Source: a candidate division Hyd24-12 bacterium UBA5074 (GTDB lineage: Bacteria; Fermentibacterota; Fermentibacteria; Fermentibacterales; Fermentibacteraceae). From it: a DNA stretch of 60,523 bases. The stretch spans positions 471 through 60,993 of the forward strand of contig DIAQ01000108.1 of assembly GCA_002414865.1 (NCBI GenBank). The letters run 5' to 3'. Below are positions 1 to 60,523 of the stretch, piece by piece; positions within the stretch are counted from its first letter, which is position 1, and each line of letters opens with the position of its first letter. Both the position numbers and the translations under genes were made by a program. The notes beneath the pieces were generated by a model. That model was not told the origin of the DNA. It saw nothing but the letters and a program-made list of their open reading frames with translations, and ran no database searches.

Positions 1-1497
1 CATCCAGCCCATGTTCCACTTGAGGGTGAAACCCAGGCCGCCGGTATCGACCGGCCGGGACACCGCGGGCCAGGCGGTGCTCTCCTCGGCGATCACGAAC
101 GCCCCCGGGAACAGCCCGTGAGCCCGGATGTTGAGGTCCTTCAGGAAGGAAACGGCATCGAGGTTCTCCCGCCCGCCACTCCGGTTCGGTATCCATTCGC
201 CGGGCTTCCTTGAGTAGTCCAGGTAGAGCATGGAGGCAACAGCGTCCACCCTCAGGCCGTCGACATGGAAGCGGTCGAGCCAGAAAAGCGCGGAGGCCCT
301 GAGGAACTCCCTCACTTCGGTCCGGCCGTAGTTGAAGACGAGCGTGTCCCAGTCGGGATGCCTGCCCAGGCGCGGGTCCTCGTGCTCGTAGAGCGCGGTC
401 CCGTCGAAGCGGGCCAGGCCGTGCGGGTCGGCCGGGAAGTGGGCGGGGGTCCAGTCCAGGATGACTCCGAGCCCGGCACCGTGGCACCTGTCGACGAACC
501 GCGCGAAGTCGGCGGGAGATCCCAGGCGGCTGGTGGGAGCGAAGTAGCCCAGGGTCTGGTAACCCCAGGAACCGTCGAGCGGGTGCTCCATCACGGGCAG
601 CAGCTCGAGATGGGTGAAGCCGAGACCTTTGGCGTAAGTGATCAGATCGTCGCCGAGATCGTCCCACCCGGGGAAGATCCTGCCGTCCGAGGGGCGTCTC
701 CACGACTGGGCGTGCAGTTCATAGACGGACATGGGGGATTCGACGACGCTCCTCCCGGCGCGGGTGCGCATCCAGGCTTCGTCGCTCCAGGTCCAGTCAG
801 CCTCCGGTTCGACCACGGATGCGGTCGCCGGCCTGAACTCGTATCTGAACGCCACCGGATCGGCCTTCTCGAGAAGCTCGCCCTTCCTCGACCTGATCGA
901 GAACTTGTAGAGGTCTCCGCAGCGGACGCCCGGGACGAACAGCTCCCAGATGCCGGTGGAGCCTCGCAGGCGCATGGGATGCCTCCGTCTGTCCCAGCCG
1001 TCGAAGCCGCCCATGACGCTCACCGTCGCCGCGTTGGGAGCCCAGACGGCGAAGAGCACGCCCTGGACGCTGCCGCAGCTCCACGGTCTGGCGCCGAGCA
1101 TGTCGTAAAGGCGGAGGTGCGTGCCCTCGCAGAAGAGGAAGAGATCGAGATCTCCGAGCTGGGGCAGGAAGCGGTAGGGATCTTCGCAGATCAGGCTCGA
1201 CCCATCGCGCAGGATCGCGCCGAGCCTGTATCCGAAGGAGGCGCATGCGCCCCGGGATCGCCAGACGAAGAGCCCGTCGGGGTCGACCCTGTGCATGGGG
1301 CGCGCCCTGCGGCCGTCCTCGGGCAATACGGAGACGGTTTCGGCGCCGGGCAGGAATGCACGGATCTCGAGCCGGGAGGACCCCTCAGGCCCGAGAGGGT
1401 GCAGCCCGAGGAGGACGAACGGATCGGGAAGGCTCGCGCCGACGATGGAAGCGATCTCCGCGGTCGTGAGTACGGTAGCTCTCGACGCCTCAGCCAT
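1..1497 (-). CDS. glgB: 1,4-alpha-glucan branching enzyme (GH13), partial, runs off the left edge
   Basis: Not in the ORF track because no stop lies in the window. Manual translation from ATG 1497 (GGAGG upstream): MAEASRATVLTTAEIASIVGASLPDPFVLLGLHP, DPYRF, FAVWAPNA, WELFVPG, ELLPVMEHPLDGSWGYQ, DWTPAHFP, DGLRVDAVASMLYLDYSR, IAEESTAWP, KWNMGWM. Confidence 0.96.
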   Translation of the reverse strand, partial: MAEASRATVLTTAEIASIVGASLPDPFVLLGLHPLGPEGSSRLEIRAFLPGAETVSVLPEDGRRARPMHRVDPDGLFVWRSRGACASFGYRLGAILRDGSSLICEDPYRFLPQLGDLDLFLFCEGTHLRLYDMLGARPWSCGSVQGVLFAVWAPNAATVSVMGGFDGWDRRRHPMRLRGSTGIWELFVPGVRCGDLYKFSIRSRKGELLEKADPVAFRYEFRPATASVVEPEADWTWSDEAWMRTRAGRSVVESPMSVYELHAQSWRRPSDGRIFPGWDDLGDDLITYAKGLGFTHLELLPVMEHPLDGSWGYQTLGYFAPTSRLGSPADFARFVDRCHGAGLGVILDWTPAHFPADPHGLARFDGTALYEHEDPRLGRHPDWDTLVFNYGRTEVREFLRASALFWLDRFHVDGLRVDAVASMLYLDYSRKPGEWIPNRSGGRENLDAVSFLKDLNIRAHGLFPGAFVIAEESTAWPAVSRPVDTGGLGFTLKWNMGWM

Positions 1498-1566
1498 ACC
1501 CGCCTCCGGGGCCTTGCGGCAAAAGTGCGCCCTCCGACGATCGGAGACACGTGTCAGATCCGGATT

Positions 1567-1594
1567 AGTCTAGTCTTGCCCGCTGTTTTGTCAA
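1567..1594 (-). promoter_or_regulatory. Putative sigma70 promoter for glgB
   Basis: Minus strand TTGACA-N16-TAGACT, about 70 nt upstream of the glgB ATG. Confidence 0.5.
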
Positions 1595-1616
1595 CCTCGG
1601 GGGACTGCTGGATGCG

Positions 1617-1645
1617 AAAGCGGGCGGAGGGGAGCTCCGCCCGCT
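1617..1645 (-). terminator. Putative intrinsic terminator after the DUF4870-like gene
   Basis: Perfect 11-bp stem AGCGGGCGGAG/CTCCGCCCGCT (1619-1629/1635-1645) with a 5-nt loop; only a short U tract on the minus strand. Confidence 0.55.
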
Positions 1646-1664
1646 GGATAATTCCGGAGAGGCG

Positions 1665-2009
1665 TCAGGCCTGGGGGGCCGCAGCCTGCTGATCCGGCTT
1701 CAGGAGGCCGATCTTGAAGCCGAGCGAGCCGATCACCGGCAGCGGGGCGACCTTGCCGCCGAAGCCGTTGATCAGGCCCATGACCAGCATCACGAGGCAG
1801 AACAGGGACCAGATCCAGCCGATGATGGGGATCACGGCGAGCAAAAAGCAGATGGCGAGCACCAGGCCCTGCTGGGCGTGGTAGAGGGTGAAGCGGTTTT
1901 CCTTCCCGGCCAGGTAGCCGATGAGGAAGCCGATGATGCCGAGGTAGGAAACTCCGGCAAGGACCTTCCCCTCGTCTATCTCTGTCTGGGTGAAAGTGTA
2001 CTGGTCCAT
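1665..2009 (-). CDS. DUF4870-like small membrane protein
   Basis: Start re-called to MDQYTF (AAGGGG RBS). EIDEGKVLAGVSYLG, ENRFTLYHAQQGLVL, IPIIGW and GKVAPLPVIG match the DUF4870 pattern; 3 hydrophobic segments. Confidence 0.75.
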   Translation of the reverse strand: MDQYTFTQTEIDEGKVLAGVSYLGIIGFLIGYLAGKENRFTLYHAQQGLVLAICFLLAVIPIIGWIWSLFCLVMLVMGLINGFGGKVAPLPVIGSLGFKIGLLKPDQQAAAPQA

Positions 2010-2186
2010 TCTGCCCCTTTCGTCGAGTTGCGGTGGCCCGCTTCCGGAATGGATCGAAACACCAGATGTCGACACGCAATTGTCGCTGATGTTGAGGGCC
2101 GTGTCAAGCAACCACGATCGACGGTCCGGCGGGAGGTCCGGTGCGACGGCGGTTTATGTATGATCCCGTGAACGGAAGGGGGACTG

Positions 2187-2606
2187 ATGGACGAACAGAA
2201 TCTCGGCCATCTCAGGCTGCTCGGCATATTCCACTACGTGCTGGGCGGCATGGCTGTGCTTTTCTCGCTGATCTGGCTTATCTACATCTTCCTCGGAGCA
2301 TTCATCGCGACGGCCCCCGATGCTTTCTCATCGAAGAACGGCGAGCCACCGCCCGAATTCTTCGGATGGTTCCTCTCGGGTTTCGGAGTGATGCTCATGC
2401 TCATCGGCTGGGGGGTCGCGACGCTGCTCTTCATCGCAGGGCGCAACCTGTCGAACCACAGGCATCACACGTTCTGCATGGTCGTCGCGGCCGTCGCGTG
2501 CCTCTTCATGCCGCTGGGCACCATCCTGGGCGTCTTCACGCTGGTGGTGCTCACGCAGTCAGGGGTGAAGGAGCTGTTCGACGCAGGGACCGCCCGGGCC
2601 GCCTGA
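2187..2606 (+). CDS. Conserved hypothetical multi-pass membrane protein
   Basis: 139 aa, GGGGGA RBS, 3-4 hydrophobic helices, C-terminal CLFMPLGTILGVFTLVVL; host-like codon usage. Confidence 0.75.
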   Translation: MDEQNLGHLRLLGIFHYVLGGMAVLFSLIWLIYIFLGAFIATAPDAFSSKNGEPPPEFFGWFLSGFGVMLMLIGWGVATLLFIAGRNLSNHRHHTFCMVVAAVACLFMPLGTILGVFTLVVLTQSGVKELFDAGTARAA

Positions 2607-2703
2607 ACAGCAGCCGGAATCGTTCGATCCGGGTCTCCGGTGCACCGGTTCGACCCCCGCAGGAACTCCGGAGCCAGCGGGGAGTTTGATCCAATCGTAG
2701 TCG

Positions 2704-2732
2704 TTGACAGCATCGAGGCTGGTGGGTAACAT
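2704..2732 (+). promoter_or_regulatory. Putative sigma70 promoter with a very short leader
   Basis: TTGACA-N17-TAACAT ending 9 nt before ATG 2742; no SD in between. Confidence 0.6.
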
Positions 2733-2741
2733 TGCTGCACC

Positions 2742-3113
2742 ATGGATTCCGACGGCAGGCAGAAAGTCTTCTCGGGCAGGGACAGGAGGGCGCATCCTCG
2801 CGCCAGTCTCGACCTGGATGTGAGCATAGGCATGGACGACATGCCGGTCCTGCCGGTCATAACCCTCAACCTCAGCGCATCAGGCCTCTACTGCGTCAGC
2901 CGCATGAGCCTCGGGGAACTTTCGAGGATAGAGCTGGTAATAAGGCTGGACGAGGAACACGAGATTTCCGCGCGGGCCGTCGTCATCAGACAGGAGCCCC
3001 TCTCGGACGGCAGCTTCGGCATAGGGATGTTCTTCACCAGCATCAGCGACGAGAACAGGGCCATAATCTCGGAGATGGTGGCTCGGGCAAACGAGAAGGC
3101 CGGCCTGGAATGA
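2742..3113 (+). CDS. Stand-alone PilZ domain protein (c-di-GMP receptor)
   Basis: RRAHPR (RxxxR) and NLSASG (D/NxSxxG) motifs; C-terminal GIGMFF beta strand. Confidence 0.85.
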   Translation: MDSDGRQKVFSGRDRRAHPRASLDLDVSIGMDDMPVLPVITLNLSASGLYCVSRMSLGELSRIELVIRLDEEHEISARAVVIRQEPLSDGSFGIGMFFTSISDENRAIISEMVARANEKAGLE

Positions 3114-4192
3114 GACGACTCCTGCTCCTGCTCCCCCTGGTGGCAGTCTGCGCGACGGCCTCGGCCGCCAAGTACGCCGGCGAGTTCATGTACGCAGGAG
3201 CCGGCGCGCGCGCCCTGGGCATGGGTGGAGCCTTCTGCGCCATCGCCGACGATGCGACGGCCGCCTACTGGAACCCCGCGGGCCTCGTCAGGCTCTCCGG
3301 TCAGCAGGCTCAATTCATGCACAGCGAGAGGTTCGGCGGCCTGATAAAGTATGACTACCTGGCATATGCCCGGCCCTACGGAACAGGCGCGCTCGCGGCC
3401 AGCCTCTTCAGAACCGATGCTGGCGACGTTGCCGACACCACCGATCTTCAGTGGTACGACACCGGCTCGGACGGAGTGGCGGGAGTCGACGGGGAAGGCG
3501 AGCCCGGGGACTCCGGCAACGACGACTACGATCCCGACACCAATCCGGGAGGCACGGAAGGCAACGGGGAGTGGGACCCGGGCGAGGAGCTGATCTACGA
3601 CGAAGGCCGCATCACATGGGGCAGCGCGGTCGACTATGCCCTCTACCTGTCCTGGGCGCGGCCGGTCACCGATGAGCTCTCGGCGGGTCTGAGCGCCAAG
3701 ATAGTCCAGCGCAGCCTCCTCGATCACAGCGCGTTCGGGGCCGGCATCGATGCGGGCGTCCAGTGGAGGCCCTCCGAGCGCTTCTCCGCCGGCCTCAATC
3801 TGCAGGACACCTTCGGCACGCATGTGTTCTGGGACACCGGCAGCAACGAGAGCGTCCTGCCCACGGCCAAGCTGGGGGTCGCCACAAGCTGGTACCTGGG
3901 CCGCTTCTCCACCATGGCCACCTTCGCCGCCGACGGGGACTTCCGCTTCGAGGGGAGGCGCTACGCCGCCCAGTACCACGTGGGCGACGTGAGCCTCGAC
4001 ACGCACTTCGGCGTCGATCTCCGCATCCATGACCGCGTCGGTCTCAGGTTCGGAGCCTCTGAAGGGAACATCACTGCGGGCGCCGGCCTGAGCCTCGGGC
4101 TCTTCGGACATCCCGTAACCCTCGACTACGCCTTCCTGGGCCACGAGGAGCTCGATGACACCCATCGCTTCTCCCTCGGGGTCGGCTTCTGA
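3110..4192 (+). CDS. PorV/PorQ (UPF0164)-family outer-membrane beta-barrel protein
   Basis: ATGA overlap with PilZ; signal peptide MRRLLLLLPLVAVCATASA; GAGARALGMGGAFCAIADDATAAYWNPAGL; C-terminal LDYAF...THRFSLGVGF. Confidence 0.82.
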   Translation: MRRLLLLLPLVAVCATASAAKYAGEFMYAGAGARALGMGGAFCAIADDATAAYWNPAGLVRLSGQQAQFMHSERFGGLIKYDYLAYARPYGTGALAASLFRTDAGDVADTTDLQWYDTGSDGVAGVDGEGEPGDSGNDDYDPDTNPGGTEGNGEWDPGEELIYDEGRITWGSAVDYALYLSWARPVTDELSAGLSAKIVQRSLLDHSAFGAGIDAGVQWRPSERFSAGLNLQDTFGTHVFWDTGSNESVLPTAKLGVATSWYLGRFSTMATFAADGDFRFEGRRYAAQYHVGDVSLDTHFGVDLRIHDRVGLRFGASEGNITAGAGLSLGLFGHPVTLDYAFLGHEELDDTHRFSLGVGF

Positions 4193-4211
4193 GCCGAAGG
4201 TCCATCCAGCA

Positions 4212-4814
4212 GTGACATATCCAGGCGAGGTGCTCAGGAAGGCTGTCCATCTCGCTTCCATCGCCATCCCGCTGGCCGCGGTCCTTGTGGACAAGAGCCT
4301 CCTGGTGATGATCCTCGCTGCGGTTTCGATGTGCCTCCTGCTCGCGGACTACCTCAAGCTGAGGAACCAGGGCTTCAAGATCTTCTTCCTTCAGGCCTTC
4401 GGAGAGCTTCTCAGGAGGCACGAGAGGCAGGGCGGCATCACGGGCTCGACCATCCTCGTGGCCTCCGCAGCCCTGACCATCTTCATCTATCGTCAGGAGA
4501 CCGCCGTTGCGGCCCTCCTGTTCCTGACTCTGGGCGACAGCATGGCCGCCCTCGTGGGCAGGCGCTACGGGAGGATCAGGCTCGTCTGCGGCCGGACGCT
4601 GGAGGGGAGCCTTGCAGCCTTCGTGAGCTGCCTGTTCGCCAGCGCGGTGATGCTGGCCCTCGCACCGCGGTTCGGGTGGAGCCTCTCCCCGGTCGCACTT
4701 CTTGCGGGCTCCGCCATGGCCACCCTGGCCGAGCTCGTGGACATGCCGCTGGACGACAACTTCAGAATCCCGATCCTCTCCGGCCTCGTCATGGAACTCA
4801 TCCTGCCGGGCTGA
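4212..4814 (+). CDS. CTP-dependent polyprenol/diacylglycerol kinase family membrane protein (dolichol/phytol kinase-like)
   Basis: RKAVH, LFLTLGDSMAALVGRRYG, RTLEGSLA, ELVDMPLDDNFRIP; GTG start at 4212 is inferred. Confidence 0.78.
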   Translation: MTYPGEVLRKAVHLASIAIPLAAVLVDKSLLVMILAAVSMCLLLADYLKLRNQGFKIFFLQAFGELLRRHERQGGITGSTILVASAALTIFIYRQETAVAALLFLTLGDSMAALVGRRYGRIRLVCGRTLEGSLAAFVSCLFASAVMLALAPRFGWSLSPVALLAGSAMATLAELVDMPLDDNFRIPILSGLVMELILPG

Positions 4815-6178
4815 TGAAGCCCCCCGCCTCGAGAGGCATGCCGCGGACCTGGTTCATGGAGGTCTACGGCTGCCAGATGAATCTCAACGATTCCGAGCTG
4901 ATCAGGCGCATCCTCCTGGACGGGGGATTCGAGGAGGTGGCCGACGACAAGCTCGCCGACTGCATCCTGATCGTCACCTGCGCCGTTCGTGAGAAGGCCG
5001 AGGTGCGGGCGCTGGGCAGGGCTGCTCAGCTCTCGGGGATCAGGAAGGATGGCTCGCGGCCGATCGTCGCCCTCTGCGGCTGCGTGGCCCAGGAGCATGG
5101 CGAAGGTCTGCTCGGGCGCGTGCGGGGGATAGACCTCGTCGTGGGCCCCGACTGCTACAGGCAGCTGCCGGCGCTCCTCCTGGAAGGGTCCTCCCGGTCC
5201 TGCACAGAGCTGACCTCCGAGGACTACGAGGGCCTCGTGCCCGTCCGGAAGGCCTTCCCGAGGGCCTTCGTCACCATAATGCGCGGCTGCGACAACTTCT
5301 GCAGCTACTGCATCGTCCCTCATGTCCGCGGAAGGGAGAGGAGCAGGCGGATGGGCGCCGTTCTCGAAGAAGTGGCGGCTCTTTCCGGCCAGGGCTACAG
5401 GGATATCACGCTGCTCGGCCAGAATGTGAACTCCTATTCTTCGGACGGGGCCTCCTTCCCCGAGTTGCTGCGCGAAGCCTCTGCAGCAGCCCGCCCCGCA
5501 TGGATCAGATTCGTGACGAGCCATCCCCGGGATTTCAGCGACGAGCTGATCTCGGTGATCCCGGCGTGTCGCAACATCTGCAGACAGGTGCATCTGCCCG
5601 CCCAGTCAGGCAACGACAGAATCCTCTCCCTCATGGGGAGGGGATACACAAGACGCGATTATCTCGGGCGCATCGGGGCGCTGAGGGAGGCGGTCCCCGG
5701 GGTCGTGCTCTCGACCGACCTCATCGCGGGCTTCCCCGGGGAGAGCGAGGAGGAGTTCGGCGAAACTCTGTCTCTGCTCACCGAGGCAGGATTCGACTAC
5801 GCCTTCCTGTTCAGGTACTCGGAGCGGCTGGGCACCGCCGCAGCGGACCTCCCGGACCGCATTCCGGTGACGGAGCGCCTGCGAAGGCTGCACCTCCTCC
5901 AGGAGGCCCAGAAGCGGATCACCGAGGACCGTTCCGCCGCGCTGGAGGGGACGGTCGTGCCGGTCCTGGTCACCGGTCCCGGCGCCGGCAGGGGGCAGAT
6001 GGCCGGAAGGACCGCCGGGAACAGGGCCGTCATCTTCAGGAACGGCGCGCCGATGCCCGGCCGCTTCGTCACCGCCTCGATAACCGGGACCGACGGCTGG
6101 ACCCACTTCGCCGAGGTCGTGGAGGTTCTAGGCCCGGATGGATCTCCGGAAGCGTCGGAGACCCGGGCCGCGCCATGA
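4814..6178 (+). CDS. miaB: tRNA ms2i6A37 methylthiotransferase (radical SAM)
   Basis: YGCQMN, VTCAVREKAE, GCVAQ, GCDNFCSYCIVP, LLGQNVNSY, RFVTSHP, HLPAQSG, C-terminal TRAM domain. Confidence 0.93.
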   Translation: MKPPASRGMPRTWFMEVYGCQMNLNDSELIRRILLDGGFEEVADDKLADCILIVTCAVREKAEVRALGRAAQLSGIRKDGSRPIVALCGCVAQEHGEGLLGRVRGIDLVVGPDCYRQLPALLLEGSSRSCTELTSEDYEGLVPVRKAFPRAFVTIMRGCDNFCSYCIVPHVRGRERSRRMGAVLEEVAALSGQGYRDITLLGQNVNSYSSDGASFPELLREASAAARPAWIRFVTSHPRDFSDELISVIPACRNICRQVHLPAQSGNDRILSLMGRGYTRRDYLGRIGALREAVPGVVLSTDLIAGFPGESEEEFGETLSLLTEAGFDYAFLFRYSERLGTAAADLPDRIPVTERLRRLHLLQEAQKRITEDRSAALEGTVVPVLVTGPGAGRGQMAGRTAGNRAVIFRNGAPMPGRFVTASITGTDGWTHFAEVVEVLGPDGSPEASETRAAP

Positions 6179-7179
6179 TCGCGAAACGCCTCGAGAAGGC
6201 CGGGAGGAGGGGGCTTGCAGGGGTTGCCAGACACCTCGTGCCGCCCGTCTCCGCCGGAGCCCGGCTGCCGGAGAGACCTGAGGGCATCCTTGTCGTGAGA
6301 CCGGATTCGAGGCTGGGGAACCTGGTCCTCCTGGAGCCGCTGCTCAGGTCCCTCGTCGCCCGCTTCTCCGGGACCCGTGTAGCCCTTCTCGCCAGTGACA
6401 GGTTCTCGGGGTTGCTCATCAGCCAGGGATACGAAGTGATCGAGGCCCGGAAGGCGGACATGGCATCCCATCCGTGGAAGTTTCCCGGATTCTGCCGCAG
6501 GCTTGGCAGGGAGGGTTTCGACGTGGCCATCGATGCGAGCCATCCCGGGGGGTTCTCGCTCTCGGGGGCGGTGGTCACCGGGCTCAGCCGCGCACCTGTC
6601 CGGATCGGGTTCGACGCCGGCGACTGCAGGGGGTGGTACACCCATCTCATCGCACCCCCCGGCTACGGGATGCACGAGAGCGAAGCGCTCCATGCCCTCG
6701 GAGGCCTGTGGGCAGGCTGGCCGGGGTGGAGCAGACCAGTCCTCTCGCCTCCCCGTTCCGGTGTCGGCAGACGCGCGGCCGGGCTCCATGTGGGCGCGAG
6801 CAGAGGGAAGGCCTTGCCCTTCGAGAAACTGCGCGACATCGCACGCATCGTCTCGTCGAGGATGCCGCTGGAGATCTACTGGGGCACGGATGAGGAGAAG
6901 ACGCTCGCAGAGGCCGTCAGCGAGGCAGGAGGAAGGGTCATGCCAGGGCTGCCGGTTCCGGATCTGCTCGTGGCGCTGGCCGGGCTCTCCGTGTTCGTGA
7001 CGGCGGACAACGGGCCGATGCACGCGGCTTCCGCCCTCGGAGTCCCGGTCGTGGCGCTCTTCCGCATCGGCAATTTCGAGAGGTATCGCCCTCTCTCCGA
7101 TGGATCGTCCGTCCTGTACGACCCCGAGGGCCCGGATCCCGTCGAGGCAGCAGGCCGCGCCTTCGCGGCCGCCCGCTAG
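6175..7179 (+). CDS. Glycosyltransferase family 9 (LPS heptosyltransferase-like)
   Basis: VVRPDSRLGNLVLLEPLL, RIGF, HVGAS, FVTADNGPMHAASALGVPVVALF. Confidence 0.85.
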   Translation: MIAKRLEKAGRRGLAGVARHLVPPVSAGARLPERPEGILVVRPDSRLGNLVLLEPLLRSLVARFSGTRVALLASDRFSGLLISQGYEVIEARKADMASHPWKFPGFCRRLGREGFDVAIDASHPGGFSLSGAVVTGLSRAPVRIGFDAGDCRGWYTHLIAPPGYGMHESEALHALGGLWAGWPGWSRPVLSPPRSGVGRRAAGLHVGASRGKALPFEKLRDIARIVSSRMPLEIYWGTDEEKTLAEAVSEAGGRVMPGLPVPDLLVALAGLSVFVTADNGPMHAASALGVPVVALFRIGNFERYRPLSDGSSVLYDPEGPDPVEAAGRAFAAAR

Positions 7180-7418
7180 CCCTCGTCGTCCTTCCTGCCG
7201 GCAGGGGCGGCCCCGCCCTCGCCTTCCAGACCCGACAGCACCTCCCTGACAGACATCTCCGTGGCGGAAAGTCTGGAGCGCAGGTCGTGGATGAGCTCCA
7301 CGGCCCTCCTGACCTTCCCCTCGAGCTCGTCCACCGGGCAGTCCTCCCGTCCGATGGCATCGACGATCCCTGTCAGCTCCTCCAGCTTTTCCTCGAACGA
7401 AGCGGTTTTCCTGGGCAT
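7176..7418 (-). CDS. xseB: Exodeoxyribonuclease VII small subunit
   Basis: 80 aa SFEEKLEELTGIV pattern, directly downstream of xseA. Confidence 0.85.
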   Translation of the reverse strand: MPRKTASFEEKLEELTGIVDAIGREDCPVDELEGKVRRAVELIHDLRSRLSATEMSVREVLSGLEGEGGAAPAGRKDDEG

Positions 7419-7422
7419 CGTG

Positions 7423-8814
7423 CTACCTCGATATCTCCTCGGTGCGGGCTGTTATGGTGCCGTCTGAAAGCCTCACCCGGATCCTGCTCCCGGGCGAGGT
7501 GTCGGAGATGCTCCTGAGCGGCCTCCCGTCCTCCGCCGTGGCCAGCGACCACCCCAGAGCGAGCATCCTCGATGGATCCCTCGCCATGACGGCCGCCTCC
7601 AGGATGCCGAGTCTGAGACCCTCCCTCTCGAGAGCCCTTCGCGATGATGCGGCAAGCGAAGACCGGAGGTTCGCCATCCCGGCCAGGGCGCTGGTCACAG
7701 CGGGAGGCGTCCCCAGCGACAGGAGGACGGACCCGGCCGACTCCAGCGCTCCTGCAGGGCCTGCGAGCCTCAGGGCTGCGGAGCTCCTGATCCTTGCGAG
7801 CATGACGTCCGTCTGCCTCACGAGCCTGGCGGATGCCGCCTGGAGCAGGGGCGACAGGCGTGAAGCCACCGCCTCGATCTGCCTGCGTTCTCCTCTTACG
7901 AGGGGCAGGGCCGTCCTGGCCAGGAGCAGGGCCAGCGAGTCCACCTCGGCGGCGGACTTCGCGACCTTGTCCACCAGGATCGAGGCGGCATGCGTGGGCG
8001 TCTTGGCCCGCGTGGCCGCCACGAAATCGGGCAGAGTGAAGTCGATCTCGTGCCCGATGCCCGAGATCACGTGCCACGGGGCGGCCGCGATGGATCTCCC
8101 GAGTGTCTCGGAGTCGAACCAGGCGAGGTCGGCTGAAGAGCCTCCGCCCCTGGTGATGACGACTGCGTCGAGCTGTCCGTATGCCTCCAGGCGCTTCATG
8201 GCAGCTGCCACGGATCTGCCTGTCGCAGCGCCCTGCATGGGCGCGGGAGAGAGGATCACCTGGAATGGATAGCGGCTCTCGCGGAGAGTCGTGAGGAAGT
8301 CTTCCAGAGCGGCGGAGCCCGAGGCGGTGACAACGCCTATCCTGAGCGGGAGCGCGGGCAGCTCCCTGGCGGCGTTCCGGTCGAGGAGACCCTCCGCCCT
8401 CAGTTTTTCGACAAGTTTCCTGAGCAGGAGGACGTGCTCCTCCTGGAACGACCTCGGATCGACCGCCTCGATGATGAACTGGAACCTGCCCGAAGGCGGC
8501 CACAGATCGACGCGGCCCAGAACTCTGAGCGACATGCCTTCCCGGACTTCGAAGGGGAGACCCTCCCTCGCGAAGTCCCTCACGGCGGCGGCCCTCGCTC
8601 CTGCGAAAAGGGCGCAGTCGATCACCGCGACGACGCTGTCGTCAGACGGGGAACGCTCGACGAGCTGGAAGTAGAGATGACCGCGCGACTGGAGACGGGG
8701 CCGGCCCGAGACCTCTCCGCGCAGCCACAGGGGGTACGGGTACGCTACGCCGAGCAGCTCCCGGACACGCTGGTTGAGCTGCAGGACGCCGAGGTCGCCT
8801 TCCCGGGGCTCCAT
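7423..8814 (-). CDS. xseA: Exodeoxyribonuclease VII large subunit
   Basis: WLRGEVS, GHLYF OB fold, IGVVTASGSAALED, ITRGGGS, SGIGHEIDFT, RAKTPT. Confidence 0.95.
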   Translation of the reverse strand: MEPREGDLGVLQLNQRVRELLGVAYPYPLWLRGEVSGRPRLQSRGHLYFQLVERSPSDDSVVAVIDCALFAGARAAAVRDFAREGLPFEVREGMSLRVLGRVDLWPPSGRFQFIIEAVDPRSFQEEHVLLLRKLVEKLRAEGLLDRNAARELPALPLRIGVVTASGSAALEDFLTTLRESRYPFQVILSPAPMQGAATGRSVAAAMKRLEAYGQLDAVVITRGGGSSADLAWFDSETLGRSIAAAPWHVISGIGHEIDFTLPDFVAATRAKTPTHAASILVDKVAKSAAEVDSLALLLARTALPLVRGERRQIEAVASRLSPLLQAASARLVRQTDVMLARIRSSAALRLAGPAGALESAGSVLLSLGTPPAVTSALAGMANLRSSLAASSRRALEREGLRLGILEAAVMARDPSRMLALGWSLATAEDGRPLRSISDTSPGSRIRVRLSDGTITARTEEISR

Positions 8815-8818
8815 GCCC

Positions 8819-9199
8819 TCAGTAGACCTTCAGCTCGTAGTCCCCCCCGGTGGATCCGATGTCATGGATCACGATGTAGGCAGGCCCGGTATACGGGGCG
8901 GTGAGCGTGAAGCTCTCGGAGCCCTGCTGGCGCCCCTGCGCGATGGAGAAGCCGAGCGAGTACTGGAAGTCCTCCCCGTAGGGAAGGCTCATGAACTCGT
9001 CGAAGTCCATGTCCTTGGAGGCCACGACGACATCGAAGTCGGCCTCCGCGGAGCCTGCGTCGAGCAGAACCCAGTAGTCCACTCCTTCGCAGATCGTGAT
9101 CGTGTAGACGGCGGTGGCGCCTCTCGACATGGAGTCTCCGGCCGAGAGGAGGGGATCGGACCCCAGCGCCGACAGCAGGACAAGGGATGTCAGGATCAT
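8819..9199 (-). CDS. Small exported beta-sandwich protein (PPC-like), function unknown
   Basis: AAGGAGG RBS, N-terminal hydrophobic signal, DFDVVV, ESFTLTAPYTGPAYIVIH and GGDYELKV resemble pre-peptidase C-terminal domains. Confidence 0.65.
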   Translation of the reverse strand: MILTSLVLLSALGSDPLLSAGDSMSRGATAVYTITICEGVDYWVLLDAGSAEADFDVVVASKDMDFDEFMSLPYGEDFQYSLGFSIAQGRQQGSESFTLTAPYTGPAYIVIHDIGSTGGDYELKVY

Positions 9200-9223
9200 C
9201 TGGACCTCCTTGGCATCTTCCGA

Positions 9224-9425
9224 CCGGGAACCTGTCCAAGCGGGCGCCCCGGGTCAACTGCTGATACAGTTCCCGGCAGCACTTGTTCCCGCAGCCCTCC
9301 CCGGACAGGCCCGGGATTTCACGCCGGATCGGGGGCCATATCCTACAACAGACCATGAGATGGTGCGTTGCCATGTAAGGTGGGGAGCCTGCGGCCCCTG
9401 ATCCCACAAAGCGGCCGGAATTCCC
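9224..9425. ncRNA. Candidate structured RNA or leader (two long hairpins), family unassigned
   Basis: Nested complementary blocks identified by eye (see findings); no known Rfam motif recognised. Confidence 0.3.
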
Positions 9426-9435
9426 TGTTCGTTCT

Positions 9436-9464
9436 ATGACAGCACTCTATTGGTCAATTAATAT
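9436..9464 (+). promoter_or_regulatory. Putative sigma70 promoter for the nucleoside kinase
   Basis: ATGACA-N17-TAATAT in an AT-rich patch; overlapped by the palindrome GTCAAT-N12-ATTGAC (9453-9476). Confidence 0.5.
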
Positions 9465-9539
9465 AGTTGTATTGACTCCGGTCCTGTGGCCCGGACCGCC
9501 CGCGCCGGGGTATCTTCCGACCTGTCGGGAGGTGCGGGT

Positions 9540-11105
9540 GTGAGAGTCATGGAACTCGTGAGCCGTGAAGCCATCGCCGGGACCGATTCCGGCGGGAGGG
9601 TGCTGGGACTGTACGAAGATGTGGCTGAGCAGCCTCTCCAGCCCGTCATGCCCTGGTTCTCCGAAGGCCGTGAGGTGTATCGCCGAAGCCTGATACTGGC
9701 CCTCGATACGGCTGCCAGGAGGGTTTTCCCCTCCTCCCCTCTCTGGGTGGAGCATGCCCTCTCCCTCGGATACAAGTGCAGGCTGGAGAACAGGCCGGCT
9801 CTCTCCTCGGAGGAGATCGCGCAGGCCCTGACCCATGGCCTCAACCAGGTGATCCTGGAACAGATACCATTCGGGCACACCGGCCTGGGTGGAAACGGAG
9901 ACCCGGCGCATCCCCTCCTGGCGTGGCATGACGGCAGCCATGCCGCGGGGTTGAACACGCTGCCAGGCAGCCAGTCGTTCTCGATGGGGCCGACAGTACC
10001 GGACACGGGATGGCTCGAGAGGTTCGAGCTCAGGCCCCACGGAGCCGGATTCGTGCTCCGTTTCCCGGGGTCCGCGAAGTGGCCCGACCTCGGGGAATGG
10101 CAGGAGAGGCCGAAGCTGTCCAGGGAATTCGATCTGGAGGAGAAGCATGGCGCGCGCCTGGGGGTCCGCACACTGGACGAGCTGAATGCTCGCATCGAGA
10201 GCGACGGGGGCCTGGAGGTCGTGGCCATGAGCCACTTCTACCAGGAGTACCGCCTGACGGAGATCGTCATGGCTCTGGAGTCGATGTTCCCGCGCAGGAG
10301 GATCGTGACGATCGCGGGACCGTCCTCGAGCGGCAAGACCACCTTCACTCGCCTGCTGAGCATGTCCCTGCGCGCCCAGGGCTTCGGGGTCCAGAGCATC
10401 AGCGTCGACAACTACTTCAGGAACCGGGAGGAGACGCCCAGGAACGAGAAGGGCGAGTACGACTTCGAATCGCTGGCCGCGCTCGAGACGGGGCTCTTCG
10501 GCGGACATCTCCAGCAACTGCTGGACGGCAGCGAGATCAGGATGCCCAGATTCGACTTCAGCACCGGCGTCAGGAGTGACGCCGTCACTCCCATGAAACT
10601 GTCGACCAACGACTTCCTCCTGATAGAAGGCATTCACGGCCTGAACGACGAGCTGACGCCGGGAATAGATCCTCAGCGCAAATACCGCATCTACATATCG
10701 GCGCTCACGCAGCTCAACATCGACAGGCTTGCCCGGATGTCCACCTCCGATTCCCGCCTGCTGCGGAGGATGGTCAGGGACAGCCGGACGAGAGGATACA
10801 CGGCCTCTCAGACCATCGCGTCGTGGCCGAGCGTCAGGAGGGGGGAGAGGCGCAACATCTTCCCGTTCCAGGAGATGGCGGATGCAATGTTCAACTCGGC
10901 TCTGCCCTACGAGCTCCCGGTGCTCAAGCCGTTCGCCCAGCCCCTCCTGGAGAGCGTGAAGGAGGGGAGCCCAGGCTACTGGACCGCATCCTGCCTGCTG
11001 GGGCTTCTCTCCTGTGTCAGGCCCATCTCGCCGGAGGTGGTGCCGCGTCTGAGCCTGCTGAGAGAATTCGTGGGAGGATTCCTGCTCGGGGAAGAGAGCA
11101 GATAG
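9540..11105 (+). CDS. Nucleoside/uridine kinase family protein with ThrRS-like N-terminal region
   Basis: Walker A IAGPSSSGKTT, SVDNYF, DFESLAAL, LIEGIHGLN, RLLRRMVRDSRTRG, IFPFQEMADAMFNSALPYEL; GTG 9540 (GGAGGT upstream) or ATG 9549. Confidence 0.88.
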   Translation: MRVMELVSREAIAGTDSGGRVLGLYEDVAEQPLQPVMPWFSEGREVYRRSLILALDTAARRVFPSSPLWVEHALSLGYKCRLENRPALSSEEIAQALTHGLNQVILEQIPFGHTGLGGNGDPAHPLLAWHDGSHAAGLNTLPGSQSFSMGPTVPDTGWLERFELRPHGAGFVLRFPGSAKWPDLGEWQERPKLSREFDLEEKHGARLGVRTLDELNARIESDGGLEVVAMSHFYQEYRLTEIVMALESMFPRRRIVTIAGPSSSGKTTFTRLLSMSLRAQGFGVQSISVDNYFRNREETPRNEKGEYDFESLAALETGLFGGHLQQLLDGSEIRMPRFDFSTGVRSDAVTPMKLSTNDFLLIEGIHGLNDELTPGIDPQRKYRIYISALTQLNIDRLARMSTSDSRLLRRMVRDSRTRGYTASQTIASWPSVRRGERRNIFPFQEMADAMFNSALPYELPVLKPFAQPLLESVKEGSPGYWTASCLLGLLSCVRPISPEVVPRLSLLREFVGGFLLGEESR

Positions 11106-11148
11106 GACGGTCCCGCAGCGCCCGTCGGACTGAACCGGAAGGATTGAC

Positions 11149-13065
11149 ATGGTGGTCCTGTGCCCTGCCCTGATGTGCGTCGCGGCGATTTCCGGCCCGG
11201 GCACCTGCCATGATATCGCAGCCTTCACGCGCTCGGTTCCATGCCTGGTTCTGGGGCCTGTCACAGCCAACATCTGCGATATCCTGGACTATGACCTGGC
11301 GATAGAGATACTCCCTTCCCAGCAGGAGATAGCAGGAACGGCCGCCATCACGCTGACCAGCGCGGGCGGCACGATCTACCAGGTTCCGCTGAACCTCAGA
11401 CAGCTGGAAGTCTCGGGAGTGTGGGATTCCACCGGGCCGCTGGCATTCACCCATGAAGGCGACTCGCTGATCGTCACGCTCACCGATCCGGTGTCGGTCG
11501 GAGAGGAGAGGACGGTGAGCGTGCAGTACTCCGGCCAGCCCTGGAACGAAGGAGCAGGTAAGTTCGGAGGCTTCTGGTTCCACCCCAATGTCTCGTATCA
11601 GATGGGAGTGGGCGTCTATTCGGCCCAGCCGTCGATGGGGAGATGCATGTTCCCGTGCTGGGACCATCCATCAGACAAGGCCACCTTCGAATTCTCCATC
11701 ACAGTGGACGACACGGTGGAGGTCGTGGCCAACGGCGAGCCTGCCGGCGTGCAGTACGCAGGCGGCAAGGCGACCTGGAGCTGGGTGCTCGACCAGCCCA
11801 TGTCCACCTATCTCGCCGCGATATCGGCATCCGAGTACGTCGACCTTGTGGACTCGACCTATTCATGGATCCATTATTACGTATACCCCAATGAGATAGC
11901 GGATGCGCACGGAAGCTTCGCCAATGTCGATCTAATGATGGATGCACTCCAGGCGAGGTTCGGACCTTATCCGTGGCAGTGCAAGTTCAGCTATGTCGAA
12001 ACCCCCAAGGGCGACATGGAGCACACCACCGAGGTCTACCACCTGCAGTCGCTCATCAACGGCCAGACCAACAACGATCCGGTCGTCGTCCACGAGATGG
12101 GCCACATGTGGTGGGGCAACTGCGTCACGGAGTCCGACTGGAACGATGTCTGGCTCTCGGAGGGCTTCGCCACTTACTGCGAGGCCGTGTGGGCGGAGCA
12201 CTACGGACCTTCGGCATACACCCAGTACATGGTCAACGAGATCATGGTTCCCTACCTGCAGAGCGGAGAGGTCTTCCCCATGGGCGATCCCGAGGAGCTG
12301 TGGAGCTACACCTCCTACCAGAAGGGGGCGAGCGTCCTCCATATGCTCAGGTGCATCATGGGGGACGATGCCTTCTTCTCCGGACTCGGCTCGTATTTCG
12401 ACGATCACCAGTTCTCGCTGGCGACCACCGCCGATCTCAGGCAGCACATGGAGGCGGCCGCAGGCGGCGACCTGGGCTGGTTCTTCGACGAATGGGTCTA
12501 CGGCTTCGGATATCCCGCCTATGACATCGGCTGGAGCGCCGTGCAGTCAGGCTCGGACTGGCTGGTCACCATAACGGTGGATCAGATCCAGGGCACAGGG
12601 TCATTCTTCACAATGCCCCTGCAGTTCGAGATCGCCGGCGGGTCCTCGTCGGAGATGGTGGAATTCTGGAACGACATTCAAGGGGACAGTCAGATCTTTG
12701 CGGTAGGATTCGAGCCGGAACTTGTGAGATTCGACCCGGGACATCATGTGCTTTCCACTGCTCTCCTCGGAGTCGGCGAGGCACCTGCGCCCCCCGGGGG
12801 AGGCACTGGCGTCATCAGGGTCTTCCCGAATCCGTGCCGCGGCGCCCTGGACGTGGAATGGCCCGGCATGGAAGCCAGCGACATGCAGGTGACAGTGTTC
12901 GACCTCTCGGGGAGGGCCGTGCTCAGGGAGAGTTTCGCCCCTGGAGAGATCAGGCTGGACCTGGGGGAACTGCCGCCAGGCACCTATCTGCTCGAGGCGA
13001 GGGGAGAGGGCAACCTCAGGCAGACTGCGGCATTCCAGGTGGCCGGTGGAAGGGAAGCCTTCTAG
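11149..13065 (+). CDS. M1 family zinc aminopeptidase with T9SS/Por-type C-terminal sorting domain
   Basis: FPCWDHPSDKATF, GDMEH, HEMGH-x18-E (WLSEGFATY), YQKGASVLHMLR; C-terminal VFPNP...VFDLSGR...LPPGTYL. Confidence 0.9.
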   Translation: MVVLCPALMCVAAISGPGTCHDIAAFTRSVPCLVLGPVTANICDILDYDLAIEILPSQQEIAGTAAITLTSAGGTIYQVPLNLRQLEVSGVWDSTGPLAFTHEGDSLIVTLTDPVSVGEERTVSVQYSGQPWNEGAGKFGGFWFHPNVSYQMGVGVYSAQPSMGRCMFPCWDHPSDKATFEFSITVDDTVEVVANGEPAGVQYAGGKATWSWVLDQPMSTYLAAISASEYVDLVDSTYSWIHYYVYPNEIADAHGSFANVDLMMDALQARFGPYPWQCKFSYVETPKGDMEHTTEVYHLQSLINGQTNNDPVVVHEMGHMWWGNCVTESDWNDVWLSEGFATYCEAVWAEHYGPSAYTQYMVNEIMVPYLQSGEVFPMGDPEELWSYTSYQKGASVLHMLRCIMGDDAFFSGLGSYFDDHQFSLATTADLRQHMEAAAGGDLGWFFDEWVYGFGYPAYDIGWSAVQSGSDWLVTITVDQIQGTGSFFTMPLQFEIAGGSSSEMVEFWNDIQGDSQIFAVGFEPELVRFDPGHHVLSTALLGVGEAPAPPGGGTGVIRVFPNPCRGALDVEWPGMEASDMQVTVFDLSGRAVLRESFAPGEIRLDLGELPPGTYLLEARGEGNLRQTAAFQVAGGREAF

Positions 13066-13566
13066 CTAGCGTCCGAGGAGGATGACGGAACCGGCAGGCG
13101 CTCCTCCCGCCATCACGAGATAGACGCCCTTCGCCAGTCCGGAGAGGTCGAGCCGTGCCACGCCCCCGGCGCCTGCAGGACTCCTGCCGACCTCTCTGCC
13201 GAGCAGGTCGACGACCGACGCGGTCTCTCCGTCCCGGAGCCCGGTCACCGTGACGAAGTCCGCGGCCGGGTTCGGCTCGACCGAGATGGATGGAGGGGGC
13301 GGCGAGCCCTCCGCCGATTCCCACCAGGTCCTGTAAATGGCCCCGTATGGGCAGTGCTGCACGCAGATCCCGCATGCGTTGCACAGGTCGGGGTCGATCC
13401 AGGCATCGCCTCCCGACAGGGAGATCGCCCCCTCGGGACACCAGGAGATGCAGTTGCCGCATCCGGGGCAGACCGAGGGGTCGACCTGGTAGATCCAGCC
13501 CATGAGCGCCCCGGACGCCCCCGCGAGGCAGAGTGCGGGAAGCACGGCCACAAGAGCTCTGCGCAT
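13066..13566 (-). CDS. Exported 2x[4Fe-4S] ferredoxin fused to a T9SS-type C-terminal sorting domain
   Basis: Start at 13566 (GGAGGA RBS, TGATG coupling to trmH). Signal MRRALVAVLPALCLAGASGA; CPGCGNCISWCP and CNACGICVQHCP; then VEPNPAAD...VVDLLGREV...LSGLAKGVYLV. Confidence 0.82.
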   Translation of the reverse strand: MRRALVAVLPALCLAGASGALMGWIYQVDPSVCPGCGNCISWCPEGAISLSGGDAWIDPDLCNACGICVQHCPYGAIYRTWWESAEGSPPPPSISVEPNPAADFVTVTGLRDGETASVVDLLGREVGRSPAGAGGVARLDLSGLAKGVYLVMAGGAPAGSVILLGR

Positions 13567-14129
13567 CAGTCCTCCATGTCCTCTTCGAGCGAAGGGGAAG
13601 AGACCCCGCACGGCGCCGGGAGTATCCATCCCGCCGCCAGGCGCATCCTCTGTATCTCCATGGCCACCACCGCAAGGGCGCTGGCGACGTTCATGCACGA
13701 CCTGCGGCCGGTCTGGGGCAGCCCCACCACCATGTCCGCCCCCGAGAGGACATCCCCGGACACGCCGAGCGCCTCGTTGCCGAAGACGAAGGCATCGGAC
13801 ACCGAGAAGCCAGCATCGAAGAGCGTCCGGGAGCCGCGCCCGCCCTCGACCGCCACGATCCTCCTGCCGGTGGCCTTAAGCCAGCCCGCAGCCTCGGAGG
13901 CCTGGTCGAAGTGCCTCCAGAGGACGGCCTCCTGAGTGCCCCTGGCGGTATGGGCCAGCCTCCTGTTGCCGGGCAGCGCGCAGCATCCGCACAGGAACAG
14001 CGCACACGGAGAGACGGCCTCGGCGGTGCGAAAGGCCGAGCCCACGTTGAAGGCGCTCCTGAAGCGGTCCAGGACGAAGACCGGGGTGCCTGTTGAAAGG
14101 TGCAGCTCCGTGGAGTAACATCCTGACAT
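13566..14129 (-). CDS. TrmH/SpoU family RNA 2'-O-methyltransferase
   Basis: VLDRFRSAFNVGSAFRT, VFGNEALGVS, LPQTGRRSCMNVASA; start is 14129 or 14153. Confidence 0.88.
   Translation of the reverse strand: MSGCYSTELHLSTGTPVFVLDRFRSAFNVGSAFRTAEAVSPCALFLCGCCALPGNRRLAHTARGTQEAVLWRHFDQASEAAGWLKATGRRIVAVEGGRGSRTLFDAGFSVSDAFVFGNEALGVSGDVLSGADMVVGLPQTGRRSCMNVASALAVVAMEIQRMRLAAGWILPAPCGVSSPSLEEDMED
14093..14121 (+). promoter_or_regulatory. Putative sigma70 promoter inside trmH giving a leaderless comEC mRNA
   Basis: TTGAAA-N17-TAACAT; ATG 14128 is 7 nt after the -10 box. Confidence 0.6.
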
Positions 14130-15423
14130 GGAGCTTTCGCCGGTTCTCTTCATCTATGTGGCCGCCTTCCTGACCGGACTATACTGCGGCCCGGTCAGCC
14201 CCGGATATGCCGTACCGGCTCTTGCCGCCGCAGGGGCCGTGGCGGTGGCCGTCTCGGGTCGGACGGGCGCGGCGCGGGGGCTTCTCGCATGCGCGCTGTT
14301 CCTCCTCGGCTCTGAGAGGGCGACCTGCGGCGCGGGCGGATCTGCCGGAGCCCTTCCGGAAGGGAGGGACGCCATCCTCAGGGGCCGGGTCGGCGTGGTG
14401 ACCGAACACGGGCTGTTTCTCGAGACCGCCTCCGGGAGGATATGGGTCAGGGGCGAGAGGGCAGCGGGCAGCTGCATGGAGGGCGACTCCATGCTGGTCA
14501 TGGGTTATGCGGACAGCGGCAGCATCAGCGGCATGGCCTTCGAGATCAGGCCCTCGGCCGATCCTCTGACACAGGCCAGGCGCCGTCTCGCTTCCCTCTG
14601 GGCGGACAGGTGCGGGCCGGGACAGGGCGCCTCTCTGGTGTCCGCGCTGCTCGTGGGCGAGCGCAGCGGGATGCCGGACAGGATGCGCAGGGTGTTCAGG
14701 GATTCGGGTACATCCCACATCCTCTCTGTTTCCGGCTTCCACGTGGGCATGGTCGCGGCCGCGGTCTTCTTCGCGCTCAGGAAGGTGGCGGGAGGGAGGC
14801 GATGGGCGGGCTTCGCCGCGGTCCTTCTGGTGGCGGGATACGTTCTCCTGACGGGGGCAAGGCCTCCGGCGGTCAGGTCGGGCTTCATGTCCGCAGCGGT
14901 CATCATCGGGGCGGGCGCCGGAGTGAGGCTGAAACCGCTGGTGGTGTGGTCCCTGGCCGCCATCCTGGTCCTGGGCATCTCCGATTCGGTCGCGAGGGAC
15001 GCGGGAGCCCAGATGTCCTTCGCCGCCGTCCTCGCGCTGGTGCTTCTCTCGGTGAGGTTCGGAGGGCGGCTTGGAGGCCTGCTCACCAGCCTGTACTCGG
15101 GCGTCTGCGTCACACTCTCCCTGGTCCCTCTCATCGCGTCCACCTACGGCGTTTTCCAGCTCTCCTCGCCATACGCCACGCTGATGTCGGTTCCCTTCAT
15201 GGTGTGCATGATGGTCGTCGGTGCGCTTGCCCTGCTGCCTGCCGGCAGCCTGCCGGGCTCGCTCGCAGGGCCGGTGGCGGCGGCCTGGCTCGGAGCTCTC
15301 GATGCGATCACGCTCGAGCCCGTGGGGTTCGGAGGCGCTGCGGAGGCAGTCGCATGGTTCTGCTGTCTTGCCGCGCTTCTGTATGTCTCGAGGAGAAGAG
15401 GCTTCCTGCGGAGGTTCCGCTAG
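14128..15423 (+). CDS. comEC: ComEC/Rec2 family competence membrane protein (no metallo-beta-lactamase domain)
   Basis: ALLVGERSG, FRDSGTSHILSVSGFHVG, GARPPAVRS, GAQMSFAAV. Confidence 0.87.
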   Translation: MELSPVLFIYVAAFLTGLYCGPVSPGYAVPALAAAGAVAVAVSGRTGAARGLLACALFLLGSERATCGAGGSAGALPEGRDAILRGRVGVVTEHGLFLETASGRIWVRGERAAGSCMEGDSMLVMGYADSGSISGMAFEIRPSADPLTQARRRLASLWADRCGPGQGASLVSALLVGERSGMPDRMRRVFRDSGTSHILSVSGFHVGMVAAAVFFALRKVAGGRRWAGFAAVLLVAGYVLLTGARPPAVRSGFMSAAVIIGAGAGVRLKPLVVWSLAAILVLGISDSVARDAGAQMSFAAVLALVLLSVRFGGRLGGLLTSLYSGVCVTLSLVPLIASTYGVFQLSSPYATLMSVPFMVCMMVVGALALLPAGSLPGSLAGPVAAAWLGALDAITLEPVGFGGAAEAVAWFCCLAALLYVSRRRGFLRRFR

Positions 15424-15430
15424 CGGGGCT

Positions 15431-16108
15431 TCAGGTCGAGTCGCCCTCGAAGGTCACGAGGATGCTTCCCCCGTTGTCCAGGGCGTCTTCGGTCCTGTCG
15501 ACGCAGAAGGCATCCACCTCGGCCCCCAGAGGGAACTCGAGCGGCAGGGTGTCGCCCGGCTGGGCGGCGGAGGCCGATCTGCCGCTGCCCGGCTCCGAGA
15601 AGAGAAGGACGATTATGCCGTCGTAGCCGGTGAGATTGTCATTCTCCACGATGGCCAGATACCGGCCGGGGGAGAGGGAGATGCGCCTGGAGCGGTCGGT
15701 GATGGCGAGATGGTACGCCGACGAGACAGTGATGCTGGGGGTTAGGTGGGGGATGAAGGGCAGGAACCTGACCGAATCGACCGCTGTCGGAGTGGTGACG
15801 ACGATGGTCACGGAGTCGCTGAACCCGGGCTCCGGCTTCCAGGTTACGCTCCTGCCGAGCGCCTCGGGCTCGTCCGTCTCCATGAAGAATCCGGCCGAGC
15901 AGGTCCACTGGGCCGAGCTGCCGTCCGGGAGGACCGTGGAGAGGTATGTCGTGCCCGAACCCGACGCATCGATGGACGCGATGATGTTCCCCGACTCCGC
16001 GGGCTGCCCCATGGTCTCCCTCACGAGCCAGGTGCCGAGGGCGAGCACGGGGAGAACGAAGGGGAGGGCTATGGCCAGCGCTGTCAGCAATCTCTTCCTT
16101 CTGGGCAT
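15431..16108 (-). CDS. Hypothetical membrane-anchored protein
   Basis: 225 aa, GGAGG RBS, positively charged N-terminus plus one TM helix followed by a beta-rich region. Confidence 0.65.
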   Translation of the reverse strand: MPRRKRLLTALAIALPFVLPVLALGTWLVRETMGQPAESGNIIASIDASGSGTTYLSTVLPDGSSAQWTCSAGFFMETDEPEALGRSVTWKPEPGFSDSVTIVVTTPTAVDSVRFLPFIPHLTPSITVSSAYHLAITDRSRRISLSPGRYLAIVENDNLTGYDGIIVLLFSEPGSGRSASAAQPGDTLPLEFPLGAEVDAFCVDRTEDALDNGGSILVTFEGDST

Positions 16109-16110
16109 GA

Positions 16111-16680
16111 TCAGCCGCCTCCTGCCGCCGTCGGGTCCCCATGCAGAACGATCAGCGCGGCATCAGCCAGATCCCCCGCCACGAAATCGGGATCTGCGGC
16201 CCCGGACGATCTCATCCTCTCGAGCTGCTCGATCCCCCTGCCAGAGAGCACCAGGATGGTGCGAAGTCCGCAGGCCGTCCCCAGCTCGATGTCGCTCGCG
16301 GCGTCACCCACCAGCCAGCCCCCGGGAGGCAGGCCCAGGTCCTGGCGTGCGCTGTCCACGAGTCCGGTGAGGGGCTTCCGGCAGCTGCAGCCCTCGCCGG
16401 GCGCATGCGGGCAGTAATATACCCCCGCCACGGAACCGCCGTAGCCAGCGATCCTCCGGCAGAGCATGGAGTTGATCTCCTCGACCGCTTCTGCCTTCAC
16501 CAGACCGCGGCCGATGGCCGACTGGTTGGTGACCACGACGACCGGGTGTCCCGCCATGGAGAGGACGGCAGCCGCCTCCAGGGCGCCGGGCAGCGGCTTC
16601 CACTGGGAGGGGGTCCTCACGTAGTCTGGGACGTTCTCGTTCAGGACGCCGTCGCGGTCGAGGAAAACTGGCTCAGGCAT
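16111..16680 (-). CDS. gmhB: D,D-heptose 1,7-bisphosphate phosphatase (HAD)
   Basis: VFLDRDGVLN, VVTNQSAIGRG, YYCPHAPGEGCSCRKP, VGDAASDI. Confidence 0.92.
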   Translation of the reverse strand: MPEPVFLDRDGVLNENVPDYVRTPSQWKPLPGALEAAAVLSMAGHPVVVVTNQSAIGRGLVKAEAVEEINSMLCRRIAGYGGSVAGVYYCPHAPGEGCSCRKPLTGLVDSARQDLGLPPGGWLVGDAASDIELGTACGLRTILVLSGRGIEQLERMRSSGAADPDFVAGDLADAALIVLHGDPTAAGGG

Positions 16681-17617
16681 GCTCTCCGGTCCGCTTCCTG
16701 TGGAACTCCACCAGGTCGGCAAGCCCTTCCGCGAACCCGATCTCCGGGACCCAGCCCAGGAGATCCGCAGCGACCGAGGGATCGAGGGCGATCTTCAGGA
16801 TCTCCTCGGGCAGAGCGGGACCCCTTGTGGGGAGGAGATCCGTGCCCACGAGGCCGCGGATTATTGCGTCGAGCTCGACGACGGAATGGCCCACGCCCCA
16901 GCCTATGTTGAGTATGCGGCCGCCGATCGCCCGGTTGCCGGTGTCCATGGCGAGGAGGTTGGCCCTGGCTATGTCCCTCACGTGCACGTAGTCCCTCAGC
17001 TGCATCCCGTCGCCGTTGATCCTGGGAGGCCTGCCCTCGAGGTACGCGAGCGTGAAGATCGCCGTGACCCCGGCCTCGCCGTGCGGATTCTGGCGTGGGC
17101 CGTAGACATTGGGATATCTCAGGACGACGTAGTCGAGTCCGTAGAGGTGCCTGTACAGGAACAGGTAGTGCTCGACCGTGTGCTTGCTCACTCCGTAGTG
17201 GCAGATGGGGTTGATCGGGTGATCCTCCCTCACGGGGAGGCTGTCGGGCTCGCCGTAGACCGCCCCGCCGGTGGAGGCGTAGACGACCCTCTTGACACCG
17301 CTCCTGCGGCAGGCCTCGAGGATGTTGATCGATCCCCGGATGTTCACGTCCGCATCGAAGAGGGGCTCTCTGACCGATCTCCTGACGTCCATCTGGGCTG
17401 CGTGATGGCAGACTATGTCGAAGCGGCCGTTCTCTATCACCGTGGCGGCGTGGGGGCTGCGGATGTCGAGCCGGTGGAGCAGGGCGCGGGGATCGACGTT
17501 CTCCGCGAAGCCGGTGGACAGGTCGTCGATGATCTCCACCTCGATGCCGTTCTCGAGGAGCATGTCGGCCACATTCGACGCTATGAAGCCGGCTCCGCCG
17601 GTCACCATTGCTCTCAT
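16673..17617 (-). CDS. NAD-dependent epimerase/dehydratase (UDP-glucose 4-epimerase-like)
   Basis: VTGGAGFIAS, HHAAQMDVRRSV, ASTGGAVYG, YGVSK, LRYPNVYGPRQNPHGEAGV, RDYVHVRD. Confidence 0.92.
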   Translation of the reverse strand: MRAMVTGGAGFIASNVADMLLENGIEVEIIDDLSTGFAENVDPRALLHRLDIRSPHAATVIENGRFDIVCHHAAQMDVRRSVREPLFDADVNIRGSINILEACRRSGVKRVVYASTGGAVYGEPDSLPVREDHPINPICHYGVSKHTVEHYLFLYRHLYGLDYVVLRYPNVYGPRQNPHGEAGVTAIFTLAYLEGRPPRINGDGMQLRDYVHVRDIARANLLAMDTGNRAIGGRILNIGWGVGHSVVELDAIIRGLVGTDLLPTRGPALPEEILKIALDPSVAADLLGWVPEIGFAEGLADLVEFHRKRTGEHA

Positions 17618-17768
17618 CGGGACCTCCGTGTTCGTGCGAAGGCGGAAACTGATGCCCGGGCAGGCCTCCGGTCAATGCCGGCGCCGCGGCGGGAGCCGCC
17701 CGGGCAGGGTCGTGGACACGCGCAGACGCTCTAGATCATCATTGGCCGGAACGGAGGTCCCGATGAGA
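17612..17768. repeat. Perfect 18-bp inverted repeat bracketing a 121-bp divergent promoter region
   Basis: TCTCATCGGGACCTCCGT (17612-17629) is the exact reverse complement of ACGGAGGTCCCGATGAGA (17751-17768); internal 11-bp direct repeat GCCCGGGCAGG at 17654 and 17698. Confidence 0.9.
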
Positions 17769-18767
17769 ATCCTGGTCTTGTCCGGTGGAAGGTCGGCGGA
17801 GCGAGAGATCTCGATCGAATCCGCCGCATTCGTGTCCAGGGCGCTGGAGGCGGCGGGCCATTCCGTCGTCGCAGTGGATATCGATGCCGACGGCACCTGG
17901 TCCCGCTCGGGCCGCGTGCTCCTGATCGAGACCGGGCGCTGCCCGTGGCTCCTCCGGGATGCCGGATCGACTCTCCAGTTCGAGGCCGTGTTCCCCGTGC
18001 TCCACGGTCCGTTCGGCGAGGACGGCACGGTGCAGGGGCTCTGTGAGACGGCCGGCTGGCCGTGCGCGGGAGCTGACGTGATGGCCTCTTCGGTGGGCAT
18101 GAACAAGATCGCGTTCAAGCGCCTGGCGGCCGGAGCGGGCATACCGGTCGTGCCGTGGATGGAGGTCTCCGCAGGGCCATCCGGCCCCCTGGCCGACTGC
18201 GTGGAAGGCGAGCTGGGGCTGCCCGTCTTCGTGAAGCCCGCAAGGCTGGGCTCCTCCGTGGGCATCTCCCGCGCAGCGGACGGCCGATCCCTCGCCATGG
18301 CGCTCGATCTCGCATTCTCCTACGATCCGCTCGTGCTGGTGGAGGTGGCGCTCCGGACTCCCAGGGAGCTGGAGGTATCTCTCGTCGGGGACGATTCAGG
18401 CATCTCCAGCTCGATCCCCGGAGAGGTGAAGCCCGGCCGCGACTGGTACGACTACGAGGCCAAGTACGCCTGCGCTGCATCCGAGCTGTGCATTCCTGCG
18501 CAGATACCGGCGGCGCTGGCGGCCGAGATATCGAGGAACGCGACAACCGCATTCGGTCTGATAGGCGGGAGGGGCTACGCGAGGATGGACTTCCTCCTCG
18601 AGGGCGACATGCTGTTCCTCAACGAGGTGAACACGATACCGGGGTTCACCGGCATAAGCATGTTCCCCAAGCTCTGGGAGGCGTCGGGTGTCCCGGCGCC
18701 GGCCCTTCTCGATCGTATCCTTCACGAGGCCCTGTCGCGCAGGCAGGTCGGGCTCTGGAGGAGATGA
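17763..18767 (+). CDS. ddl: D-alanine--D-alanine ligase
   Basis: LSGGRSAEREIS, FPVLHGPFGEDGTVQG, FVKPARLGSSVG, YDYEAKY, RMDF, NEVNTIPGFT, SMFP. Confidence 0.96.
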   Translation: MRILVLSGGRSAEREISIESAAFVSRALEAAGHSVVAVDIDADGTWSRSGRVLLIETGRCPWLLRDAGSTLQFEAVFPVLHGPFGEDGTVQGLCETAGWPCAGADVMASSVGMNKIAFKRLAAGAGIPVVPWMEVSAGPSGPLADCVEGELGLPVFVKPARLGSSVGISRAADGRSLAMALDLAFSYDPLVLVEVALRTPRELEVSLVGDDSGISSSIPGEVKPGRDWYDYEAKYACAASELCIPAQIPAALAAEISRNATTAFGLIGGRGYARMDFLLEGDMLFLNEVNTIPGFTGISMFPKLWEASGVPAPALLDRILHEALSRRQVGLWRR

Positions 18768-19804
18768 TGTCCAGGTTCAGGGTGGATCTCAGGAGCGATA
18801 CGGTGAGCGTTCCGTCGCTGGGCATGCGCAACGCCATGGCCCATGCAGAGGTCGGCGACGACGTTTTCGGAGAGGATCCCACGGTCAACCTGCTCCAGGA
18901 GAGGGTCGCAACGCTGCTCGGTTTCGAGTCGGCGATCTTCATGGCTTCGGGGACCATGTCGAACGGGATCGCCATCCGGGTCCTGGCCGATCCCGGGGAT
19001 GAGGTGGTCTGCGGCTCTTCGAGTCACATCTACATCTACGAGGGCGCCTCTGCGGCCCTCAACGGAGGCATTCAGCTGCACAGGCTGGACGAAGGGCCCG
19101 ACGGGCTCCCCGAGCCTGCGGATATCGAGGCCGCGCTGGCGAGGAGCGGTGACCTGCATTTCGCCCCGAGGCGGCTGGTCTGCCTCGAGAACACTCATAA
19201 CATAATGGGTGGCAAAGTACTGCCTGCGTCGAAAGTGCGCTCGGTCCAGGACATCGTATATGCGTCCGGGGGGCGGCTCTACCTGGATGGAGCGAGGTTG
19301 TGGCACACCCATGTCGCACTCGGGGTTCCCCTGCAGGAGCTGACGCAGGGCTTCGAGATGGTCTCGGTGTGCTTCTCCAAGGCCATGGGCTGCCCCGTGG
19401 GGTCCGTCCTCGCGGGGAGCGCGGCGACCGTGGCCAGGGCGAGGTGGTTCAGGAAGCGCCATGGGGGGGGGATGAGACAGGCCGGCATACTCGCCGCCGC
19501 CTGCCTGCACGCGCTGGAGCACAACCTCCCCCAGCTCGAGCAGACGCACAAGTGGGCAAGGTCCCTTGCGAGGGCCGCCTCCTCGTCATCCATCTTCGAG
19601 ATCGAGCCCGAGTCCGTCGAGACCAACATCGTGATACTGCGCTCGCCGGGTGTGAGCTCGGCCACGGTGGCCTCCGCCCTCGAAGGGGTCGGCATAGGAT
19701 GCCTCCCCGTTGGGCCGCAGGCCATCAGGCTGGTGACGCACCTGTCGCTCTCGGAGCGGGACATGAAGTTCGCGGCGGACACGCTCGCCGCCTTTGGAGG
19801 ATAG
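18764..19804 (+). CDS. ltaE: Low-specificity L-threonine aldolase family PLP enzyme
   Basis: DLRSDTV, VGDDVFGEDPTVN, SGTMSN, LENTHN, LDGARL, CFSKAMGCPVGS (PLP Lys), GGGMRQAG. Confidence 0.92.
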   Translation: MMSRFRVDLRSDTVSVPSLGMRNAMAHAEVGDDVFGEDPTVNLLQERVATLLGFESAIFMASGTMSNGIAIRVLADPGDEVVCGSSSHIYIYEGASAALNGGIQLHRLDEGPDGLPEPADIEAALARSGDLHFAPRRLVCLENTHNIMGGKVLPASKVRSVQDIVYASGGRLYLDGARLWHTHVALGVPLQELTQGFEMVSVCFSKAMGCPVGSVLAGSAATVARARWFRKRHGGGMRQAGILAAACLHALEHNLPQLEQTHKWARSLARAASSSSIFEIEPESVETNIVILRSPGVSSATVASALEGVGIGCLPVGPQAIRLVTHLSLSERDMKFAADTLAAFGG

Positions 19805-19805
19805 G

Positions 19806-20720
19806 ATGAGAACAGGCGTCGCAGGCGTCGGCCATCTCGGTTATCACCACGCCAGGATTCTCAGGAGCCTGGCCTCCGAGGTCCGCGTCCACGACCTGGA
19901 CGGGCGGAGGGCCGACACGGTCGCATCCGAGCTCGGAGTCGAGTCCGTGAGCTCCCTCGAGGCCCTGGTGGACTGGTGCGATGCGCTGGTCGTGGCCTGC
20001 ACCACCTCGAGCCATCACTCCGTGGCGATGAAGGCCCTCGGTGCCGGACGGCACATCCTCGTCGAAAAACCCATTGCGGCGACAGGCGCTCAGGCGAGGG
20101 AGATGGAGCGGGCTGCACGAGCCGCCGGGGCGGTCCTGGCCGTGGGCCATGTCGAGAGATTCAACCCTGCTGTCGTGGCAGCCTCCAACCTGCTGCAGAA
20201 GCCGCTCTTCGTCGAGGGGCACAGGATGTCCCCGTTCAAGACCAGGGGCACCGACGTATCCGTCGTCATGGACCTGATGATCCATGACATCGACCTCGTT
20301 CTCTCCTTCATGAAGGCTCCGGTGACGGGCATCTCGGCCTCCGGAGTGGCCGTGCTCACGGACAGCGTGGACATCGCCAGCGCCCGCATCTCGTTTGCCG
20401 ACGGCGCCGTGGCCAACATGACCGCCAGCCGGATCTCGAAGGAGCCCCTGAGAAAGCTCCGGTTCTTCCAGCAGAAGCGCTACGTGGCCGTGGACTTCGC
20501 AGCCCGGTCCGTCGAAGCCCTGGAGGTCAGGGGGGATTCCATCGTCCCTATCGAAGTGGAAGTACCCGAGACCGATCCATTGACCGAAGAGCTGAAGGAC
20601 TTCCTGGAATGCTGCAGGACCGGAGCATGCCCCGTCGTGGGCGCGGCCGACGGCGTAAGGGCCCTGGAAACGGCCGAGCTGATACTCGCCACCATATCCT
20701 CGGCGACCAGGGCCTGCTGA
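19806..20720 (+). CDS. Gfo/Idh/MocA NAD-dependent oxidoreductase, GnnA-like
   Basis: GVAGVGHLG, LVEKPIA, VGHVERFNP, DLMIHDID; abuts lpxB. Confidence 0.88.
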   Translation: MRTGVAGVGHLGYHHARILRSLASEVRVHDLDGRRADTVASELGVESVSSLEALVDWCDALVVACTTSSHHSVAMKALGAGRHILVEKPIAATGAQAREMERAARAAGAVLAVGHVERFNPAVVAASNLLQKPLFVEGHRMSPFKTRGTDVSVVMDLMIHDIDLVLSFMKAPVTGISASGVAVLTDSVDIASARISFADGAVANMTASRISKEPLRKLRFFQQKRYVAVDFAARSVEALEVRGDSIVPIEVEVPETDPLTEELKDFLECCRTGACPVVGAADGVRALETAELILATISSATRAC

Positions 20721-21818
20721 GTGAGGCTCTTCGCCGTCGCAGGAGAGCCTTCGGGAGACGTCAGGGCCGCAGAACTCCTGGGCGAGCTTGCGAAGATCGG
20801 GCAGCTCGACGTCGCCGGGATGGGCGGACCTCGCATGGCTGCAGCGGGAGCGGTCCTCTCCGAGAGGATGGAAGCCCACTCCGTCATGGGCTTCGCCGAG
20901 GTGCTCCGGTCCGCCGCCGCGTTCGCGGCGTTGGAGCGCAGGCTGCACGAGGCGTGTCTGGATTTTTCACCCGATGCCATGCTGCTCGTCGACTATCCCG
21001 GCTTCAATCTCAGATTCGCGAAATGGGCCTCTCGCAAGGGTTTGAAAGTCATCTACTATATCTCGCCGCAGATCTGGGCATGGGGCGGATGGCGCGTCCC
21101 CGCCATCCGGGAATCCGTCTCCCTGATGGTCACCCTGTTCGAGTTCGAGCACGAGTTCTACCGGAGCAGGGGAATCAGGAGCACATGGAGCGGGCATCCG
21201 CTGGTCGACGCAATCCCGGTGACCGCTCCCGGGGGCCGGTCGATCGCCGTCCTGCCGGGCAGCAGAGCCCAGGAGGTATCGCGGCTCCTGCCCGTCATGC
21301 TCGACGCCGCCCGGCGGCTCGTGGCCGATGGGTCTGCCGACGGCGTCGTGGTCGCGCGCTCGGGGAACCTTCCCGAGAGTCTGTATGATCGCTGCAGCTC
21401 ACAGCCCGGAGTCGGACTCGCAGACGGGACCTCCGAAGCCCTGGCCGGGGCCAGGGGAGCCTTCGTCTGCTCGGGGACGGCCACCCTCGAGACGTCCCTG
21501 CACGGGATCCCGTTCGTGGTTCTCTACAGGACATCACCTGTCACGTACGGCCTCGCCAGGCTGCTCGTAAGAGGCGTCGACAGGATTTGCCTCGCGAGCA
21601 TCGCCGCAGGAATCGAAGCGGCGCCAGAGCTCATCCAGGGCCGTGTGACCGCGGCCAGAGCGGCGGAGGCTCTGAGACCTCTCCTGGCCGACGGTCCGAG
21701 GAGGGACGGCAGCCTCGCCGGGCTTGCCAGGGTGCGGGCCTCGCTCGGGGCGCCCGGAGCCGCCGCCCGGGCTGCGGCGGCGATCGCCGGATTCCTTGAA
21801 GGCTCCCAGTGGACCTGA
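20721..21818 (+). CDS. lpxB: Lipid-A-disaccharide synthase
   Basis: AGEPSGD, VMGFAEV, VDYPGFN, YYISPQIWAW, GHPLVD, LPGSRAQE, SGTATLE. Confidence 0.95.
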   Translation: MRLFAVAGEPSGDVRAAELLGELAKIGQLDVAGMGGPRMAAAGAVLSERMEAHSVMGFAEVLRSAAAFAALERRLHEACLDFSPDAMLLVDYPGFNLRFAKWASRKGLKVIYYISPQIWAWGGWRVPAIRESVSLMVTLFEFEHEFYRSRGIRSTWSGHPLVDAIPVTAPGGRSIAVLPGSRAQEVSRLLPVMLDAARRLVADGSADGVVVARSGNLPESLYDRCSSQPGVGLADGTSEALAGARGAFVCSGTATLETSLHGIPFVVLYRTSPVTYGLARLLVRGVDRICLASIAAGIEAAPELIQGRVTAARAAEALRPLLADGPRRDGSLAGLARVRASLGAPGAAARAAAAIAGFLEGSQWT

Positions 21819-23650
21819 TGGCGCTTGCGAGGACAGCGGGCCGGCTGCTCGTGACAGGACTCGGACTCTCGTGGAGGATAGACTACCGGCGCCCCCCCTC
21901 CGGCAGGGCCGGACACATGCGCGGCCTCCCGGCTCTCTTTGCGTTCTGGCACGGCCGCCAGCTCCCCCTGATCTACACCCACAGGAACGAGACCTCCACC
22001 GTTCTCATAAGTTCCAACCGGGACGGCGAGTATGCAGCCCGCGCGCTCGAGGCCATGGGGTTCCGGACCATTCGGGGCTCCACGAGCAGAGGGGGTGTGA
22101 GGGCGCTTCGGGAGATGGCCGCGAGACTGGCTTCGGGGACAGACTGCGCGCTCACTCCGGATGGTCCGCGCGGGCCGTTCGAGAAGGCCATGCCCGGCGC
22201 CGCCACGATATCGGCCCTTGCGGGCAGGCCGGCGGTCGCCCTGGGTACGGCAGGTTGGCCGAGGCTGGTTTTCGGATCCTGGGACAGGTTCCAGGTCGCT
22301 CTGCCCTTCGCCAGGATGGTCGTCGTGGAGGGCCGCCCGGTCGGACCGTTCCGAAGGGATGGGATCGAGGGCGGGACCATGCTCCTCGAGACCGAGATGA
22401 GGCGCGTGACCGGCCTTGCGGAGTATCTCGCGCGTCCCGTCTCCAGAGCCGTCTCCTCCATCGTCTCTGCCGCTGCGGGGGCCGCGGAGCCCGTCGCCCG
22501 TCTCGCGCTGCTCGCCAGGCCACCCCGGGAGCGGCTCGAGAGAACCGGACGCGCGCCGTGCCCGGGAGCAGGTGCGGTGATGCTCCACGGCTCCTCGATG
22601 GGGGAGATCGAAGGGCTGCTGCCGCTTGCGGCAGATCTGGAGTCGAGGGGCACGAGGTCCTTCCTCACATGCTTCACCCCGGCTGCGAGGGCGAAACTGG
22701 AATCGGCGGGCCTGCCGTCATGCTTCCTCCCGCTCGACTGCCCGCATTTCGTGGATGGCTTCCTGGAGAGATGGGCTCCGTCGGTCCTGGTTCTCGCCGA
22801 GACCGAGATCTGGCCGAACATGGTGAAGTCGTGCCTTCTCAGGTCGATACCCTGCATGATGGTCAACGCCAGGCTGTCGAGGCGGAGCCTGAATCGCTAC
22901 AAGGCGTTCGGCGGCCCTTCCGCGGGCCGCCTGCTCTCCTGCTTCGCCGCCGTCCTCGCGAGGTCCGGAGAGGACGCGGAGCGCTTCGTCGAACTGGGCG
23001 TCAGACCCGACATCGTGAAACTCTCGGGTGATTCCAAGGCCCTGGCCGCCCCCGGGGAGCCGCCTCCGGAATGGTCGGCGCTGCTTCCGCGGGGGAGACC
23101 CGTCCTGATAGCCGGATCGACACGCGAGGGCGAGGAGCTCCCTGTGGCGAGGGCCGCGATCGAGGCCTCCCTGTATCCGGTCATCGCTCCACGGCATCTT
23201 GCCCGGGTGGGCGAAATCGTGAAGATGCTCTCCTCCTCGGGCATTTCCTGCGGGCTCTGGAGCGAGGGCGCCCCCGGCGGGGGCGGGAACGAATGCCTGG
23301 TGATCGACAGGATGGGGATGCTCTCGAGACTCTACGCCCTCGGCAAAGTGGCCTTCGTGGGCGGGACGATCGCGCCGCTTGGAGGCCATAACATCCTCGA
23401 GCCTCTCAGGCAGGGCATCCCGGTCGTGACCGGACCTTCGGTGGAGAGCTTCGCAGAGGTAGCTGCCCTCGGGCGGGAGTCCGGCGCCGTGAGATCGGTG
23501 GAGACCGGGATGCTGGCCTCCGCCTTTGCTGAAGCCCTGGCCGCGCCTCCGCCGCGAGGAGAGCTGATCGAGCTGGGCTCCACGGAGGCCCGGGGCGTTC
23601 TCGGTGACTTCAGGAGGGCGCTGGCATCCTGCGGAGTGGATTCCCCATGA
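21818..23650 (+). CDS. waaA: Fusion of DUF374 (LpxJ-like acyltransferase) and Kdo transferase WaaA
   Basis: N-terminal FWHGRQL, ISSNRDGE, IRGSTSRGG, TPDGPRGP; C-terminal HGSSMGE, ETEIWPN, AGSTREGEE, IAPRH, FVGGTIAPLGGHNILEP; one uninterrupted frame. Confidence 0.88.
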   Translation: MALARTAGRLLVTGLGLSWRIDYRRPPSGRAGHMRGLPALFAFWHGRQLPLIYTHRNETSTVLISSNRDGEYAARALEAMGFRTIRGSTSRGGVRALREMAARLASGTDCALTPDGPRGPFEKAMPGAATISALAGRPAVALGTAGWPRLVFGSWDRFQVALPFARMVVVEGRPVGPFRRDGIEGGTMLLETEMRRVTGLAEYLARPVSRAVSSIVSAAAGAAEPVARLALLARPPRERLERTGRAPCPGAGAVMLHGSSMGEIEGLLPLAADLESRGTRSFLTCFTPAARAKLESAGLPSCFLPLDCPHFVDGFLERWAPSVLVLAETEIWPNMVKSCLLRSIPCMMVNARLSRRSLNRYKAFGGPSAGRLLSCFAAVLARSGEDAERFVELGVRPDIVKLSGDSKALAAPGEPPPEWSALLPRGRPVLIAGSTREGEELPVARAAIEASLYPVIAPRHLARVGEIVKMLSSSGISCGLWSEGAPGGGGNECLVIDRMGMLSRLYALGKVAFVGGTIAPLGGHNILEPLRQGIPVVTGPSVESFAEVAALGRESGAVRSVETGMLASAFAEALAAPPPRGELIELGSTEARGVLGDFRRALASCGVDSP

Positions 23651-24753
23651 CGGCGGAGCAGGCCTTCAGGCGGATCGCGGAGCGCAGGGGATTCTGGGCT
23701 CCCGTGGGCTGGATCCTCTCCCCGCTCGGGCTCGTGTACGGTACCCTGGCCGCAGTCAGGAGAAGGCTCTACGAAACGGGGAAGGCCGCCCGTACGCGTG
23801 TGCCGGCGGTCGTCGTGAGCGTCGGCAACCTGGAGGTCGGAGGGGTGGGCAAGACCCCGGTTACCATCTGGCTGGCGCAGGAGCTGGCGAGGCAGGGCAT
23901 GCGCACGGCTGTGGTGGCGAAAGACCTCAACCGGAGCAGAAGGACCCCTTTCGACGCTTCGCGCGAGTTGATGAGCAATTCCAACAAGTTGCCTTCCGAT
24001 GAAGTGATACTCCTGACGCGATCTCTCCGGGAATGCTCCGTGTACGCCGGTCCTGACAAGACGGACGCGGCGGTGCGCGCATGGGAGGAGGCAAGGCCGG
24101 AGGTCATCGTCGTCGATGACGGGTTCCAGCATCTCAGGCTCTGCAGGGATATGGAGATAGTGGTCCTGGACTTCGACCATCCCCTCGGGAGGGGAGGCGT
24201 GCTCCCGGCAGGAACCCTCCGGGAGTTCCCGGGCACTTTGACGAAGGCCGATGTGTTCTGGATAAACAGGGTCGGAACCGGGAGGAGCGGCGAATGGATG
24301 GGCAGGGCCCTGTCCGCATACAACTGGCGGGCAGCCGTAGTGACCAGCAGGCTGGTTCCGCAGGGCCTGAGGCTGCCCGGCGGGGGCATGCTCGCACCGT
24401 CAGGTCTCAAGGTGCTGGCCTTCTGCGGGATCGGGTCGCCTGACGGCTTCGGCCGGACTCTCGGGGAGGCCGGCTGCGAAGTGCTCGGACTGGAGGTGTT
24501 CCCCGACCATCACCGATATTCGGATGACGAGCTCGACGGGCTCGAAAAGCTTCGCCGGGAGCGATCGGCGGACTTCCTGGTGACCACCGGGAAGGACTCG
24601 GTCAAGCTGGGCAGGAAGGGAAGCGAGCTCAACATCGCATTCCTGGAAGTGAGCCTGGAAGTGTCCGGAGAAGCCGAGCGCCTCCTCTCGGAGATCAGGC
24701 GCCTGCATGCCTCCAGGTTCGGATCGGGAGGTTCCAGTGACCACCAGGTATGA
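23647..24753 (+). CDS. lpxK: Tetraacyldisaccharide 4'-kinase
   Basis: SVGNLEVGGVGKTP, SDE, VDDGFQH, LPAGTLRE, AFCGIGSP, FPDHHRY, TTGKD. Confidence 0.94.
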   Translation: MTAEQAFRRIAERRGFWAPVGWILSPLGLVYGTLAAVRRRLYETGKAARTRVPAVVVSVGNLEVGGVGKTPVTIWLAQELARQGMRTAVVAKDLNRSRRTPFDASRELMSNSNKLPSDEVILLTRSLRECSVYAGPDKTDAAVRAWEEARPEVIVVDDGFQHLRLCRDMEIVVLDFDHPLGRGGVLPAGTLREFPGTLTKADVFWINRVGTGRSGEWMGRALSAYNWRAAVVTSRLVPQGLRLPGGGMLAPSGLKVLAFCGIGSPDGFGRTLGEAGCEVLGLEVFPDHHRYSDDELDGLEKLRRERSADFLVTTGKDSVKLGRKGSELNIAFLEVSLEVSGEAERLLSEIRRLHASRFGSGGSSDHQV

Positions 24754-26320
24754 CGTCCTGATCATCGGGGCCGGGCTGGGCGGGATGTCCTGCGCCCTGG
24801 AGCTGCCGTCCTCGATGCGGATACTCCTGCTCAGCAAGGTCGCCCTGCCCGCGGGCAGCACCTGTCTGGCCCAGGGGGGGCTGGCGGCGGCCGTAGGACC
24901 CGACGACAGCGCCGGCCTGCATCTCGCCGACACGCTTGCGGCAGGAGGTGGTCTCACGACGGAATCGACGGCCAGGAGGATCATCGAATACGGTCCTCGC
25001 CTGGTCGAGCGGCTCGCATCATGGGGCGCCAGGCTGGATGGGGCCGGAGGCGAGCCCGGAGGGATGGAGGGGGGGCACAGCAGGCGGCGCGTGCTCCACT
25101 TCTTCGACAGGACGGGGCGCTGGATAAGCGAGAACCTGACTGCACAGTGCCGGAACAGGGCCAACATCCACATACTGGAAGGCGGCTTCGCCATCAACCT
25201 GATCGTCGCCTCGAGGGAGGCTCCCGCGCTTATGGGAGCGAAGGGCGACAGATGCCTCGGGGCATATGTGCTGAAGGACGGAGAAGTCCACACGGTGCTC
25301 GCGGGGGAGACCGTGATCGCCACCGGCGGTGCGGGCAAGGTCTACCGCTACACATCGAACGACGACTGGGCGACGGGTGACGGCATCGCGATGGCCTGGA
25401 GGGCCGGCCTCCCGGTCAGGAACATGGAGTTCTTCCAGTTCCACCCCACCTGCCTCTTCCATCCGCAGCGCCGGAATTTCCTGATAACGGAGGCGATGAG
25501 GGGGGAGGGGGCCATCCTCCTCAACCTGGCCGGCGAGAGGTTCATGGAGCGCTTCGAGCCCGAAGCGCTGGAACTGGCTCCCAGGGACAGGGTCGCGAGG
25601 GCCATCGATTCGGAGATGAAGCGCCTCGGCGACGACCATGTCCTCCTCGACGCGCGCAGCCTGGGCAGGAAGGTGCTCGAGGAGAGGTTCCCGGAAGTCA
25701 CCGAGGGTGTCACCGCGCTGGGCATCTACCCGTGGGACGAGCCCATCCCGGTCGTGCCGGCCGCGCACTATTGCGTCGGCGGTGTCGTGGCGGGCGTGGA
25801 CGGATCGACGGAGATGGAGGGGCTCAGGGTGGTCGGAGAGGCTGCCTCAACCGGGCTCCACGGGGCCAACAGGCTGGGCAGCAACAGCCTGCTCGAAGCG
25901 GGAGTCATGGGCATCGAAGCGGCGGCGGCCATGGCCGGATCCCTCCAGGGACCGCCCGAGATCACGGTGAAGGACTGGTACTTCGGCCGCGCCCGACCTC
26001 TCTCGGAGAGCATCCTGGTCGACCACGACTGGGCGGCTGTCCGTTCCACGATGTGGGACTACGTGGGGATCATCAGGTCGGACAGGAGGCTGCGCAGGGC
26101 GCTCCGCATCGTGGAGGTCATCTCGGACGAGGTGGAGGAGGACTACTGGTCGCTGCTGCCCGACATGGGGCTGCTCGAGCTGCGCAACCTCTGCACGGTG
26201 GCGGGCATCATCATCCGCTCCGCCCTCCTGAGGAGGGAGAGCCGCGGGCTGCACTACAACCTCGACTGTCCCGAGACCGTTCCGCCTCCCCGCGACACCG
26301 TGGTGAGACAGGAGAGATGA
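24737..26320 (+). CDS. nadB: L-aspartate oxidase
   Basis: IIGAGLGG, AQGG, EGGHSRRRVLH, ATGGAG, MEFFQFHPT, LITEAMRGEG, ELAPRD, VPAAHYCVGG, TGLHGANRLGSNSLLE, RRESRGLHY. Confidence 0.95.
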   Translation: MTTRYDVLIIGAGLGGMSCALELPSSMRILLLSKVALPAGSTCLAQGGLAAAVGPDDSAGLHLADTLAAGGGLTTESTARRIIEYGPRLVERLASWGARLDGAGGEPGGMEGGHSRRRVLHFFDRTGRWISENLTAQCRNRANIHILEGGFAINLIVASREAPALMGAKGDRCLGAYVLKDGEVHTVLAGETVIATGGAGKVYRYTSNDDWATGDGIAMAWRAGLPVRNMEFFQFHPTCLFHPQRRNFLITEAMRGEGAILLNLAGERFMERFEPEALELAPRDRVARAIDSEMKRLGDDHVLLDARSLGRKVLEERFPEVTEGVTALGIYPWDEPIPVVPAAHYCVGGVVAGVDGSTEMEGLRVVGEAASTGLHGANRLGSNSLLEAGVMGIEAAAAMAGSLQGPPEITVKDWYFGRARPLSESILVDHDWAAVRSTMWDYVGIIRSDRRLRRALRIVEVISDEVEEDYWSLLPDMGLLELRNLCTVAGIIIRSALLRRESRGLHYNLDCPETVPPPRDTVVRQER

Positions 26321-26829
26321 GAGGCCGCCTCCTCCTCCTGTGCGCGGCACTGGCCGCGCTGGCCTGCTCCGCACCGGTCTACAGGGGGCAGGGGCTGAGG
26401 TGCGTCGGAGGCGACTGGTCCGCCGGCGTCTCCAGTGCGGGACCCGGGCCGATGGGCTCCGACCAGAACAGGATGATGGGCATCATCGAGAGCTACATGG
26501 GCACTCCCTACGTCTACGGTGGGAACAGCCATGACGGCATCGACTGCTCCGGGTTCACGCAGGCTGTCTACCGGGAGTCCGGGTTCGAGATCCCGAGGAC
26601 CGCGAGCGCCCAGGCCGAGTTCGCGAGGGATGTTTCGCCATCGGAGCTGCAGTTCGGAGACCTGTTGTTCTTCAATACTTCGGGGGGCGGCATCTCGCAT
26701 GTGGGAATCTACGTGGGCAACGGATTCTTTGCGCATGCCGCATCCAGCTCGGGGGTCAGGCGTGAGAGCCTCGCCAATCCCTATTATGCCGCCAGGATAG
26801 TGGGGGCTGGCCGGGTGCCGGGCATGTAG
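26317..26829 (+). CDS. NlpC/P60 (C40) peptidoglycan endopeptidase lipoprotein
   Basis: Lipobox ALAC; GTPYVYGG, GIDCSG, IPRTASAQ, GDLLFF, SHVGIYVG, FAHA. Confidence 0.92.
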   Translation: MRGRLLLLCAALAALACSAPVYRGQGLRCVGGDWSAGVSSAGPGPMGSDQNRMMGIIESYMGTPYVYGGNSHDGIDCSGFTQAVYRESGFEIPRTASAQAEFARDVSPSELQFGDLLFFNTSGGGISHVGIYVGNGFFAHAASSSGVRRESLANPYYAARIVGAGRVPGM

Positions 26830-26848
26830 CGCGCCCGGGGAACAGCCC

Positions 26849-27610
26849 TCAGCGGCCTTCCAGGAGCAGGCAGCTCCTCACGGCCAGCAGGCGCAGATGG
26901 CTTGCGGCATCCGGGTCGGCCAGGATCTCCAGCCAGAGCCTCGAAGCCTCGTAGGTTCTTCCGGTGACAGTGTATATGAGCGCTGCGCAAGCCCTGGCCT
27001 CGTCGGACGGCTCGTCCGCGAGCAGCGCCGTCTCGGCGGCATGCATGGCCTCTGGTGTTCTTCCCGCATCCCATGCGATCCGCGACAGGAGAAGCGCTCC
27101 CCGAGGGCGGTCCGAGAAGGGCTCCATGAACCCGGCCGCGCCTTCGGCGTTGCCGGCCTGGAGCTGGAGGAGGGCCAGATCCCAGGCGGGTACGGACCAG
27201 GCCGGATCGCATCCGGCCGCCTCCCACAGGAGCGAGGAGGCTCCGGCTTCGTCACCTGCCTCGTGCGCCTGCGTGGCCTCCCTCACGAGCCTTGCAGCAT
27301 CCATCCTGTTGTCGAGCGCGTCCGAGAGCGAGGGGTCGAGAGGGAGCACGACCCTGTCTCCCGGGGCGGGCGACGACCCGGGACGGAAGCCCGAGAGCAG
27401 CGACAGGGCCTCTGCGCTCGAAGCGCTGTCCGAGTCCATGATCGCCCATGCGAGGAAGCGCCAGGTGTCGCCCTCCTGCCAGGTGTACTCCAGACCGGTC
27501 ATGCTTCCAGGGACGACGTCCGGGGGGAGGACCTGACGGCTCCCGCACCCCGGAACGAGAAGAATCGCCGTCGACAGAGCGGTCAGCAGACTAGCCGCCC
27601 TGTTCGTCAC
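26849..27610 (-). CDS. Lipoprotein with degenerate LysM-like segment and TPR-like repeats
   Basis: Lipobox LVPGC; YTWQEGDTWRFLA...PAPGDRVVLP is LysM-like; Ala/Leu-rich helical repeats follow; start GTG 27610 or ATG 27646. Confidence 0.65.
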   Translation of the reverse strand: MTNRAASLLTALSTAILLVPGCGSRQVLPPDVVPGSMTGLEYTWQEGDTWRFLAWAIMDSDSASSAEALSLLSGFRPGSSPAPGDRVVLPLDPSLSDALDNRMDAARLVREATQAHEAGDEAGASSLLWEAAGCDPAWSVPAWDLALLQLQAGNAEGAAGFMEPFSDRPRGALLLSRIAWDAGRTPEAMHAAETALLADEPSDEARACAALIYTVTGRTYEASRLWLEILADPDAASHLRLLAVRSCLLLEGR

Positions 27611-28580
27611 GACAACCCTCCGCGAGACCGCATATGCGCTCGACATCCTCCACGCTCTCTATCGCGACCGCCTGGCCCCTCAGCCCGGAAGCCCCCCTGA
27701 ACCCCTTGAGGTAGTGGACCAGCTGACCCCTGAAAACATGATAGACGAAGGGCTCGGGCAGGTATTCCCTCATCATCCCCAGATGAGACAGCACCGTCCC
27801 GGAGAGCTCCCCCGGAAGAGGGGAGCCGGGTCCCCCGCCCCTCAGGGCCCTGAAGATCCAGGGCTTCCCGATCGCGCCTCTGCCCACCAGGAGCCCCGAC
27901 GCCCCGCTCCGGGACAGGAACTCCAGCGCGGCCTCCGGGCTCGACGATTCGCCGTTCGCTATCACGGGGATCGGGGACGCGGTGACGATCCTCGAGAGGG
28001 TGGCCGTGTCCGGCCTTCCTGCGAAGGGTTCGCTCCTGTATCTCGCATGCACGAACAGGGCGCAGGCGCCCCTGTCGCCGAGAAGCGTCCCGATGCCCTC
28101 GTCCAGGGCCTCTTCGGGCGACCAGCCGATCCGTATCTTTACGGTGACCGGAAGGCCCGAGGAGGATTCCGCCACAGCCTGGACGATGTCGAGGAGCCTG
28201 GGCAAATCCTTCAGCAGGGAAGCTCCGCTGCCGCTCTTCAGGACCTTCTTCACGGGACAGCCGGCGTTTATGTCGATGAACTCGAAACCCATGTCCCTGA
28301 CCAGCGCCGTCGCCCTGGAGAATTCCTTCGGTATGGCTCCATAGAGCTGGATGCCGAGGGGGTGCTCGGAGGGATGGGACAGCAGGAGGCGTGACGACCC
28401 CAGCGAGCGCCTCGTGAGTCCCTGGACGCTCACCATCTCCGTGACCGTCGCCGTGGCTCCGAGACCTCTGCAGATCCTCCTGAAGGCGGAATCGCTGTAG
28501 CCGGCCATGGGGGCCAGGATGAAGCCTCCGATCAGTCCGGGAGGCACCGGACGGGCGACGCGCGGGGTGTCAGCCATCAT
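27591..28580 (-). CDS. dusB: tRNA-dihydrouridine synthase (DusB-type)
   Basis: LAPMAGYSD, TEMVS, IQLYG, IDINAGCP, GSGASLL, VTVKIRIGW, VHAR, VIANG, VGRGAIGKPWIF. Confidence 0.92.
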   Translation of the reverse strand: MMADTPRVARPVPPGLIGGFILAPMAGYSDSAFRRICRGLGATATVTEMVSVQGLTRRSLGSSRLLLSHPSEHPLGIQLYGAIPKEFSRATALVRDMGFEFIDINAGCPVKKVLKSGSGASLLKDLPRLLDIVQAVAESSSGLPVTVKIRIGWSPEEALDEGIGTLLGDRGACALFVHARYRSEPFAGRPDTATLSRIVTASPIPVIANGESSSPEAALEFLSRSGASGLLVGRGAIGKPWIFRALRGGGPGSPLPGELSGTVLSHLGMMREYLPEPFVYHVFRGQLVHYLKGFRGASGLRGQAVAIESVEDVERICGLAEGCRDEQGG

Positions 28581-29460
28581 GCCCGGAAAGCTCCTCGAAG
28601 GAGTCGCCCGCGCCGAACGAGCTGCGCACGAGGGGGCCGGATGCAACCGACCCGAAGCCCATGGCGAGAGCCCTCTCCCTCCAGCTGTCGAACTCGTCGG
28701 GAGGAATGAACCTCTCGACCGGCACACAGCCCTTCACAGGCTGGAGATACTGGCCCAGCGTGAGCATCCGCACACCGGCGCGGCGCAGCGCCTCCAGGGA
28801 CTCGGCGATCTCGCTCTCCTCCTCGCCCAGCCCGAGCATCAGACCGCTCTTCAGAGGCATGCCGGGCCGCATCCGCGAATACTCGGAGAGGAGATCGAGA
28901 GACCGCCGGAAGGATGCGCCGGGCCTGACCCGGGGAAACAGCCGCTCGACCGTCTCGATGTTGTGGTTGAACACGTCGGGGATTGCTCCGGCCACGGTCT
29001 CCAGGCTCCGGAAATCACCCTGGAAGTCGGGGGTGAGTACCTCCACGCCAGTGCCCGGTGTCGTTGTCCTGATGGCGCGGATGGTCGCCGCGAATGCCGA
29101 TGCCCCTCCGTCGGGGAGGTCGTCACGCGTCACGGAGGTCACGACGGCGAAACGCAAACCCATGGCCGCGACCGCCATGGCTACGCGTTCCGGCTCGTCC
29201 TCGTCGGGGGGTGGCAGCCGTCTGCCCGCAGCCTTCTCGATGGCGCAGTAGCCACAGGCGCGCGTGCAAATTCCTCCCAGGATCAGGAATGCAGCCGTGC
29301 CGCAGGAGAAGCATCTCCCGATGTTGGGGCACGCTGCCTCGGAGCAGACCGTGGCGAGGCCGAGGCCCGCGAGGGTCCTCCTCACATCCGCGGACTTCCC
29401 GCACGCGGCCCGGGAGACTCTCAGCCAGGAAGGCTTCCTGCGATTTCCGCCGTCCTCCAT
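28570..29460 (-). CDS. lipA: Lipoyl synthase
   Basis: CSEAACPNIGRC (Cx4Cx5C), CTRACGYC (Cx3Cx2C), VVTSVTRDDL, FNHNIETV, KSGLMLGLGE, GQYLQP, GPLVRSSF. Confidence 0.96.
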   Translation of the reverse strand: MEDGGNRRKPSWLRVSRAACGKSADVRRTLAGLGLATVCSEAACPNIGRCFSCGTAAFLILGGICTRACGYCAIEKAAGRRLPPPDEDEPERVAMAVAAMGLRFAVVTSVTRDDLPDGGASAFAATIRAIRTTTPGTGVEVLTPDFQGDFRSLETVAGAIPDVFNHNIETVERLFPRVRPGASFRRSLDLLSEYSRMRPGMPLKSGLMLGLGEEESEIAESLEALRRAGVRMLTLGQYLQPVKGCVPVERFIPPDEFDSWRERALAMGFGSVASGPLVRSSFGAGDSFEELSGHDG

Positions 29461-30260
29461 CCCTCCGCCTCCTTCCTTCGTGCGAGCGACATCCTGGCGA
29501 GTTCCGCCCGTGGAAGGTCCTCCATGGAGGCGCATCTCAGCGGGAAGCCGGCCAGCGCGGACAGGGCTTCCTCGAGGGCTCGCTCGAGCCCTTTCCGGTC
29601 ACATGACGGGGCGATGTCCGAGATCGAGCAGGTGCGCTCGGCGATGGCTGACCGATGCTCGGCGACCATGCCGGGCGCGGACCTGAGGAAGGGGAGCAGC
29701 CTGGGCTGGTCGTTCCTGAGGAGGATGGAGCCGTGCTCGAGGAAGACGCCGTCCCTTCTCGCCTGGGCGCTGCCGACGAGTTTCCGCCCTCCCCAGGTTA
29801 TCTCGCACGCTCCATGGCTGGCGAAGCAGGGGTTTCCTTTCGATCGGCCTTCGGAGGCCCTGGTGCGGGGTGTCATCGAGGCATCGATGCCGCAGGACCC
29901 GAGGGCGTGGAGAAGGGCTCCTCCGGTCATCGAGAGCGAGTCGAGTATGCCTCCCGCCTGAAGGGGATGACCCGGGCCCGCGATCACGGAGTAGGTGATC
30001 TCGGATTCGTGCCACACGGCCCTGCCGCCCGTGGGCCGGCGGACCAGATCGGCGCCCTCGGCCGAGATGCCTGCCAGATCCGCCTCCTCGCAAGGCTTCT
30101 GGAGCCGCCCGAAGGAGACGCAGGCGGGCATCCACCCGAATATCCTCACCGCGAAGGAGATCGCACCGCTCGCGGCCAGGGACATCAGCAGGTCGTCCGC
30201 CGCCATGTTCTCGTAACCGGACAGCGGTCCGGAGCTTATCGAGAGACCTTCCAGGACCAT
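29421..30260 (-). CDS. Biotin/lipoate A/B ligase family protein, LipM-like octanoyltransferase
   Basis: NMAADD, RRPTGGRAVWHESEITYS, CF...EI...RKLVGSAQ, LEHGSI; directly upstream of lipA. Confidence 0.85.
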   Translation of the reverse strand: MVLEGLSISSGPLSGYENMAADDLLMSLAASGAISFAVRIFGWMPACVSFGRLQKPCEEADLAGISAEGADLVRRPTGGRAVWHESEITYSVIAGPGHPLQAGGILDSLSMTGGALLHALGSCGIDASMTPRTRASEGRSKGNPCFASHGACEITWGGRKLVGSAQARRDGVFLEHGSILLRNDQPRLLPFLRSAPGMVAEHRSAIAERTCSISDIAPSCDRKGLERALEEALSALAGFPLRCASMEDLPRAELARMSLARRKEAEGWRTAEIAGSLPG

Positions 30261-30276
30261 CCTCCCTCTGGAACTA

Positions 30277-30305
30277 TTGCCCACCCGCGAGGTATCAGGT
30301 AGATT
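30277..30305 (+). promoter_or_regulatory. Putative sigma70 promoter for the PorV-like/surE operon
   Basis: TTGCCC-N17-TAGATT, followed by a GGAGAGG RBS. Confidence 0.55.
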
Positions 30306-30330
30306 GAAAATACCGATTCGGAGAGGCAAT

Positions 30331-31239
30331 ATGCACTCTGTCACCTGTCTTCTGCTCGCCCTGCTCGCCTTGGCGGCCATGCCCGCGTCGGCCGGCGTGT
30401 ACCGCGATGCCGGGGCAGCCGCCTACCAGTTCCTGAAGCTGGAGGTGTCGCCCAGGGCTTCGGCGCTCGGAGGCACGGTCCTCCTCAACTCGGGCGGGTT
30501 CGGCGTGCTCAACAGCCCCGCTGCGACCGCCTCGCTCGACGGCGGCGCCTTTGTCGCGAGCCATGGCGAATACTTCGGCTCCGTGGCGCAGAACTGCATC
30601 GCCATGATATCCGCGTCGGGCCGCTGGCGTTTCTCCGGAGCGGTTTCCTCCGTCTCCGCCTCCGGGCTCGAGCTGAGGCAGGAGGCCACCTCCGAGCCGG
30701 AGGGGACGTTCAGTGTGTGGAACATAGCCATGGCCGGGGGAGCCGCGGTCAGGACCGGCCCCCTGGATCTCGGGGTCTCCCTGAAGCTCATCAGAGAGAA
30801 GATCCACACCGACGGCAGCTGGGGCTTCTCCGTCGATGCGGGGGCCATCGCCAGGCCGCTGCCCTGGCTGGAGGCTGGCATAGCCCTCCTGAATGCCGGC
30901 CCTTCCATAGAATACGCCCGCTACGACAGCTACAGGCTTCCCCTGACCTGGCGCGCAGGGACGAGGGTCAGCGCCGCCCTCCCGTATGCCGGCCCGGCAT
31001 CCCTTGTCGCAGAGGTCTTCAAGCCCATAGACAACGACGCCGGGGGGGCGCTGGGTGCCGAATTCCTCCCTGTCCGCTGGCTGGCGCTGCGCGCCGGCAC
31101 GCATATCGGCGACGACTCGCGGAGCTTCACCGCGGGGGCGGGGCTGACTGCAGGAGGCTGGACGCTCGACTACGCCTGGGTCCCCGGGGAGTACTCGCTG
31201 GGGGACATCCACCGCATCTCGCTCTCCAGGAGCCTCTAG
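30331..31239 (+). CDS. Second PorV/PorQ-family outer-membrane protein
   Basis: Signal peptide; FLKLEVSPRASALGG, NSPAA, GFSVDAG, LPLTWRAG, WLALRAG, LDYAW, DIHRISL. Confidence 0.8.
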   Translation: MHSVTCLLLALLALAAMPASAGVYRDAGAAAYQFLKLEVSPRASALGGTVLLNSGGFGVLNSPAATASLDGGAFVASHGEYFGSVAQNCIAMISASGRWRFSGAVSSVSASGLELRQEATSEPEGTFSVWNIAMAGGAAVRTGPLDLGVSLKLIREKIHTDGSWGFSVDAGAIARPLPWLEAGIALLNAGPSIEYARYDSYRLPLTWRAGTRVSAALPYAGPASLVAEVFKPIDNDAGGALGAEFLPVRWLALRAGTHIGDDSRSFTAGAGLTAGGWTLDYAWVPGEYSLGDIHRISLSRSL

Positions 31240-31265
31240 TCCCTCCGCTGCCGGCCGGGGATCAC

Positions 31266-31994
31266 ATGATCATCCTGCTCACCAACGACGACGGCATCGA
31301 CGCTCCCGGACTCAGGACCCTCGTCTCGCGCCTCTCGGGCTACGAGCCGTTCGTCGTCGCGCCCTCCGGGCACAGGAGCGGCTGCGGGCATTCGCTGGGA
31401 CTCTATTCCGACATCGAGGTCGCGAGGCGCGGACCGCGGGAGTGGGCCGTCTCGGGAACGCCGACGGACTGCGTCAAGCTCGCCCTCCTGGAGATCCTCG
31501 GCGAGAGGCCCGGGCTGGTCGTCTCCGGCATAAATCCCGGACCCAACATGGCCAACAACATCCATTACTCGGGAACCGTGGCCGCGGCGAGCGAAGCCGC
31601 CTTCTGGGGCATACCCTCCATCGCGGTGAGCATCGGAGCCGCGGAGCCGTCGCACCTCTCCACCGCCGCGGACCTGATCGCCGACATCGTCGACAGGGGA
31701 GGCTGGAAGCACATCCCCGAGGGAAGCCTCCTCAACGTCAACGTCCCGGACCTGCCCGCCGCGTCCCTCGCTGGCCAGGCCTGGACCCGGACGGCACGCT
31801 TTTCCGACGATGTGCCGTTCACGGTCGTCGAGCCCGACAGGCTCTACAGGTACACCCGCTGGTCGGGGCAGGATGTGCACGGCATGCAGGGCACCGATGT
31901 GGAGGCTCTCTCGCTGGGCTTCGTCAGCCTGACGCTGCTGGGCACGGACAGGACGCTGTCGCCGGCGGGGCTGCAGGACATCCTCGAGCGATAG
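31266..31994 (+). CDS. surE: 5'/3'-nucleotidase SurE
   Basis: ILLTNDDGIDAPG, SGCGHS, SGTPTDCV, VVSGINPG, YSGTVAAASEA, NVNVP. Confidence 0.95.
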   Translation: MIILLTNDDGIDAPGLRTLVSRLSGYEPFVVAPSGHRSGCGHSLGLYSDIEVARRGPREWAVSGTPTDCVKLALLEILGERPGLVVSGINPGPNMANNIHYSGTVAAASEAAFWGIPSIAVSIGAAEPSHLSTAADLIADIVDRGGWKHIPEGSLLNVNVPDLPAASLAGQAWTRTARFSDDVPFTVVEPDRLYRYTRWSGQDVHGMQGTDVEALSLGFVSLTLLGTDRTLSPAGLQDILER

Positions 31995-31995
31995 G

Positions 31996-33795
31996 ATGAC
32001 GGCGCTCCTGCCTGCCATCGCACTGCTTGCCGCAGCGGATGCCGTGTTCCTCGAGCACTCCTCCATGGTCACCGTCACATCCGAATCCACGGCGGTCGAG
32101 ATCTCCTCGGAGATCGTGATCCCGATCACATCGAACGGCGTGGCGCGCTATTCGAGGCTGTCCGTGCCCTTCACCAGGGGTTTCGACAGCGTCAGGGTGA
32201 CGAGGGCCGAGACGAGGCCGGCGAGACCGGGGAGGTCAGACGCCTCTGCGTTTGTAACGGAGTCCCCCAGGGCCTCGCTCTCGTCCCAGTGGAGGCTGGA
32301 GAGCTCCTTCCGCGAGCTCCTGGTGGATTTCCAGGGCGTGGAAACCGGAGATACTCTCCTCATCGAGATCGAGAGGCGGGTGGACAGGCTTCCCATGGGG
32401 CCTTTCTACAGCTACTCCTTCTTCTTCCAGGGGAGGGACAGCGTGGCCTCCTCCAGGTTCGAGCTGAGGCTCCCTCCCGGCATGGATGTCCTCATCTGGG
32501 GTTCTGATGCTCCCGAGCCCGTCGAGACCGAATCGTCCACGGGCCGGACCATGGTGTGGCGCGGAGGGGCCGAGCCGGGGCTGGAGAGCCTGCCCTTCAG
32601 GGTCCCGGTGGAGGAGGAGGCGGCCAGAGTCGTCGTTGCAGGAGCCGATGCGGCCGGCGTCTCCGCCGGGCTGTCGGCTGCGCTCGATCCCGGACTTCCG
32701 GACCAGTCCTGCCTGGAGGAGCTCGACAGCATCATCCTGGCCGAAGGTCCGTCGCCCGTCCGCCTTTGCTCGTGGATATCGCGCAACATCGTCTACCAGG
32801 GCGCGGAGATAGGCACCGATCCCGGCTACACTCCCCAGCCGCCCTCGGTGACGCTGTCGAGAGGGAGCGGCGTGTGCCGCGATATGGCCGTCCTCCTCGT
32901 CGCGCTCCTCCGCAGGGCGGGGCTGCAGGCATGGCCCGTCCTCACCGGCACCTCGGCCAGGCTGGATCCGCTCGTGGGGAGCAGGAGCTTCGGCCATATG
33001 ACTGTGCTGGCGATCGACTGCGGAGACTCCATCTACCTCGATCCCTCGCTTCCCTATGCGGCACCCGGCGCGGGTTCGCTCCCGGATGGCTCCTGCCTGC
33101 CGCTGGTGCCCGGAGGCAGGGGGCTGCTGCAGCTCCCCGACGGATCGTCTGCGGACACCGTCACCATCACTGTCAGGGGCATCCTCTCGGCCTCCCTCGA
33201 CACGCTCTCGGCAACTGTCACTGCCGACTTCGCGGGCGGGGCCGAGAACCTCTGGAGAGGGATGATGTCCAGCCTTGACGGAGACAGGAGGGGCGAGGCC
33301 CTTCGCATCCTGTTCGGAGCCCTTCCGGGGTCTTCACTGGAGCTCGTCGGCGATCCGGGGGACGCCGATGGACGGATCTCCGTGACAGGTGCCGCCCGAT
33401 TCGCCGTGCCGGTCCTCGCGATGGAAGGGACCTTCGCCGTCAGGCTGCCGGGCTTGGAGCAGGTCTCCCAGGTGGGGAGCAGGGCCGCGTCGCTGGTCCT
33501 TTCCAGGGGGGATGGCAGGGCTGTCCTCGTCGAGACGCCGCTGGTCGAAGTGCTGCACCTCTCCGTCGCCCTCCCGGAAGGTTGCTCCGCTTCAGACGCC
33601 TCCGCCCCGGAGCCGTCGGTCGGGTCCGGCTACAGGTCGGAATGCACGGTCTCCGGCGACTCGCTGCGCCTCGAGGAAAGAGCCGGGATCGGACCCTCCA
33701 GACCCTCGGCCGCGGAAGTGGCTGACCTCGAGGAGACCTTTCTCCTGCGCGCCTGTGCGGGGGCCAGGACCTTCATCCTCGGATACGGAGGCTGA
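31996..33795 (+). CDS. Exported DUF3857 plus transglutaminase-like domain protein, catalytic triad intact
   Basis: Signal peptide; GDTLLIE, SYSFFFQ; GVC294RD, FGH334M, YLD349PS. Confidence 0.82.
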   Translation: MTALLPAIALLAAADAVFLEHSSMVTVTSESTAVEISSEIVIPITSNGVARYSRLSVPFTRGFDSVRVTRAETRPARPGRSDASAFVTESPRASLSSQWRLESSFRELLVDFQGVETGDTLLIEIERRVDRLPMGPFYSYSFFFQGRDSVASSRFELRLPPGMDVLIWGSDAPEPVETESSTGRTMVWRGGAEPGLESLPFRVPVEEEAARVVVAGADAAGVSAGLSAALDPGLPDQSCLEELDSIILAEGPSPVRLCSWISRNIVYQGAEIGTDPGYTPQPPSVTLSRGSGVCRDMAVLLVALLRRAGLQAWPVLTGTSARLDPLVGSRSFGHMTVLAIDCGDSIYLDPSLPYAAPGAGSLPDGSCLPLVPGGRGLLQLPDGSSADTVTITVRGILSASLDTLSATVTADFAGGAENLWRGMMSSLDGDRRGEALRILFGALPGSSLELVGDPGDADGRISVTGAARFAVPVLAMEGTFAVRLPGLEQVSQVGSRAASLVLSRGDGRAVLVETPLVEVLHLSVALPEGCSASDASAPEPSVGSGYRSECTVSGDSLRLEERAGIGPSRPSAAEVADLEETFLLRACAGARTFILGYGG

Positions 33796-33798
33796 TCC

Positions 33799-35304
33799 AT
33801 GTCCGGAGGGCTTCTGCCCGTCATGCTCTCCGCGCTCGCGGCCGCCTCCTCCGGACTGCGCGGGGGAGGCTTCTGCAGGTTCGTCGTCACCCGGGACGAC
33901 TCCGCCCTCGAGACGCACATGGAGCTGAGCTCGGAGAGCATGGGAAGGCTCAGCTTCGGCTTCGATCCGGCGGTGGAGTCCCTGGAGATCGTGAGCTCAT
34001 CCGTGGTGAGACCCGGAGGGGAGTCCCCGCTGCCGTCCTGGGCTCTGGACACGCTCTCGGGAACCGGCGGATGGCCGCTCGCCGCCTGCGCGGTCTTTCC
34101 TCCCGGCGCTGCGGGCAGGCTGGTTGTCGAACGGCGCTCGTGGGACAGGATCACCAGGCTCTGCCCTTCGGCAGTCCTCTTCCCTCCCCTGCCTTCTTGC
34201 AGCGTGGAGGTCGTGGTCGAGGGAGGCCGCGAGGATGTGTCCTGGAGCGGCGAAGGCTACTCCCGTTCTTTCCGGGGGCGCGACCTCGTGCTCAGGGCGG
34301 GGCCGCAGGCAGGCCCTGTGGCAGTGAGCTGGGCGCCCGGCTGGGGCGACCTCCGGGATGCCATGCTGTCGCAGGCCGACTCCGTGCTTGCGCTCCGGCC
34401 ACCGGCAGGGGTGAGGGAGGCGGCGATCGAGGCCGGCGCTGCAGGAGCGGATCCCGTCGCCGGGATAAGGCGGCTCAGGACGATCCTCTGCAACAGCATC
34501 GAGATGACCTCAGCCCCCCGCCCGCTGGGGAGTGTCAGACCGCTCGCGGACATCCTCTCCACTCGCGAGGCTGACGCTCTCGAAGCCGCGGTCATCTTCT
34601 CGGCCATCTGCTCGGGCATGGGCATTCCGTGCTCTGTCGTCCCGGCGTCCGCAGCTCCGAGGGGCATCCCCGTGGCGGCCGACTGGGACAGGGTGCTGGT
34701 GAGGATGGATCTCCCCGGCGGGCGGGTCTTCGCAGAGCCGTCAGCCCTGCTGGTCCCCGCTCTCTTCGTGGCGGGCGCGGACAGTCTCCTCATTCTCGGA
34801 GAGGATGGCCCGGAACCGCTTCCATCGTTCAGGATCGATCCTGACATCTGCTCCGAGAACTGGGACATCTCCGCTTCGGGCCGGTTCCATCTCAGGGTAT
34901 CGTCGTCGGGTGCGTTCGACCCCTCGATAAGGAGGAGGCTTGCAGGCCTCTCGGAAGCAAGGGCTGCCGCCTCCGTGTCGTCCTGGCTCTGGAGGGGAGG
35001 CTTCACGGCGGCGGTCGATTCGGTGGCCGCTGGAGACCTCTATGACCTTGCCGTGCCGGCATGCTTCGACCTTTGGGGTTCCCTGCCACCCTCCGAAGGC
35101 GGCTACATCGTGCTTCCCGGGCTGGCATGGGATGCAATCCCGGGAGGCACCGTCCGGAGAGCCTGGACGATACCGGCCGGTGGCGCGGCGTATCCTGCGG
35201 ACCTCGCCGCGTCACCGGACCGGGATGGGCGCGTCGTCCTCTCCGATACCCTGCCGGTTCCCGTGAGCCGTCTGGTGCGCATCGAGGATCCGCCGGGGAG
35301 ATGA
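33799..35304 (+). CDS. Transglutaminase-like paralogue, predicted catalytically inactive
   Basis: Same layout (LRTILCNSI, DILSTRE, GIPCSVV), but the triad positions read A260, R298 and E313. Confidence 0.65.
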   Translation: MSGGLLPVMLSALAAASSGLRGGGFCRFVVTRDDSALETHMELSSESMGRLSFGFDPAVESLEIVSSSVVRPGGESPLPSWALDTLSGTGGWPLAACAVFPPGAAGRLVVERRSWDRITRLCPSAVLFPPLPSCSVEVVVEGGREDVSWSGEGYSRSFRGRDLVLRAGPQAGPVAVSWAPGWGDLRDAMLSQADSVLALRPPAGVREAAIEAGAAGADPVAGIRRLRTILCNSIEMTSAPRPLGSVRPLADILSTREADALEAAVIFSAICSGMGIPCSVVPASAAPRGIPVAADWDRVLVRMDLPGGRVFAEPSALLVPALFVAGADSLLILGEDGPEPLPSFRIDPDICSENWDISASGRFHLRVSSSGAFDPSIRRRLAGLSEARAAASVSSWLWRGGFTAAVDSVAAGDLYDLAVPACFDLWGSLPPSEGGYIVLPGLAWDAIPGGTVRRAWTIPAGGAAYPADLAASPDRDGRVVLSDTLPVPVSRLVRIEDPPGR

Positions 35305-36788
35305 TCCGCGCACGGGTCCCGGCGATCCTGCTCTGCATCCTGGCAGGCTCGGCCGTTCGCATCCAGGCCTTCGCCGGATTCGCACGGATACTGCCTGTGA
35401 ACTGGCTCTATGTCGACGAGAACGTCTACTGGAGCTCCACGCTCCTCCTCGAGGACGGCTCGCTCGACAGGCCTCCGGGAACCGCTCTCCTCGCCTGCAT
35501 CCTTCATCCGGTCGGGGTGACGGGCGCCCGCGTCTTCTTCTCGGTGCTGTCGCTCGTGCCCGCGATACTCCTCGCAGCGTCCGGCAGAGGCCGCTGGGGA
35601 GCGGCCGTCGCGCTCGCGATGGCGGCCGAGCCCTCCCTTGCACTGGCCGGGGTCCAGATCATGCCTGAGGCGCCAGCGGCAGCTCTCTGCGCGCTTGCGA
35701 TGGTCCTGCTCGGAAGGCGATCCAGTTTTTCTTCCGGGCTGGCTCTCGGGGCTGCCGCCCTATTCAGGCCGGAGACGGCCCTGGTGCTTTTTCTGGCTCC
35801 GGCTTCAGGCCTCGGACGGCGGTCCCTCCTCGTCATGGCGGCGGGGCTGCTCCTTCCGCTCGCGCCTGCCATCGCCGTGGACGCGGCAGCCGGGGCGGGG
35901 CCGCTGCCGGCGGGAAACGCCGCTGAGAATCTCTGGCTGGGATCGAGTCCATCACTGCTCTCGGTGCCTCCCGGAGTCGAGTTCGAGCAGCTAGTGTCGA
36001 CGGGCGCGGGTGACGGGGGCGATTTCCTCTCCAGGTGGAGGGATGCGCTCTCACAGGACCCGCCCGGAGCGCTGTCGTTCTATCTCCGCAAGCTGGTTGC
36101 CACGCTTTCGTTTCCAGGTCCGGGGCGGAACCTCGAGGCGGGAGCCTTCTACAGGGAGACAGGTCTTTCCGCTCTCTGCCCGCTCACCGCCGCCATACTG
36201 GCGATGGCCCTCCCGCTCTCTCTGCTCAGAAGGGCGACCGGGACGGCGCGGCTCGCCTCCGCGGCACTCGCGGCGATGATGATCTCGGGGATGCTCTTCA
36301 TACCTTCGGAGAGGCACAGGGTCGTCTTCCTGCCCTTCATGTGCTTCCTGGCCGCCGAGCGTGCGCCGGGGCGCCGGGCCGTCTTTGCAGCCGCTGGCGC
36401 AGCGTTCGCGCTTGCCATATTCTCGCTGGTGCCGTTCGACCCGGTCCGACCCGGACTCGATTCCGTCCTCAGAGCGGGGGCCGAGCTGGACGCGGGCCTT
36501 CCAGGAGAAGCCGCTTCCAGCCTCGACGAGGCAGAGGCGGCCGGCTTCAGGGGGGCGGACATCGCCAACCTGAGGGGCGTGGCGGCAGGATTGTCGAACA
36601 GGCCGCAGAGGGCCGTGGCGGAATTCGAGATGGCGCTTTCGCAGGCCCCCGGATCGCCTTCGATCTGGAGGAACTACGCGGTCGCACTCTACGGCGCGGG
36701 CCGGAGAGGGGAGGCCGGAACCGCTGCGCGAAGGGCTGTGGCCCTGCGGCATGATCTCACGGACGAACTGGAGTTCCTTCTGAGATGA
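35301..36788 (+). CDS. GT-C fold (ArnT/PMT-like) membrane glycosyltransferase with C-terminal TPR
   Basis: About 10 TM segments; YVDENVY, RPPG, RPE, NLWLG, ERHR; C-terminal TPR-like IANLRGVA...AVAEFEMAL...IWRNYAVAL. Confidence 0.68.
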   Translation: MIRARVPAILLCILAGSAVRIQAFAGFARILPVNWLYVDENVYWSSTLLLEDGSLDRPPGTALLACILHPVGVTGARVFFSVLSLVPAILLAASGRGRWGAAVALAMAAEPSLALAGVQIMPEAPAAALCALAMVLLGRRSSFSSGLALGAAALFRPETALVLFLAPASGLGRRSLLVMAAGLLLPLAPAIAVDAAAGAGPLPAGNAAENLWLGSSPSLLSVPPGVEFEQLVSTGAGDGGDFLSRWRDALSQDPPGALSFYLRKLVATLSFPGPGRNLEAGAFYRETGLSALCPLTAAILAMALPLSLLRRATGTARLASAALAAMMISGMLFIPSERHRVVFLPFMCFLAAERAPGRRAVFAAAGAAFALAIFSLVPFDPVRPGLDSVLRAGAELDAGLPGEAASSLDEAEAAGFRGADIANLRGVAAGLSNRPQRAVAEFEMALSQAPGSPSIWRNYAVALYGAGRRGEAGTAARRAVALRHDLTDELEFLLR

Positions 36789-38434
36789 GCCAGACGGCTT
36801 CGACGGAAGACATCCGACCCGAAAGGTCGGTTCTCGGCACCCCCGCGCAGGAGGGCAGGCGCGTGGCGAAGGCCGCGGGCCTCATGGGCGTCCTCACGGT
36901 GACCAGCCGGCTCCTCGGGCTCGCGAGGGACATGGCGCAGGCTGCGATACTCGGCACCGGAATGGCGGCCGACGCCTTCACTCTGGCCTTCATCATCCCG
37001 AACACGCTCAGGCGGCTCTTCGGTGAATCGACCGTCAGCGCTGCATTCGTGCCCACCTACACGAGCTCGCTCGTCTCCGGCGACAGGGAGAGGGCTTCCC
37101 GGCTGGGCTCGGGGGCCATCAACATCACAGCCCTTGCCCTTGCCGTGCTGACAGGGCTGGGCATGCTCCTGGCTCCTCTTCTCGTGCAGGTCTTCGCTCC
37201 CGGATTCTCGTCGGTTCCAGGCAAGATCGAGCTGTCCGCGGGTCTCCTGCGCCTGCTGTTCCCCTACATCCTCTTCGTGGGCACGGGTGCCGTCATGATG
37301 GGCATCTTGAACAGCCAGAGGCACTTCTTCACGCCGTCGCTGGGACCCGTCCTCTTCAACCTCGCAGCCCTCGCGGGCCTGTTCCTGCTGGCCAGGGCAT
37401 GGAGGCCGGAGGCGCCTGTCTGGGGCTATTCCGCGGGCGTCCTCGCCGGAGGCGTCATGCAGTTCCTGGTGCTCGTCCCCGCGCTCGGGAGGAAGGGCTT
37501 CAGGTTCAGCGCGACCCTCGGCAGAGGGGACCGCGAGCTCGCCGGCGTCGGGAAGCTGGCGCTGCCCGCCCTCTTCGGCCTCATGGTGGCCGAGGTGAAC
37601 GTCATGGTCGACCAGGTGATGGCATCGCTTCTCGAGCCGGGCAGCGTGGCTGCGCTGTCATACGGCAACAGGATCATGCAGTTCCCCCTGGGCGTGTTCG
37701 CCGTGGCGCTCGCGACGGCGCTCCTGCCCACACTGAGCAGGCAGGCCGCGCTCGGGCGCATCGAGGAGGCCAGGCTGACGCTGGATTACTCGACTCTTGC
37801 GCTCTCGCTGCTGATGCTTCCGGCGACGATCTTCATCTCGGTGCTCGGGCGCCAGACGGTGCTCGTCCTGATGGCCCGCGGTGCGTTCTCGCCCGATTCG
37901 GTCGATCTGACGACGGCGGCCCTGGTCTTCTTCTCGCTCGGGCTCGTGTTCTACGGCGCGATCAAGATAACGGCCCCCGTGTTCTACGCCATGAAGGACA
38001 CCTCGACGCCGGTGAGAGTCGGCATGTCCTGCATGGGCATCAACATAGCCCTGGTGATCGTGCTCGCCTGGTCCTTCATGAAGACGGGCATCGCGAGGCC
38101 CATTGCAGGCATCGCCCTGGCGAGCAGCATCTCGTCGGCGCTGAACGTGGTGATCCTCAGAATCATACTGGCGAAGCGCCTGGGCCCCGCGCGCGGGGCG
38201 CCCCGCGCCGCGTGGATCGCAATGCTGCCTGCTTCCATCGCCTCCTGTGCCTCGATGCTGCTTCTCGAGCCCTGGATTTCAGGCCTCTGCGAGTCCTCGA
38301 GGCTGCAGGCGGGACTCGCGCTCTGCGCGGCCGGAGTCCTCTGCTACGTGGTGCTCTTCGCCGTCTTCATGCTCACCGGGGGCCGCGCAGCTGCGTCGGC
38401 CCTGAGGTTCGTCAGGAGCCGTGGCTCGATCTGA
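36785..38434 (+). CDS. murJ: Lipid II flippase MurJ (MviN)
   Basis: TSRLLGLARD, ADAF, PNTLRRLFGE, LEPGSVAALSYGNRIMQFPLGVF, FYAMKDT. Confidence 0.95.
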   Translation: MSQTASTEDIRPERSVLGTPAQEGRRVAKAAGLMGVLTVTSRLLGLARDMAQAAILGTGMAADAFTLAFIIPNTLRRLFGESTVSAAFVPTYTSSLVSGDRERASRLGSGAINITALALAVLTGLGMLLAPLLVQVFAPGFSSVPGKIELSAGLLRLLFPYILFVGTGAVMMGILNSQRHFFTPSLGPVLFNLAALAGLFLLARAWRPEAPVWGYSAGVLAGGVMQFLVLVPALGRKGFRFSATLGRGDRELAGVGKLALPALFGLMVAEVNVMVDQVMASLLEPGSVAALSYGNRIMQFPLGVFAVALATALLPTLSRQAALGRIEEARLTLDYSTLALSLLMLPATIFISVLGRQTVLVLMARGAFSPDSVDLTTAALVFFSLGLVFYGAIKITAPVFYAMKDTSTPVRVGMSCMGINIALVIVLAWSFMKTGIARPIAGIALASSISSALNVVILRIILAKRLGPARGAPRAAWIAMLPASIASCASMLLLEPWISGLCESSRLQAGLALCAAGVLCYVVLFAVFMLTGGRAAASALRFVRSRGSI

Positions 38435-40241
38435 GCTCGAGGCTTCCGTGAAGGCGTCGCCCCACCTGCCGGGCGTCTACAGGTTCCTCGATTCCTCGTG
38501 CGGAATCCTCTACATCGGAAAGGCTCTGGACATCCAGAAGAGGCTCCGGGGGCATCTCTCGAATCCCGGAGACAGGCGCCACCAGCTTCTCCTCTCACGA
38601 GCCTGCGCCGTCGACTGGACCGTGACGCGCTCGGAGGTGGAGGCGCTCGTCCTCGAGGCCGACCTCATCAGGATGCACAAGCCGCCACTCAATGTGATGC
38701 TGCGGCAGGACTCGCGCTATCCTTTCCTGGAGCTGACGGTCTCGGAGGAGTACCCCAGGCTGCTGGTGACGAGGAAGGCCGATTCCGGCGACGGCTCGCT
38801 CCGCTTCGGGCCCTACCCCGACGCGAAGAACCTGCGCGCCCTCGTCGATTTCCTGCAGGAGGCATTCCCGCTGCGGAGGTGCCGGACGCCGGCCGCCGGA
38901 CAGTGGGGGAGGAACTGCGTGCTGGCGCAGATGGGGAAGTGCCCCGCGCCGTGCAGGGGGGGAGGCCGCGAGGTCTACGACGCCAACGTCGCCACGATAG
39001 GGAGGATGCTCCAGGGGGACTGGGAGAGCGCCAGGGCGGGCATCGAGACGAGGATGCACGATGCTTCGGCCGCTCTGCGGTTCGAGGAGGCGGTCCGCTG
39101 GAGGGACCTCCTGGCCAGGCTGGAGAGCTTCGGCTGGCCGGCCCCGGACACGGTGAAGGACCGGGCGGCGAGGGACATCGTCGCGGTGAGGGAGAACTGG
39201 GGGATCGTTCTCCAGATGCGCTCCGGCAGGTTCGTCGGGGTCGTGAGACTTCCCTTCGAGAGCAGGTGGGGCCTGGCCGACGAGGCCGAGCGCATGGCAG
39301 TCCTTCTGAGGGGCTATTACGCCGAGACTGGTGACATCCCGCACGAAGTGCTCGTATCTGTCGAGCCGGCCGATCCGGAGGCCCTCCGGGACTGGCTCAG
39401 GCAGCGCAGGGGCTCCGCGGTGGATCTGAAGGCGCCCTCCAGAGGCGCTTCGAAGGAACTCGTCTCGCTCGCTCTCAGGGACCTGGAGCACTTCCTGGCG
39501 AGGCTGGAGTGGCGCCGCCCGGCAGGCGGGGAGGCCAGGAGGAAGGCAGCCCTGGAGGGCCTGGCAGACCTGCTCGGACTGCCGCGCCCGCCTGCCTGGA
39601 TGGTCGCTCTCGACGCTTCGACCATACAGGGTTCCTTCCCGGTGGCCGCGCTCGTGAGCTTCCGGGACGGCGTACCGGACAAGTCCGGCTACAGGCGCTT
39701 CTCCATGGCCTCCGAGATCGGCAGGAACGACCCGGCGATGATCCGCGACGCCGTGACCAGGTTCGTGTCCCACCTCGAAGACGAGGCGCCGGACCTCTTC
39801 CTGATAGACGGGGGGCAGACCCAGCACAGGGCGGCCCTCGCGGCAGGGGAGCCCCTGAAGGGCCGGACCCTTTTCGTGTCGATCGCCAAGAGGGAGGAGA
39901 CGCTCCTGGCGGGGGCGGAGGAGCGCGTGGTCAGCATCCCGCGGGACTCAGCCCCGCTCCTGGTCCTGAGGGCGATGCGGGACGAGGCGCACAGATTCGT
40001 GCTCCACTATCACAGGGACAGCAGGTCCCGCGGTGAGATAAGGTCGCAGGTCGACGAGATACCAGGCATCGGGCCGTGGCTCAGAGGGGTGCTCCTGAGG
40101 CACTTCGGGAGCGTGGACAGGCTGAAGGCCGCCTCCGTGGAGGACATGGTCCAGGTGCCCGGCATCGGGAGAGCGCGTGCGGCCCAGATCAGGAGGTTCT
40201 TCGATGAGTACGACGAAGGCGGGCAGGTTCGGGAGGACTGA
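38421..40241 (+). CDS. uvrC: Excinuclease ABC subunit C
   Basis: PGVYRF...LYIGKA GIY-YIG, GPYP, CVLAQMGKCPAPC, LRFEEAVRWRD, LIDGG, RDEAHRF, C-terminal HhH IPGIG. Confidence 0.95.
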   Translation: MARSELEASVKASPHLPGVYRFLDSSCGILYIGKALDIQKRLRGHLSNPGDRRHQLLLSRACAVDWTVTRSEVEALVLEADLIRMHKPPLNVMLRQDSRYPFLELTVSEEYPRLLVTRKADSGDGSLRFGPYPDAKNLRALVDFLQEAFPLRRCRTPAAGQWGRNCVLAQMGKCPAPCRGGGREVYDANVATIGRMLQGDWESARAGIETRMHDASAALRFEEAVRWRDLLARLESFGWPAPDTVKDRAARDIVAVRENWGIVLQMRSGRFVGVVRLPFESRWGLADEAERMAVLLRGYYAETGDIPHEVLVSVEPADPEALRDWLRQRRGSAVDLKAPSRGASKELVSLALRDLEHFLARLEWRRPAGGEARRKAALEGLADLLGLPRPPAWMVALDASTIQGSFPVAALVSFRDGVPDKSGYRRFSMASEIGRNDPAMIRDAVTRFVSHLEDEAPDLFLIDGGQTQHRAALAAGEPLKGRTLFVSIAKREETLLAGAEERVVSIPRDSAPLLVLRAMRDEAHRFVLHYHRDSRSRGEIRSQVDEIPGIGPWLRGVLLRHFGSVDRLKAASVEDMVQVPGIGRARAAQIRRFFDEYDEGGQVRED

Positions 40242-40596
40242 TCTCGATCTGCACAGGGACGACAGGGGCTGGGTGGTCAACCCCTTCGACGACGTTCCCG
40301 CAGGCGCGCGGGCCACTAACTGCCACATCATCTCGATCGAGCCCGGCCGCGTCCGCGGCAGGCATGTCCACCCGGGCAGGGACGAGCACTTCATAGCCCT
40401 CGCCGGGGATATAACCGTGTGCGACCTCGAGACCGGATTCGAGACGGTCATCAGCGGCTCCGAGCCGGTGCTCCTGGTCGTTCCCAGGGGGGTTCCCCAT
40501 TCTTTCGAGAACCGCGGGGACTCCGTTGCCGTGGCGATCTGCTTCAGCGCCGTCATCGCCGATCCCACCCTGCAGGACACGATCAGGATCTGCTGA
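40204..40596 (+). CDS. Cupin (RmlC/WxcM-like sugar-nucleotide isomerase family)
   Basis: HRDDRG, PGRVRGRHVH, EHF, VPRGVPHSFEN cupin motifs. Confidence 0.75.
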   Translation: MSTTKAGRFGRTDLDLHRDDRGWVVNPFDDVPAGARATNCHIISIEPGRVRGRHVHPGRDEHFIALAGDITVCDLETGFETVISGSEPVLLVVPRGVPHSFENRGDSVAVAICFSAVIADPTLQDTIRIC

Positions 40597-40623
40597 GGAG
40601 GGGGTCTCCCGCCCGCCCCGCCC

Positions 40624-40652
40624 TTGCCCTCGCGGCATTTCTGCGTTAACAT
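40624..40652 (+). promoter_or_regulatory. Putative sigma70 promoter for the mutL operon
   Basis: TTGCCC-N17-TAACAT. Confidence 0.55.
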
Positions 40653-40688
40653 CTCCCGGGAGGATCGGATGATCCTCCGGACGGAGCG

Positions 40689-42347
40689 ATGATGCAGAAG
40701 ATCAGGATACTGCCGGACGAGATGGTCAACCTCATCGCCGCGGGCGAGGTGGTGGAGAGGCCGGCCTCCGTCGCCAAGGAGCTCCTCGAGAACTCCATCG
40801 ATGCCGGCGCCTCCGCCGTGGAGATAGAGGCCGAGCTGGGCGGGAAGCGGTCGATCACGGTGAGGGACGACGGCTGCGGCATGTCCCGCCAGGACCTCCT
40901 CATGTCGGTGCAGAGGCACGCGACGAGCAAGCTCGACAAGCCTTCGCAGCTCTCCGCGATCGAGTCTCTGGGGTTCAGGGGCGAAGCCCTGCCGAGCATT
41001 GCCGCCGTGTCGCGGATGACCATTCTGACATGTGATGGCGAAGGTGAAGCCTGCAGGCTGGAGATCGAGGGAGGGGTCATGCGCGATCTCTCTCCCGCGG
41101 CCAGGACCCGGGGGACCACCGTCACGGTCACCAGCCTGTTCTTCAACCAGCCCGCAAGGAGGAAATTCCTCAGGTCGGAGGAGACCGAGCTGTCCTGGAT
41201 GGAACGGCATGTCACCGCGCTGGCGTTCGCCCACTGCAGCATTTCAGTGCGCTTCGTCCACGGAGGAGCCGTGCTGTTCGACCTGCCGGCCTCGTCGCTG
41301 GAGGAGCGGCTCCGCCGGAGGTTCCAGCTCGGCGACTCCGAGGCTGTGCTCTCGGCAGCCGCCGTCGACGGAGGAACCGCTGCCGAGCTGCTGGTCTGCC
41401 CCGACAGGAGATACGCGGGGAGGACGCACGGCTACTGCACCGTCAACGGGAGGCCCGTGAACTCCAGGGCTGTCATGGCGCCTGTCGAGGCAGCCTTCTC
41501 CGGACCCGCGGGGCATGCCCTGGGCATATGCCGAGTATCGCTCCCTCGGTCGGAGCTCGATGTGAACGTCCATCCCGCAAAGCTGGAGGTCAGGTTCAGG
41601 AATCCTTCACTCGTGTCCAGCGTCGTGGAGGAGGCGTGCAGGACAGCCTCAGGAGGCAGGAGGGCGGCTCTCGCAGCCGGGTCGGCCTTTCAGTATCAGG
41701 CCGCTCAGCCATCCCGGCAGCCTGCGGCCGAAGCTGTCCAGGCTGCGCTCGACCTGATGGCCCCGACAGCCGTCCAGAGCCCGCAGACGGGATACGCCCA
41801 TGTGCTCCAGGCAGGGAGGAGCTACCTGGTGGCCTCCGTGCAGGGCGGCATAGTCGTGGTCGACCAGCATGCGGCGCACGAGAGGATCCTCTTCGAAGCC
41901 CTGGCCAGGAGACTGGAGGCGGAAGGCGAGGCCCCGAGCCAGCGGCTGCTGCTGCCGGAGACGATCGAGCTCGACCGCCGGTCGGAAGCGTCCCTCAGGG
42001 AGTACGACAGCGTGATCTCCCGCGCAGGCTTCGAGTTCTCGATCTCGGGCGGGACGCTCACGCTGACCGCTGTCCCCGAGGGCGTCAGCCATGCCGTGGA
42101 ATCCCTCCTCGAAGTCCTCGCCTCTCTGAACGACCCGGTCCACGCGGCCCTGCCGCCGCTCGAGCAGATTGCCGCCGCAGCGGCATGTGCTGGAGCCGTG
42201 AAATTCGGGGACGCCCTCTCGCCCGCAGAGGCGCACGCTCTCCTGGAAGCGCTCTTCTCCACCGCCGAGCCGTTCCGCTGCCCCCATGGCAGACCAACTC
42301 TCGTCGAGATCTCCTTCGACGAGCTGTCACGGAGGTTCGGGAGGTGA
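40689..42347 (+). CDS. mutL: DNA mismatch repair endonuclease MutL
   Basis: IAAGEVVERPASVAKELLENSIDAG, DDGCG, HATSK, LGFRGEAL, DVNVHPAK, DQHAAHERILFE, CPHGRP. Confidence 0.97.
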   Translation: MMQKIRILPDEMVNLIAAGEVVERPASVAKELLENSIDAGASAVEIEAELGGKRSITVRDDGCGMSRQDLLMSVQRHATSKLDKPSQLSAIESLGFRGEALPSIAAVSRMTILTCDGEGEACRLEIEGGVMRDLSPAARTRGTTVTVTSLFFNQPARRKFLRSEETELSWMERHVTALAFAHCSISVRFVHGGAVLFDLPASSLEERLRRRFQLGDSEAVLSAAAVDGGTAAELLVCPDRRYAGRTHGYCTVNGRPVNSRAVMAPVEAAFSGPAGHALGICRVSLPRSELDVNVHPAKLEVRFRNPSLVSSVVEEACRTASGGRRAALAAGSAFQYQAAQPSRQPAAEAVQAALDLMAPTAVQSPQTGYAHVLQAGRSYLVASVQGGIVVVDQHAAHERILFEALARRLEAEGEAPSQRLLLPETIELDRRSEASLREYDSVISRAGFEFSISGGTLTLTAVPEGVSHAVESLLEVLASLNDPVHAALPPLEQIAAAAACAGAVKFGDALSPAEAHALLEALFSTAEPFRCPHGRPTLVEISFDELSRRFGR

Positions 42348-43249
42348 GCGGCGGAGGGATTCTGGTGATCACGGGCTGCACCGCGTCGGGCAAGACGGCC
42401 GCCCTCGAGATCCTGGCCTCCCGCCTCGACCTGGAAGTGGTGAGCGCAGATTCGAGGCAGATCTACAGGGGGATGGACATAGGCACGGCCAAGCCCTCGA
42501 GGGATCTCCTGGGGCGCGTGCCCCACCATGTCCTGGACATCATGGACCCAGACGGCGTCTACTCCGCGGGCCGGTTCGCGGAGGATGCCGCCTCGGCGAT
42601 AGAGAGCGTGAGAGCCCGGGGCAGGACGCCGCTGGTCGTCGGCGGCACGGTCCTGTATCTGCTCGCACTCCTGGGGGGGCTGGACGATCTGCCCCGCGCC
42701 CATCCCGCAGCGAGGAGGGTGCTTCTCGACATGGAATCCTCGGACCCCGGCTGCCTGCTCAGGATGCTCGCGCGGCTCGACCCGGTCTCGGCGGTCAGGC
42801 TGGGTTCCAGGGACCTCGTGAGGATCCTGAGAGCCCTCGAGATAAGCCTGGTGGCCGGAATGCCCGCTTCGACCCTGCGAAAGGGGGGCTCCGGAGGCGT
42901 CAGGAGCAGGATCCTCGTCCTGGACCCCGGACCTGCGGAGCTGCGCAGGCGGATCTCGGCGCGGACGGGCCTTATGCTCGAACAGGGGCTCGTGGAGGAG
43001 ACGCGGACGCTACTCGAAGCGGGGTTCGGCAGGAGGAGCGCCCCCGGGAGCACGCTGGGCTACGACAGGGTGCTGGACATGCTCGAAGGAACCCTGGATG
43101 CAACGGAACTCCAGGACAGGATAGAGGCTGATACGTGGAGGTTTGCCAGGAGGCAGCGGAACATGATGCGCAGGCTGGGCCCGGTCTCCACCTGGGACGG
43201 GCTCGACGCCGGGCCGGTTCTGGCCGCCCTCGCCGAACTGGAGGAATGA
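42344..43249 (+). CDS. miaA: tRNA dimethylallyltransferase
   Basis: ITGCTASGKT, VSADSRQIYRGMDIGTAKP, VGGTVLY, TLGY, FARRQ. Confidence 0.95.
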   Translation: MSGGGILVITGCTASGKTAALEILASRLDLEVVSADSRQIYRGMDIGTAKPSRDLLGRVPHHVLDIMDPDGVYSAGRFAEDAASAIESVRARGRTPLVVGGTVLYLLALLGGLDDLPRAHPAARRVLLDMESSDPGCLLRMLARLDPVSAVRLGSRDLVRILRALEISLVAGMPASTLRKGGSGGVRSRILVLDPGPAELRRRISARTGLMLEQGLVEETRTLLEAGFGRRSAPGSTLGYDRVLDMLEGTLDATELQDRIEADTWRFARRQRNMMRRLGPVSTWDGLDAGPVLAALAELEE

Positions 43250-43250
43250 G

Positions 43251-44498
43251 ATGCAGAAGAGCACCGAGTCGGTCACAGAGCATCTTCCCCTCGAGGAGAT
43301 AAGGGTGACATCGATCAGCTGCCTCGACCCCCCGGTGGAGTGGGAGGGGGAGGCCGAGGACGGCGAGCCGCCCCTCCCGCCGGTGCTGGTGGAGGAGGAC
43401 GACCGCTACTCGCTTCTGGTTCATCACCGGACCGTCTGGAGCGCCAGGGCGTCGTCGAAGCTGGCCGTGCGCTCGCTCGTGGTCAGGAGCGCGGTCCACA
43501 TACCCATCGCCCACAAGACGGTCAGGAACTGCCTCGAGGAGGCCCTTCTCTTCGATGGGCTGCTCAGGACCGGCATTGTCCCGAACAGGAGCCGGCTGGC
43601 TGAGATGCTCGGATTCTCGAGGGCACGCATCACTCAGGTCCTCAACATCCTGAAGCTGCCTCTCGCGATCCGGCAGAGGCTCCTCCTGGCCGACCACGTG
43701 AGCGAATTCCAGCTCCGTCCACTGGTCAAGCTCGACGACGAGAAAAGGCAGCTCTCCGCCTTCTCCAGGCTGATGGTCGACAAGCTCACAGGCAGGCAGA
43801 TGGCCCTTTTCGCCGCCTCGGAGGAAGCCGGCGGGGAGCCCGCCGGAGAGCTCTCGGACATCGAGCGCATCATGGCCGCCCCTGTGGAGGGGCATTCCGC
43901 GGCACCTGCCGAACCTGCCTCCTCCGCAGCGCCCGAGGATGTCATGCCGGCGAGGGAGGCCAGGGAGCCGAAGGAGCCGGAAGCCCGGATCGAGGCGCCC
44001 CACGCCCCCCAGCCCCGTCCCCAGCCTCCCCAGCCACAGGTGGATGTGGCGGCCTCCGTCGTCGCTCAGAGACAGTCCTATTCAAGGGTGAAGCAGCTCC
44101 TGGAGTCTCTGGGCACCCTGCGGGAGGCCGACTGGCAGGAGGCCGCCGCGAGGCTCAAGGCCACCAGGGAGGAGATGATCCTCATGGAGGGCCTTTCCCT
44201 GCTGAGAAAGGGGTTGTACGAGAGGGCCGTGGAGACGCTTCTGAGGTGCGTCAACCTGGTTCCCGACAACGCCTCCGCCTATTACTACATCGGACGGTGC
44301 TACAACCTCCTGGAGGAGCCCGGGAGGGCGGAGGAGCACCTCAGGAAAGCCTGCGAGATCATCCCGGACGATCCCGAGTTCCTCTCCGAGCTGGCCATAG
44401 TCCTGGAGAAGCAGAACCGCCAGTCCGAAGCCGCCAGCTTCTATCGGAAGGCCGGTGCCCTTCGTAAATCCGCAAATGCCAAGCCGAGGCGCACATGA
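43251..44498 (+). CDS. ParB/Spo0J-like HTH protein with degenerate N-terminal domain and C-terminal TPRs
   Basis: LEEALLF...LAEMLGFSRARITQVLNILKLP (ParB HTH core); Pro/Glu linker; TPRs ASAYYYIGRCY and PEFLSELAIV. Confidence 0.75.
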   Translation: MQKSTESVTEHLPLEEIRVTSISCLDPPVEWEGEAEDGEPPLPPVLVEEDDRYSLLVHHRTVWSARASSKLAVRSLVVRSAVHIPIAHKTVRNCLEEALLFDGLLRTGIVPNRSRLAEMLGFSRARITQVLNILKLPLAIRQRLLLADHVSEFQLRPLVKLDDEKRQLSAFSRLMVDKLTGRQMALFAASEEAGGEPAGELSDIERIMAAPVEGHSAAPAEPASSAAPEDVMPAREAREPKEPEARIEAPHAPQPRPQPPQPQVDVAASVVAQRQSYSRVKQLLESLGTLREADWQEAAARLKATREEMILMEGLSLLRKGLYERAVETLLRCVNLVPDNASAYYYIGRCYNLLEEPGRAEEHLRKACEIIPDDPEFLSELAIVLEKQNRQSEAASFYRKAGALRKSANAKPRRT

Positions 44499-46084
44499 AG
44501 TGCCGCCGTGCACTCCTCGCCTCAGCGGTCCTGCTGGCGGGAGCGTCCTGTGCGAGGATGGCCTCGCCTGACGGCGGCCCCCCTGACGAGACGCCCCCTG
44601 CCATCCTGTCCGTGAGCCCCGAGCCGGGGGCCGGCCTGCCCGGGCTGGACGAGATCAGCATCATCTGGGACGAGCGCCTCGAGGAGGCCTCGGTCGAGGT
44701 GTCGCTCTACCCTCCCATGGGCAGCAGGCTGGCGATCGAAGGCAGGAAGATCACCGTGAAGCTCGACCAGCCCATCGGCGGTGCGTGCCTGGTCCTCCAT
44801 CTGCCCGGCACTCTCTCGGACCTGCGGGGCAACGAGACCGGAGCGCCCGTGGATCTCGCCTGGGCAGGAGGGGACAGCTTCCCGGAATCCGCCGTCACGA
44901 TGACCTTTCAGCGCCAGGGAGGCGGGGTTCCCGGATCGAGGATCATCGCCGACATACTCGGTCCGGGAGGGCTGCTGGAGAGGAGGACCTCCGCGGACAC
45001 GTCCTTCGCAGCGGTGGCGGGATGGCTCGAGCCCGGGGAGTACCGCCTCGTGTGCTACGAAGACCCCGACTTCAGCTTCAGCTGGGAGCCCTCCGTCGAG
45101 GCCGGGCTGGACACTCTGGTGAGCCTCCGGTCGAGAGACACGCTGGAGCTGGCTCTCACTCTCTCGGTGATCGACACCATCGGCCCTCTGCTCTCGTCCG
45201 CGGACAGGCTGGGCCCCCATCTCGCAAGGCTCTCTTTCAACGAGCAGATCGAGCTTCCGGAGCAGTCGTCGACCGCCTTTTCCCTGGAGGATTCGACCGG
45301 GGCGGCTGTGCCGGTGCTGGGAACGTGGATGGCTCTCACCCGGGAGCAGAGATCAGTGGAGCTCGCCTTCGCCGGAGATCCGGCGCCGCCTCTCTCGGTC
45401 CGGGTCGAGTCCGTCCGAGACATGGTCGGGAACCGGTCGGCCGGAGATTCCCTCGAGGTCGAGGAGCCCGACAGCCTCCGCTCGGATTCCCTCGCGATCA
45501 GGAGCTTCTTCCCCGCCCCCGGAGCCGAGGGCGTATCCCCTTCGGGCCCGTATTCCATCGGCTTCTCGGGTTACGTGGACCCGGACTCGCTCTCCAGCCG
45601 CCTCTCGGTCGTGAGGATTTCCGATGGATCGACCACGCCGGGCGTCATCGAGAGGGAGGATGGCAGGACATTCCTGTTCACCCCCGAGCACGAGCTGATG
45701 GGCGAGGAGCAGTACAGGATCCAGCTGGACAGCGGCCTCGTGAGCCTGGACGGCGACAGCCTGGGCTCCTTCGCATGGACCTTCGTGCCCGCATGGGGAG
45801 CAGAGCCTGGGTCGATCTCGGGCTTCGCGCGAGGAGCCTCCGCGATGACGCTGGAGATAGCCCCCGCAGGCAGCTCCGGGACGCCCATCATGTTCGGCGT
45901 GTCCGGCGGGCGCTACGAGGTCGGACCCATCCCTGCAGGGAGGTATACGGTCGTCGCATACTGCGACTCGAACGGGAACGGTGTGTGGGATGGCTTCGGC
46001 GAGCCATACGGTGCCGCCCCCGGCGTCATACAGGTTCGCCCGGGAGTGGTCACCGAAGGGGTGGACATTGAGATTCTCCCCTGA
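44495..46084 (+). CDS. Ig-like (Big_5-type) domain lipoprotein
   Basis: Lipobox GASC; CARMASPDGGPPDETPP motif typical of FCB Ig-like lipoproteins; repeated PAPGAEGV and DLRGN/DMVGN beta domains. Confidence 0.75.
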   Translation: MKCRRALLASAVLLAGASCARMASPDGGPPDETPPAILSVSPEPGAGLPGLDEISIIWDERLEEASVEVSLYPPMGSRLAIEGRKITVKLDQPIGGACLVLHLPGTLSDLRGNETGAPVDLAWAGGDSFPESAVTMTFQRQGGGVPGSRIIADILGPGGLLERRTSADTSFAAVAGWLEPGEYRLVCYEDPDFSFSWEPSVEAGLDTLVSLRSRDTLELALTLSVIDTIGPLLSSADRLGPHLARLSFNEQIELPEQSSTAFSLEDSTGAAVPVLGTWMALTREQRSVELAFAGDPAPPLSVRVESVRDMVGNRSAGDSLEVEEPDSLRSDSLAIRSFFPAPGAEGVSPSGPYSIGFSGYVDPDSLSSRLSVVRISDGSTTPGVIEREDGRTFLFTPEHELMGEEQYRIQLDSGLVSLDGDSLGSFAWTFVPAWGAEPGSISGFARGASAMTLEIAPAGSSGTPIMFGVSGGRYEVGPIPAGRYTVVAYCDSNGNGVWDGFGEPYGAAPGVIQVRPGVVTEGVDIEILP

Positions 46085-46892
46085 AGCTGCAATCGACCGC
46101 CGCCTCTGCACCAGGTGCGGATTGTGCGGCAGGATGTGTCCGTCAGGATGCATTTCGAGCTCCGGAGACGGATCTCCGGCGTTCGACTCCGGGCGGTGCA
46201 TCGGGTGCGGCCACTGCGCTGCGGCCTGCCCGGCAGGCGCCTTCTCGACAGGTGCCGCGGGAGGACCTGCCTGCGATCCCGCAGCCTTCCTGGAGCTGTG
46301 CAGGGCGCGGAGGTCGCTGAGGCTCTTCACAGACGATCCCGTGGATGACGACGAGCTCGCCCGCCTGCTGCAGGTGGTCGGGTTCTCGCCCACGGGAGTC
46401 AACGCGTGCGGCCTGAGGGTGATCGCAGTCCGGGGAGGGGAGGTCGAGGATCTCCTCGCGGGCCCCCTGAGGAAGCTGATGAAGGCGCTCTGGGTCTCCG
46501 GACCTCTGAAGGCCGCCGCCGCCCTGGCCCGTATGCGTGCGGGGACGGAGGACTTCCTGCGCGGCGGTGACCCGGTCTACAGGAGGGCGCCGCTGGTGCT
46601 CCTCTTCATGGCCCCGCGCCGCAATCCGACTTGGAGGGCCGACGGGATCATCGCAGCGTCCCTGGTGATGCTGAACGCACAGGCCATGGGGCTGGCCTGC
46701 TTCTGGAACGGGATTGCGGAATTCGCCTTCCGCCTGGTGGGAAGGAGGCGCCTTCCGGGCGCGCGGGGCTTCCGCCTGACCGCGGTGCTCTGCATCGGGC
46801 ACCCTGCCGTCGCCACGAGGCCTCTTCCTCCACGCGACTGGAGTCTCACCGACGGATCGGGGAAGCCCCTGGCCGCGCATCGGGGCGGCTGA
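46068..46892 (+). CDS. Nitroreductase family protein with N-terminal 2x[4Fe-4S] domain
   Basis: CTRCGLCGRMCP, CIGCGHCAAACP, RRSLRLF, SPTGVN, AQAMGLACFW; TTG start inferred. Confidence 0.88.
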   Translation: MRFSPEAAIDRRLCTRCGLCGRMCPSGCISSSGDGSPAFDSGRCIGCGHCAAACPAGAFSTGAAGGPACDPAAFLELCRARRSLRLFTDDPVDDDELARLLQVVGFSPTGVNACGLRVIAVRGGEVEDLLAGPLRKLMKALWVSGPLKAAAALARMRAGTEDFLRGGDPVYRRAPLVLLFMAPRRNPTWRADGIIAASLVMLNAQAMGLACFWNGIAEFAFRLVGRRRLPGARGFRLTAVLCIGHPAVATRPLPPRDWSLTDGSGKPLAAHRGG

Positions 46893-46897
46893 CGGCT

Positions 46898-47842
46898 TCA
46901 GTCTCTGCGCAGGGGGGAGAGGGCGCAGGGGAGGTACGGCAGGGGATCGTGGAGAGAAGTCCTCGCCGCTCCCCGGCCGATGAAACCCCTGTGCTGGAAC
47001 AATCTCTGCATCGAGTACAGCCCCATGTCCACCCTGCTGATCCTCAGCCTCCCGGACTGCCCTTCAAGAGAGGACAGCGAAGCCAGCGCGCCGTCGACCA
47101 GGAAGCCCATCTCGACTACTGGAGCACCTTCCAGATCCATGGAGAGCAGCCTCTCCTCGTACTCTCCTCCCTCGGGGAGCCTGCCGCCCGGCCAGGAGAC
47201 GGAAGTGACTCCCGAGGTCCTCAATCCGATGAAGCCCCTGAGCTTGTCCAATGGAGCAGTCAGGGCGGATTCCCAGCCTTCTGGCGGAAGCGAGACGAGG
47301 CTCGAGTGGCGAAGGGTATGGTTGCCGATGACGTATCCGTTGTCCAGCAGGAAATTGAGTTTTTCGGCCAGGAGCCCTGCCTGCCCGAACGGCGTCTTGT
47401 CCCAGGAGATGAAGAAGACGGCCCCGCGCCCGAAGTCTGGATTCGCTTCGCAGAAGCTCTCCAGGACTCCGACGGCGCAGTCGGGATCGAGGCGCGAGGA
47501 GCCGTCGCCCTGGACTTCGAGGTTGTACTGGTCCTGCCAGCCGTCGTCGAAGGTGATCATCACCGGGGACCTGTCCAGGGGGACCTGCAGGAGGCCGTTC
47601 TCCAGATCCTCGGGGGTGACGAGGAAGAAGCCGGCGTCGTAGAGGGCCTGCAAATCGCATCTCAGCCTGTACGGCGTAACGGAGAGCCCCCTGCCGGAAT
47701 CCACGCCGTGGTAGCAGAGGACCGGGAAGCAGGACTGCCCGACCGGCGCAGGCGAGCACGCGGTCGAGGTGTCCGGCGGGGCGACCGTGTATGCCCCGGG
47801 CTCGACCGCCGAGAGAACCGCCGAGACGAGGACGGGGATCAA
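46898..47842 (-). CDS. Polysaccharide deacetylase (CE4) family exported protein
   Basis: PVLCYH, ITFDDG, IGNHTLRH, SWPGG; TTG start overlaps the upstream TGA (TTGA). Confidence 0.82.
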   Translation of the reverse strand: MIPVLVSAVLSAVEPGAYTVAPPDTSTACSPAPVGQSCFPVLCYHGVDSGRGLSVTPYRLRCDLQALYDAGFFLVTPEDLENGLLQVPLDRSPVMITFDDGWQDQYNLEVQGDGSSRLDPDCAVGVLESFCEANPDFGRGAVFFISWDKTPFGQAGLLAEKLNFLLDNGYVIGNHTLRHSSLVSLPPEGWESALTAPLDKLRGFIGLRTSGVTSVSWPGGRLPEGGEYEERLLSMDLEGAPVVEMGFLVDGALASLSSLEGQSGRLRISRVDMGLYSMQRLFQHRGFIGRGAARTSLHDPLPYLPCALSPLRRD

Positions 47843-48531
47843 TCCAGCGGCACCACCGAGAACCGGTCGAGCGCGGCCCAGGTGTATCCATCCACGAATA
47901 CGCCGACCTGTCCCAGCACGGGGAGCGCAGCCTTCACGACCTGGATCAGCTGGCCGTTGACCAGCAGGTCGACGTAACAGCCATGGACTTCGGCGGTGAG
48001 GGAGATCCGCCCCGGGTCCCAGGGGAGCAGGCGGCTGGATTCGAAGGATTCCAGCCCCATCACCGGCGCCCACAGGCCTCCGATGCACTGCTGGATCGTG
48101 TACTGCCCCCTGGAGTTCACTCCGGCCAGCAGGAAGTCGGCGTTGTCGTCGGCCCTCAGGACCAGGCCGACAACGCAGTGTGAAGCGGCCTCGCGGAGCT
48201 CGAAGTCGGCCGAGACGGTGCCGTCCTCCTGGAGCCCCGCGACGGAGAGCAGGACGAGGGGATCGGAGAGGTGCGAGTTGTCGATCTGGAGAGCTCCGGA
48301 GTAGATCTCGAAGGGGCAGTTGTCGCCGAACGGCCGCTCGACTACGTTATCGAATGTGGAATTGACGAGGGTGTCTGTGACGGCGGCAGTCTGCAACGCA
48401 ATGCCCGCATGCTGCTCGGGGGGGTGCTGGGAAGTGCCGATGAGGGGGCCTTCGAAGAACCCGCTGGTCCTCGTCCGGCCGCAGGCCGTGGCCAGGATCG
48501 CAACCAGGATGGCGGCGAGAACTCTGTGCAT
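47839..48531 (-). CDS. Lipoprotein with concanavalin/DUF1080-like beta-sandwich domain
   Basis: Lipobox ATAC; VGLVLRA, ISLTAEVHG...LLVNGQ, GQVGVFV. Confidence 0.68.
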   Translation of the reverse strand: MHRVLAAILVAILATACGRTRTSGFFEGPLIGTSQHPPEQHAGIALQTAAVTDTLVNSTFDNVVERPFGDNCPFEIYSGALQIDNSHLSDPLVLLSVAGLQEDGTVSADFELREAASHCVVGLVLRADDNADFLLAGVNSRGQYTIQQCIGGLWAPVMGLESFESSRLLPWDPGRISLTAEVHGCYVDLLVNGQLIQVVKAALPVLGQVGVFVDGYTWAALDRFSVVPLD

Positions 48532-48576
48532 CGAATGACTCCGCGCGCCGGAACGCCGTTTTTGACAGCCGAAGCT

Positions 48577-49410
48577 ATGGCCGGGCTCGTTCTCTGTCCA
48601 GCCCTCGCAGTGCTCGCCGCGTGCGGCGGGAGGGGAGGCGAGAGCATGCCGCCGCCGGTGGCCCGACAGGATCCCTCGGTGCACGAGGTTTCGGAGGCCC
48701 CCTTCTACGAGGCAAGGCTCGCCGGCCTGGACACCATCTCGGTGCAGGTGCCCGGCAGGGGGCCCCTCGGGATCGTCTCCAGGGGCGTGGAACCGGGTGA
48801 CGAGGTCGAAAGGGACGATACGCTCGCAGTCCTGGTCGACTCGCTGACTCTGATCGATCTCGAACGGCTGCGACTCAGGATCGCGTTCGCCGAGGCCGAG
48901 GCGTCGGCGGATCCCGCTGACGGAGGTTCGTCGCTGTCGGAGCTTCTCGCACAGGAGGAGAGCCTCGAGAGGACCTCGAACATCGCCTTCCTGTCCCCGG
49001 CCGGCGGCACGGTCGTCTCCGCGCCTCCTGCGCCGGGCGCGCGGATCATGCCCGGATCGATGCTCGTCAGGATAGCCATGCGGCCCGAGAGCCTGTTCGT
49101 CCTTGCAGTTCCAGCCGGTTTCGGAGCCCTTTCCTGGCCCGGGGAGATCGACGGGGCCGCGCTGGTGGAGTCCTTCGGCGACAGTGCCCTATATTCGGGG
49201 ACGCCGCGGGAGGGCCGGCTGGCATGCATCGGCGCCGTCTCGATCCCCAGGCAGGCCGTCCACGAAACGGGGCTGGGGTCGTTCGTATCCTCCGAGGGGG
49301 GCGACTCCATTGCGGTCACCAGGCTCATGACGGACGGGACCGTGGTCGTGGTCGTCCCGGAAAGGCCCATCCAGGGCAGGGTCCTGGGCTGGGCGGAGGA
49401 GGGGATGTGA
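48577..49410 (+). CDS. Periplasmic adaptor (MFP/HlyD-like) lipoprotein
   Basis: Lipobox LAAC; barrel-sandwich halves VEPGDEVERDDTLAVL and FLSPAGGTV...PGARI flanking a coiled coil; start 48577 or 48535. Confidence 0.6.
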   Translation: MAGLVLCPALAVLAACGGRGGESMPPPVARQDPSVHEVSEAPFYEARLAGLDTISVQVPGRGPLGIVSRGVEPGDEVERDDTLAVLVDSLTLIDLERLRLRIAFAEAEASADPADGGSSLSELLAQEESLERTSNIAFLSPAGGTVVSAPPAPGARIMPGSMLVRIAMRPESLFVLAVPAGFGALSWPGEIDGAALVESFGDSALYSGTPREGRLACIGAVSIPRQAVHETGLGSFVSSEGGDSIAVTRLMTDGTVVVVVPERPIQGRVLGWAEEGM

Positions 49411-50654
49411 AGGGCTCCGGATCGTCAATACTGTTCACCTCGTCGTTCGAGCCGCCGTCCCTGCCCTCCCCGGTGCGGGACCTCTTCTCCTCCTGGAGGA
49501 GTGCGGGAAGGCTCGGCTTCCTCGACCTGCCGGGCGACGACGGTCTGCTGGACCTATCGCTCGCGGCTGCGGAACGGCTCGACTGCTTCCCCGGCACCGT
49601 GATCGTCGACGGCATCGGCGGTTCCGCCCTGGGTCTCCGGGCGCTGCTGTCCGCCTGCCCTCCGCGCAACGGGCGCAGGGTCGAGATCGTCGATTCCCCC
49701 GACCCCGAAAGGGTCCGCGGCATCATGTCCGGAGCCGATCCGGACACCAGCATCCTTGTCGTCATCACGAAATCCGGATCCACTGCGGAAACGCTCGCAG
49801 TCTTCCTCGAGATCTGGCCGTGGCTCTCCGGGGCCGGCGGGCAGGTCGTGGCCATCACGGACCCGGTTTCCGGGGATCTCAGGAAACTCGCCTCCGACAG
49901 GGGCTGGCCATCGCTCCCGGTGCCCCCGGGCGTCGGTGGGAGATACAGCGTCCTGTCCCCCGTGGGCGTCTTCCCGGCCGCCCTGGCAGGCCTCGACGTG
50001 CGCGCACTGCTGGAGGGTGCCGGAGATGTGCTGGCGGACTACGACAGCAACGGAGCATCCAGCCTCGCAGCCCGCATGGCGGCCGCATTCCTCTCCGGGT
50101 TCTCCCCCAGGCCGCTCCACGTCTTCTTCGCCTACTCCGACGCGCTGTACGACTCGGCGCTCTGGTTCTCCCAGCTCTGGGCCGAGAGCCTCGGCAAACG
50201 GAGGGACCTCGCCGGAGCGGATGTATTCAGGGGGCAGACCCCTCTCGCATGCAGGGGACCAGCCGATCAGCACTCGCTCGTCCAGCTGTTCATGGAAGGC
50301 CCTCCCGACAAGTTCTTCACCTTCGTCACCACGGACTCGCGGTCAGAGGCCCTGCCGGGAGGCTTCGGAGAGTATCCTTCGCTCGCATGGCTCGAAGGCA
50401 GGACGCTGGGCGAGCTCAGACAGGCAGAAGCCACGGCGACCGCCGCCGCGCTCGAGGAGAGGGGCGCTCCGGTCGCACGCATCCATATCCCCGGGGGGCT
50501 GTCGGAGCGGGCCATGGGGGCGCTCTTCATGAGCCTCGAGATGGCCACCGTCCTCACGGGTCTCGCACTGGGCATAGATCCGCTCGACCAGCCGGGGGTC
50601 GAGCGAGGCAAGCAGCTGACGTTCAAGGCGATGGGCAGGCCCGGTTACAGGTGA
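49407..50654 (+). CDS. pgi: Glucose-6-phosphate isomerase
   Basis: GIGGSALG, ITKSGSTAET, ITDP, GGRYSVLS, QLWAESLGK, DQHS, DQPGVERGK. Confidence 0.94.
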   Translation: MKGSGSSILFTSSFEPPSLPSPVRDLFSSWRSAGRLGFLDLPGDDGLLDLSLAAAERLDCFPGTVIVDGIGGSALGLRALLSACPPRNGRRVEIVDSPDPERVRGIMSGADPDTSILVVITKSGSTAETLAVFLEIWPWLSGAGGQVVAITDPVSGDLRKLASDRGWPSLPVPPGVGGRYSVLSPVGVFPAALAGLDVRALLEGAGDVLADYDSNGASSLAARMAAAFLSGFSPRPLHVFFAYSDALYDSALWFSQLWAESLGKRRDLAGADVFRGQTPLACRGPADQHSLVQLFMEGPPDKFFTFVTTDSRSEALPGGFGEYPSLAWLEGRTLGELRQAEATATAAALEERGAPVARIHIPGGLSERAMGALFMSLEMATVLTGLALGIDPLDQPGVERGKQLTFKAMGRPGYR

Positions 50655-51880
50655 CGGAGATCCTCCTCCTCTCGCTGCTGGGCTCGTGGGCCTTCCAGCC
50701 TTCGGCCCAGGACCTTCTGGAGACCGGGCTGATGACGTGGATCTCCGAGATCCCCCGAATGGCCCCGATGCTCGACCTCCGCGACGGCGAGCCGATGCTC
50801 CTCGGCCGGTCATCACCCGCACCGCCCTGGGGGTCGTTCAGAGGTGCGGAACTGCGCACGCCGGTCGAGGCGGGCGTCTGGGGCGGGGGCTCCTGGACGG
50901 CGGAATACGAGTCTCCGGCCATACCGGAGAGCTCGTTCGCCAGCACGGCAGGGCTCCTGGAGAACACCCGCAGCAGGAACAGATACTCGGGCGCTCTCGT
51001 GCGCCCGCTCCCGGCATCGTTCGGCCTGATCGCGGTGCTGGCCCGGGAAGACACTCTGGCGCGCCAGCAGGTGCAGCTCCGCAGAGGGCCGCTGGACATC
51101 ACCGGCTCCTTCTGGCAGGAGTCCGCCGACGGTCTGTCCTCATGGCTTCGCTTCCGCTCCGGGGCCTTCAAGGCGAGGGGCGGCCTGGCGTCGTCCAGGG
51201 CGGGCGAGGATCTCTGGCAGGGGCTGGTCTCCGCTGCCGTCTCGCCAGGGGCATTCGCTTTCGAGGCAGCGGCGGGCGCAAGCGTCGAGGACTCCCTGGA
51301 ATGGGCGGAGGCGCATTCCAGGTTCAGCTGGAGGGGACCGTTCGAGGCGGTCTGCAGGCTCGATGCCTCGCTTGACGGATCAGACGATCCCGAGGGCGGC
51401 TGGAGCGCGGGCGTGAACCTGGGGACGCAACCGGGCGCGGGGTTCTCCGCCGGCGCGGCCGCCCCCCCGGGAGAGAGGCCCGAGGCCTTCCTGGCCGCCT
51501 GGTATTCGTCGACAGGCATCGAGGTGATCAGGAGGCACTCCGGATTCGTCTTCGGAGGCCATGCCGGGCTGCCGGCCGACATAACGATCTCGGGTGCCCT
51601 CCTGGAGGACACGCTCAGAACTGCCGTTTCCGCGATGCCCGGCATCCGTTACGGCGCCGCCGGCCTGATATGCGCCGGAGGCAGGTTCGCCTGGTCCGGC
51701 GTCGACGAAGGCGAAGACCTCACCGAGCTCGACCTGATGCTGACGTTCTCCATAGAGAGATTCTCCCTGGTCGCCTCGGCCGAGGACGTGACCGACGATT
51801 TCGAGCGACAGTATTCCTACGGGCTGGTCTGGTCCTTCCAGGACAGCCCCGCCGTCCCGCAGGCGGGGAGGGGGAGATGA
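50651..51880 (+). CDS. Hypothetical exported protein, possible outer-membrane beta-barrel
   Basis: GTG overlaps the pgi TGA; hydrophobic N-terminus; many alternating amphipathic strands ending YSYGLVWSF. Confidence 0.55.
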   Translation: MTEILLLSLLGSWAFQPSAQDLLETGLMTWISEIPRMAPMLDLRDGEPMLLGRSSPAPPWGSFRGAELRTPVEAGVWGGGSWTAEYESPAIPESSFASTAGLLENTRSRNRYSGALVRPLPASFGLIAVLAREDTLARQQVQLRRGPLDITGSFWQESADGLSSWLRFRSGAFKARGGLASSRAGEDLWQGLVSAAVSPGAFAFEAAAGASVEDSLEWAEAHSRFSWRGPFEAVCRLDASLDGSDDPEGGWSAGVNLGTQPGAGFSAGAAAPPGERPEAFLAAWYSSTGIEVIRRHSGFVFGGHAGLPADITISGALLEDTLRTAVSAMPGIRYGAAGLICAGGRFAWSGVDEGEDLTELDLMLTFSIERFSLVASAEDVTDDFERQYSYGLVWSFQDSPAVPQAGRGR

Positions 51881-52512
51881 GCATGAGGATAGCCGTCTTC
51901 GCATCGGGGAGGGGCAGCAATTTCGAGGCCCTGGCCTCGGCCGATCTGTCCGGGTCGGAGATATCGCTGCTCTGCAGCGATGTGGAGGACACCCCGGCGA
52001 GGAATACGGCGAGGAGGCTCGGGATACGCTCCGAGTACATCTTCCCGGGGCCCAGGCGCACCGTCTTCAGCGCAGAGGCGGAAGCCGCGTGGTGCGCGCT
52101 GCTCGAGTGCGAGGGGATCGAGCTCGTCTGTCTCGCCGGTCTGATGCGCATGCTGCGGAACGGCATCCTGGATAAGTACGCGGGGCGGATACTCAACGTG
52201 CACCCTTCCCTGCTGCCGGCGTTCCCGGGGCTGGATGCCCAGGGCCAGGCCCTTCGCTATGGGGCGAAGGTTTCCGGGTGCACCGTTCACTATGTAGATG
52301 CAGGAATGGATTCAGGCCCAATAATTATGCAGGCTCCTGTCATAATCAATGATTGGGACACTGTTGAAACATTGTCCGGGCGGATATTGGAGCAGGAGCA
52401 TCGCATCTATCCGGAATCGGTCAGGCTGCACTGCTCCGGACGCCTCCTGGTGGAGGGGCGCCGTGTCTCGACCATCCCGGCGGACCCGGGGGCTCGGAGC
52501 CCTTCACCATAG
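51877..52512 (+). CDS. purN: Phosphoribosylglycinamide formyltransferase
   Basis: IAVFASGRGSNF, LAGLMR, LNVHPSLLPAFPG, GCTVHYVD, DSGPII, EHRIYP. Confidence 0.96.
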   Translation: MSMRIAVFASGRGSNFEALASADLSGSEISLLCSDVEDTPARNTARRLGIRSEYIFPGPRRTVFSAEAEAAWCALLECEGIELVCLAGLMRMLRNGILDKYAGRILNVHPSLLPAFPGLDAQGQALRYGAKVSGCTVHYVDAGMDSGPIIMQAPVIINDWDTVETLSGRILEQEHRIYPESVRLHCSGRLLVEGRRVSTIPADPGARSPSP

Positions 52513-52563
52513 GGGCCTTTTCCTGCGATATTCCATGACGCATCTGTCGAAGGGGATGGGTAG

Positions 52564-53487
52564 GTGACATACGCGACACTGCTCTGGATGATGGTCTTCT
52601 CCACGTCAGGCGATCCGTCGCCAGCGTGTGCCGCGGTCTCCATCTCGCTGGACGGCAACCTGCTCCCCGGGGCCAGGATGAGCTTCACGGCCATGCCGGG
52701 CGACCAGGTCGAGCTGTCCTCCGACGGCTCGGTCTCGTGGCGCTTCTCGGCGGGGGAGCCGCGCGAATACTCGGGAAACAGGCTGGTATGGACCGCCCCC
52801 AGGAGCCACGGCGTCTTCAGCCTTTCGGTCCAGGGCGATTCGGCCTCGCAGTCCTTCACCATCATCGTCCCTGTCGAGAGCTGCAGGTGGAGGACCGAGA
52901 GCCTGAATTCATTCCCCATCGGCAGTTATGGAGGAGACCGTTCCAGCATCCCATCCTGCTTCGTGGAGCTGACCCAGTCCTCCATGGGCGCCAGGCTCTC
53001 CTCCCACTTCACCCTGGGCGAGTTCCTCGGACACGTCGAGGGGGACTTCCCGCAGTACCTCGCGCTCGACCTCGAGCTGGTGGACAAGCTCGAGGCGGTC
53101 ATCGGCGAGGTGGAGGAGTGCTATCCGGAGCACGTCGATATCAATGTGATGAGCGGATTCCGAACTCCGGCATACAACAGGGAGATCGGAAACGAGACCG
53201 ATTTCAGCATGCACCTCTACGGGAAGGCGGCCGATGTCTGGATCGAGAGCTTCCCGCCCAACAACCTCATGGACGACATCGACCGCAACAAGAGGGTGGA
53301 CGTCTGCGACGGAGAGTTCCTCGTCGACCTCGTGAGAAGGCTCGAAGTCTCGGGCGGAGTTTGCGTCGGGGGCGCCTCGGCGTACAGGTGGACATCGCAG
53401 CATGGGCCCTTCGTGCACATCGACGTCAGGGGGAGACCGGCCTGCTGGGAAACCCAGAGGAACCTGGTCCCGGACCCCGTCATCTAG
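52564..53487 (+). CDS. Peptidase M15A (D-Ala-D-Ala metallopeptidase/YcbK-like) with N-terminal beta domain
   Basis: SHFTLGEF, VMSGFRTPAYN, SMHLYGKAAD, FVHIDVRG; GTG start. Confidence 0.85.
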   Translation: MTYATLLWMMVFSTSGDPSPACAAVSISLDGNLLPGARMSFTAMPGDQVELSSDGSVSWRFSAGEPREYSGNRLVWTAPRSHGVFSLSVQGDSASQSFTIIVPVESCRWRTESLNSFPIGSYGGDRSSIPSCFVELTQSSMGARLSSHFTLGEFLGHVEGDFPQYLALDLELVDKLEAVIGEVEECYPEHVDINVMSGFRTPAYNREIGNETDFSMHLYGKAADVWIESFPPNNLMDDIDRNKRVDVCDGEFLVDLVRRLEVSGGVCVGGASAYRWTSQHGPFVHIDVRGRPACWETQRNLVPDPVI

Positions 53488-53499
53488 GGAGCCGCAGTC

Positions 53500-54279
53500 T
53501 TGGAGAGACAGAGAATTCAGACGATCATGCTGCTGGCCTGTCTGGCCGGCAGCCTTGCCGCATGCATCGACCTGGGACGGCGCCTGGGTTCCGAGAGGGA
53601 GGAGCTGCGGGCGCGCATGACCCTCGCCGACGCAGCCATAGCCAGATGCGACACTCTTGCCGCGGCCAACGGCGCGCTCGTCGCGCAGGTCGACTCCCTG
53701 CGCATCTACAGGGAGGAGGCCCTCTCCGCCAGGTACAGGGCCGAGGCCGACAGCATGGCGGTCTCGTATCCGGACTACTACCTCGTGATCGATACCGGCC
53801 AGAACAGGTTCCAGCTCCGCAGGGGCGATCTGCTGGTCCGGTCCGGCTACTGCGGGACCGGGAAAGGCTGGACAGCCAACGATCTGGGGAACGCATGGGA
53901 TTTCAGCACGCCGAGAGGGCTGCGGAGCGTCCAGGGGACCGGCGAGAACCCCTACTGGTACAGGCCGGAGTGGTACTGGCTGGAGCAGAACATGCGCCCC
54001 CCGACGCCCGAGCAGCTCGTCGTGATACCTGAGAGCCTGAGCTACACCGAGCAGATCACCTACTACAACGATTCCCTCACGGCTTCCGAGCGGGTCTACG
54101 TCGCCCGCGTCCCAGGCGTTCTCGGCAGCTACAAGATCGATCTCGGGGGAGGTGTTCTCCTCCATTACGGCACCGGCAGGGGGAGCAACGTGAGCCACGG
54201 GTGCATCAGACTGAGCTCCGCCGACCTGGAAGCCCTCTTCAGGACGCTTCCCGTCGGCGCCCCGGTGCTGATCTACTGA
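53500..54279 (+). CDS. L,D-transpeptidase (YkuD) family lipoprotein
   Basis: Lipobox LAAC; coiled coil; STPRG, SHGCIRL; start TTG 53500 or ATG 53527. Confidence 0.87.
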   Translation: MERQRIQTIMLLACLAGSLAACIDLGRRLGSEREELRARMTLADAAIARCDTLAAANGALVAQVDSLRIYREEALSARYRAEADSMAVSYPDYYLVIDTGQNRFQLRRGDLLVRSGYCGTGKGWTANDLGNAWDFSTPRGLRSVQGTGENPYWYRPEWYWLEQNMRPPTPEQLVVIPESLSYTEQITYYNDSLTASERVYVARVPGVLGSYKIDLGGGVLLHYGTGRGSNVSHGCIRLSSADLEALFRTLPVGAPVLIY

Positions 54280-54289
54280 AGGCGGCGAA

Positions 54290-55555
54290 GTGACCGGAGA
54301 AGTGATCCAGGGAGCCGTCGGGCGGATCGGGCGTCACAGGACGGCGCTGGCGGCCGGAGGCATCCTCGCCTTCGCCGCTCTCGCCGTCATCGCCTCGATC
54401 CTCCTCCACAGGGAGGGCCGGGGGGATTCCGGAGCGACCCGGACGACTGGGACGGTCACCGTACCGGCGATATCGGAGGAGAGCATCGCACCCCTGTCCT
54501 TCCTGTGGCTCCAGCCCAGGAATTCCCCTGCGGGGCGCGGGGTGTGGGGACCCGACATATCAGCCCCGTTCGACACTCTGTGGGCCGTCTCCACGGACCT
54601 GGAGTTCTTCGCCGCGCCCGCGTACTCCGAGGGTGTGCTCTACTTCGGCGGCAACGACGGCAGGTTCAGGGCCGTCGACGCGGAATCGGGCAGGGAGCTG
54701 TGGGGCCGTGCCACCGCCTGCGGGCTGAGCTCTGAAGCCGCACTCGACTCGACCAGGGTCTACTTCGGCGGGCAGGACGGCTATCTGTATGCGCTCGAGC
54801 GCGGCAGCGGTTCGCTCGCCTGGTCGGCGGGACTCGGTTATTCGCTGTTCGCCGGAGTTGGGATCCTGGACGATTCGCTCGTGGTCACGGGCAACTCCGA
54901 GGGTTCCGTCGCGGCCCTGGGGGCGGCCGACGGGGAGGTCGTCTGGCACGACAGCCCGGGAGGCGTGATCCTGGGACCCGCCATCTCCGACACCACGGTC
55001 GTCTTCACGACGGAGAGCGGCGTCGTCTGCGCCTATGGCATCTCCGGCCGCCGTCTCTGGATGCGCGACTTCCAGGGCACCGCCTCCCCCCCATCGATCG
55101 CCTCGGGAGCAGTGTTCGCGGGGTTCTCCGACGGGGTGGTGCGGCGGCTCGACCTCGCGGACGGCTCGATCGCATGGGAGAGGGACCTGGCGCCGACCCC
55201 CGGGCGTGTCTCCATGTCCAGGCCCGTGCCGGCAGGCGACCTGCTGCTGGCGGGGACCTGCGACTCGCGCGTCGTGTGCCTCTCTGCAGATGACGGTTCG
55301 ACGGTCTGGGAGGTCTCCCTGGAGAACTGGGTGCAGGTTCCCCCTGCTGTCGGCGACTCGACGGTGTATGTGTCCTGTGACGACCAGCGCTTCCATGTGC
55401 TAGACCTCCATGGCGGAACGGAGCTCTGCGTGCTGGAGATGGGCGGTTATTCAGGATCCGCGCCCCTCGTGGTCAACGGGGTGGTCTACATCGGCACGGC
55501 CGCTGGCGACTTCTTCGCCTATCGAGGAACGCCGCGCCCCCGGGAGAACAGGTGA
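54290..55555 (+). CDS. PQQ-like (BamB-like) beta-propeller protein with N-terminal membrane anchor
   Basis: About 8 repeats of the VYFGGxDGxLYAL...G...W type; no lipobox Cys seen. Confidence 0.85.
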   Translation: MTGEVIQGAVGRIGRHRTALAAGGILAFAALAVIASILLHREGRGDSGATRTTGTVTVPAISEESIAPLSFLWLQPRNSPAGRGVWGPDISAPFDTLWAVSTDLEFFAAPAYSEGVLYFGGNDGRFRAVDAESGRELWGRATACGLSSEAALDSTRVYFGGQDGYLYALERGSGSLAWSAGLGYSLFAGVGILDDSLVVTGNSEGSVAALGAADGEVVWHDSPGGVILGPAISDTTVVFTTESGVVCAYGISGRRLWMRDFQGTASPPSIASGAVFAGFSDGVVRRLDLADGSIAWERDLAPTPGRVSMSRPVPAGDLLLAGTCDSRVVCLSADDGSTVWEVSLENWVQVPPAVGDSTVYVSCDDQRFHVLDLHGGTELCVLEMGGYSGSAPLVVNGVVYIGTAAGDFFAYRGTPRPRENR

Positions 55556-56418
55556 CGGGGCGCATCCACGCGGGCTACGCAGTCATCGCCGGGGCCGCCA
55601 ACAGCGGAAAATCGAGCCTTATCAACGCCATGACTGGTTTCGCCCTGTCCCCGGTCACGGAGCACCCCGGCACGACCAGGGTCCCCGTGACCGCCGTGCT
55701 CTCCCGTCCGGACGTTCAGATCTGCCTGATAGACACCCCTCCGATGGAGTTCGCCGCCACACTCGACCTCATGAGCTGGATGGATGCCCTCTGTCTGGTC
55801 GTGGACTGCAGGAGCATCGAGACGGGTCTGGCATCCCGGGATGTGGACAGGCTGATGGAAGAGTTCTCGGAAAGGCCTGTCGTGCTGGCGCTCACCCACT
55901 CGGACCACTTCCCCGGTGCGCTGCACAGGGCGCTCGCGGTCAGGGCCGGGTATCTGCGGGAGTTCGCCGCCGTATGTCCGGTCTGTCCGCTGCTGGGCTC
56001 GGGAGTCGACGACCTGCGCAAGGCGATTTCCGCGCAGCTCCCGGTCAGGAGGAGGCTGTTCCCGGAGGACTGCAGGACGCTCCACTCCGACAGGTTCCTC
56101 GTCTCGGAGATGATCAGGACGCGCCTCTACGAGGTGCTGCCGGCCGAGATAGCCTCCGGCACGGCTGTGCAGATAGAGGAGTATTCGCTGCGCGACGCCA
56201 AGACCTATGTGCGCGCCAACCTGCTGGTCGCCAGACACAGCAGCAAGGGCATGGTGATAGGCCGCAAGGGCCAGACTCTCCAGCGGATCGTCGAGACCAC
56301 CGTCAGGAGCGCCCTGGATCTCCTCGGGAGGCAGATCAGCCTCGACCTGTGGGTCAAGGTCAGGGAATCCTGGCCCGACAACCCCCACGACCTTCTGGAA
56401 TTCGGCTATGTCCGCTGA
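55552..56418 (+). CDS. era: Era-family GTPase with divergent G motifs and KH domain
   Basis: AGAANSGKSS, PGTTR, DTPP, THSD, SEMIR, KGMVIGRKG, LDLWVKVRESW, EFGY. Confidence 0.8.
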   Translation: MTGRIHAGYAVIAGAANSGKSSLINAMTGFALSPVTEHPGTTRVPVTAVLSRPDVQICLIDTPPMEFAATLDLMSWMDALCLVVDCRSIETGLASRDVDRLMEEFSERPVVLALTHSDHFPGALHRALAVRAGYLREFAAVCPVCPLLGSGVDDLRKAISAQLPVRRRLFPEDCRTLHSDRFLVSEMIRTRLYEVLPAEIASGTAVQIEEYSLRDAKTYVRANLLVARHSSKGMVIGRKGQTLQRIVETTVRSALDLLGRQISLDLWVKVRESWPDNPHDLLEFGYVR

Positions 56419-57154
56419 AGCCTGCAGGATCTCCCTCGAAGCCTTCGAAGGGCCCCTCGACCTCCTGCTCTATCTCATAAGACGCGAGGAGCTGGACATC
56501 CGCGAGGTCTCCGTCGCGCGGGTCGCCGACCAGTACCTCGAATACGTGCGGCAGGCCGAGGAGCTGGACCTGGACGTCGCGAGCGAATACCTCGTGATGG
56601 CCGCCACCCTTGCCGGCATCAAGAGCAGGGCGCTGCTGCCCGGAAGGGGTGATCTCCAGGAGGAGCAGGAGAGTTCCGCAGAGGAGCTCCTGAGGCAGCT
56701 CGAGCTCTACAAGGCGTTCAGGGAGGTGGCCGAGGAGCTCCGCGACAGCGAGGCGACCTGGCGGAACGCCTTCCCGGCCCCTGGCGAGAGGGAGCGATGG
56801 TCCGCCGAGAGCCCGGTACGGCTCGCCGGGCAATACACGATCGTCGACCTCCTGGAAGCCCTCGAAGAGCTGTCTGCCGAAGCCGCGCCGGAAAGCTCCG
56901 AGACACTCGAGAGGCCCAGGCTGACAATAGCGTCGTGCATCTCCTCGATCTCGACATCGCTCGCCCCGGGCGGCTGGGTCCCCCTGGGGCAGATCGTCGG
57001 GGCAGGCTCGTCGAGGCTGAGGCTCGTGGGTTTCTTCGTGGCGATCCTCGAGCTCGTGAGGAGGGGATGGGTGTCCTTCAGCCAGAAGTCCCCGTTCGGC
57101 GAGCTGAGACTGCGCAGAACAGGGCGGTGGAGCGAGGAATGCTCGACAGGCTGA
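56408..57154 (+). CDS. scpA: Segregation and condensation protein A
   Basis: FEGPLDLLLYLI, SEYLVMAATL...KSRALLP, FVAILEL, FSQKSPFGE. Confidence 0.93.
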   Translation: MSAEACRISLEAFEGPLDLLLYLIRREELDIREVSVARVADQYLEYVRQAEELDLDVASEYLVMAATLAGIKSRALLPGRGDLQEEQESSAEELLRQLELYKAFREVAEELRDSEATWRNAFPAPGERERWSAESPVRLAGQYTIVDLLEALEELSAEAAPESSETLERPRLTIASCISSISTSLAPGGWVPLGQIVGAGSSRLRLVGFFVAILELVRRGWVSFSQKSPFGELRLRRTGRWSEECSTG

Positions 57155-57711
57155 CGAGGAGTATCGAGGCGCTGCTGTTCGCCTCGGACAGGCCGCTTTC
57201 CCTGCAGGACCTGTGCGAGCTGACGGGATGCGGTCCCGATGCGGCCGCAGGCGCTCTCGAGCAGCTGAGGGAGGCCTTCGAGGAGATCGGCTCATCCATC
57301 ATCCTGGCCGAGCTGGCGGGCGGCTGGAGGTTCGTGACCGATCCCTCCCTGGGCGACGTCGTTTCGCAGCTATTCGAGGACAGGAGGCCCGGGAAGCTCA
57401 GCAGGGCATCGATCGAGACGCTTGCGGTTATAGCCTACAACCAGCCCTGCACGAAGGCGGCGGTGGAGGCCATAAGGGGAGTGGACTGCGACAGCGCCGT
57501 GCGGTCCCTTCTCGAGAGAGGCCTCGTTAGGATCTGTGGCCGCCAGGAAACCGCGGGCAGGCCGCTCACCTATGCGACGACAGACCAGTTCCTCTCCTCC
57601 TTCGGGCTCCTGGACCTCGAACACCTCCCCCGGCGCAGGGAGATCGACGAGATACTCGCCTCCGGCCCTCCCGCAGAGGAATCCGGTGAGCTCTTCCCGC
57701 ACGAGGGATGA
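57139..57711 (+). CDS. scpB: Segregation and condensation protein B
   Basis: IEALLFAS, LSRASIETLAVIAYNQP, IRGVD, GRPLTYATT...FL. Confidence 0.94.
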   Translation: MLDRLTRSIEALLFASDRPLSLQDLCELTGCGPDAAAGALEQLREAFEEIGSSIILAELAGGWRFVTDPSLGDVVSQLFEDRRPGKLSRASIETLAVIAYNQPCTKAAVEAIRGVDCDSAVRSLLERGLVRICGRQETAGRPLTYATTDQFLSSFGLLDLEHLPRRREIDEILASGPPAEESGELFPHEG

Positions 57712-58444
57712 GGGGCCGGGCACCAGGCTCAACAGGTATCTGGCGAGATGCGGCGCCTCCTCGCGCAGGGGCTGCGACGCGCTGATCGAGAAGGGGCTCG
57801 TCTCGATCAACGGAAGGCGCGCCGACAGCCCCGGGATGCGCGTCATGCCCGGAGATGCCGTGGAATGCGGCGGCCGCATCCTGGTTCTCCCGCCGATGGC
57901 CACCGCCGCGTTCAACAAGCCTGTCGGCATGGAGGTCACACTTGCCGGCGACAGCGGCAGAGGCATCAGGAAGGTCCTCTCCGCGATGCCTGCGGGCTGC
58001 GTTCCGGTGGGACGGCTCGACATCAACACCTCCGGTCTCCTCCTGCTCTCGAACGACGGCGAGCTGGTCTTCAGGCTTTCCCATCCGCGCTGGTGCGTCG
58101 AGAGGGAATACCTCCTGTACCTGGAGAAGCCCCCTTCGCAACCCGCTCTTGCAGGCCTCGGGAGAGGCGTCCTGATCGGCCCGGGACAGGTCTGCCGACC
58201 GATCCGCTTCGAGCGCTCGGGGCCCCTGGGGCTGAAGCTCGTCCTGGGACAGGGGAGGCACCATGAGGTCAGGCGCCTGGCCGAGGCCGCCGGGCTCGCC
58301 CTGGCAGGCCTGGAACGCCTCAGATACGGTCCTGTGTCCCTGGGGGGGCTGGGGCGCGGGGGCAGACGGCTCCTGGCCGGGGACGAGCTGGAAAAGCTCT
58401 ACCGGTGCGTTGATCTCGAGCCTCCGGACTCCTCCAGGCCTTGA
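57686..58444 (+). CDS. rluB: RluB/RsuA-family rRNA pseudouridine synthase
   Basis: S4 domain RLNRYLARCGASSRR; FNKP, GRLDINTSGLLLLSNDG, HPR, GRHHEVRR; in-frame GTG at 57686 with GAGGA RBS. Confidence 0.88.
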   Translation: MSSSRTRDEGPGTRLNRYLARCGASSRRGCDALIEKGLVSINGRRADSPGMRVMPGDAVECGGRILVLPPMATAAFNKPVGMEVTLAGDSGRGIRKVLSAMPAGCVPVGRLDINTSGLLLLSNDGELVFRLSHPRWCVEREYLLYLEKPPSQPALAGLGRGVLIGPGQVCRPIRFERSGPLGLKLVLGQGRHHEVRRLAEAAGLALAGLERLRYGPVSLGGLGRGGRRLLAGDELEKLYRCVDLEPPDSSRP

Positions 58445-58469
58445 CGAAAGGTCCTAGGGGACCGATACT
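58441..58469 (+). promoter_or_regulatory. Putative sigma70 promoter for cmk-plsC-rpsA
   Basis: TTGACG-N17-GATACT; the -35 box overlaps the rluB stop. Confidence 0.6.
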
Positions 58470-58502
58470 TGCGCCAATTCACAAGAAGGGGCGTGACCTT
58501 GA

Positions 58503-59168
58503 CTGGCTGATGTCATCGCCATAGACGGCCCGGCGGCGTCGGGGAAGAGCACGACTGCGAGGCTGCTGGCCGGGAAACTCGGTTTCGAGTACCTCGATAC
58601 CGGGGCTATGTACAGGGCCGTCGCCCTGCTGTGCATCCGAAGGGGCATCCCTCTCGAAGACTCCGCTGCGGTATCTGCAGCGGCATCCTCATGCAAGATC
58701 GAATTCAACTCGGGCGCCATCCTCCTGGATGGCGAGGACGTTTCCGCGCCGATTCGCACGCCAGGCGCAGGGGAGGCTGCCAGCATCGTGTCCGCCGTCC
58801 CTGCCGTCAGGGCTGCGATGGTGAGCCTGCAGCGCTGCTTTGCATCTGGCAGACCGGTGGTGGCGGAGGGCCGCGACATGGGCACGGTGGTCTTCCCGCA
58901 GGCGAGGTTGAAGGTTTTCGTGATCGCCGACTTCGCCGTTCGGGTTGTGAGGAGGCTGCGGGAGCTCGCTAAGGCGGGTGAGCGCTCCTCCTTCGACGAC
59001 GTCGCGTCCGCCATGCTCAGGAGGGACCGGCGCGACAGGGAACGGCTCGACAGCCCTCTCCGGCCGTGTCCGGAGTCGCTGTGGCTGGACACCACGCTCA
59101 TGTCCGTGGACGAGCAGGTCGAGCATGCCGCTGCCATGTATTCCGCTCTCCGGGGGGTCGCGTCTTGA
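58503..59168 (+). CDS. cmk: Cytidylate kinase (start anomalous: CTG or 1-nt indel)
   Basis: IAIDGPAASGKST, LDTGAMYR, VAEGRDMGTVVFP, RDRRD, LDTT; in-frame TGA at 58500 with no ATG/GTG/TTG before the P-loop. Confidence 0.9.
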   Translation: MADVIAIDGPAASGKSTTARLLAGKLGFEYLDTGAMYRAVALLCIRRGIPLEDSAAVSAAASSCKIEFNSGAILLDGEDVSAPIRTPGAGEAASIVSAVPAVRAAMVSLQRCFASGRPVVAEGRDMGTVVFPQARLKVFVIADFAVRVVRRLRELAKAGERSSFDDVASAMLRRDRRDRERLDSPLRPCPESLWLDTTLMSVDEQVEHAAAMYSALRGVAS

Positions 59169-59797
59169 TCAGCGATGCCCTGGTGCACAGGATCCAGGTG
59201 GCGGTGCGCCGGCTCATGGAGCTGCTCTTCGGCATGCGCGTCACAGGTGCCGGGAACGTTCCGGTCGAGGGGCCTCTCCTCGTGGCCTGCAACCACATCT
59301 CTGAGATGGATCCGCCCGTGCTGGCCTGCGCCATGCCTCGCACGCTCCACTTCATGGCGAAGAAGGAGCTGTTCTCGAACCGCCTGCTCGACCGTTTCTT
59401 CAGGAATGTCCGGGCCTTTCCGGTCGACAGGGGGACCGCCGACAGACAGGCCATCCGCACCGCCAGCGATCTCCTTTCGTCCGGAGAGGCGGTGGCGATC
59501 TTCCCCGAGGGGACCCGGAGCGTCGACGGCCGGCAGCTCGCCCCGCGCCCGGGCCTGGGCCTGCTCGCGCTGTCGACCGGAGCGCCCGTCCTGCCGGTCT
59601 ACGTCTCGGGGACGGACAGGCTCTTCCTGTCAGTATTCCAGAGACCGGGATTCAGGGTTGTATTCGGGAGCATCATCCCCGGAAGCGAATTCATCGGGTA
59701 TCGAGGAGTGAAGGGTGGTTACGCAACCGTCTCGCGACTCGTCATGGACGCGATCCAGAGTCTCGCGGACGCAACGGGCCCCGCAGCCCGCCCGTGA
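59165..59797 (+). CDS. plsC: 1-acyl-sn-glycerol-3-phosphate acyltransferase
   Basis: NHISEMD, FMAKKELF, FPVDR, FPEGTRS; TTG overlaps the cmk TGA. Confidence 0.92.
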   Translation: MISDALVHRIQVAVRRLMELLFGMRVTGAGNVPVEGPLLVACNHISEMDPPVLACAMPRTLHFMAKKELFSNRLLDRFFRNVRAFPVDRGTADRQAIRTASDLLSSGEAVAIFPEGTRSVDGRQLAPRPGLGLLALSTGAPVLPVYVSGTDRLFLSVFQRPGFRVVFGSIIPGSEFIGYRGVKGGYATVSRLVMDAIQSLADATGPAARP

Positions 59798-59808
59798 AAG
59801 GAAGGACA

Positions 59809-60523
59809 GTGGAAGGCAAGGAGTTCATCGTCGGCCTCACAGAGGACGAAATCGAGAGGATGGAGGGTCAGGAGTACACCAGGGAGCAGAGGAAGCTCCT
59901 GGAGGAATCCTACGAGAAGACCCTGACGACCACGGAGGTCAAGGTGGGGAGCATCGTCTCCGGCACGATCCTCCAGAAGGTCGGCAACGAGGTCATCGTC
60001 GACATCGGATACAAGAGCGAGGGCGTCATTCCCATCTCCGAGTTCCGCGAGGACGAGGAGATAGTGCAGGGCCTCCAGGTGGACGTCTTCATCGAGAGCC
60101 TCGAAGATCCCGACGGGAGGGTGGCCGTCTCCAAGGAGAAGGCCCACTTCCACAAGGTCTGGACGGACATCAAGGCCGCCTATGACAACGGCACCATCCT
60201 GCGCGGAACGGTGATCAAGCGCATAAAGGGCGGACTCGTCGTCCGCATCATGGGTGTCGATGCCTTCCTGCCCGGCTCGCAGGTCGCCCTGCGCCAGGTT
60301 CCCAACCTGGAGAAGTTCATCGCTCAGAAGCTCGAGTTCCGGGTGATCAAGCTGAACAAGCGCCGCCGCAACATAGTCGTGAGCCGCAGGCAGGTTCTCG
60401 AGGAGGCGCGCTCCGAGCAGAAGGAGAAGTTGATCAGGGAGCTCGAGGAGGGCCAGGTCCGCACCGGCGTGGTGAAGAACATCACCGACTTCGGAGCGTT
60501 CGTGGACCTGGGCGGCATCGACG
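59809..60523 (+). CDS. rpsA: 30S ribosomal protein S1, partial, runs off the right edge
   Basis: Manual translation from GTG 59809: VDIGYKSEGVIP, VSKEKA, IKGGL, AFLPGSQV, NIVVSRR, VKNITDFGAFVDLGGID. Confidence 0.97.
   Translation, partial: MEGKEFIVGLTEDEIERMEGQEYTREQRKLLEESYEKTLTTTEVKVGSIVSGTILQKVGNEVIVDIGYKSEGVIPISEFREDEEIVQGLQVDVFIESLEDPDGRVAVSKEKAHFHKVWTDIKAAYDNGTILRGTVIKRIKGGLVVRIMGVDAFLPGSQVALRQVPNLEKFIAQKLEFRVIKLNKRRRNIVVSRRQVLEEARSEQKEKLIRELEEGQVRTGVVKNITDFGAFVDLGGID

Follow-up and report, generated by a model that had tools for sequence, protein, structure and literature searches.

A predicted Sec-exported ferredoxin with a T9SS sorting domain in Fermentibacterota: a candidate for the outer end of a haem-free electron route

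According to textbook accounts, maturation of Fe-S proteins takes place in the cytoplasm, which they leave only in the folded state via Tat, and extracellular electron transfer proceeds through multihaem cytochromes, flavins or conductive pili. In Shewanella, MtrC reaches the cell surface via the T2SS. Fermentibacterota and some Cloacimonadota, fermenters or syntrophs that are poor in cytochromes, are abundant in digesters and sulfidic sediments. The habitat of Fermentibacterota is sulfidic, FeS-rich and anoxic, and its members are described as fermentative and possibly S0-reducing (PMC5030696). In cytochrome-poor bacteria, secreted or lipidated redox proteins are fed by membrane proteins of the NapH/DsbD type (Meheust et al., 2021; PMC8238504), and the T9SS transports its cargo in the folded state (PMC9251779). 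The T9SS type-A cargo proteins compared here are RgpB and PorZ of P. gingivalis, mirolase of Tannerella forsythia, and enzymes of Flavobacterium johnsoniae. Like them, the protein described below has a predicted Sec signal, a passenger, and a C-terminal β sandwich of about 75 residues (TIGR04183/PF18962). Known T9SS passengers are enzymes or adhesins, whereas the passenger in this case is a 58-residue Fe-S ferredoxin. We refer to the protein as the CTD-ferredoxin, after its C-terminal sorting domain (CTD).

The CTD-ferredoxin is encoded within a window of 60,523 nucleotides, which is the whole stretch of DNA analysed and comes from an anaerobic, uncultured fermenter of Candidatus Fermentibacterota. 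Its ORF lies on the minus strand at 13066–13566 and comprises 166 amino acids followed by a TAG stop codon. The GC3 value is 0.83, similar to that of other genes in the genome. A ribosome-binding site, GGAGGA, is read directly from the sequence at 13570–13575 (minus strand), 3 nt 5′ of the ATG; the ORF and the ribosome-binding site given in an earlier note on this DNA were confirmed. A longer ORF of 210 residues starting from the GTG at 13698 was rejected, as it falls within the upstream gene and the relatives begin at the ATG position with ribosome-binding sites of their own. The three-module architecture proposed in the earlier note is also borne out at the level of sequence. Specifically, residues 1–20 (MRRALVAVLPALCLAGASGA; 13507–13566, minus strand) form a predicted Sec-type signal peptide, as judged from sequence features and comparisons, residues 24–81 (13324–13497, minus strand) a clostridial-type 2×[4Fe-4S] ferredoxin domain, residues 82–92 (ESAEGSPPPPS; 13291–13323, minus strand) a short proline-rich linker, and residues 93–166 (13069–13290, minus strand) a T9SS type-A CTD.

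The ATG (13566–13564) shares one base with the TGA of the upstream gene (TGATG), which is located at 13566–14153 on the minus strand and encodes a SpoU-family RNA 2′-O-methyltransferase (PF00588, 81 bits). The two genes are translationally coupled through this overlap, as had been proposed. The name trmH given to the upstream gene is nevertheless too specific, because its product scores 42 bits with the TrmH equivalog model against a cut-off of 227. The two genes lie side by side in 16 of 25 Fermentibacterota loci (17 of 26 including the window), and the methyltransferase is probably context rather than a functional partner of the CTD-ferredoxin. On the other side, an M1 aminopeptidase with a T9SS CTD is encoded convergently at 11149–13065 on the plus strand (Peptidase_M1, 111.8 bits; Por_Secre_tail, 32.9 bits). 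The stop codons of the two genes abut (CTAGCTAG), and the aminopeptidase is the top CTD match of the genome.

The ferredoxin domain matches Pfam Fer4 in two stretches with 53.2 bits (E = 2e-14). It contains two complete CxxCxxCxxxCP motifs, C33-x2-C36-x2-C39-x3-C43-P44 at 13435–13470 and C62-x2-C65-x2-C68-x3-C72-P73 at 13348–13383 (both minus strand), in agreement with the positions reported before. All eight cysteines are invariant in alignments of 27 and of 18 relatives. The AlphaFold2 model has a pLDDT of 88.6 and consists of an N-terminal helix at residues 3–22, a ferredoxin fold at residues 24–81, and a seven-strand β sandwich at residues 95–163. Across residues 30–80 the pLDDT is 89–95, and the model displays the pseudo-twofold (βαβ)2 ferredoxin fold. 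The linker is the block of lowest pLDDT (62) and is variable in the alignment. When the whole model was used in Foldseek, ferredoxin matches dominated and the tail gave only weak Ig-like matches to Kgp. Its ferredoxin domain aligns with 1fca (TMt 0.87) and 9g03_E (TMt 0.91) with root mean square deviations of about 0.9–1.1 Å. The CTD-ferredoxin and these ferredoxins (1FCA being that of C. acidurici) have the same two motifs and the same fold. The domain opens with WIYQVDP, which corresponds to the first strand of minimal ferredoxins, and the predicted mature N-terminus would thus match the first strand of a minimal clostridial ferredoxin. Clostridial-type ferredoxins are soluble and cytoplasmic, whereas the CTD-ferredoxin bears predicted export and outer-membrane sorting signals.

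We then inspected the distribution of the combined Fer4 and Por_Secre_tail architecture, a check proposed in the earlier note. Of 70 Fermentibacterota species genomes, 50 have one full-length copy, and these represent 10 of 14 genera; among 201 Cloacimonadota genomes, 16 have the same single-copy architecture. A chimeric assembly, which had been named as a possible refutation, is excluded, since the same architecture recurs in more than 60 independent genomes. A split with support of 83/89 in a tree of the ferredoxin core places the CTD-bearing ferredoxins of Fermentibacterota and Cloacimonadota together on the same side. The neighbours of the gene in Fermentibacterota are the SpoU methylase, or rnf, ars or thioredoxin genes, or else genes that we take from their sequences to be PqqD-like and radical-SAM-like. 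Gene neighbourhood within this phylum is uninformative. At four Cloacimonadota loci, the CTD-ferredoxin gene is followed by genes for two ferredoxins of about 80 residues and for a signal-bearing protein longer than 350 residues, with overlapping stops and starts. One Cloacimonadota locus has a gene for a NapH-like membrane polyferredoxin upstream.

When the own genome was searched with a profile of the CTD-ferredoxin family, the best non-self matches were three ferredoxins of one operon on another contig (C28:15221–19410, outside the window). This operon contains six tightly packed genes, which encode four ferredoxins, a signal-bearing protein of 406 residues, and a DsbD_2 protein. Two of the four ferredoxins have a lipobox and two have a signal peptide, and none has a CTD. 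The predicted structure of the 406-residue protein has 20 long β strands (pLDDT 86.6), and in structural comparison it matches best the TonB-dependent transporter barrels, MtrB (second-best), and OccK porins. The protein is hence predicted to be an outer-membrane barrel of 20 strands. It is present in 61 of the 70 Fermentibacterota genomes. The CTD-ferredoxin gene is unlinked to the ferredoxin/barrel operon in this phylum, but at the Cloacimonadota loci described above it stands directly before a comparable set of genes. In Fermentibacterota, 44 genomes have both the CTD-ferredoxin and the barrel, six only the CTD-ferredoxin, 17 only the barrel, and three neither, so that over the 70 genomes the two show no association (odds ratio about 1.3). 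A BLASTP comparison of the Fermentibacterota barrel with the protein at the same operon position in Cloacimonadota gave no significant similarity, and homology between the barrels of the two phyla is therefore not claimed. In the 2.16-Mb, 90%-complete genome, no open frame has two or more CxxCH motifs, i.e. there is no multihaem cytochrome candidate. A point of entry for electrons at the inner membrane was not identified in this genome, where contig C88 carries a NapH-like candidate.

The role of the CTD-ferredoxin may lie in extracellular electron transfer, sensing or iron capture, as we infer from these data. Our main reading, to which we assign a probability of roughly 45%, is that the protein constitutes the surface-exposed or secreted end of a haem-free electron route across the envelope, with its clusters loaded outside the cytoplasm. 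The operon of exported ferredoxins, barrel and DsbD_2 protein and the absence of multihaem cytochrome candidates lend indirect support to this functional reading. In the proposed mechanism, SecYEG would export the unfolded apo-protein, and signal peptidase I would cut just before the WIYQVDP strand. The eight thiols would be kept reduced in the anoxic periplasm, where two [4Fe-4S] clusters would be loaded either spontaneously from Fe(II) and sulfide or with the aid of the membrane protein DsbD_2 encoded in the operon. We know of no pathway for Fe-S cluster loading outside the cytoplasm. The folded CTD would then be passed to PorV/SprA and removed by a PorU-like sortase, and the linker at residues 82–92 is the region where the cleavage is expected. 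The mature ferredoxin, of about 7 kDa, would be either free or attached to the cell surface and would act as the outermost carrier of the ferredoxin-based route. The two lipoprotein and two secreted ferredoxins, the 20-strand barrel and the DsbD_2 protein would provide the periplasmic and outer-membrane parts. By this route, a cytochrome-less fermenter could pass reducing equivalents to S0/polysulfide, Fe(III) minerals or partner cells. A broader version of the proposal is that Fermentibacterota and some Cloacimonadota share a haem-free conduit composed of small [4Fe-4S] ferredoxins, some of them lipoproteins and others soluble in the periplasm, a barrel of about 20 strands, and an outermost surface ferredoxin delivered by the T9SS, all exported unfolded by Sec and loaded with clusters outside the cytoplasm. 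We put this generalization forward tentatively and consider it rather doubtful.

The same architecture would fit a protein that is exported and T9SS-sorted and uses its eight-cysteine module to capture iron, sulfide or FeS clusters, or to sense redox state or iron. Its role would then be hemophore-like for Fe-S, with clusters or metal being passed inward by the barrel and the periplasmic ferredoxins. DsbD_2 (PF13386) proteins are presumably akin to UreH-like metal permeases, which we count in favour of capture. The barrel is as similar to the barrels of TonB-dependent metal transporters as it is to MtrB, and the habitat is rich in FeS (PMC5030696). However, neither a plug domain, a TonB box nor an ABC importer was seen in the operon. 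Apart from the cysteines, the ferredoxins retain their other features to the degree seen in true electron carriers (Fer4, 53–67 bits), ferredoxins in series look like an electron relay rather than a cargo relay, and a NapH-like polyferredoxin lies upstream in the Cloacimonadota locus mentioned above. On balance, we regard capture or sensing as unlikely.

Passage beyond the periplasm would involve the C-terminal domain. This domain scores above both curated cut-offs for a type-A sorting domain, namely 28.0 bits with Por_Secre_tail (PF18962; cut-off 27) and, for the C-terminal 77 residues alone, 24.8 bits with TIGR04183 (cut-off 23), which agrees with the assignment in the earlier note. The PNP, GR and GxY motifs are present, and the hydrophobic last strand ends in arginine. 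PF18962 is matched by 22 of 27 relatives. A profile of the family CTD, compared with PDB sequences, matched the C-terminal domains of 5jvk_A (1.3e-8) and PorZ (5m11_A, 1e-4), and weakly the mirolase CTD (8qb1, 0.037). With the CTD as tblastn query, the own genome returned only two weak CTD matches; as CTDs are too divergent for pairwise searches to be informative, the HMM evidence stands. Like the hosts of known T9SS cargo, the genome encodes SprA (384 bits summed, over its cut-off), PorU-like proteins and PorV-family proteins. The three PorU-like genes score 408, 315 and 289 bits, just below the cut-off of 420, and a PorV-like gene (115 bits) adjoins a PorU-like gene. In the window, a PorV/PorQ-family outer-membrane protein is encoded at 3110–4192 on the plus strand (NF033709, 91.7 bits, cut-off 90; PorV2, 164.6 bits), and a second protein resembling this family at 30331–31239 on the plus strand scores 84.3 bits with NF033709, just under the same cut-off. 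The host differs from those of the cargo proteins compared here in belonging to Fermentibacterota instead of Bacteroidota. GldM (TIGR03517) and GldL (TIGR03513) had no match in the own genome, nor GldL in the 70 Fermentibacterota genomes, and control genomes likewise gave no match. As GldL and GldM were not detected, the T9SS of this genome is at best non-canonical.

These two undetected components, with the same caveat about the control genomes, would also suit a ferredoxin that stays in the periplasm, with its N-terminus serving as an uncleaved anchor or a normal signal and its C-terminal sandwich as a CTD-like Ig docking domain. So would the CTD scores just above the cut-offs, the absence of a CTD from all other exported ferredoxins of the genome, and the N-termini of a Sabulitectum-type subclade (MLKIIALAFVLLAPMRW), which do not have a canonical AxA cleavage site. 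Nonetheless, the domain sits at the extreme C-terminus, ending three residues before the stop, with all type-A motifs. It is one of 34 CTD profile matches in the genome, and the 33 others are on typical secreted enzymes, accompanied by the SprA, PorU-like and PorV-like genes. Moreover, the tail of the Cloacimonadota relatives is of the same CTD type, with more than 140 matching open frames in a single genome. Confinement to the periplasm is thus distinctly unlikely.

The N-terminus bears on the route across the inner membrane. The predicted signal peptide is built of an MRR n-region, a 14-residue hydrophobic core, and small residues at positions −3 and −1 (AGA or SGA). Other CTD cargo proteins of the genome have plain Sec signals of the same build, and only 6 of the 31 Fe4S4-motif frames in the genome have a signal-type N-terminus. 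A lipoprotein reading was rejected, as the residues before C13, P-A-L, do not form a lipobox. The earlier note had offered either a Tat-to-T9SS hand-off or export with cluster loading in the periplasm. In a hand-off, the clusters would be loaded in the cytoplasm, the folded protein would leave by Tat via MRRALV, and the T9SS would take it up afterwards. The paired arginines followed by hydrophobic residues in the window protein, the TatC encoded in the genome, and the movement of folded cargo by the T9SS (PMC9251779) are consistent with such a path. Yet the twin arginine is conserved in only 2 of 27 relatives, several of which have one or no basic residue, and the Cloacimonadota relatives begin with MKKK, MKKEK, MRKR or MKFKK, i.e. 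with KK or RK. A Tat signal would have S/T-R-R-x-F-L-K, a long n-region and a weakly hydrophobic h-region; in M-RR-ALV, a single Met is all that precedes the arginines, the h-region is strongly hydrophobic, and the c-region has no basic residue. In a genome of 67% GC, arginine is expected in place of lysine. A crude regular expression for canonical Tat signals returned only spurious frames across the genome, and it is not used as evidence on the set of Tat substrates. As the earlier note rightly observed, MRR also begins the PorV-family protein at 3110–4192 (MRRLLLLLPLVAVCATASA), which gives a control for the meaning of the paired arginines. Outer-membrane barrels such as this one cross the inner membrane unfolded. 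Because of the two in 27 relatives, the MRR on this barrel and the plain Sec signals of other cargo, Sec export is favoured on sequence grounds. Of the two routes offered, export by Sec followed by loading of the clusters outside the cytoplasm would be the better one, and the hand-off via Tat is improbable.

The least probable alternative is that the ferredoxin is cytoplasmic, held to the membrane by an N-terminal helix in the manner of RnfB, and that its tail is unrelated to secretion. This reading could draw on the proximity of the gene to the rnf operon in three or four Fermentibacteraceae relatives and on the hydrophobic N-terminus of RnfB in this genome, but it is highly improbable given the basic residues before and the acidic or neutral ones after the hydrophobic segment (WIYQVDP), which predict an N-in, C-out orientation, the hydrophobic core, which at 12–15 residues is not long enough to form a stable transmembrane helix, the paralogues with lipoboxes beside a predicted outer-membrane barrel, and the CTD evidence from TIGR04183 and the profile matches to solved T9SS CTDs.

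Literature searches on extracellular, T9SS-exported or Sec-exported ferredoxins found no paper describing such a protein, nor one on cofactor-bearing redox cargo of the T9SS of this kind, in line with the earlier statement that no characterised example was known. A phylum-wide ferredoxin that combines a Sec-type signal with a T9SS tail, in a genome that has the exported-ferredoxin/barrel operon and no multihaem cytochrome candidates, makes both textbook rules directly testable. If the CTD-ferredoxin is loaded and active outside the cell, a new route of cofactor maturation would exist, the T9SS would gain a redox-cofactor cargo, and the ecology of abundant digester and sediment fermenters would need revisiting with respect to S/Fe reduction and interspecies electron transfer. 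A ferredoxin-only conduit, if true, would represent a new class of extracellular electron-transfer machinery and the first instance of Fe-S clusters being assembled outside the cytoplasm. Even as an apo-protein or a binder of metal or FeS, the CTD-ferredoxin would be a new kind of T9SS cargo.

Fe-S electron carriers outside the cytoplasm, as proposed for the CTD-ferredoxin, are represented by NapG, NrfC, HybA, DmsB, HiPIP/PioC and Rieske proteins. These Tat-exported proteins are loaded in the cytoplasm and carry, or hitch-hike on, conserved twin-arginine signals, whereas the CTD-ferredoxin has no conserved RR; to our knowledge, none of them crosses the outer membrane by the T9SS. The carriers in NapH/DsbD systems are ApbE-flavinylated FMN-binding proteins, in contrast to the ferredoxins found here, one of which has a T9SS tail (PMC8238504). 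The Shewanella MtrCAB, Geobacter Pcc and PioAB/MtoAB conduits would follow an analogous logic, combining an outer-membrane barrel with one carrier in the periplasm and another that a secretion system delivers to the surface. Their carriers are multihaem cytochromes, whereas ferredoxins without haem are found here, and the predicted barrel has about 20 strands compared with 26 in MtrB. The surface component in Fermentibacterota is encoded apart from the operon, unlike in the porin-cytochrome conduits, and the resemblance is taken as a functional analogy only. What the operon has in common with these conduits is a dedicated predicted barrel encoded beside its exported carriers, here four ferredoxins.

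The gene of the CTD-ferredoxin (13066-13566, minus strand) encodes 166 residues comprising a Sec-like signal peptide, a 2x[4Fe-4S] ferredoxin and a type-A C-terminal sorting domain (CTD) of type IX secretion systems (T9SS). The two complete CxxCxxCxxxCP motifs described in the earlier note are present at 13470-13435 and 13383-13348 of the minus strand, and Pfam Fer4 matches in two stretches (53.2 bits, E 2e-14). The C-terminus, which that note had called a T9SS CTD, indeed scores 28.0 bits against Por_Secre_tail (Pfam cut-off 27), and the last 77 residues alone score 24.8 bits against TIGR04183 (cut-off 23). The AlphaFold2 model, built from a 27-sequence alignment of relatives, has a pLDDT of 88.6; residues 3-22 form a helix, 24-81 adopt a ferredoxin fold, and 95-163 make a seven-strand β-sandwich, with a linker of low confidence between the last two. 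In a Foldseek comparison with the PDB, the modeled ferredoxin part lies 0.9-1.5 Å from solved dicluster ferredoxin domains, such as C. acidurici ferredoxin (1fca, TMt 0.87) and 9g03_E (TMt 0.91). Immediately behind the hydrophobic segment, the conserved WIYQVDPxxC makes up the modeled strand 24-28. We take it to correspond to the N-terminal AYxIxxxC strand of clostridial ferredoxins; hence, signal-peptide cleavage would leave an almost minimal ferredoxin. The profile of the family tail matches the C-terminal domains of 5jvk_A (1.3e-8), PorZ (5m11_A, 1e-4), and the lipase 7pzj (2.4e-4), and more weakly the isolated CTD chains 8glk_D and 8qb1 (mirolase).

CTD-ferredoxin is a genuine gene, and it is conserved. 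Public assemblies carry the identical protein on 16 contigs, and the related loci fall in Candidatus Fermentibacteria/Hyd24-12, including Aegiribacteria and Sabulitectum. The spread of the Fer4 plus Por_Secre_tail architecture, proposed earlier as a check, covers 50 of 70 Fermentibacterota species genomes in a whole-genome survey, each with one full-length copy and together spanning 10 of 14 genera by the survey table. A more distant set, with the same architecture and a Cloacimonadota-type CTD, is found in 16 of 201 Cloacimonadota genomes; a tail of this type is matched by more than 140 open frames of a single Cloacimonadota genome. PF18962 matches 22 of the 27 relatives, and all eight cysteines are invariant in the alignments of both sets. 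In a ferredoxin-core tree, the CTD-bearing ferredoxins of both phyla lie on one side of a split (support 83/89), with small operon ferredoxins and two-domain ferredoxins, referred to as group B, on the other. This grouping suggests one origin of the ferredoxin-CTD fusion, with moderate support from a short alignment of 54 columns. Group B is widespread in Cloacimonadota and Bacteroidales (proteins P0016, P0017, P0026, P0027, P0030, P0031, P0038, P0042, and others; loci L031, L033, L044, L045, L052, and L060). Its members start with a Sec-like signal, followed by two dicluster ferredoxins joined by a long linker rich in Ser, Thr, Pro, Glu, and Lys, and form a further class of ferredoxins in FCB-group anaerobes that appear to be exported.

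The upstream gene encodes a SpoU-family methyltransferase (81 bits). Its TGA overlaps the CTD-ferredoxin ATG by one base, and GGAGGA lies 3 nt 5' of that ATG. The coupling reported in the earlier note thus holds, but the name trmH is too specific, as the gene scores 42 against a TrmH equivalog cut-off of 227. CTD-ferredoxin directly follows the SpoU methylase in 16 of 25 Fermentibacterota loci (L002-L026). Four Fermentibacteraceae loci (L001, L005, L018, and L020) have no SpoU neighbor; there the gene is divergent from an rnfCDGEAB operon and upstream of DUF2179, ArsR, ArsP permease, thioredoxin, and CcdA/DsbD-like genes. In the Aegiribacteria-type locus L009, the next genes encode a small protein and two proteins with Cys motifs (CxxxCxxC-like) that by sequence resemble PqqD and radical-SAM proteins; the shorter L012 of the same type shows the small protein only. 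On the other flank in the window, an M1-family aminopeptidase with a T9SS CTD (11149-13065, plus strand) is convergent with CTD-ferredoxin. Their TAG stops abut in the palindrome CTAGCTAG, which leaves neither an intergenic base nor space for a terminator. The N-terminus called for the aminopeptidase (MVVLCPALMCVAAISGPG...) is an unusual signal; translation may in fact begin elsewhere. A signal- or anchor-bearing protein of 225 aa (15431-16108, minus strand; no NCBIfam match) is kept beside the locus across the phylum, with relatives at 47-69% identity. Next to it, a ComEC-like frame (14128-15423, plus strand) has only 431 aa and the Competence domain alone.

We inspected the sorting machinery of the UBA5074 genome (2.16 Mb, 125 contigs, ~90% complete). 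It encodes SprA (384 bits summed) and three PorU-like genes (best 408 bits, cut-off 420), one of which adjoins a PorV-like gene; the canonical PorU-PorV pair is on contig C61, not the window's contig. The window itself has two PorV/PorQ-family outer-membrane proteins on the plus strand, at 3110-4192 and 30331-31239 (NF033709, 91.7 and 84.3 bits, cut-off 90). The genome has 34 CTD matches. GldM was not detected in this genome, nor GldL in it or any of the 70 phylum genomes, a weak negative because no control genome gave a match either. As SprA, PorU-like, PorV-family, and CTD genes are present while GldL and GldM were not detected, a CTD pathway is plausible but non-canonical, which suggests that this T9SS, outside Bacteroidota, is reduced or divergent.

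Apart from CTD-ferredoxin itself, the proteins of this genome that the family profile matches best are three ferredoxins from a compact operon of six genes outside the window (C28:15221-19410; locus L087:6222-10411). The operon encodes a lipoprotein ferredoxin (276 aa, three cluster motifs), two signal-bearing ferredoxins (163 aa, and 77 aa starting MTARRLLL...), a lipobox-bearing ferredoxin (80 aa), a signal-bearing 406-aa protein that matches no Pfam family, and a DsbD_2 membrane protein whose C-terminal domain is rich in Cys. The 406-aa protein is predicted to be an outer-membrane barrel of 20 long antiparallel strands (pLDDT 86.6, pTM 0.76); in structure it resembles TonB-dependent transporter barrels, MtrB (rank 2), and OccK porins. 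The C-terminus of its relatives reads ...YPGSFSF, and the protein itself occurs in 61 of 70 phylum genomes and 14 of 14 genera. No frame in the ~90% complete genome has two or more CxxCH motifs, and hence there are no multihaem c-type cytochrome candidates. A candidate NapH-like membrane polyferredoxin lies on contig C88 near position 8186 (minus strand). At four Cloacimonadota loci, three genes whose stop and start codons overlap lie downstream of CTD-ferredoxin: the first codes for a signal-bearing ferredoxin (~80 aa), the second for a lipobox-bearing one (~80 aa), and the third for a signal-bearing protein longer than 350 aa. Upstream, one of these loci additionally carries genes for a NapH-like protein and a lipoprotein ferredoxin. 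The link to the barrel is weakened by three observations. CTD-ferredoxin is outside the C28-type operon in Fermentibacterota, its neighbors, apart from the SpoU methylase, being rnf/ars/thioredoxin/CcdA or apparent PqqD and radical-SAM genes; co-presence in the 70 phylum genomes shows no association (both 44, CTD-ferredoxin only 6, barrel only 17, neither 3); and sequence similarity between the barrels of the two phyla is not detectable.

We propose that Sec would export the apo-protein, that its Fe-S clusters would be loaded outside the cytoplasm, and that after T9SS passage and CTD removal it would act as the electron carrier lying farthest out. Such chemistry is plausible in the habitat of the phylum, which is reported from anoxic systems that are sulfidic and rich in FeS and is described as a group of fermenters that lack respiratory chains and possibly reduce S0 (PMC5030696). 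T9SS moves folded cargo (PMC9251779). Less probable readings have the protein serve in iron or FeS capture or in sensing at the surface, or confine it to the periplasm; the least probable is a tethered cytoplasmic ferredoxin.

Tat export followed by T9SS, which the earlier note gave as one of two options, is not supported as a family property. The family N-termini have 0-4 basic residues, a hydrophobic core of 12-15 residues, and usually a small residue at -1. Twin arginine is limited to two of the 27 relatives, the window protein being one of them, and the Cloacimonadota relatives start with MKKK, MKKEK, MRKR, or MKFKK. As had been noted, MRR also heads a PorV signal: the PorV/PorQ-family frame at 3110-4192 begins MRRLLLLLPLVAVCATASA, and barrels of the outer membrane pass through the inner one in unfolded form. 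Of the remaining 33 CTD matches in the genome (67% GC), most lie in frames with plain Sec signals, e.g., MRIAIVLVLCGVQAALA and MKTVALLAVALVLAGTATA. An extreme N-terminus that is strongly hydrophobic is present in just six of the genome's 31 open frames with an Fe4S4 motif: CTD-ferredoxin, the four ferredoxins from a single operon, and a membrane protein of NapH-like type; the ordinary cytoplasmic ferredoxins have none. Because the genome encodes TatC, the Tat route may still apply to the window protein alone.

A full-text literature search found no published description of an exported ferredoxin with a T9SS CTD. If true, maturation of Fe-S proteins outside the cytoplasm, combined with a conduit made entirely of ferredoxins, would be categorically new; we hold this reading tentatively, at a probability of roughly 0.3. 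The published concepts that come nearest are conduits of the porin-cytochrome type and the flavin-based extracytosolic systems with NapH-like or DsbD-like proteins (PMC8238504). CTD-ferredoxin itself we rate as a variant that belongs with known T9SS cargo and envelope electron carriers.

Follow-up and report, generated by a model that had tools for sequence, protein, structure and literature searches.

A single-copy ParB-like protein of Fermentibacterota with a degenerate nucleotide-binding domain and a tetratricopeptide repeat tail

What could a ParB-family protein do when the residues that bind its nucleotide are missing and a protein-docking module has been added to it? This question is raised by one gene of the window, i.e., the whole stretch of 60,523 nucleotides that was analyzed here. 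To our knowledge, ParB proteins are seen as DNA clamps gated by CTP, and nucleotide binding has been retained in all known relatives that took on another role (Noc, KorB, VirB, BisD, and PadC). The sequence-only reading of the window had described a ParB-type helix-turn-helix (HTH) core, a patch HHRTVWSAR in place of the expected GxRRxRA, and a Pro/Glu/Ala linker that is followed by about three tetratricopeptide repeats (TPRs). Each of these features was recovered by the profile searches, alignments, and structure predictions reported below, and the loss of the patch proved to be family-wide and to extend to all other nucleotide motifs.

Protein architecture and the degenerate N-terminal domain

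The ParB-TPR protein consists of four parts, namely a dismantled ParB N-domain, a ParB HTH, a disordered linker rich in Pro, Glu, and Ala, and a helical cap with three TPRs. The corresponding features are located in the window as follows:

43251..44498, + strand: ParB-TPR coding sequence, 415 aa (ORF list; Pfam HTH_ParB and TPR matches; homologues)
43251..43526, + strand: degenerate ParB N-terminal (pseudo-CTPase) domain, residues 1-92 (profile/HMM alignments with Spo0J, Noc, and the genome's own ParB; AF2; Foldseek)
43422..43439, + strand: HHRTVW at the position of Box II/P-motif GERRxR (HMMER, hhalign, and MAFFT alignments)
43527..43805, + strand: ParB-type HTH DNA-binding domain, residues 93-185 (Pfam PF17762; Noc/Spo0J alignments)
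43617..43661, + strand: recognition-helix segment SRARITQVLNILKLP (columns S123-P137 of alignments A1 and A2)
43818..44045, + strand: disordered acidic Pro/Ala-rich linker, residues 190-265 (pLDDT <50 over 195-252)
43857..43874, + strand: DIERIM, an instance of the linker motif D-[IL]-E-x-[LIM]-[MV] (loose regular expression)
44046..44477, + strand: helical cap and three TPRs, residues 266-409 (Pfam TPR_1/2/8/11/16; AF2; Foldseek; conservation)

More than 160 full-length homologues with identities of 41-65% were found, most of which bear no other database name than “tetratricopeptide repeat protein” or “TolA-binding protein”. By using phmmer and profile searches, PDB matches were obtained over approximately residues 29-189 to Noc (7NG0/7NFU), Spo0J of B. 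subtilis (6SDK), and ParB of H. pylori (4UMK). The AF2 model has a mean pLDDT of 84 and is confident over residues 8-193 and 266-409, and its top Foldseek matches are Noc as well as ParB-CDP/CTPgammaS structures (about 200 columns, E 4e-7). The protein stays below the cut-offs of the family models TIGR00180 of NCBIfam (25.4 bits, cut-off 58.45) and TIGR04285 for Noc (28 bits, cut-off 315), and the Pfam search gave no match to ParB_N (PF02195) at E<=1, compared to 110 bits for the genome's own ParB. Likewise, the ParB_C dimerisation domain (PF23552) was not matched in the Pfam search, the C-terminus being made up of TPRs, and the ParA-stimulating peptide LG-R/K-GL was not found in the alignment of the ParB-TPR family, while the genome's own ParB has ALGRGLEALL.

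The AF2 strands and helices of the N-terminus correspond to those of the ParB N-domain, so that the fold is retained. At Box II, LLVHHRTVWSA is paired with IVAGERRFRAA by each of three independent alignments (HMMER with three ParBs of the PDB, hhalign with the genome's own ParB, and the MAFFT alignment A3), whereby H58, H59, R60, T61, and W63 correspond to G77, E78, R79, R80, and R82 in B. subtilis numbering. The position of GxxR is occupied by (H/N)Hx(T/S) in 107/107 relatives (HHRT in the protein of the window), and neither a G at position 1 nor an R at position 4 occurred in any of the 107 members that were scored. We also considered a register shift by which GxxR would be regained but rejected it, since the three alignment methods and the AF2 model (strand 52-57, loop at H58, helix from H59) agree on the unshifted one and R60 is an Asp in several members. 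The C-motif helix is deleted: 8-10 residues are missing in the hhalign comparison with the genome's own ParB and in the MAFFT alignment, and AF2 predicts no helix between the strands 14-18 and 45-49 (residues 19-44). The GLLQP loop of ParB has become P-x-x-P-P. ENLQR (Box III), which provides the catalytic Glu and the Mg/phosphate contacts, is interrupted by a 7-residue deletion, and only its Asn (N93) survives in the family, with the Glu position being variable. Altogether, ParB-TPR has replaced or lost the residues and segments with which all characterised ParB-CTPase proteins bind CTP.

In B. subtilis ParB, G77S or R80A alone abolishes CTP binding (PMC8494293), and hardly any NTP-binding member of the ParB-CTPase fold deviates from GxxR (bioRxiv 10.1101/2025.10.10.680097). 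From these alignments, we infer that ParB-TPR has lost CTP binding. The loss of some motifs would not by itself suffice for this, as PadC, in which both ENLQR and the Glu are missing, still binds CTP (PMC8494293); in ParB-TPR, the C-motif helix is gone as well, and so are the G and the R of GxxR.

The N-domain is strongly conserved, with the motifs EHxPLEE, PPxEW, PPVL, (H/N)HxxxW, VVRSxVH, and AH and with new invariant residues (H59, W63, W31, A87, H88, and N93). Across Fermentibacterota, the N-terminal half of the protein shows 46-70% identity, and its conservation equals that of uvrC and mutL. These new invariant residues could reflect a new ligand instead of none. In such a case, the remodelled pocket (H11, W31, H58/N, H59, W63, H83, H88, and N93) would bind a metal, haem, or a non-canonical nucleotide and gate N-domain engagement as well as DNA binding; it would fit that the replaced positions are invariant or nearly so and not decayed, and that a ParB/Srx-fold regulator, SbnI, binds haem. 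Besides CTP, ATP or GTP is also bound by members of the fold, in which the pocket varies along with the domain that is fused to it (bioRxiv 10.1101/2025.10.10.680097). However, GxxR is the sole feature common to all tested NTP binders of the fold and is the very feature that the family does not have, the base-contacting helix is deleted, and R60 is an Asp in several members, which makes a ligand switch improbable in our estimation.

The DNA-binding domain and the TPR tail

HTH_ParB (PF17762) matches the ParB-TPR protein with 38 bits (cut-off 22.6, E 2e-9). No other part of the protein is as conserved as the HTH, in whose recognition helix the 15 consecutive residues from S123 to P137 are invariant or nearly so across the phylum. 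The recognition helix reads SRARITQVLN, compared to SRPAVSNFMR in the ParB of the same genome. Searches for a DNA site were carried out at three scales, i.e., for perfect palindromes of 12-18 bp across the genome of the window, for palindromic half-sites common to 23 orthologous loci, and for near-palindromes of 14-18 bp across four dif regions of 80-100 kb together with the contigs of the window's genome. All of them returned only GC-rich chance matches, and no conserved palindrome or repeated motif was detected near the gene, near dif, or genome-wide.

These null results, together with the database names of most relatives, would suit a protein in which the HTH is a relic and which acts only as a TPR scaffold or chaperone unconnected with DNA. 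We consider this very unlikely, since the HTH scores over the Pfam cut-off and contains the 15 (nearly) invariant residues.

The HTH is followed by a linker which is disordered and rich in Pro, Glu, and Ala over residues 195-252 and which varies in length between 83 and 157 residues in the relatives. The motif D-[IL]-E-x-[LIM]-[MV] is found in the linker of 96/113 members, which is a raw count by a loose regular expression. At DIERIM, AF2 places a short helix (205-208) of low confidence that is not docked onto the TPRs. The tail comprises a cap (residues 266-301) and three TPRs (about 306-409). TPR_1/2/8/11/16 all score over their own cut-offs, with the TPR models spanning residues 311-405 and E-values to 5e-11, and AF2 predicts helices over 266-409 at pLDDT >90, which are arranged as helix pairs across 306-409. 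Foldseek matched this region to CTPR3 (TM 0.9 or higher) and MamA, and the third TPR (ELAIVLEKQxRxSEA) is almost invariant in the relatives. In the domain order, the three TPRs, which are strongly conserved, occupy the place of the C-terminal dimerisation domain.

Gene neighborhood, distribution, and position relative to dif

The ParB-TPR gene is part of a conserved run of genes, which includes the following features in the window:

40689..42347, + strand: mutL, the first gene of the conserved mutL-miaA-ParB-TPR-Big_5 run (synteny in 23/23 loci)
42344..43249, + strand: miaA (IPPT Pfam matches in orthologous loci)
44495..46084, + strand: lipoprotein with Big_5 Ig-like domains, 529 aa (Pfam Big_5, 65.6 bits)
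56408..57711, + strand: scpA and scpB, which encode the kleisin of condensin and its partner and lie in the same block near dif (SMC_ScpA 102 bits, SMC_ScpB 177 bits)

The GTG start of miaA overlaps the mutL stop (GTGA), the miaA stop lies 1 nt ahead of the ParB-TPR ATG (junction TGAGATG) with GGAGGA immediately upstream of the ATG, and the start of the lipoprotein gene overlaps the ParB-TPR stop (ATGA). Thus, the position behind mutL-miaA, the ATGA coupling to an Ig-like lipoprotein, and scpAB downstream, which had been read from the sequence before, hold true, and so does the absence of parA, as no ParA-type gene is present on the contig of the window. By contrast, the earlier comparison with the slot of hfq is a coincidence of gene order, and no hfq is detectable in the genome.

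The order mutL-miaA-X-lipoprotein is constant within Fermentibacterota, and 24 lipoprotein orthologues have a conserved lipobox Cys that is followed by GGPED. The coupling says little on function, because one of the two proteins is cytoplasmic and the other exported; it is kept within the phylum and missing in the sole relative outside of it. A functional link between the two proteins was considered and rejected. The gene next to the Coatesbacteria relative also encodes a lipoprotein of about 500 aa, but neither BLASTP nor hhalign gave any homology, and we regard this resemblance as a coincidence.

The ParB-TPR protein might also be a local transcription factor, i.e., an ordinary HTH protein that represses or activates a small regulon or the operon to which its gene belongs (mutL-miaA-X-lipoprotein-nitroreductase) and in which the TPRs would serve as a sensor or oligomerisation module, similar to TPR-containing regulators or to KorB/VirB minus the clamp. 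ParB-like regulators do exist (KorB, PMC11790492; VirB, PMC10653881), the gene is tightly translationally coupled inside a conserved operon, and the recognition helix is invariant. However, searches of the operon, of the region upstream of mutL, and of the 23 orthologous loci gave no conserved palindrome or operator-like motif, and the neighbors mutL and miaA are housekeeping genes without an obvious need of a dedicated regulator. Moreover, universal single-copy presence and housekeeping-level conservation are unusual for a local regulator, so that we regard this explanation as unlikely.

Beyond what the sequence-only reading had covered, ParB-TPR turned out to be a phylum-wide core gene with a fixed position by dif. 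Exactly one copy was found in 65/70 Fermentibacterota genomes, including 46/46 high-quality genomes and 14/14 genera, which makes it a single-copy core gene of the phylum. A canonical system is present besides: ParB_N was found in 68/70 Fermentibacterota genomes, and the genome of the window has a separate mnmG-rsmG-parA-parB on contig C75, with GERRLRA in the ParB. The sole perfect parS of this genome lies on C75 beside parAB, and no parS was found at the ParB-TPR locus. The perfect parS of the canonical system adjoins dnaA, and in the closed genome G005 parB is located 8 kb from dnaA. ParB-TPR is an orphan paralogue alongside a complete ParA-ParB-parS system.

The distance of the ParB-TPR gene to the XerCD site dif was 20.8-38.2 kb (median 21.7 kb) in 24/24 genomes, and in all 24 the operon is transcribed toward dif. 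In the genome of the window, dif is about 21.2 kb away from the gene, as measured over the junction of contigs C89 and C80. Coarse sampling of the skew at 20 kb misplaced the terminus in G001 and G005, for which the dif search gave the corrected position. This fixed position near dif is newly found here. All genes of the conserved block share it, and it may have no bearing on ParB-TPR in particular. The terminus region is a candidate for the place where the protein acts, in view of the invariant location of the gene at a distance of about 21 kb to dif and opposite to parABS, which lies near ori.

MatP-matS of E. coli and ZapT of Caulobacter are site-specific DNA binders with a separate protein-docking module that act at the terminus region. 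ParB-TPR has no sequence or fold relation to them, and a likeness would lie in function only; its gene is invariantly positioned near dif. By extension, both replication poles would be marked by ParB-family proteins, whereby CTP-driven ParB-parS acts at the origin and ParB-TPR, as a MatP/ZapT-like organiser on a ParB scaffold, binds sites in the dif region and tethers the terminus via its TPRs, e.g., to the divisome, FtsK/XerCD, or the condensin ScpAB. We put this forward as a speculation that is unlikely to be true.

Proposed role and relation to known ParB-family proteins

The explanation that we favor, and which we hold to be somewhat more probable than its negation, is that ParB-TPR is a ParB paralogue that has turned into a constitutive, nucleotide-independent DNA-bound adaptor. 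Its HTH would bind one or a few specific chromosomal sites in the manner of a classical site-bound protein, and without CTP there would be no closure into a sliding clamp and no spreading. What is missing may be made up for by the TPR module, which would either dock a partner protein or bind the conserved acidic-hydrophobic linker motif of another copy, and such TPR-linker binding between copies would lead to dimers or oligomers. The conserved His/Trp-rich N-domain would then be an interaction or dimerisation surface and not a nucleotide switch.

With canonical ParB/Spo0J (6SDK and the genome's own ParB on C75), ParB-TPR shares the N-domain fold and the HTH, which are collinear over about 190 residues (profile E 7.5e-8 to 6SDK, Foldseek probability 1.00). 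In contrast to them, it has no C-motif helix, GxxR, ENLQR, LG-R/K-GL peptide, or ParB_C, no adjacent parA or parS, a different recognition helix, a TPR tail, and a location near dif instead of ori. The best match in both sequence and structure is Noc (7NFU/7NG0/7OL9), which is likewise a ParB paralogue encoded on the chromosome, has no ParA, and occurs alongside ParB. However, Noc retains CTP binding and hydrolysis as well as the ParB C-terminal domain, CTP switches its membrane binding, and it is limited to Firmicutes (Bacillota). KorB, VirB, and BisD resemble ParB-TPR in being orphan ParB homologues repurposed away from segregation, but all three are CTP-dependent clamps that keep GxxR (PMC11790492; PMC10653881), and none has TPRs. 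In PadC of M. xanthus, a ParB/Srx domain serves as adaptor, which lacks ENLQR and has another residue in place of the catalytic Glu (PMC8494293); yet PadC still binds CTP, recruits ParA, and has no HTH, whereas ParB-TPR lost the phosphate-binding G and R and kept the HTH.

Outside Fermentibacterota, the architecture search for proteins with a ParB N-domain, HTH, and TPRs yielded only two Coatesbacteria proteins, P0126 (514 aa) and P0266. The Coatesbacteria ParB-TPR is collinear with the protein of the window from the HTH through the TPRs (E 3e-25), and both share the HTH signature NRSxLA...SR(A/S)RITQ...EFQLRPL. In the Coatesbacteria genome, it is the only protein that matches HTH_ParB. The Coatesbacteria proteins retain the C-motif helix and GERRF and reach 45.9 bits with Pfam ParB_N, which is over the cut-off, whereas the protein of the window has none of these. 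Their gene neighborhood is different, with an unrelated lipoprotein downstream, and the gene is not visibly near the terminus, as no clear skew flip of the ter type is seen on its 97-kb contig and another contig of 3.7 kb carries the best dif-like site.

ParB-TPR would be overlooked by domain surveys that rely on Pfam ParB_N or TIGR00180, and TPR fusions go unmentioned in a recent survey of ParB-CTPase fusions. The Coatesbacteria relatives with GERR and the Fermentibacterota proteins represent a “before and after” pair. For Fermentibacterota, a phylum without a cultured member, the fixed site beside dif provides a concrete and testable idea on terminus organisation. In ParB-TPR, every nucleotide motif has been removed and the dimerisation domain has been swapped for TPRs, while selection at housekeeping level acts across the phylum. 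Thus, the family lends itself as a natural test for the capabilities of the ParB scaffold without its switch.

Domain architecture and nucleotide pocket of the ParB-TPR protein

The gene of the ParB-TPR protein starts one base behind the miaA stop (…GGAGGAATGAGATG…), and its stop codon shares bases with the ATG of the gene behind it (ATGA).

Features of the ParB-TPR gene and protein
Window 43251-44498, + strand: ParB-TPR open frame, 415 codons (ORF list)
Residues 93-185: ParB HTH (Pfam, 38 bits against a cut-off of 22.6)
Residues 311-405: TPR models (Pfam)

Pfam detected neither ParB_N nor the ParB C-terminal domain in the protein, and the NCBIfam models Noc (28/315 bits) and parB_part (25/58 bits) stayed below threshold. 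By phmmer and a family profile, residues ~29-189 matched the PDB sequences of Noc, B. subtilis Spo0J and H. pylori ParB. An AF2 model, built with 24 family members as input, was confident for residues 8-193 and 266-409 and disordered at 195-252. The structural comparison with Spo0J that the sequence-only reading had proposed was carried out on this model with Foldseek against the PDB, which returned Noc and ParB-CDP/CTPγS structures on top over ~200 columns, and TPRs, both designed and natural, after them. Thus, Pfam, PDB searches, AF2 and Foldseek together recovered all elements listed in that reading. The linker carries a motif D-[IL]-E-x-[LIM]-[MV] in 96 of the 113 members (loose pattern), whereby no docking of this motif onto the TPRs was seen in the AF2 model.

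The register of the nucleotide pocket was set by three independent alignments, namely HMMER with three PDB ParBs, hhalign with the genome's own ParB, and MAFFT (alignment A3). All three place 'LLVHHRTVWSA' of the ParB-TPR protein on 'I(V/I)AGERRxRA', so that in B. subtilis numbering H58 corresponds to G77, H59 to E78, R60 to R79, T61 to R80, and W63 to R82. With a strand at 52-57, a loop at 58 and a helix starting at 59, the secondary structure of the AF2 model agrees with this unshifted register. A shifted register with conserved CTP-binding residues, which the sequence-only reading had named as evidence against its own claim, is unsupported, since the three alignments and the AF2 secondary structure agree otherwise. 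Among the 107 members scored, none has Gly at position 1 or Arg at position 4 of GxxR; variants such as HHRSFW, NHRTVW and NHDSFW are found instead. [quoted passage not shown]

In ParB, the CTP pocket is lined by GE78RR and E111NLQR, and CTP binding is abolished by G77S or R80A; PadC, in which ENLQR and the Glu alone are missing, still binds CTP (PMC8494293). Because Gly, Arg and the base-contacting helix are also gone from the ParB-TPR protein, beyond the losses of PadC, we strongly infer from the sequence that canonical NTP binding has been lost. The N-terminal ParA-stimulating peptide is absent as well; the genome's own ParB has ALGRGLEALL. The replaced positions W31, H59, W63, A87, H88 and N93 are invariant, and the N-domain is remodelled and not left to decay. 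That it would act as a switch binding a new ligand in a His/Trp-lined pocket is unlikely in our estimate.

Compared with ParB partition proteins and the ParB-CTPase switch, the ParB-TPR protein fails most defining features and keeps the fold and the HTH, and for this reason it was not classed as a ParB member. We regard a scaffold function independent of DNA as highly improbable. The best-supported reading, which we consider somewhat probable, is that of a nucleotide-independent, site-bound ParB derivative: it would be bound at a DNA site without nucleotide, and its TPR module would bring in a partner or mediate self-association by joining copies to each other.

Distribution and gene neighbourhood

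A word-indexed search returned 169 homologues, and those bearing an organism name are all named Fermentibacteria, Aegiribacteria or Sabulitectum. All 120 homologues listed among the 169 have HTH_ParB and TPR matches, with identities of 39-65%. Counted with a profile built on the first 192 residues, the gene is single-copy in 65 of the 70 species genomes of Fermentibacterota, in 46/46 high-quality genomes and in 14/14 genera. An exhaustive phmmer search of 1.84 billion representative proteins with residues 1-192 as the query yielded nine family clusters at E <= 1e-26; beyond the family, matches start at E ~1e-10 and cover the HTH only, with the exception of P0126 (and its relative P0266) from Coatesbacteria. 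In P0126 the HTH signature is the same and the TPR region is collinear, yet ParB_N scores above the Pfam cut-off, with IIGERRF, and the C-motif helix is intact. The architecture that the sequence-only reading had suggested searching for (ParB HTH plus TPR) was found in the family and, outside the phylum, in P0126/P0266. The fusion exists both with and without the P-motif, which fits an order of fusion first and pocket loss later, convergence being an alternative. No description of ParB-TPR fusions was found in the searched literature, including a 2025 survey of ParB-CTPase fusions.

In the Coatesbacteria MAG assembly G070, a ParB-TPR with GERRF kept (C65:18521-18826) is the sole HTH_ParB match and may be that organism's only ParB. 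The window's genome also encodes a third, small 178-aa protein with a ParB-type HTH only (C90, L006:2415-2951, - strand; …GVSRARVTQWLNLLELPE…). It is similar to a large family of metagenomic proteins with 110-160 aa and HTH_ParB only (P0125, P0127-P0131), which comprises the closest relatives of the ParB-TPR HTH outside the ParB-TPR family.

The order mutL-miaA-ParB-TPR-Big_5 lipoprotein-Fer4/nitroreductase is present at 23/23 loci from 13 of 14 genera.

Gene run around the ParB-TPR gene
Window 40689-46084: mutL to Big_5 lipoprotein, four consecutive genes with overlapping or 1-nt junctions

These junctions (mutL/miaA GTGA, miaA/ParB-TPR TGAGATG, ParB-TPR/Big_5 ATGA) suggest translational coupling along the entire run. 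Across the 23 loci, the N-terminal half of the ParB-TPR protein shows 46-70% identity, comparable to uvrC, and the Big_5 lipoprotein a lower 35-51%. The latter is indeed a lipoprotein: its lipobox Cys is conserved, and GGPED comes next. Its mature N-terminus C-A-(R/K)-x-x-(A/P)-P-(S/G)-GGP-(E/V)-D-x-x-PP (window 44495-44560) is strict in 24/24 orthologues. In Coatesbacteria the downstream neighbour is also a ~500-aa lipoprotein, yet it is not homologous to the Big_5 lipoprotein. The mutL-miaA pair, found ahead of hfq in E. coli, is kept in the window's genome, and Hfq (PF17209) was undetected in this 90%-complete assembly. scpA and scpB lie 13 kb downstream of the ParB-TPR gene. That the protein would be a local transcription factor within this neighbourhood appears improbable; as for a candidate binding site, no conserved palindrome or repeat was found at the gene loci, in the dif regions or in the window's genome.

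Chromosomal position relative to parABS and dif

The window's contig carries no ParA-type gene, as the sequence-only reading had noted in its vicinity, and the separate canonical parAB that it had proposed looking for is present on contig C75 as mnmG-rsmG-parA-parB. This ParB has QPR, GERRLRA and ENIQR. Just upstream of parA-parB, the mnmG/rsmG junction holds a perfect canonical parS, TGTTCCACGTGAAACA (C75:4537-4552, L005), which occurs only once in the 2.16-Mb, 66% G+C assembly. ParB_N was detected in 68 of 70 Fermentibacterota genomes.

In the closed genome G005, dnaA (1.456 Mb) and parB (1.464 Mb) lie at the ori-type skew flip and the ParB-TPR gene at 0.328 Mb, almost opposite to them. GC skew along long contigs of five more genomes revealed a ter-type (+ to -) flip in all five, within ~50 kb of the ParB-TPR gene in four. 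In four genomes, the cumulative-skew maximum is 21.6-25.0 kb away from the gene. The sole AT-rich 13-mer common to these maxima is GATATTATGTAAA. It is part of the full motif TGTCCGATAA-NN-GATATTATGTAAA at the cumulative GC-skew maximum, which is clearly the XerCD dif of Fermentibacterota by its resemblance to the dif core of E. coli and Firmicutes (Bacillota). The dif pattern matches 56 of 70 genomes (single copy in 55, two copies in G031), and a control with the reversed pattern gave 0 matches. In all 24 genomes with both on one contig, the ParB-TPR gene is 20.8-38.2 kb (median 21.7 kb) from dif, and the operon is oriented toward it.

Location of dif and of inverted dif XerD-arm copies
C80:3882-3906: dif of the window's genome (dif pattern search)
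G044:C19:157320-157380: inverted XerD-arm copy
G008:C1:225215-225290: inverted XerD-arm copy
G010:C24:145823-145900: inverted XerD-arm copy

Collinearity between the 3' end of the window's contig (C89) and the 5' end of C80 makes the two contigs neighbours in the window's genome and puts dif ~21.2 kb downstream of the ParB-TPR gene, ~3.9 kb past the window's end. The inverted partial second copies of the XerD arm (TTTACATAATATC) in three genomes lie 25-50 bp from dif and form a hairpin-like inverted repeat. They could be what is left of an element that targets dif and had integrated there, or else have a structural role.

The proximity to dif is compatible with a terminus-related role and is no proof of one, because this property belongs to the whole conserved block; terminus proximity of the Coatesbacteria gene was not seen in the single cross-phylum comparison. 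That the protein would be a ParB derivative organising the terminus, opposite the ori-bound ParABS, is an unlikely reading. What is new here for the Fermentibacterota is the fixed chromosomal position of the ParB-TPR gene near dif.

Follow-up and report, generated by a model that had tools for sequence, protein, structure and literature searches.

The single Era of Fermentibacterota has a shortened switch II and altered G3, G4 and G5 motifs

We have analyzed the era gene in a 60,523-nucleotide stretch of DNA (the window) from the candidate division Hyd24-12 bacterium UBA5074 of the phylum Fermentibacterota (assembly GCA_002414865.1, contig DIAQ01000108.1, positions 471 to 60,993 of the forward strand). 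The gene, its motifs and its immediate neighbours are listed here in window coordinates, with the basis of each assignment in brackets.

54290..55555, + strand: gene for a BamB-like PQQ beta-propeller with an N-terminal membrane anchor (upstream of era)
55552..56418, + strand: era coding sequence, 288 aa (ORF translation, orthologue alignment)
55591..55614, + strand: G1 P-loop GAANSGKS, residues 14-21 (orthologue alignment)
55672..55680, + strand: G2 TTR, residues 41-43 (orthologue alignment)
55732..55743, + strand: G3 DTPP, residues 61-64 (orthologue alignment)
55744..55782, + strand: shortened switch II/helix alpha2, residues 65-77 (alignment, secondary structure of the model)
55894..55905, + strand: G4 THSD, residues 115-118 (orthologue alignment)
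55984..55989, + strand: G5 CP replacing SA, residues 145-146 (orthologue alignment)
56089..56415, + strand: type II KH domain, approximately residues 180-288, with its GxxG loop GRKG at 56260-56271 (Pfam, orthologue alignment)
56408..57154, + strand: scpA (downstream of era; its start overlaps the era stop)

The era frame is free of stops over its 288 aa and begins with a GTG that overlaps the stop of the propeller gene (GTGA); scpA is followed by scpB and an rluB-like gene, and this neighbourhood is kept within the phylum. Two relatives have open frames as long as 720-742 aa, which raised the possibility of an era-propeller fusion. The fusion was rejected: the propeller lies in another frame and has its own stop, and the long open frame is a consequence of high GC.

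The product is a full-length Era, composed of a TRAFAC GTPase domain and a type II KH domain. It matches the NF000908 profile from end to end (positions 2-291 of 291 aligned to residues 6-286), Pfam places MMR_HSR1 at residues 11-115 and KH_2 at 205-274, and solved Era chains are matched at 7e-30. Both curated family models nevertheless score it below their cut-offs (179.1 bits against 237 for NF000908, 105.6 bits against 116.25 for TIGR00436), so that era may be miscalled as absent from this phylum by automated annotation and marker-based pipelines. The AF2 model has a pLDDT of 93.8 and in Foldseek reaches a TM score of 0.88 to the Era structures 3iev and 7c1o, and 0.46 to apo or GDP-bound Era. 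This resemblance to the GTP-bound "ON" state could be taken to indicate an Era locked in that state. The idea was rejected, since a control model of canonical Era showed the same preference (0.94 versus 0.5); the pose is thus a default of the predictor and uninformative.

One era orthologue each was found in 68 of 70 Fermentibacterota genomes. A TIGR00436 profile search of the host genome revealed no second era and no match above the cut-off, and a search of all 70 genomes with the protein as query revealed no second, canonical era in any of them; judging from the matches in Myxococcota and Gemmatimonadales, a canonical Era would score about 1e-27 with this query. One genome without an orthologue, G069 (88% complete, 5 contigs), was considered as a possible natural loss of era. 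Its only matches were G-domain matches to other GTPases, and the propeller gene, scpA and scpB were not found in it either; the entire propeller-era-scpA-scpB block is missing from the assembly, which consequently provides no evidence for loss. Motif frequencies given below refer to 63 full-length orthologues from the phylum, and the canonical reference set comprises 156 Era sequences.

A preliminary description of this DNA had reported that G3, G4 and G5 are altered (DTPP, THSD and CP, with AEIAS in place of EELPY) and that G1, G2 and the GRKG loop are retained. Translation places all of these as described, with AEIAS at the site of the canonical EE[ILV]P[YH], and the phylum alignment extends the retained motifs beyond the host. 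The substitutions are present throughout the phylum, so the census also rejects an assembly artefact or an oddity of a single genome.

Both G3 and the segment after it are changed. Asp61 is present in 63 of 63 orthologues. The glycine of DxxG is present in none; its position is occupied by Pro in 60, Ala in 2 and Asp in 1, as compared with Gly in 154 and Ala in 2 (Pro in none) of the 156 canonical sequences. Mutation of the G3 glycine cripples switching in Ras, EF-Tu and G-alpha. The exchange of Gly for Pro eliminates a contact regarded as universal. Switch II and helix alpha2 carry a fixed deletion of 10 residues, amounting to one third of the segment: only 17 residues separate the G3 Asp from the beta4 Asp, versus 27-29 in canonical Era, where a single sequence falls below 27 (24 residues). 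The His that usually follows G3 is missing, and Glu66 is conserved as E or D in 56 of the 63 orthologues. In the alignment this residue falls on Y63 of Aquifex aeolicus Era, the position of the usual His and a candidate for a catalytic role, upon which the carboxylates of MnmE and atlastin superpose (preprint 10.1101/2020.08.16.253419). The deletion and the acidic residue, which we consider the two most telling features of the protein, were missed in the preliminary description.

The residues that contact phosphate, Mg and K+ are, in comparison, nearly invariant. G14, N17, G19 and S21 of the P-loop are kept in 98-100% of the orthologues (N17 in 98%, the other three in all), N25, the second G1 Asn, is found in 63 of 63, and at the Mg-binding position 42 every orthologue has T or S; the length of switch I is unaltered (21 residues from S21 to T42). 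K20 is Lys in 59 orthologues and Arg in 4, each from a different species. The two invariant G1 Asn coordinate K+ (PMC10582724). NKxD is found in none of the orthologues: the Asn and Lys of G4 are gone across the phylum, giving [TGSAC][FHRK]xD, and the guanine-specifying Asp118 is retained in 63 of 63. The first position of G5 is C, T or N and the second P (46), A (14) or S (3). NK at G4 is found in 144 and SA at G5 in 137 of the 156 canonical sequences. The deviations in Fermentibacterota lie well outside this canonical variation. Overall, nine residues (G14, N17, G19, S21, N25, Q56, D61, D78 and D118) are each present in at least 97% of the orthologues, and six of the nine are found in every orthologue. 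Within the G domain, conservation is highest at G1, at the Thr of G2 and at the Asp residues of G3 and G4.

The KH domain is the best-conserved portion of the protein. G237 and G240 of the GxxG loop (GRKG, residues 237-240) are invariant among the 63 orthologues. P201, G247 and R251, invariant in canonical KH domains, are replaced, and in view of P201 and R251 the recognition of RNA may also differ. A search for an rRNA operon in the host MAG found none. The 3' end of 16S rRNA in two relatives within the phylum is canonical, GGAUCACCUCCUUUCU, and an altered RNA target was rejected on this basis. The assembly factors RbfA, RsgA and YbeY are present.

Close pairs of orthologues have dN/dS values of 0.035-0.143 for the entire gene; taken separately, the G domain gives 0.06-0.16 and the KH domain 0.01-0.09. 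Distant pairs (dS >1) were saturated and were excluded. These values, together with the intact frame, the absence of any other era from the genome and the phylum-wide distribution of the changes, reject a decaying gene and uphold the earlier argument against simple pseudogene decay. Mean identities of the G and KH domains are 0.43 and 0.65 in Fermentibacterota versus 0.56 and 0.65 in Gemmatimonadales, the control order. Compared with the KH domain, the G domain thus changes more rapidly here than it does in the control, and constraint upon it appears somewhat relaxed. In the Era tree the Fermentibacterota sequences are monophyletic (support 1.0), which together with the single copy per genome fits vertical inheritance, and the stem of the clade is the longest internal branch, with a length of 1.06 versus a median of 0.096, or about 11 times the median.

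The reading that we prefer, to which we assign a probability of about one half, is that this Era is functional, remains able to bind Mg-guanine nucleotide and probably still hydrolyses GTP, with a rebuilt switch II and weakened recognition of the base. Its KH domain would still contact the 3' minor domain of 16S rRNA while the 30S subunit is assembled, and its GTPase domain would have been remodelled a single time, on the stem branch of the phylum, and held by purifying selection afterwards. From the pattern of conservation we infer that the retained P-loop, the two G1 Asn, Thr42, Asp61 and Asp118 would be enough to bind Mg-guanine nucleotide and could support the chemistry by which Era-type (HAS) GTPases make use of K+. 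The classical sensor of the gamma-phosphate appears to be lost, through the Pro at the switch glycine, which makes the backbone NH unavailable, the deletion of 10 residues and the absence of the His; the conserved Glu/Asp at the former His position could position the attacking water or activate it. With the G4 Asn and Lys absent and the G5 Ala NH often replaced by Pro, base recognition would be thinned, from which a lower affinity and a faster exchange are predicted, with guanine still preferred. Signalling would probably pass through switch I instead of switch II.

The other readings differ in how much of the nucleotide cycle they retain. At one extreme, this could be an essentially normal Era in which the substitutions are nearly neutral or compensated and the GTPase cycle is ordinary. 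The predicted fold and domain arrangement are those of Era, the RNA target is canonical, and Era hydrolysis is robust against mutations in switch II (10.1101/2020.08.16.253419). We consider this unlikely, given that Pro at G3 and a switch II of 17 residues have no counterpart in the canonical set, that the stem branch is so long, and that the G4 Asn is described as "absolutely conserved", its loss in human ERAL1 (N236I) causing disease. At the other extreme, the G domain could be a mere scaffold for a KH-domain RNA chaperone and bind no nucleotide at all. G3, G4 and G5, three of the five motifs, depart from the canonical form, and backbone-NH contacts of the G3 Gly and the G5 Ala are lost to Pro. 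Known pseudo-GTPases that bind no nucleotide have a degenerate P-loop; neither a degenerate P-loop nor a loss of the Mg and phosphate ligands was found in the 63 orthologues. The positions kept best in the G domain are precisely G1, Thr42, Asp61 and Asp118, and its dN/dS of 0.06-0.16 also argues against a scaffold, which makes this reading very improbable. A change of specificity, with ATP, XTP or another ligand replacing GTP, might be suspected from the missing G4 Asn and Lys and from the frequent Pro in place of the G5 Ala, whose NH reads guanine O6. YchF is an example of a TRAFAC GTPase in which an altered G4 can favour ATP (PMC3583859). However, Asp118, the reader of guanine N1 and N2, is invariant. 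A switch to XTP needs an Asp-to-Asn change at this position, and users of ATP usually lose the G4 Asp. The loss of the G4 Asp expected of a YchF-like, ATP-preferring protein is seen in none of the orthologues. Another nucleotide is a scarcely credible ligand here, and its ATP form is disfavoured. The preliminary description had suggested a pseudo-GTPase or the use of another nucleotide. A pseudo-GTPase in the sense of a protein that has given up nucleotide is unlikely in the light of the near-invariant phosphate, Mg and K+ ligands, and so is another nucleotide in the light of Asp118.

More weight must be given to an Era that binds nucleotide and is dead for hydrolysis (a "class II" pseudo-GTPase), for which GTP or GDP would be a cofactor or sensor without cycling, and which would leave the pre-30S particle through competition by RbfA, KsgA or bS1 or through changes in the nucleotide pool. 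It is favoured by the G3 Pro, the truncated switch II, the absence of the usual His and the weaker constraint on the G domain than on the KH domain, and by the presence of RbfA, RsgA and YbeY as possible displacing factors. The Lys-to-Arg change in the P-loop of four orthologues is a classical change that kills hydrolysis, and its equivalent in E. coli Era, K21R, is lethal (PMC10582724); in combination these observations suggest that some members of the phylum, at least, may do without hydrolysis. However, the K+-coordinating Asn and the Mg ligands would drift freely were catalysis irrelevant, and they are nearly invariant (N17 98%, the others 63 of 63); a new conserved carboxylate has appeared at the candidate catalytic position; and Era and FeoB still hydrolyse GTP after losing their presumed catalytic residues, by substrate-assisted catalysis (10.1101/2020.08.16.253419). 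On balance we regard an Era dead for hydrolysis as rather doubtful. A broader proposal, which we put forward tentatively, is that this Era functions without the classical hydrolysis-driven switch II, as an RNA chaperone that is bound to guanine nucleotide or merely senses it and is released by other factors.

The protein can be compared with several known systems. Canonical Era (E. coli; A. aeolicus, PDB 3IEV, 3R9W and 7C1O) likewise consists of a TRAFAC GTPase and a type II KH domain with an extra C-terminal helix, has the same switch I and linker lengths, G1, G2 Thr, G3 Asp, G4 Asp and GxxG, is also encoded by a single-copy gene, and acts on the 16S 3' tail that is found in Fermentibacterota. 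It differs in keeping the G3 Gly, the full switch II/alpha2, the His after G3 and KH residues P201, G247 and R251, in having NK at G4 and SA at G5 as opposed to [TG][FHRK] and C/T plus P/A/S, and in that the Fermentibacterota protein is under both NCBIfam Era cut-offs. HAS-GTPases with a carboxylate in cis (MnmE E282, FeoB E66/E67, atlastin D152) are K+-dependent members of the Era-like superfamily, as the present protein is predicted to be. Their G3 is likewise followed by a hydrophobic residue, and they have an acidic residue close to the attacking water; the Era position that holds Glu/Asp66 superposes on their carboxylates. All of them retain the G3 glycine, and the role proposed for Glu66 derives from its position in the alignment. 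The RGK small GTPases (Rad/Rem/Gem/Kir) and others are conserved GTP binders with a non-glycine G3 and non-canonical switching. RGK proteins belong to eukaryotic Ras-family signalling, with no deletion in switch II, no link to the ribosome and an unrelated function. Human ERAL1 N236I (Perrault syndrome) also loses the G4 Asn of an Era, but by a harmful point mutation in a protein that is canonical in other respects, whereas the loss in Fermentibacterota is fixed in the phylum along with compensating or remodelling changes.

Era is nearly universal and among the most conserved bacterial proteins, yet the sole Era of this uncultured phylum has lost residues thought to be invariant. A 2023 review (PMC10582724) considers the GTPase activity of Era strictly required and the G4 Asn absolutely conserved; an Era without a hydrolysis-driven switch II, if true, would contradict a strict requirement for the GTPase cycle. 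A literature search found no paper on the GTPases of Fermentibacter. The protein tests whether Era needs the classical GTP switch and which elements of the cycle it can do without, and as a natural variant it can directly address the communication between the domains of Era and the purpose of GTP hydrolysis. The MnmE of the same phylum also has a G4 without Asn ([SG][KR]xD) and keeps its G3 and CxGK motifs; since the function of MnmE requires GTP hydrolysis, a G4 of the xxxD type is tolerated there.

The Era gene of the window is a single uninterrupted frame:

55552-56418, + strand, era coding sequence, 288 codons

It starts with GTG, overlapping the stop codon of the upstream gene, and ends 11 nt past the ATG of the downstream gene. 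The protein carries the Pfam domains MMR_HSR1 and KH_2 and matches profile NF000908 end to end (residues 6-286 to profile positions 2-291 of 291). Solved Era chains align with it over the full length (7e-30), and its scores fall below both curated Era cut-offs (179.1 against 237 bits and 105.6 against 116.25 bits). The preliminary description had proposed an Era with altered G3, G4 and G5 motifs, and this was confirmed, each motif lying where it had been placed: G1 is GAANSGKS, G2 TTR, G3 DTPP, G4 THSD and G5 CP. AEIAS stands where EE[ILV]P[YH] is expected, and the GxxG loop is GRKG. No paper describing this protein was found in the literature.

The MAG containing the window (2.16 Mb, 125 contigs, 90% complete) has as its nearest named genomes Candidatus Fermentibacter daniensis and other Fermentibacteria/Fermentibacteraceae MAGs. 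The second, canonical era that the preliminary description had suggested looking for was found neither in this MAG nor among the 70 Fermentibacterota genomes searched. In the Era-family search of the MAG the window gene was the sole Era, the remaining matches being Der (both G domains), a HydF-like protein, MnmE, HflX and Obg. One Era orthologue, with 45-61% identity, is present in 68 of the 70 genomes and in 46 of 46 high-quality genomes. No match was found in two genomes, which are 66% and 88% complete; loss of era from the more complete one was rejected, since neighbouring genes are likewise not found and the block is simply unassembled. In two other MAGs (G058:C6:72608-73463 and G025:C162:211-1169) the era match is split across two or three frames, through either frameshift assembly errors or real disruption, and both were excluded from the orthologue census.

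The G3, G4 and G5 deviations are a phylum-level trait. We compared 63 full-length Fermentibacterota orthologues with 156 canonical Eras, comprising 127 full-length cluster representatives (within a library of 1.84 billion proteins, their 50%-identity clusters lie nearest to the query) and 29 Gemmatimonadales proteins; the tally of the Gemmatimonadales search includes the unpublished genomes G073 and G098, from which no sequence was used. The G3 glycine occurs in none of the 63 (Pro in 60, Ala in 2, Asp in 1), compared with 154 canonical Eras (Ala in the other 2). NKxD at G4 is likewise absent, the pattern being [TGSAC][FHRK]xD with an invariant Asp, while 144 canonical Eras have NK. At G5, C, T or N is followed by P (46), A (14) or S (3), against SA in 137 of the canonical set. 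Scores in the representative search drop sharply, from at least 177 bits for Fermentibacterota-type relatives to 146 bits for the best canonical Era, and no intermediate forms were found there. Isolated deviations, which may be partial parallels, occur in a few otherwise canonical representatives of unknown source: P0065 has DTPA at G3 and TRGE at G4, P0135 DTPA at G3, P0072 THAD at G4 with a normal G3, and P0010 GAPGAGKS, without the P-loop Asn.

Two further changes, a shortened switch II and an acidic residue after G3, had been missed in the preliminary description. The distance from the G3 Asp to the conserved beta4 Asp is 17 residues in Fermentibacterota Eras (19 in one), against 27-29 in 141 of 144 canonical sequences (minimum 24); neither switch I (21 residues) nor the G4-G5 spacing has changed. 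In AF2 models, the switch II loop of a canonical Era spans 9 residues and its helix alpha2 14, where the window Era has only two short helical turns. The model of the window Era (pLDDT 93.8) looks like Era bound to GTP analogue and RNA, but a canonical Era control behaves alike and the pose was discarded as uninformative. Two positions past the fourth G3 residue, 56 of 63 orthologues carry Glu or Asp, compared with mostly His (65 of 156) or hydrophobic residues in canonical Era. In A. aeolicus Era this position holds Y63. A preprint (10.1101/2020.08.16.253419) identifies this residue as the conserved polar one closest to the attacking water, superposable on the carboxylates that serve catalysis in MnmE and atlastin, and shows that Era and FeoB still hydrolyse GTP once such residues are lost.

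The residues that would be expected to drift first, were nucleotide handling lost, are retained. Within the G domain, G8, Y9, G14, N17, G19, S21, N25, Q56, C58, D61, D78, P109 and D118 (window Era numbering) are each kept in 97% or more of the 63 orthologues; position 42 is Thr or Ser in all 63, and Lys20 is present in 59. The list covers the P-loop, the Mg ligands, the guanine-reading Asp and the pair of Asn residues to which a review of Era ascribes K+ coordination (PMC10582724). Arg replaces the P-loop Lys in four orthologues of three genera (L017, L018, L019 and L106, from genomes G027, G012, G020 and G017), giving GPANTGRS, GPSNAGRS and GLSGSGRS; one also lacks the P-loop Asn. G-domain dN/dS for the Arg-variant pair L017/L019 is 0.105.

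Over six close pairs with dS below 1 (<10% difference at non-synonymous sites), dN/dS was 0.035-0.143 for the whole gene, 0.060-0.162 for the G domain and 0.011-0.088 for the KH domain. The phylum-wide occurrence of the changes and the whole-gene values, checks that had also been suggested, rule against decay. The G domain is under purifying selection, somewhat looser than in a canonical lineage: mean pairwise identity of the KH domain is 0.65 in both Fermentibacterota and Gemmatimonadales, and at this equal divergence that of the G domain is 0.43 and 0.56, respectively. In a maximum-likelihood tree the Fermentibacterota Eras form one clade (support 1.0), whose stem is the longest internal branch (1.06 substitutions per site; median 0.096, 95th percentile 0.30). 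Such a burst with subsequent conservation marks a functional shift rather than decay.

The remodelling of Era, one of the most conserved GTPases of bacteria, is real, and it is conserved throughout the phylum. Judging from sequence, we put at about 0.5 the probability that this Era still works, binding guanine nucleotide and probably also hydrolysing it, with a switch II that has been rebuilt. The classical gamma-phosphate sensor is clearly gone, since the G3 Pro offers no backbone NH and the mobile loop and half of the moving helix are deleted. Most members have also lost the G4 Asn and, to Pro, the G5 backbone NH that reads guanine O6, so that weaker binding and faster exchange are predicted. 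Hydrolysis is probably kept through a rebuilt site, for which the conservation of the K+ ligands and the carboxylate gained past G3 argue.

The same ligands and carboxylate speak against an Era that binds nucleotide but does not hydrolyse it, which we consider rather improbable, although the P-loop Arg of four orthologues suggests that at least these may do without hydrolysis, the equivalent K21R being lethal in E. coli Era (PMC10582724). The preliminary description had favoured a pseudo-GTPase or a changed nucleotide. The motif changes and the lack of decay on which it drew stand, but a nucleotide-free protein is unlikely with all phosphate, Mg and K+ ligands conserved, as is a switch to ATP or XTP with Asp118 invariant. 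The Fermentibacterota Era is a good substrate for experiments on the purpose of Era's GTP cycle.

The KH domain is the best-conserved part of the protein (mean top-residue frequency 0.72, against 0.55 in the G domain) and keeps GxxG. E190, P201, G247 and R251, which canonical Eras conserve at 93-100%, are replaced here (P201 by Ala), and Q207, E210, R221, N223, R271, E272 and E283 are newly invariant in the phylum. Helix alphaC, which bears G247 and R251, contributes to binding the anti-Shine-Dalgarno CCUCC (PMC10582724). The RNA target is unaltered, the 16S 3' end being GGAUCACCUCCUUUCU in two relatives with assembled rRNA; RbfA, RsgA and YbeY are all present.

Among the GTPases compared, the G3 Pro and switch II deletion are peculiar to Era. 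Der and HflX of the same genome (G000) have textbook G3 and G4 motifs. Its MnmE has GRCD at G4, and across 24 Fermentibacterota genomes the G4 of MnmE is [SG][KR]xD, G3 being normal and the C-terminal CxGK motif intact; mnmE lies directly upstream of a canonical mnmG. As MnmE function requires GTP hydrolysis (PMC3695501), a GTPase of this lineage can work without the G4 Asn, provided that the Asp is kept. Outside the window, this MnmE (C75:1436-2737; L005:814-2115, + strand) is very divergent, at 144.7 bits against an NCBIfam cut-off of 380, and Obg (C38; L007:1117-2238, - strand) has SKSD in place of NKxD. The HydF-like protein, also outside the window (C125; L004:613-2739, - strand; 709 aa), scores 288.8 bits against a cut-off of 325.55; the pattern [NT][KR]x[DE] revealed no G4 in it, and it has an N-terminal extension of ~270 aa.

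Gene order around era is YkuD L,D-transpeptidase, BamB-like PQQ propeller, era, scpA, scpB and rluB-like pseudouridine synthase (window 53500-58444), with overlapping stops and starts around era. The order recurs in L145, a stretch of another genome (G018:C6:24000-33000), and is kept in both large families of Fermentibacterota. An apparent fusion of era with the upstream propeller in two relatives proved to be an open-frame artefact of high G+C. In Gammaproteobacteria bamB is paired with der, and a bamB-like gene adjoining an Era-family GTPase is reminiscent of that arrangement.
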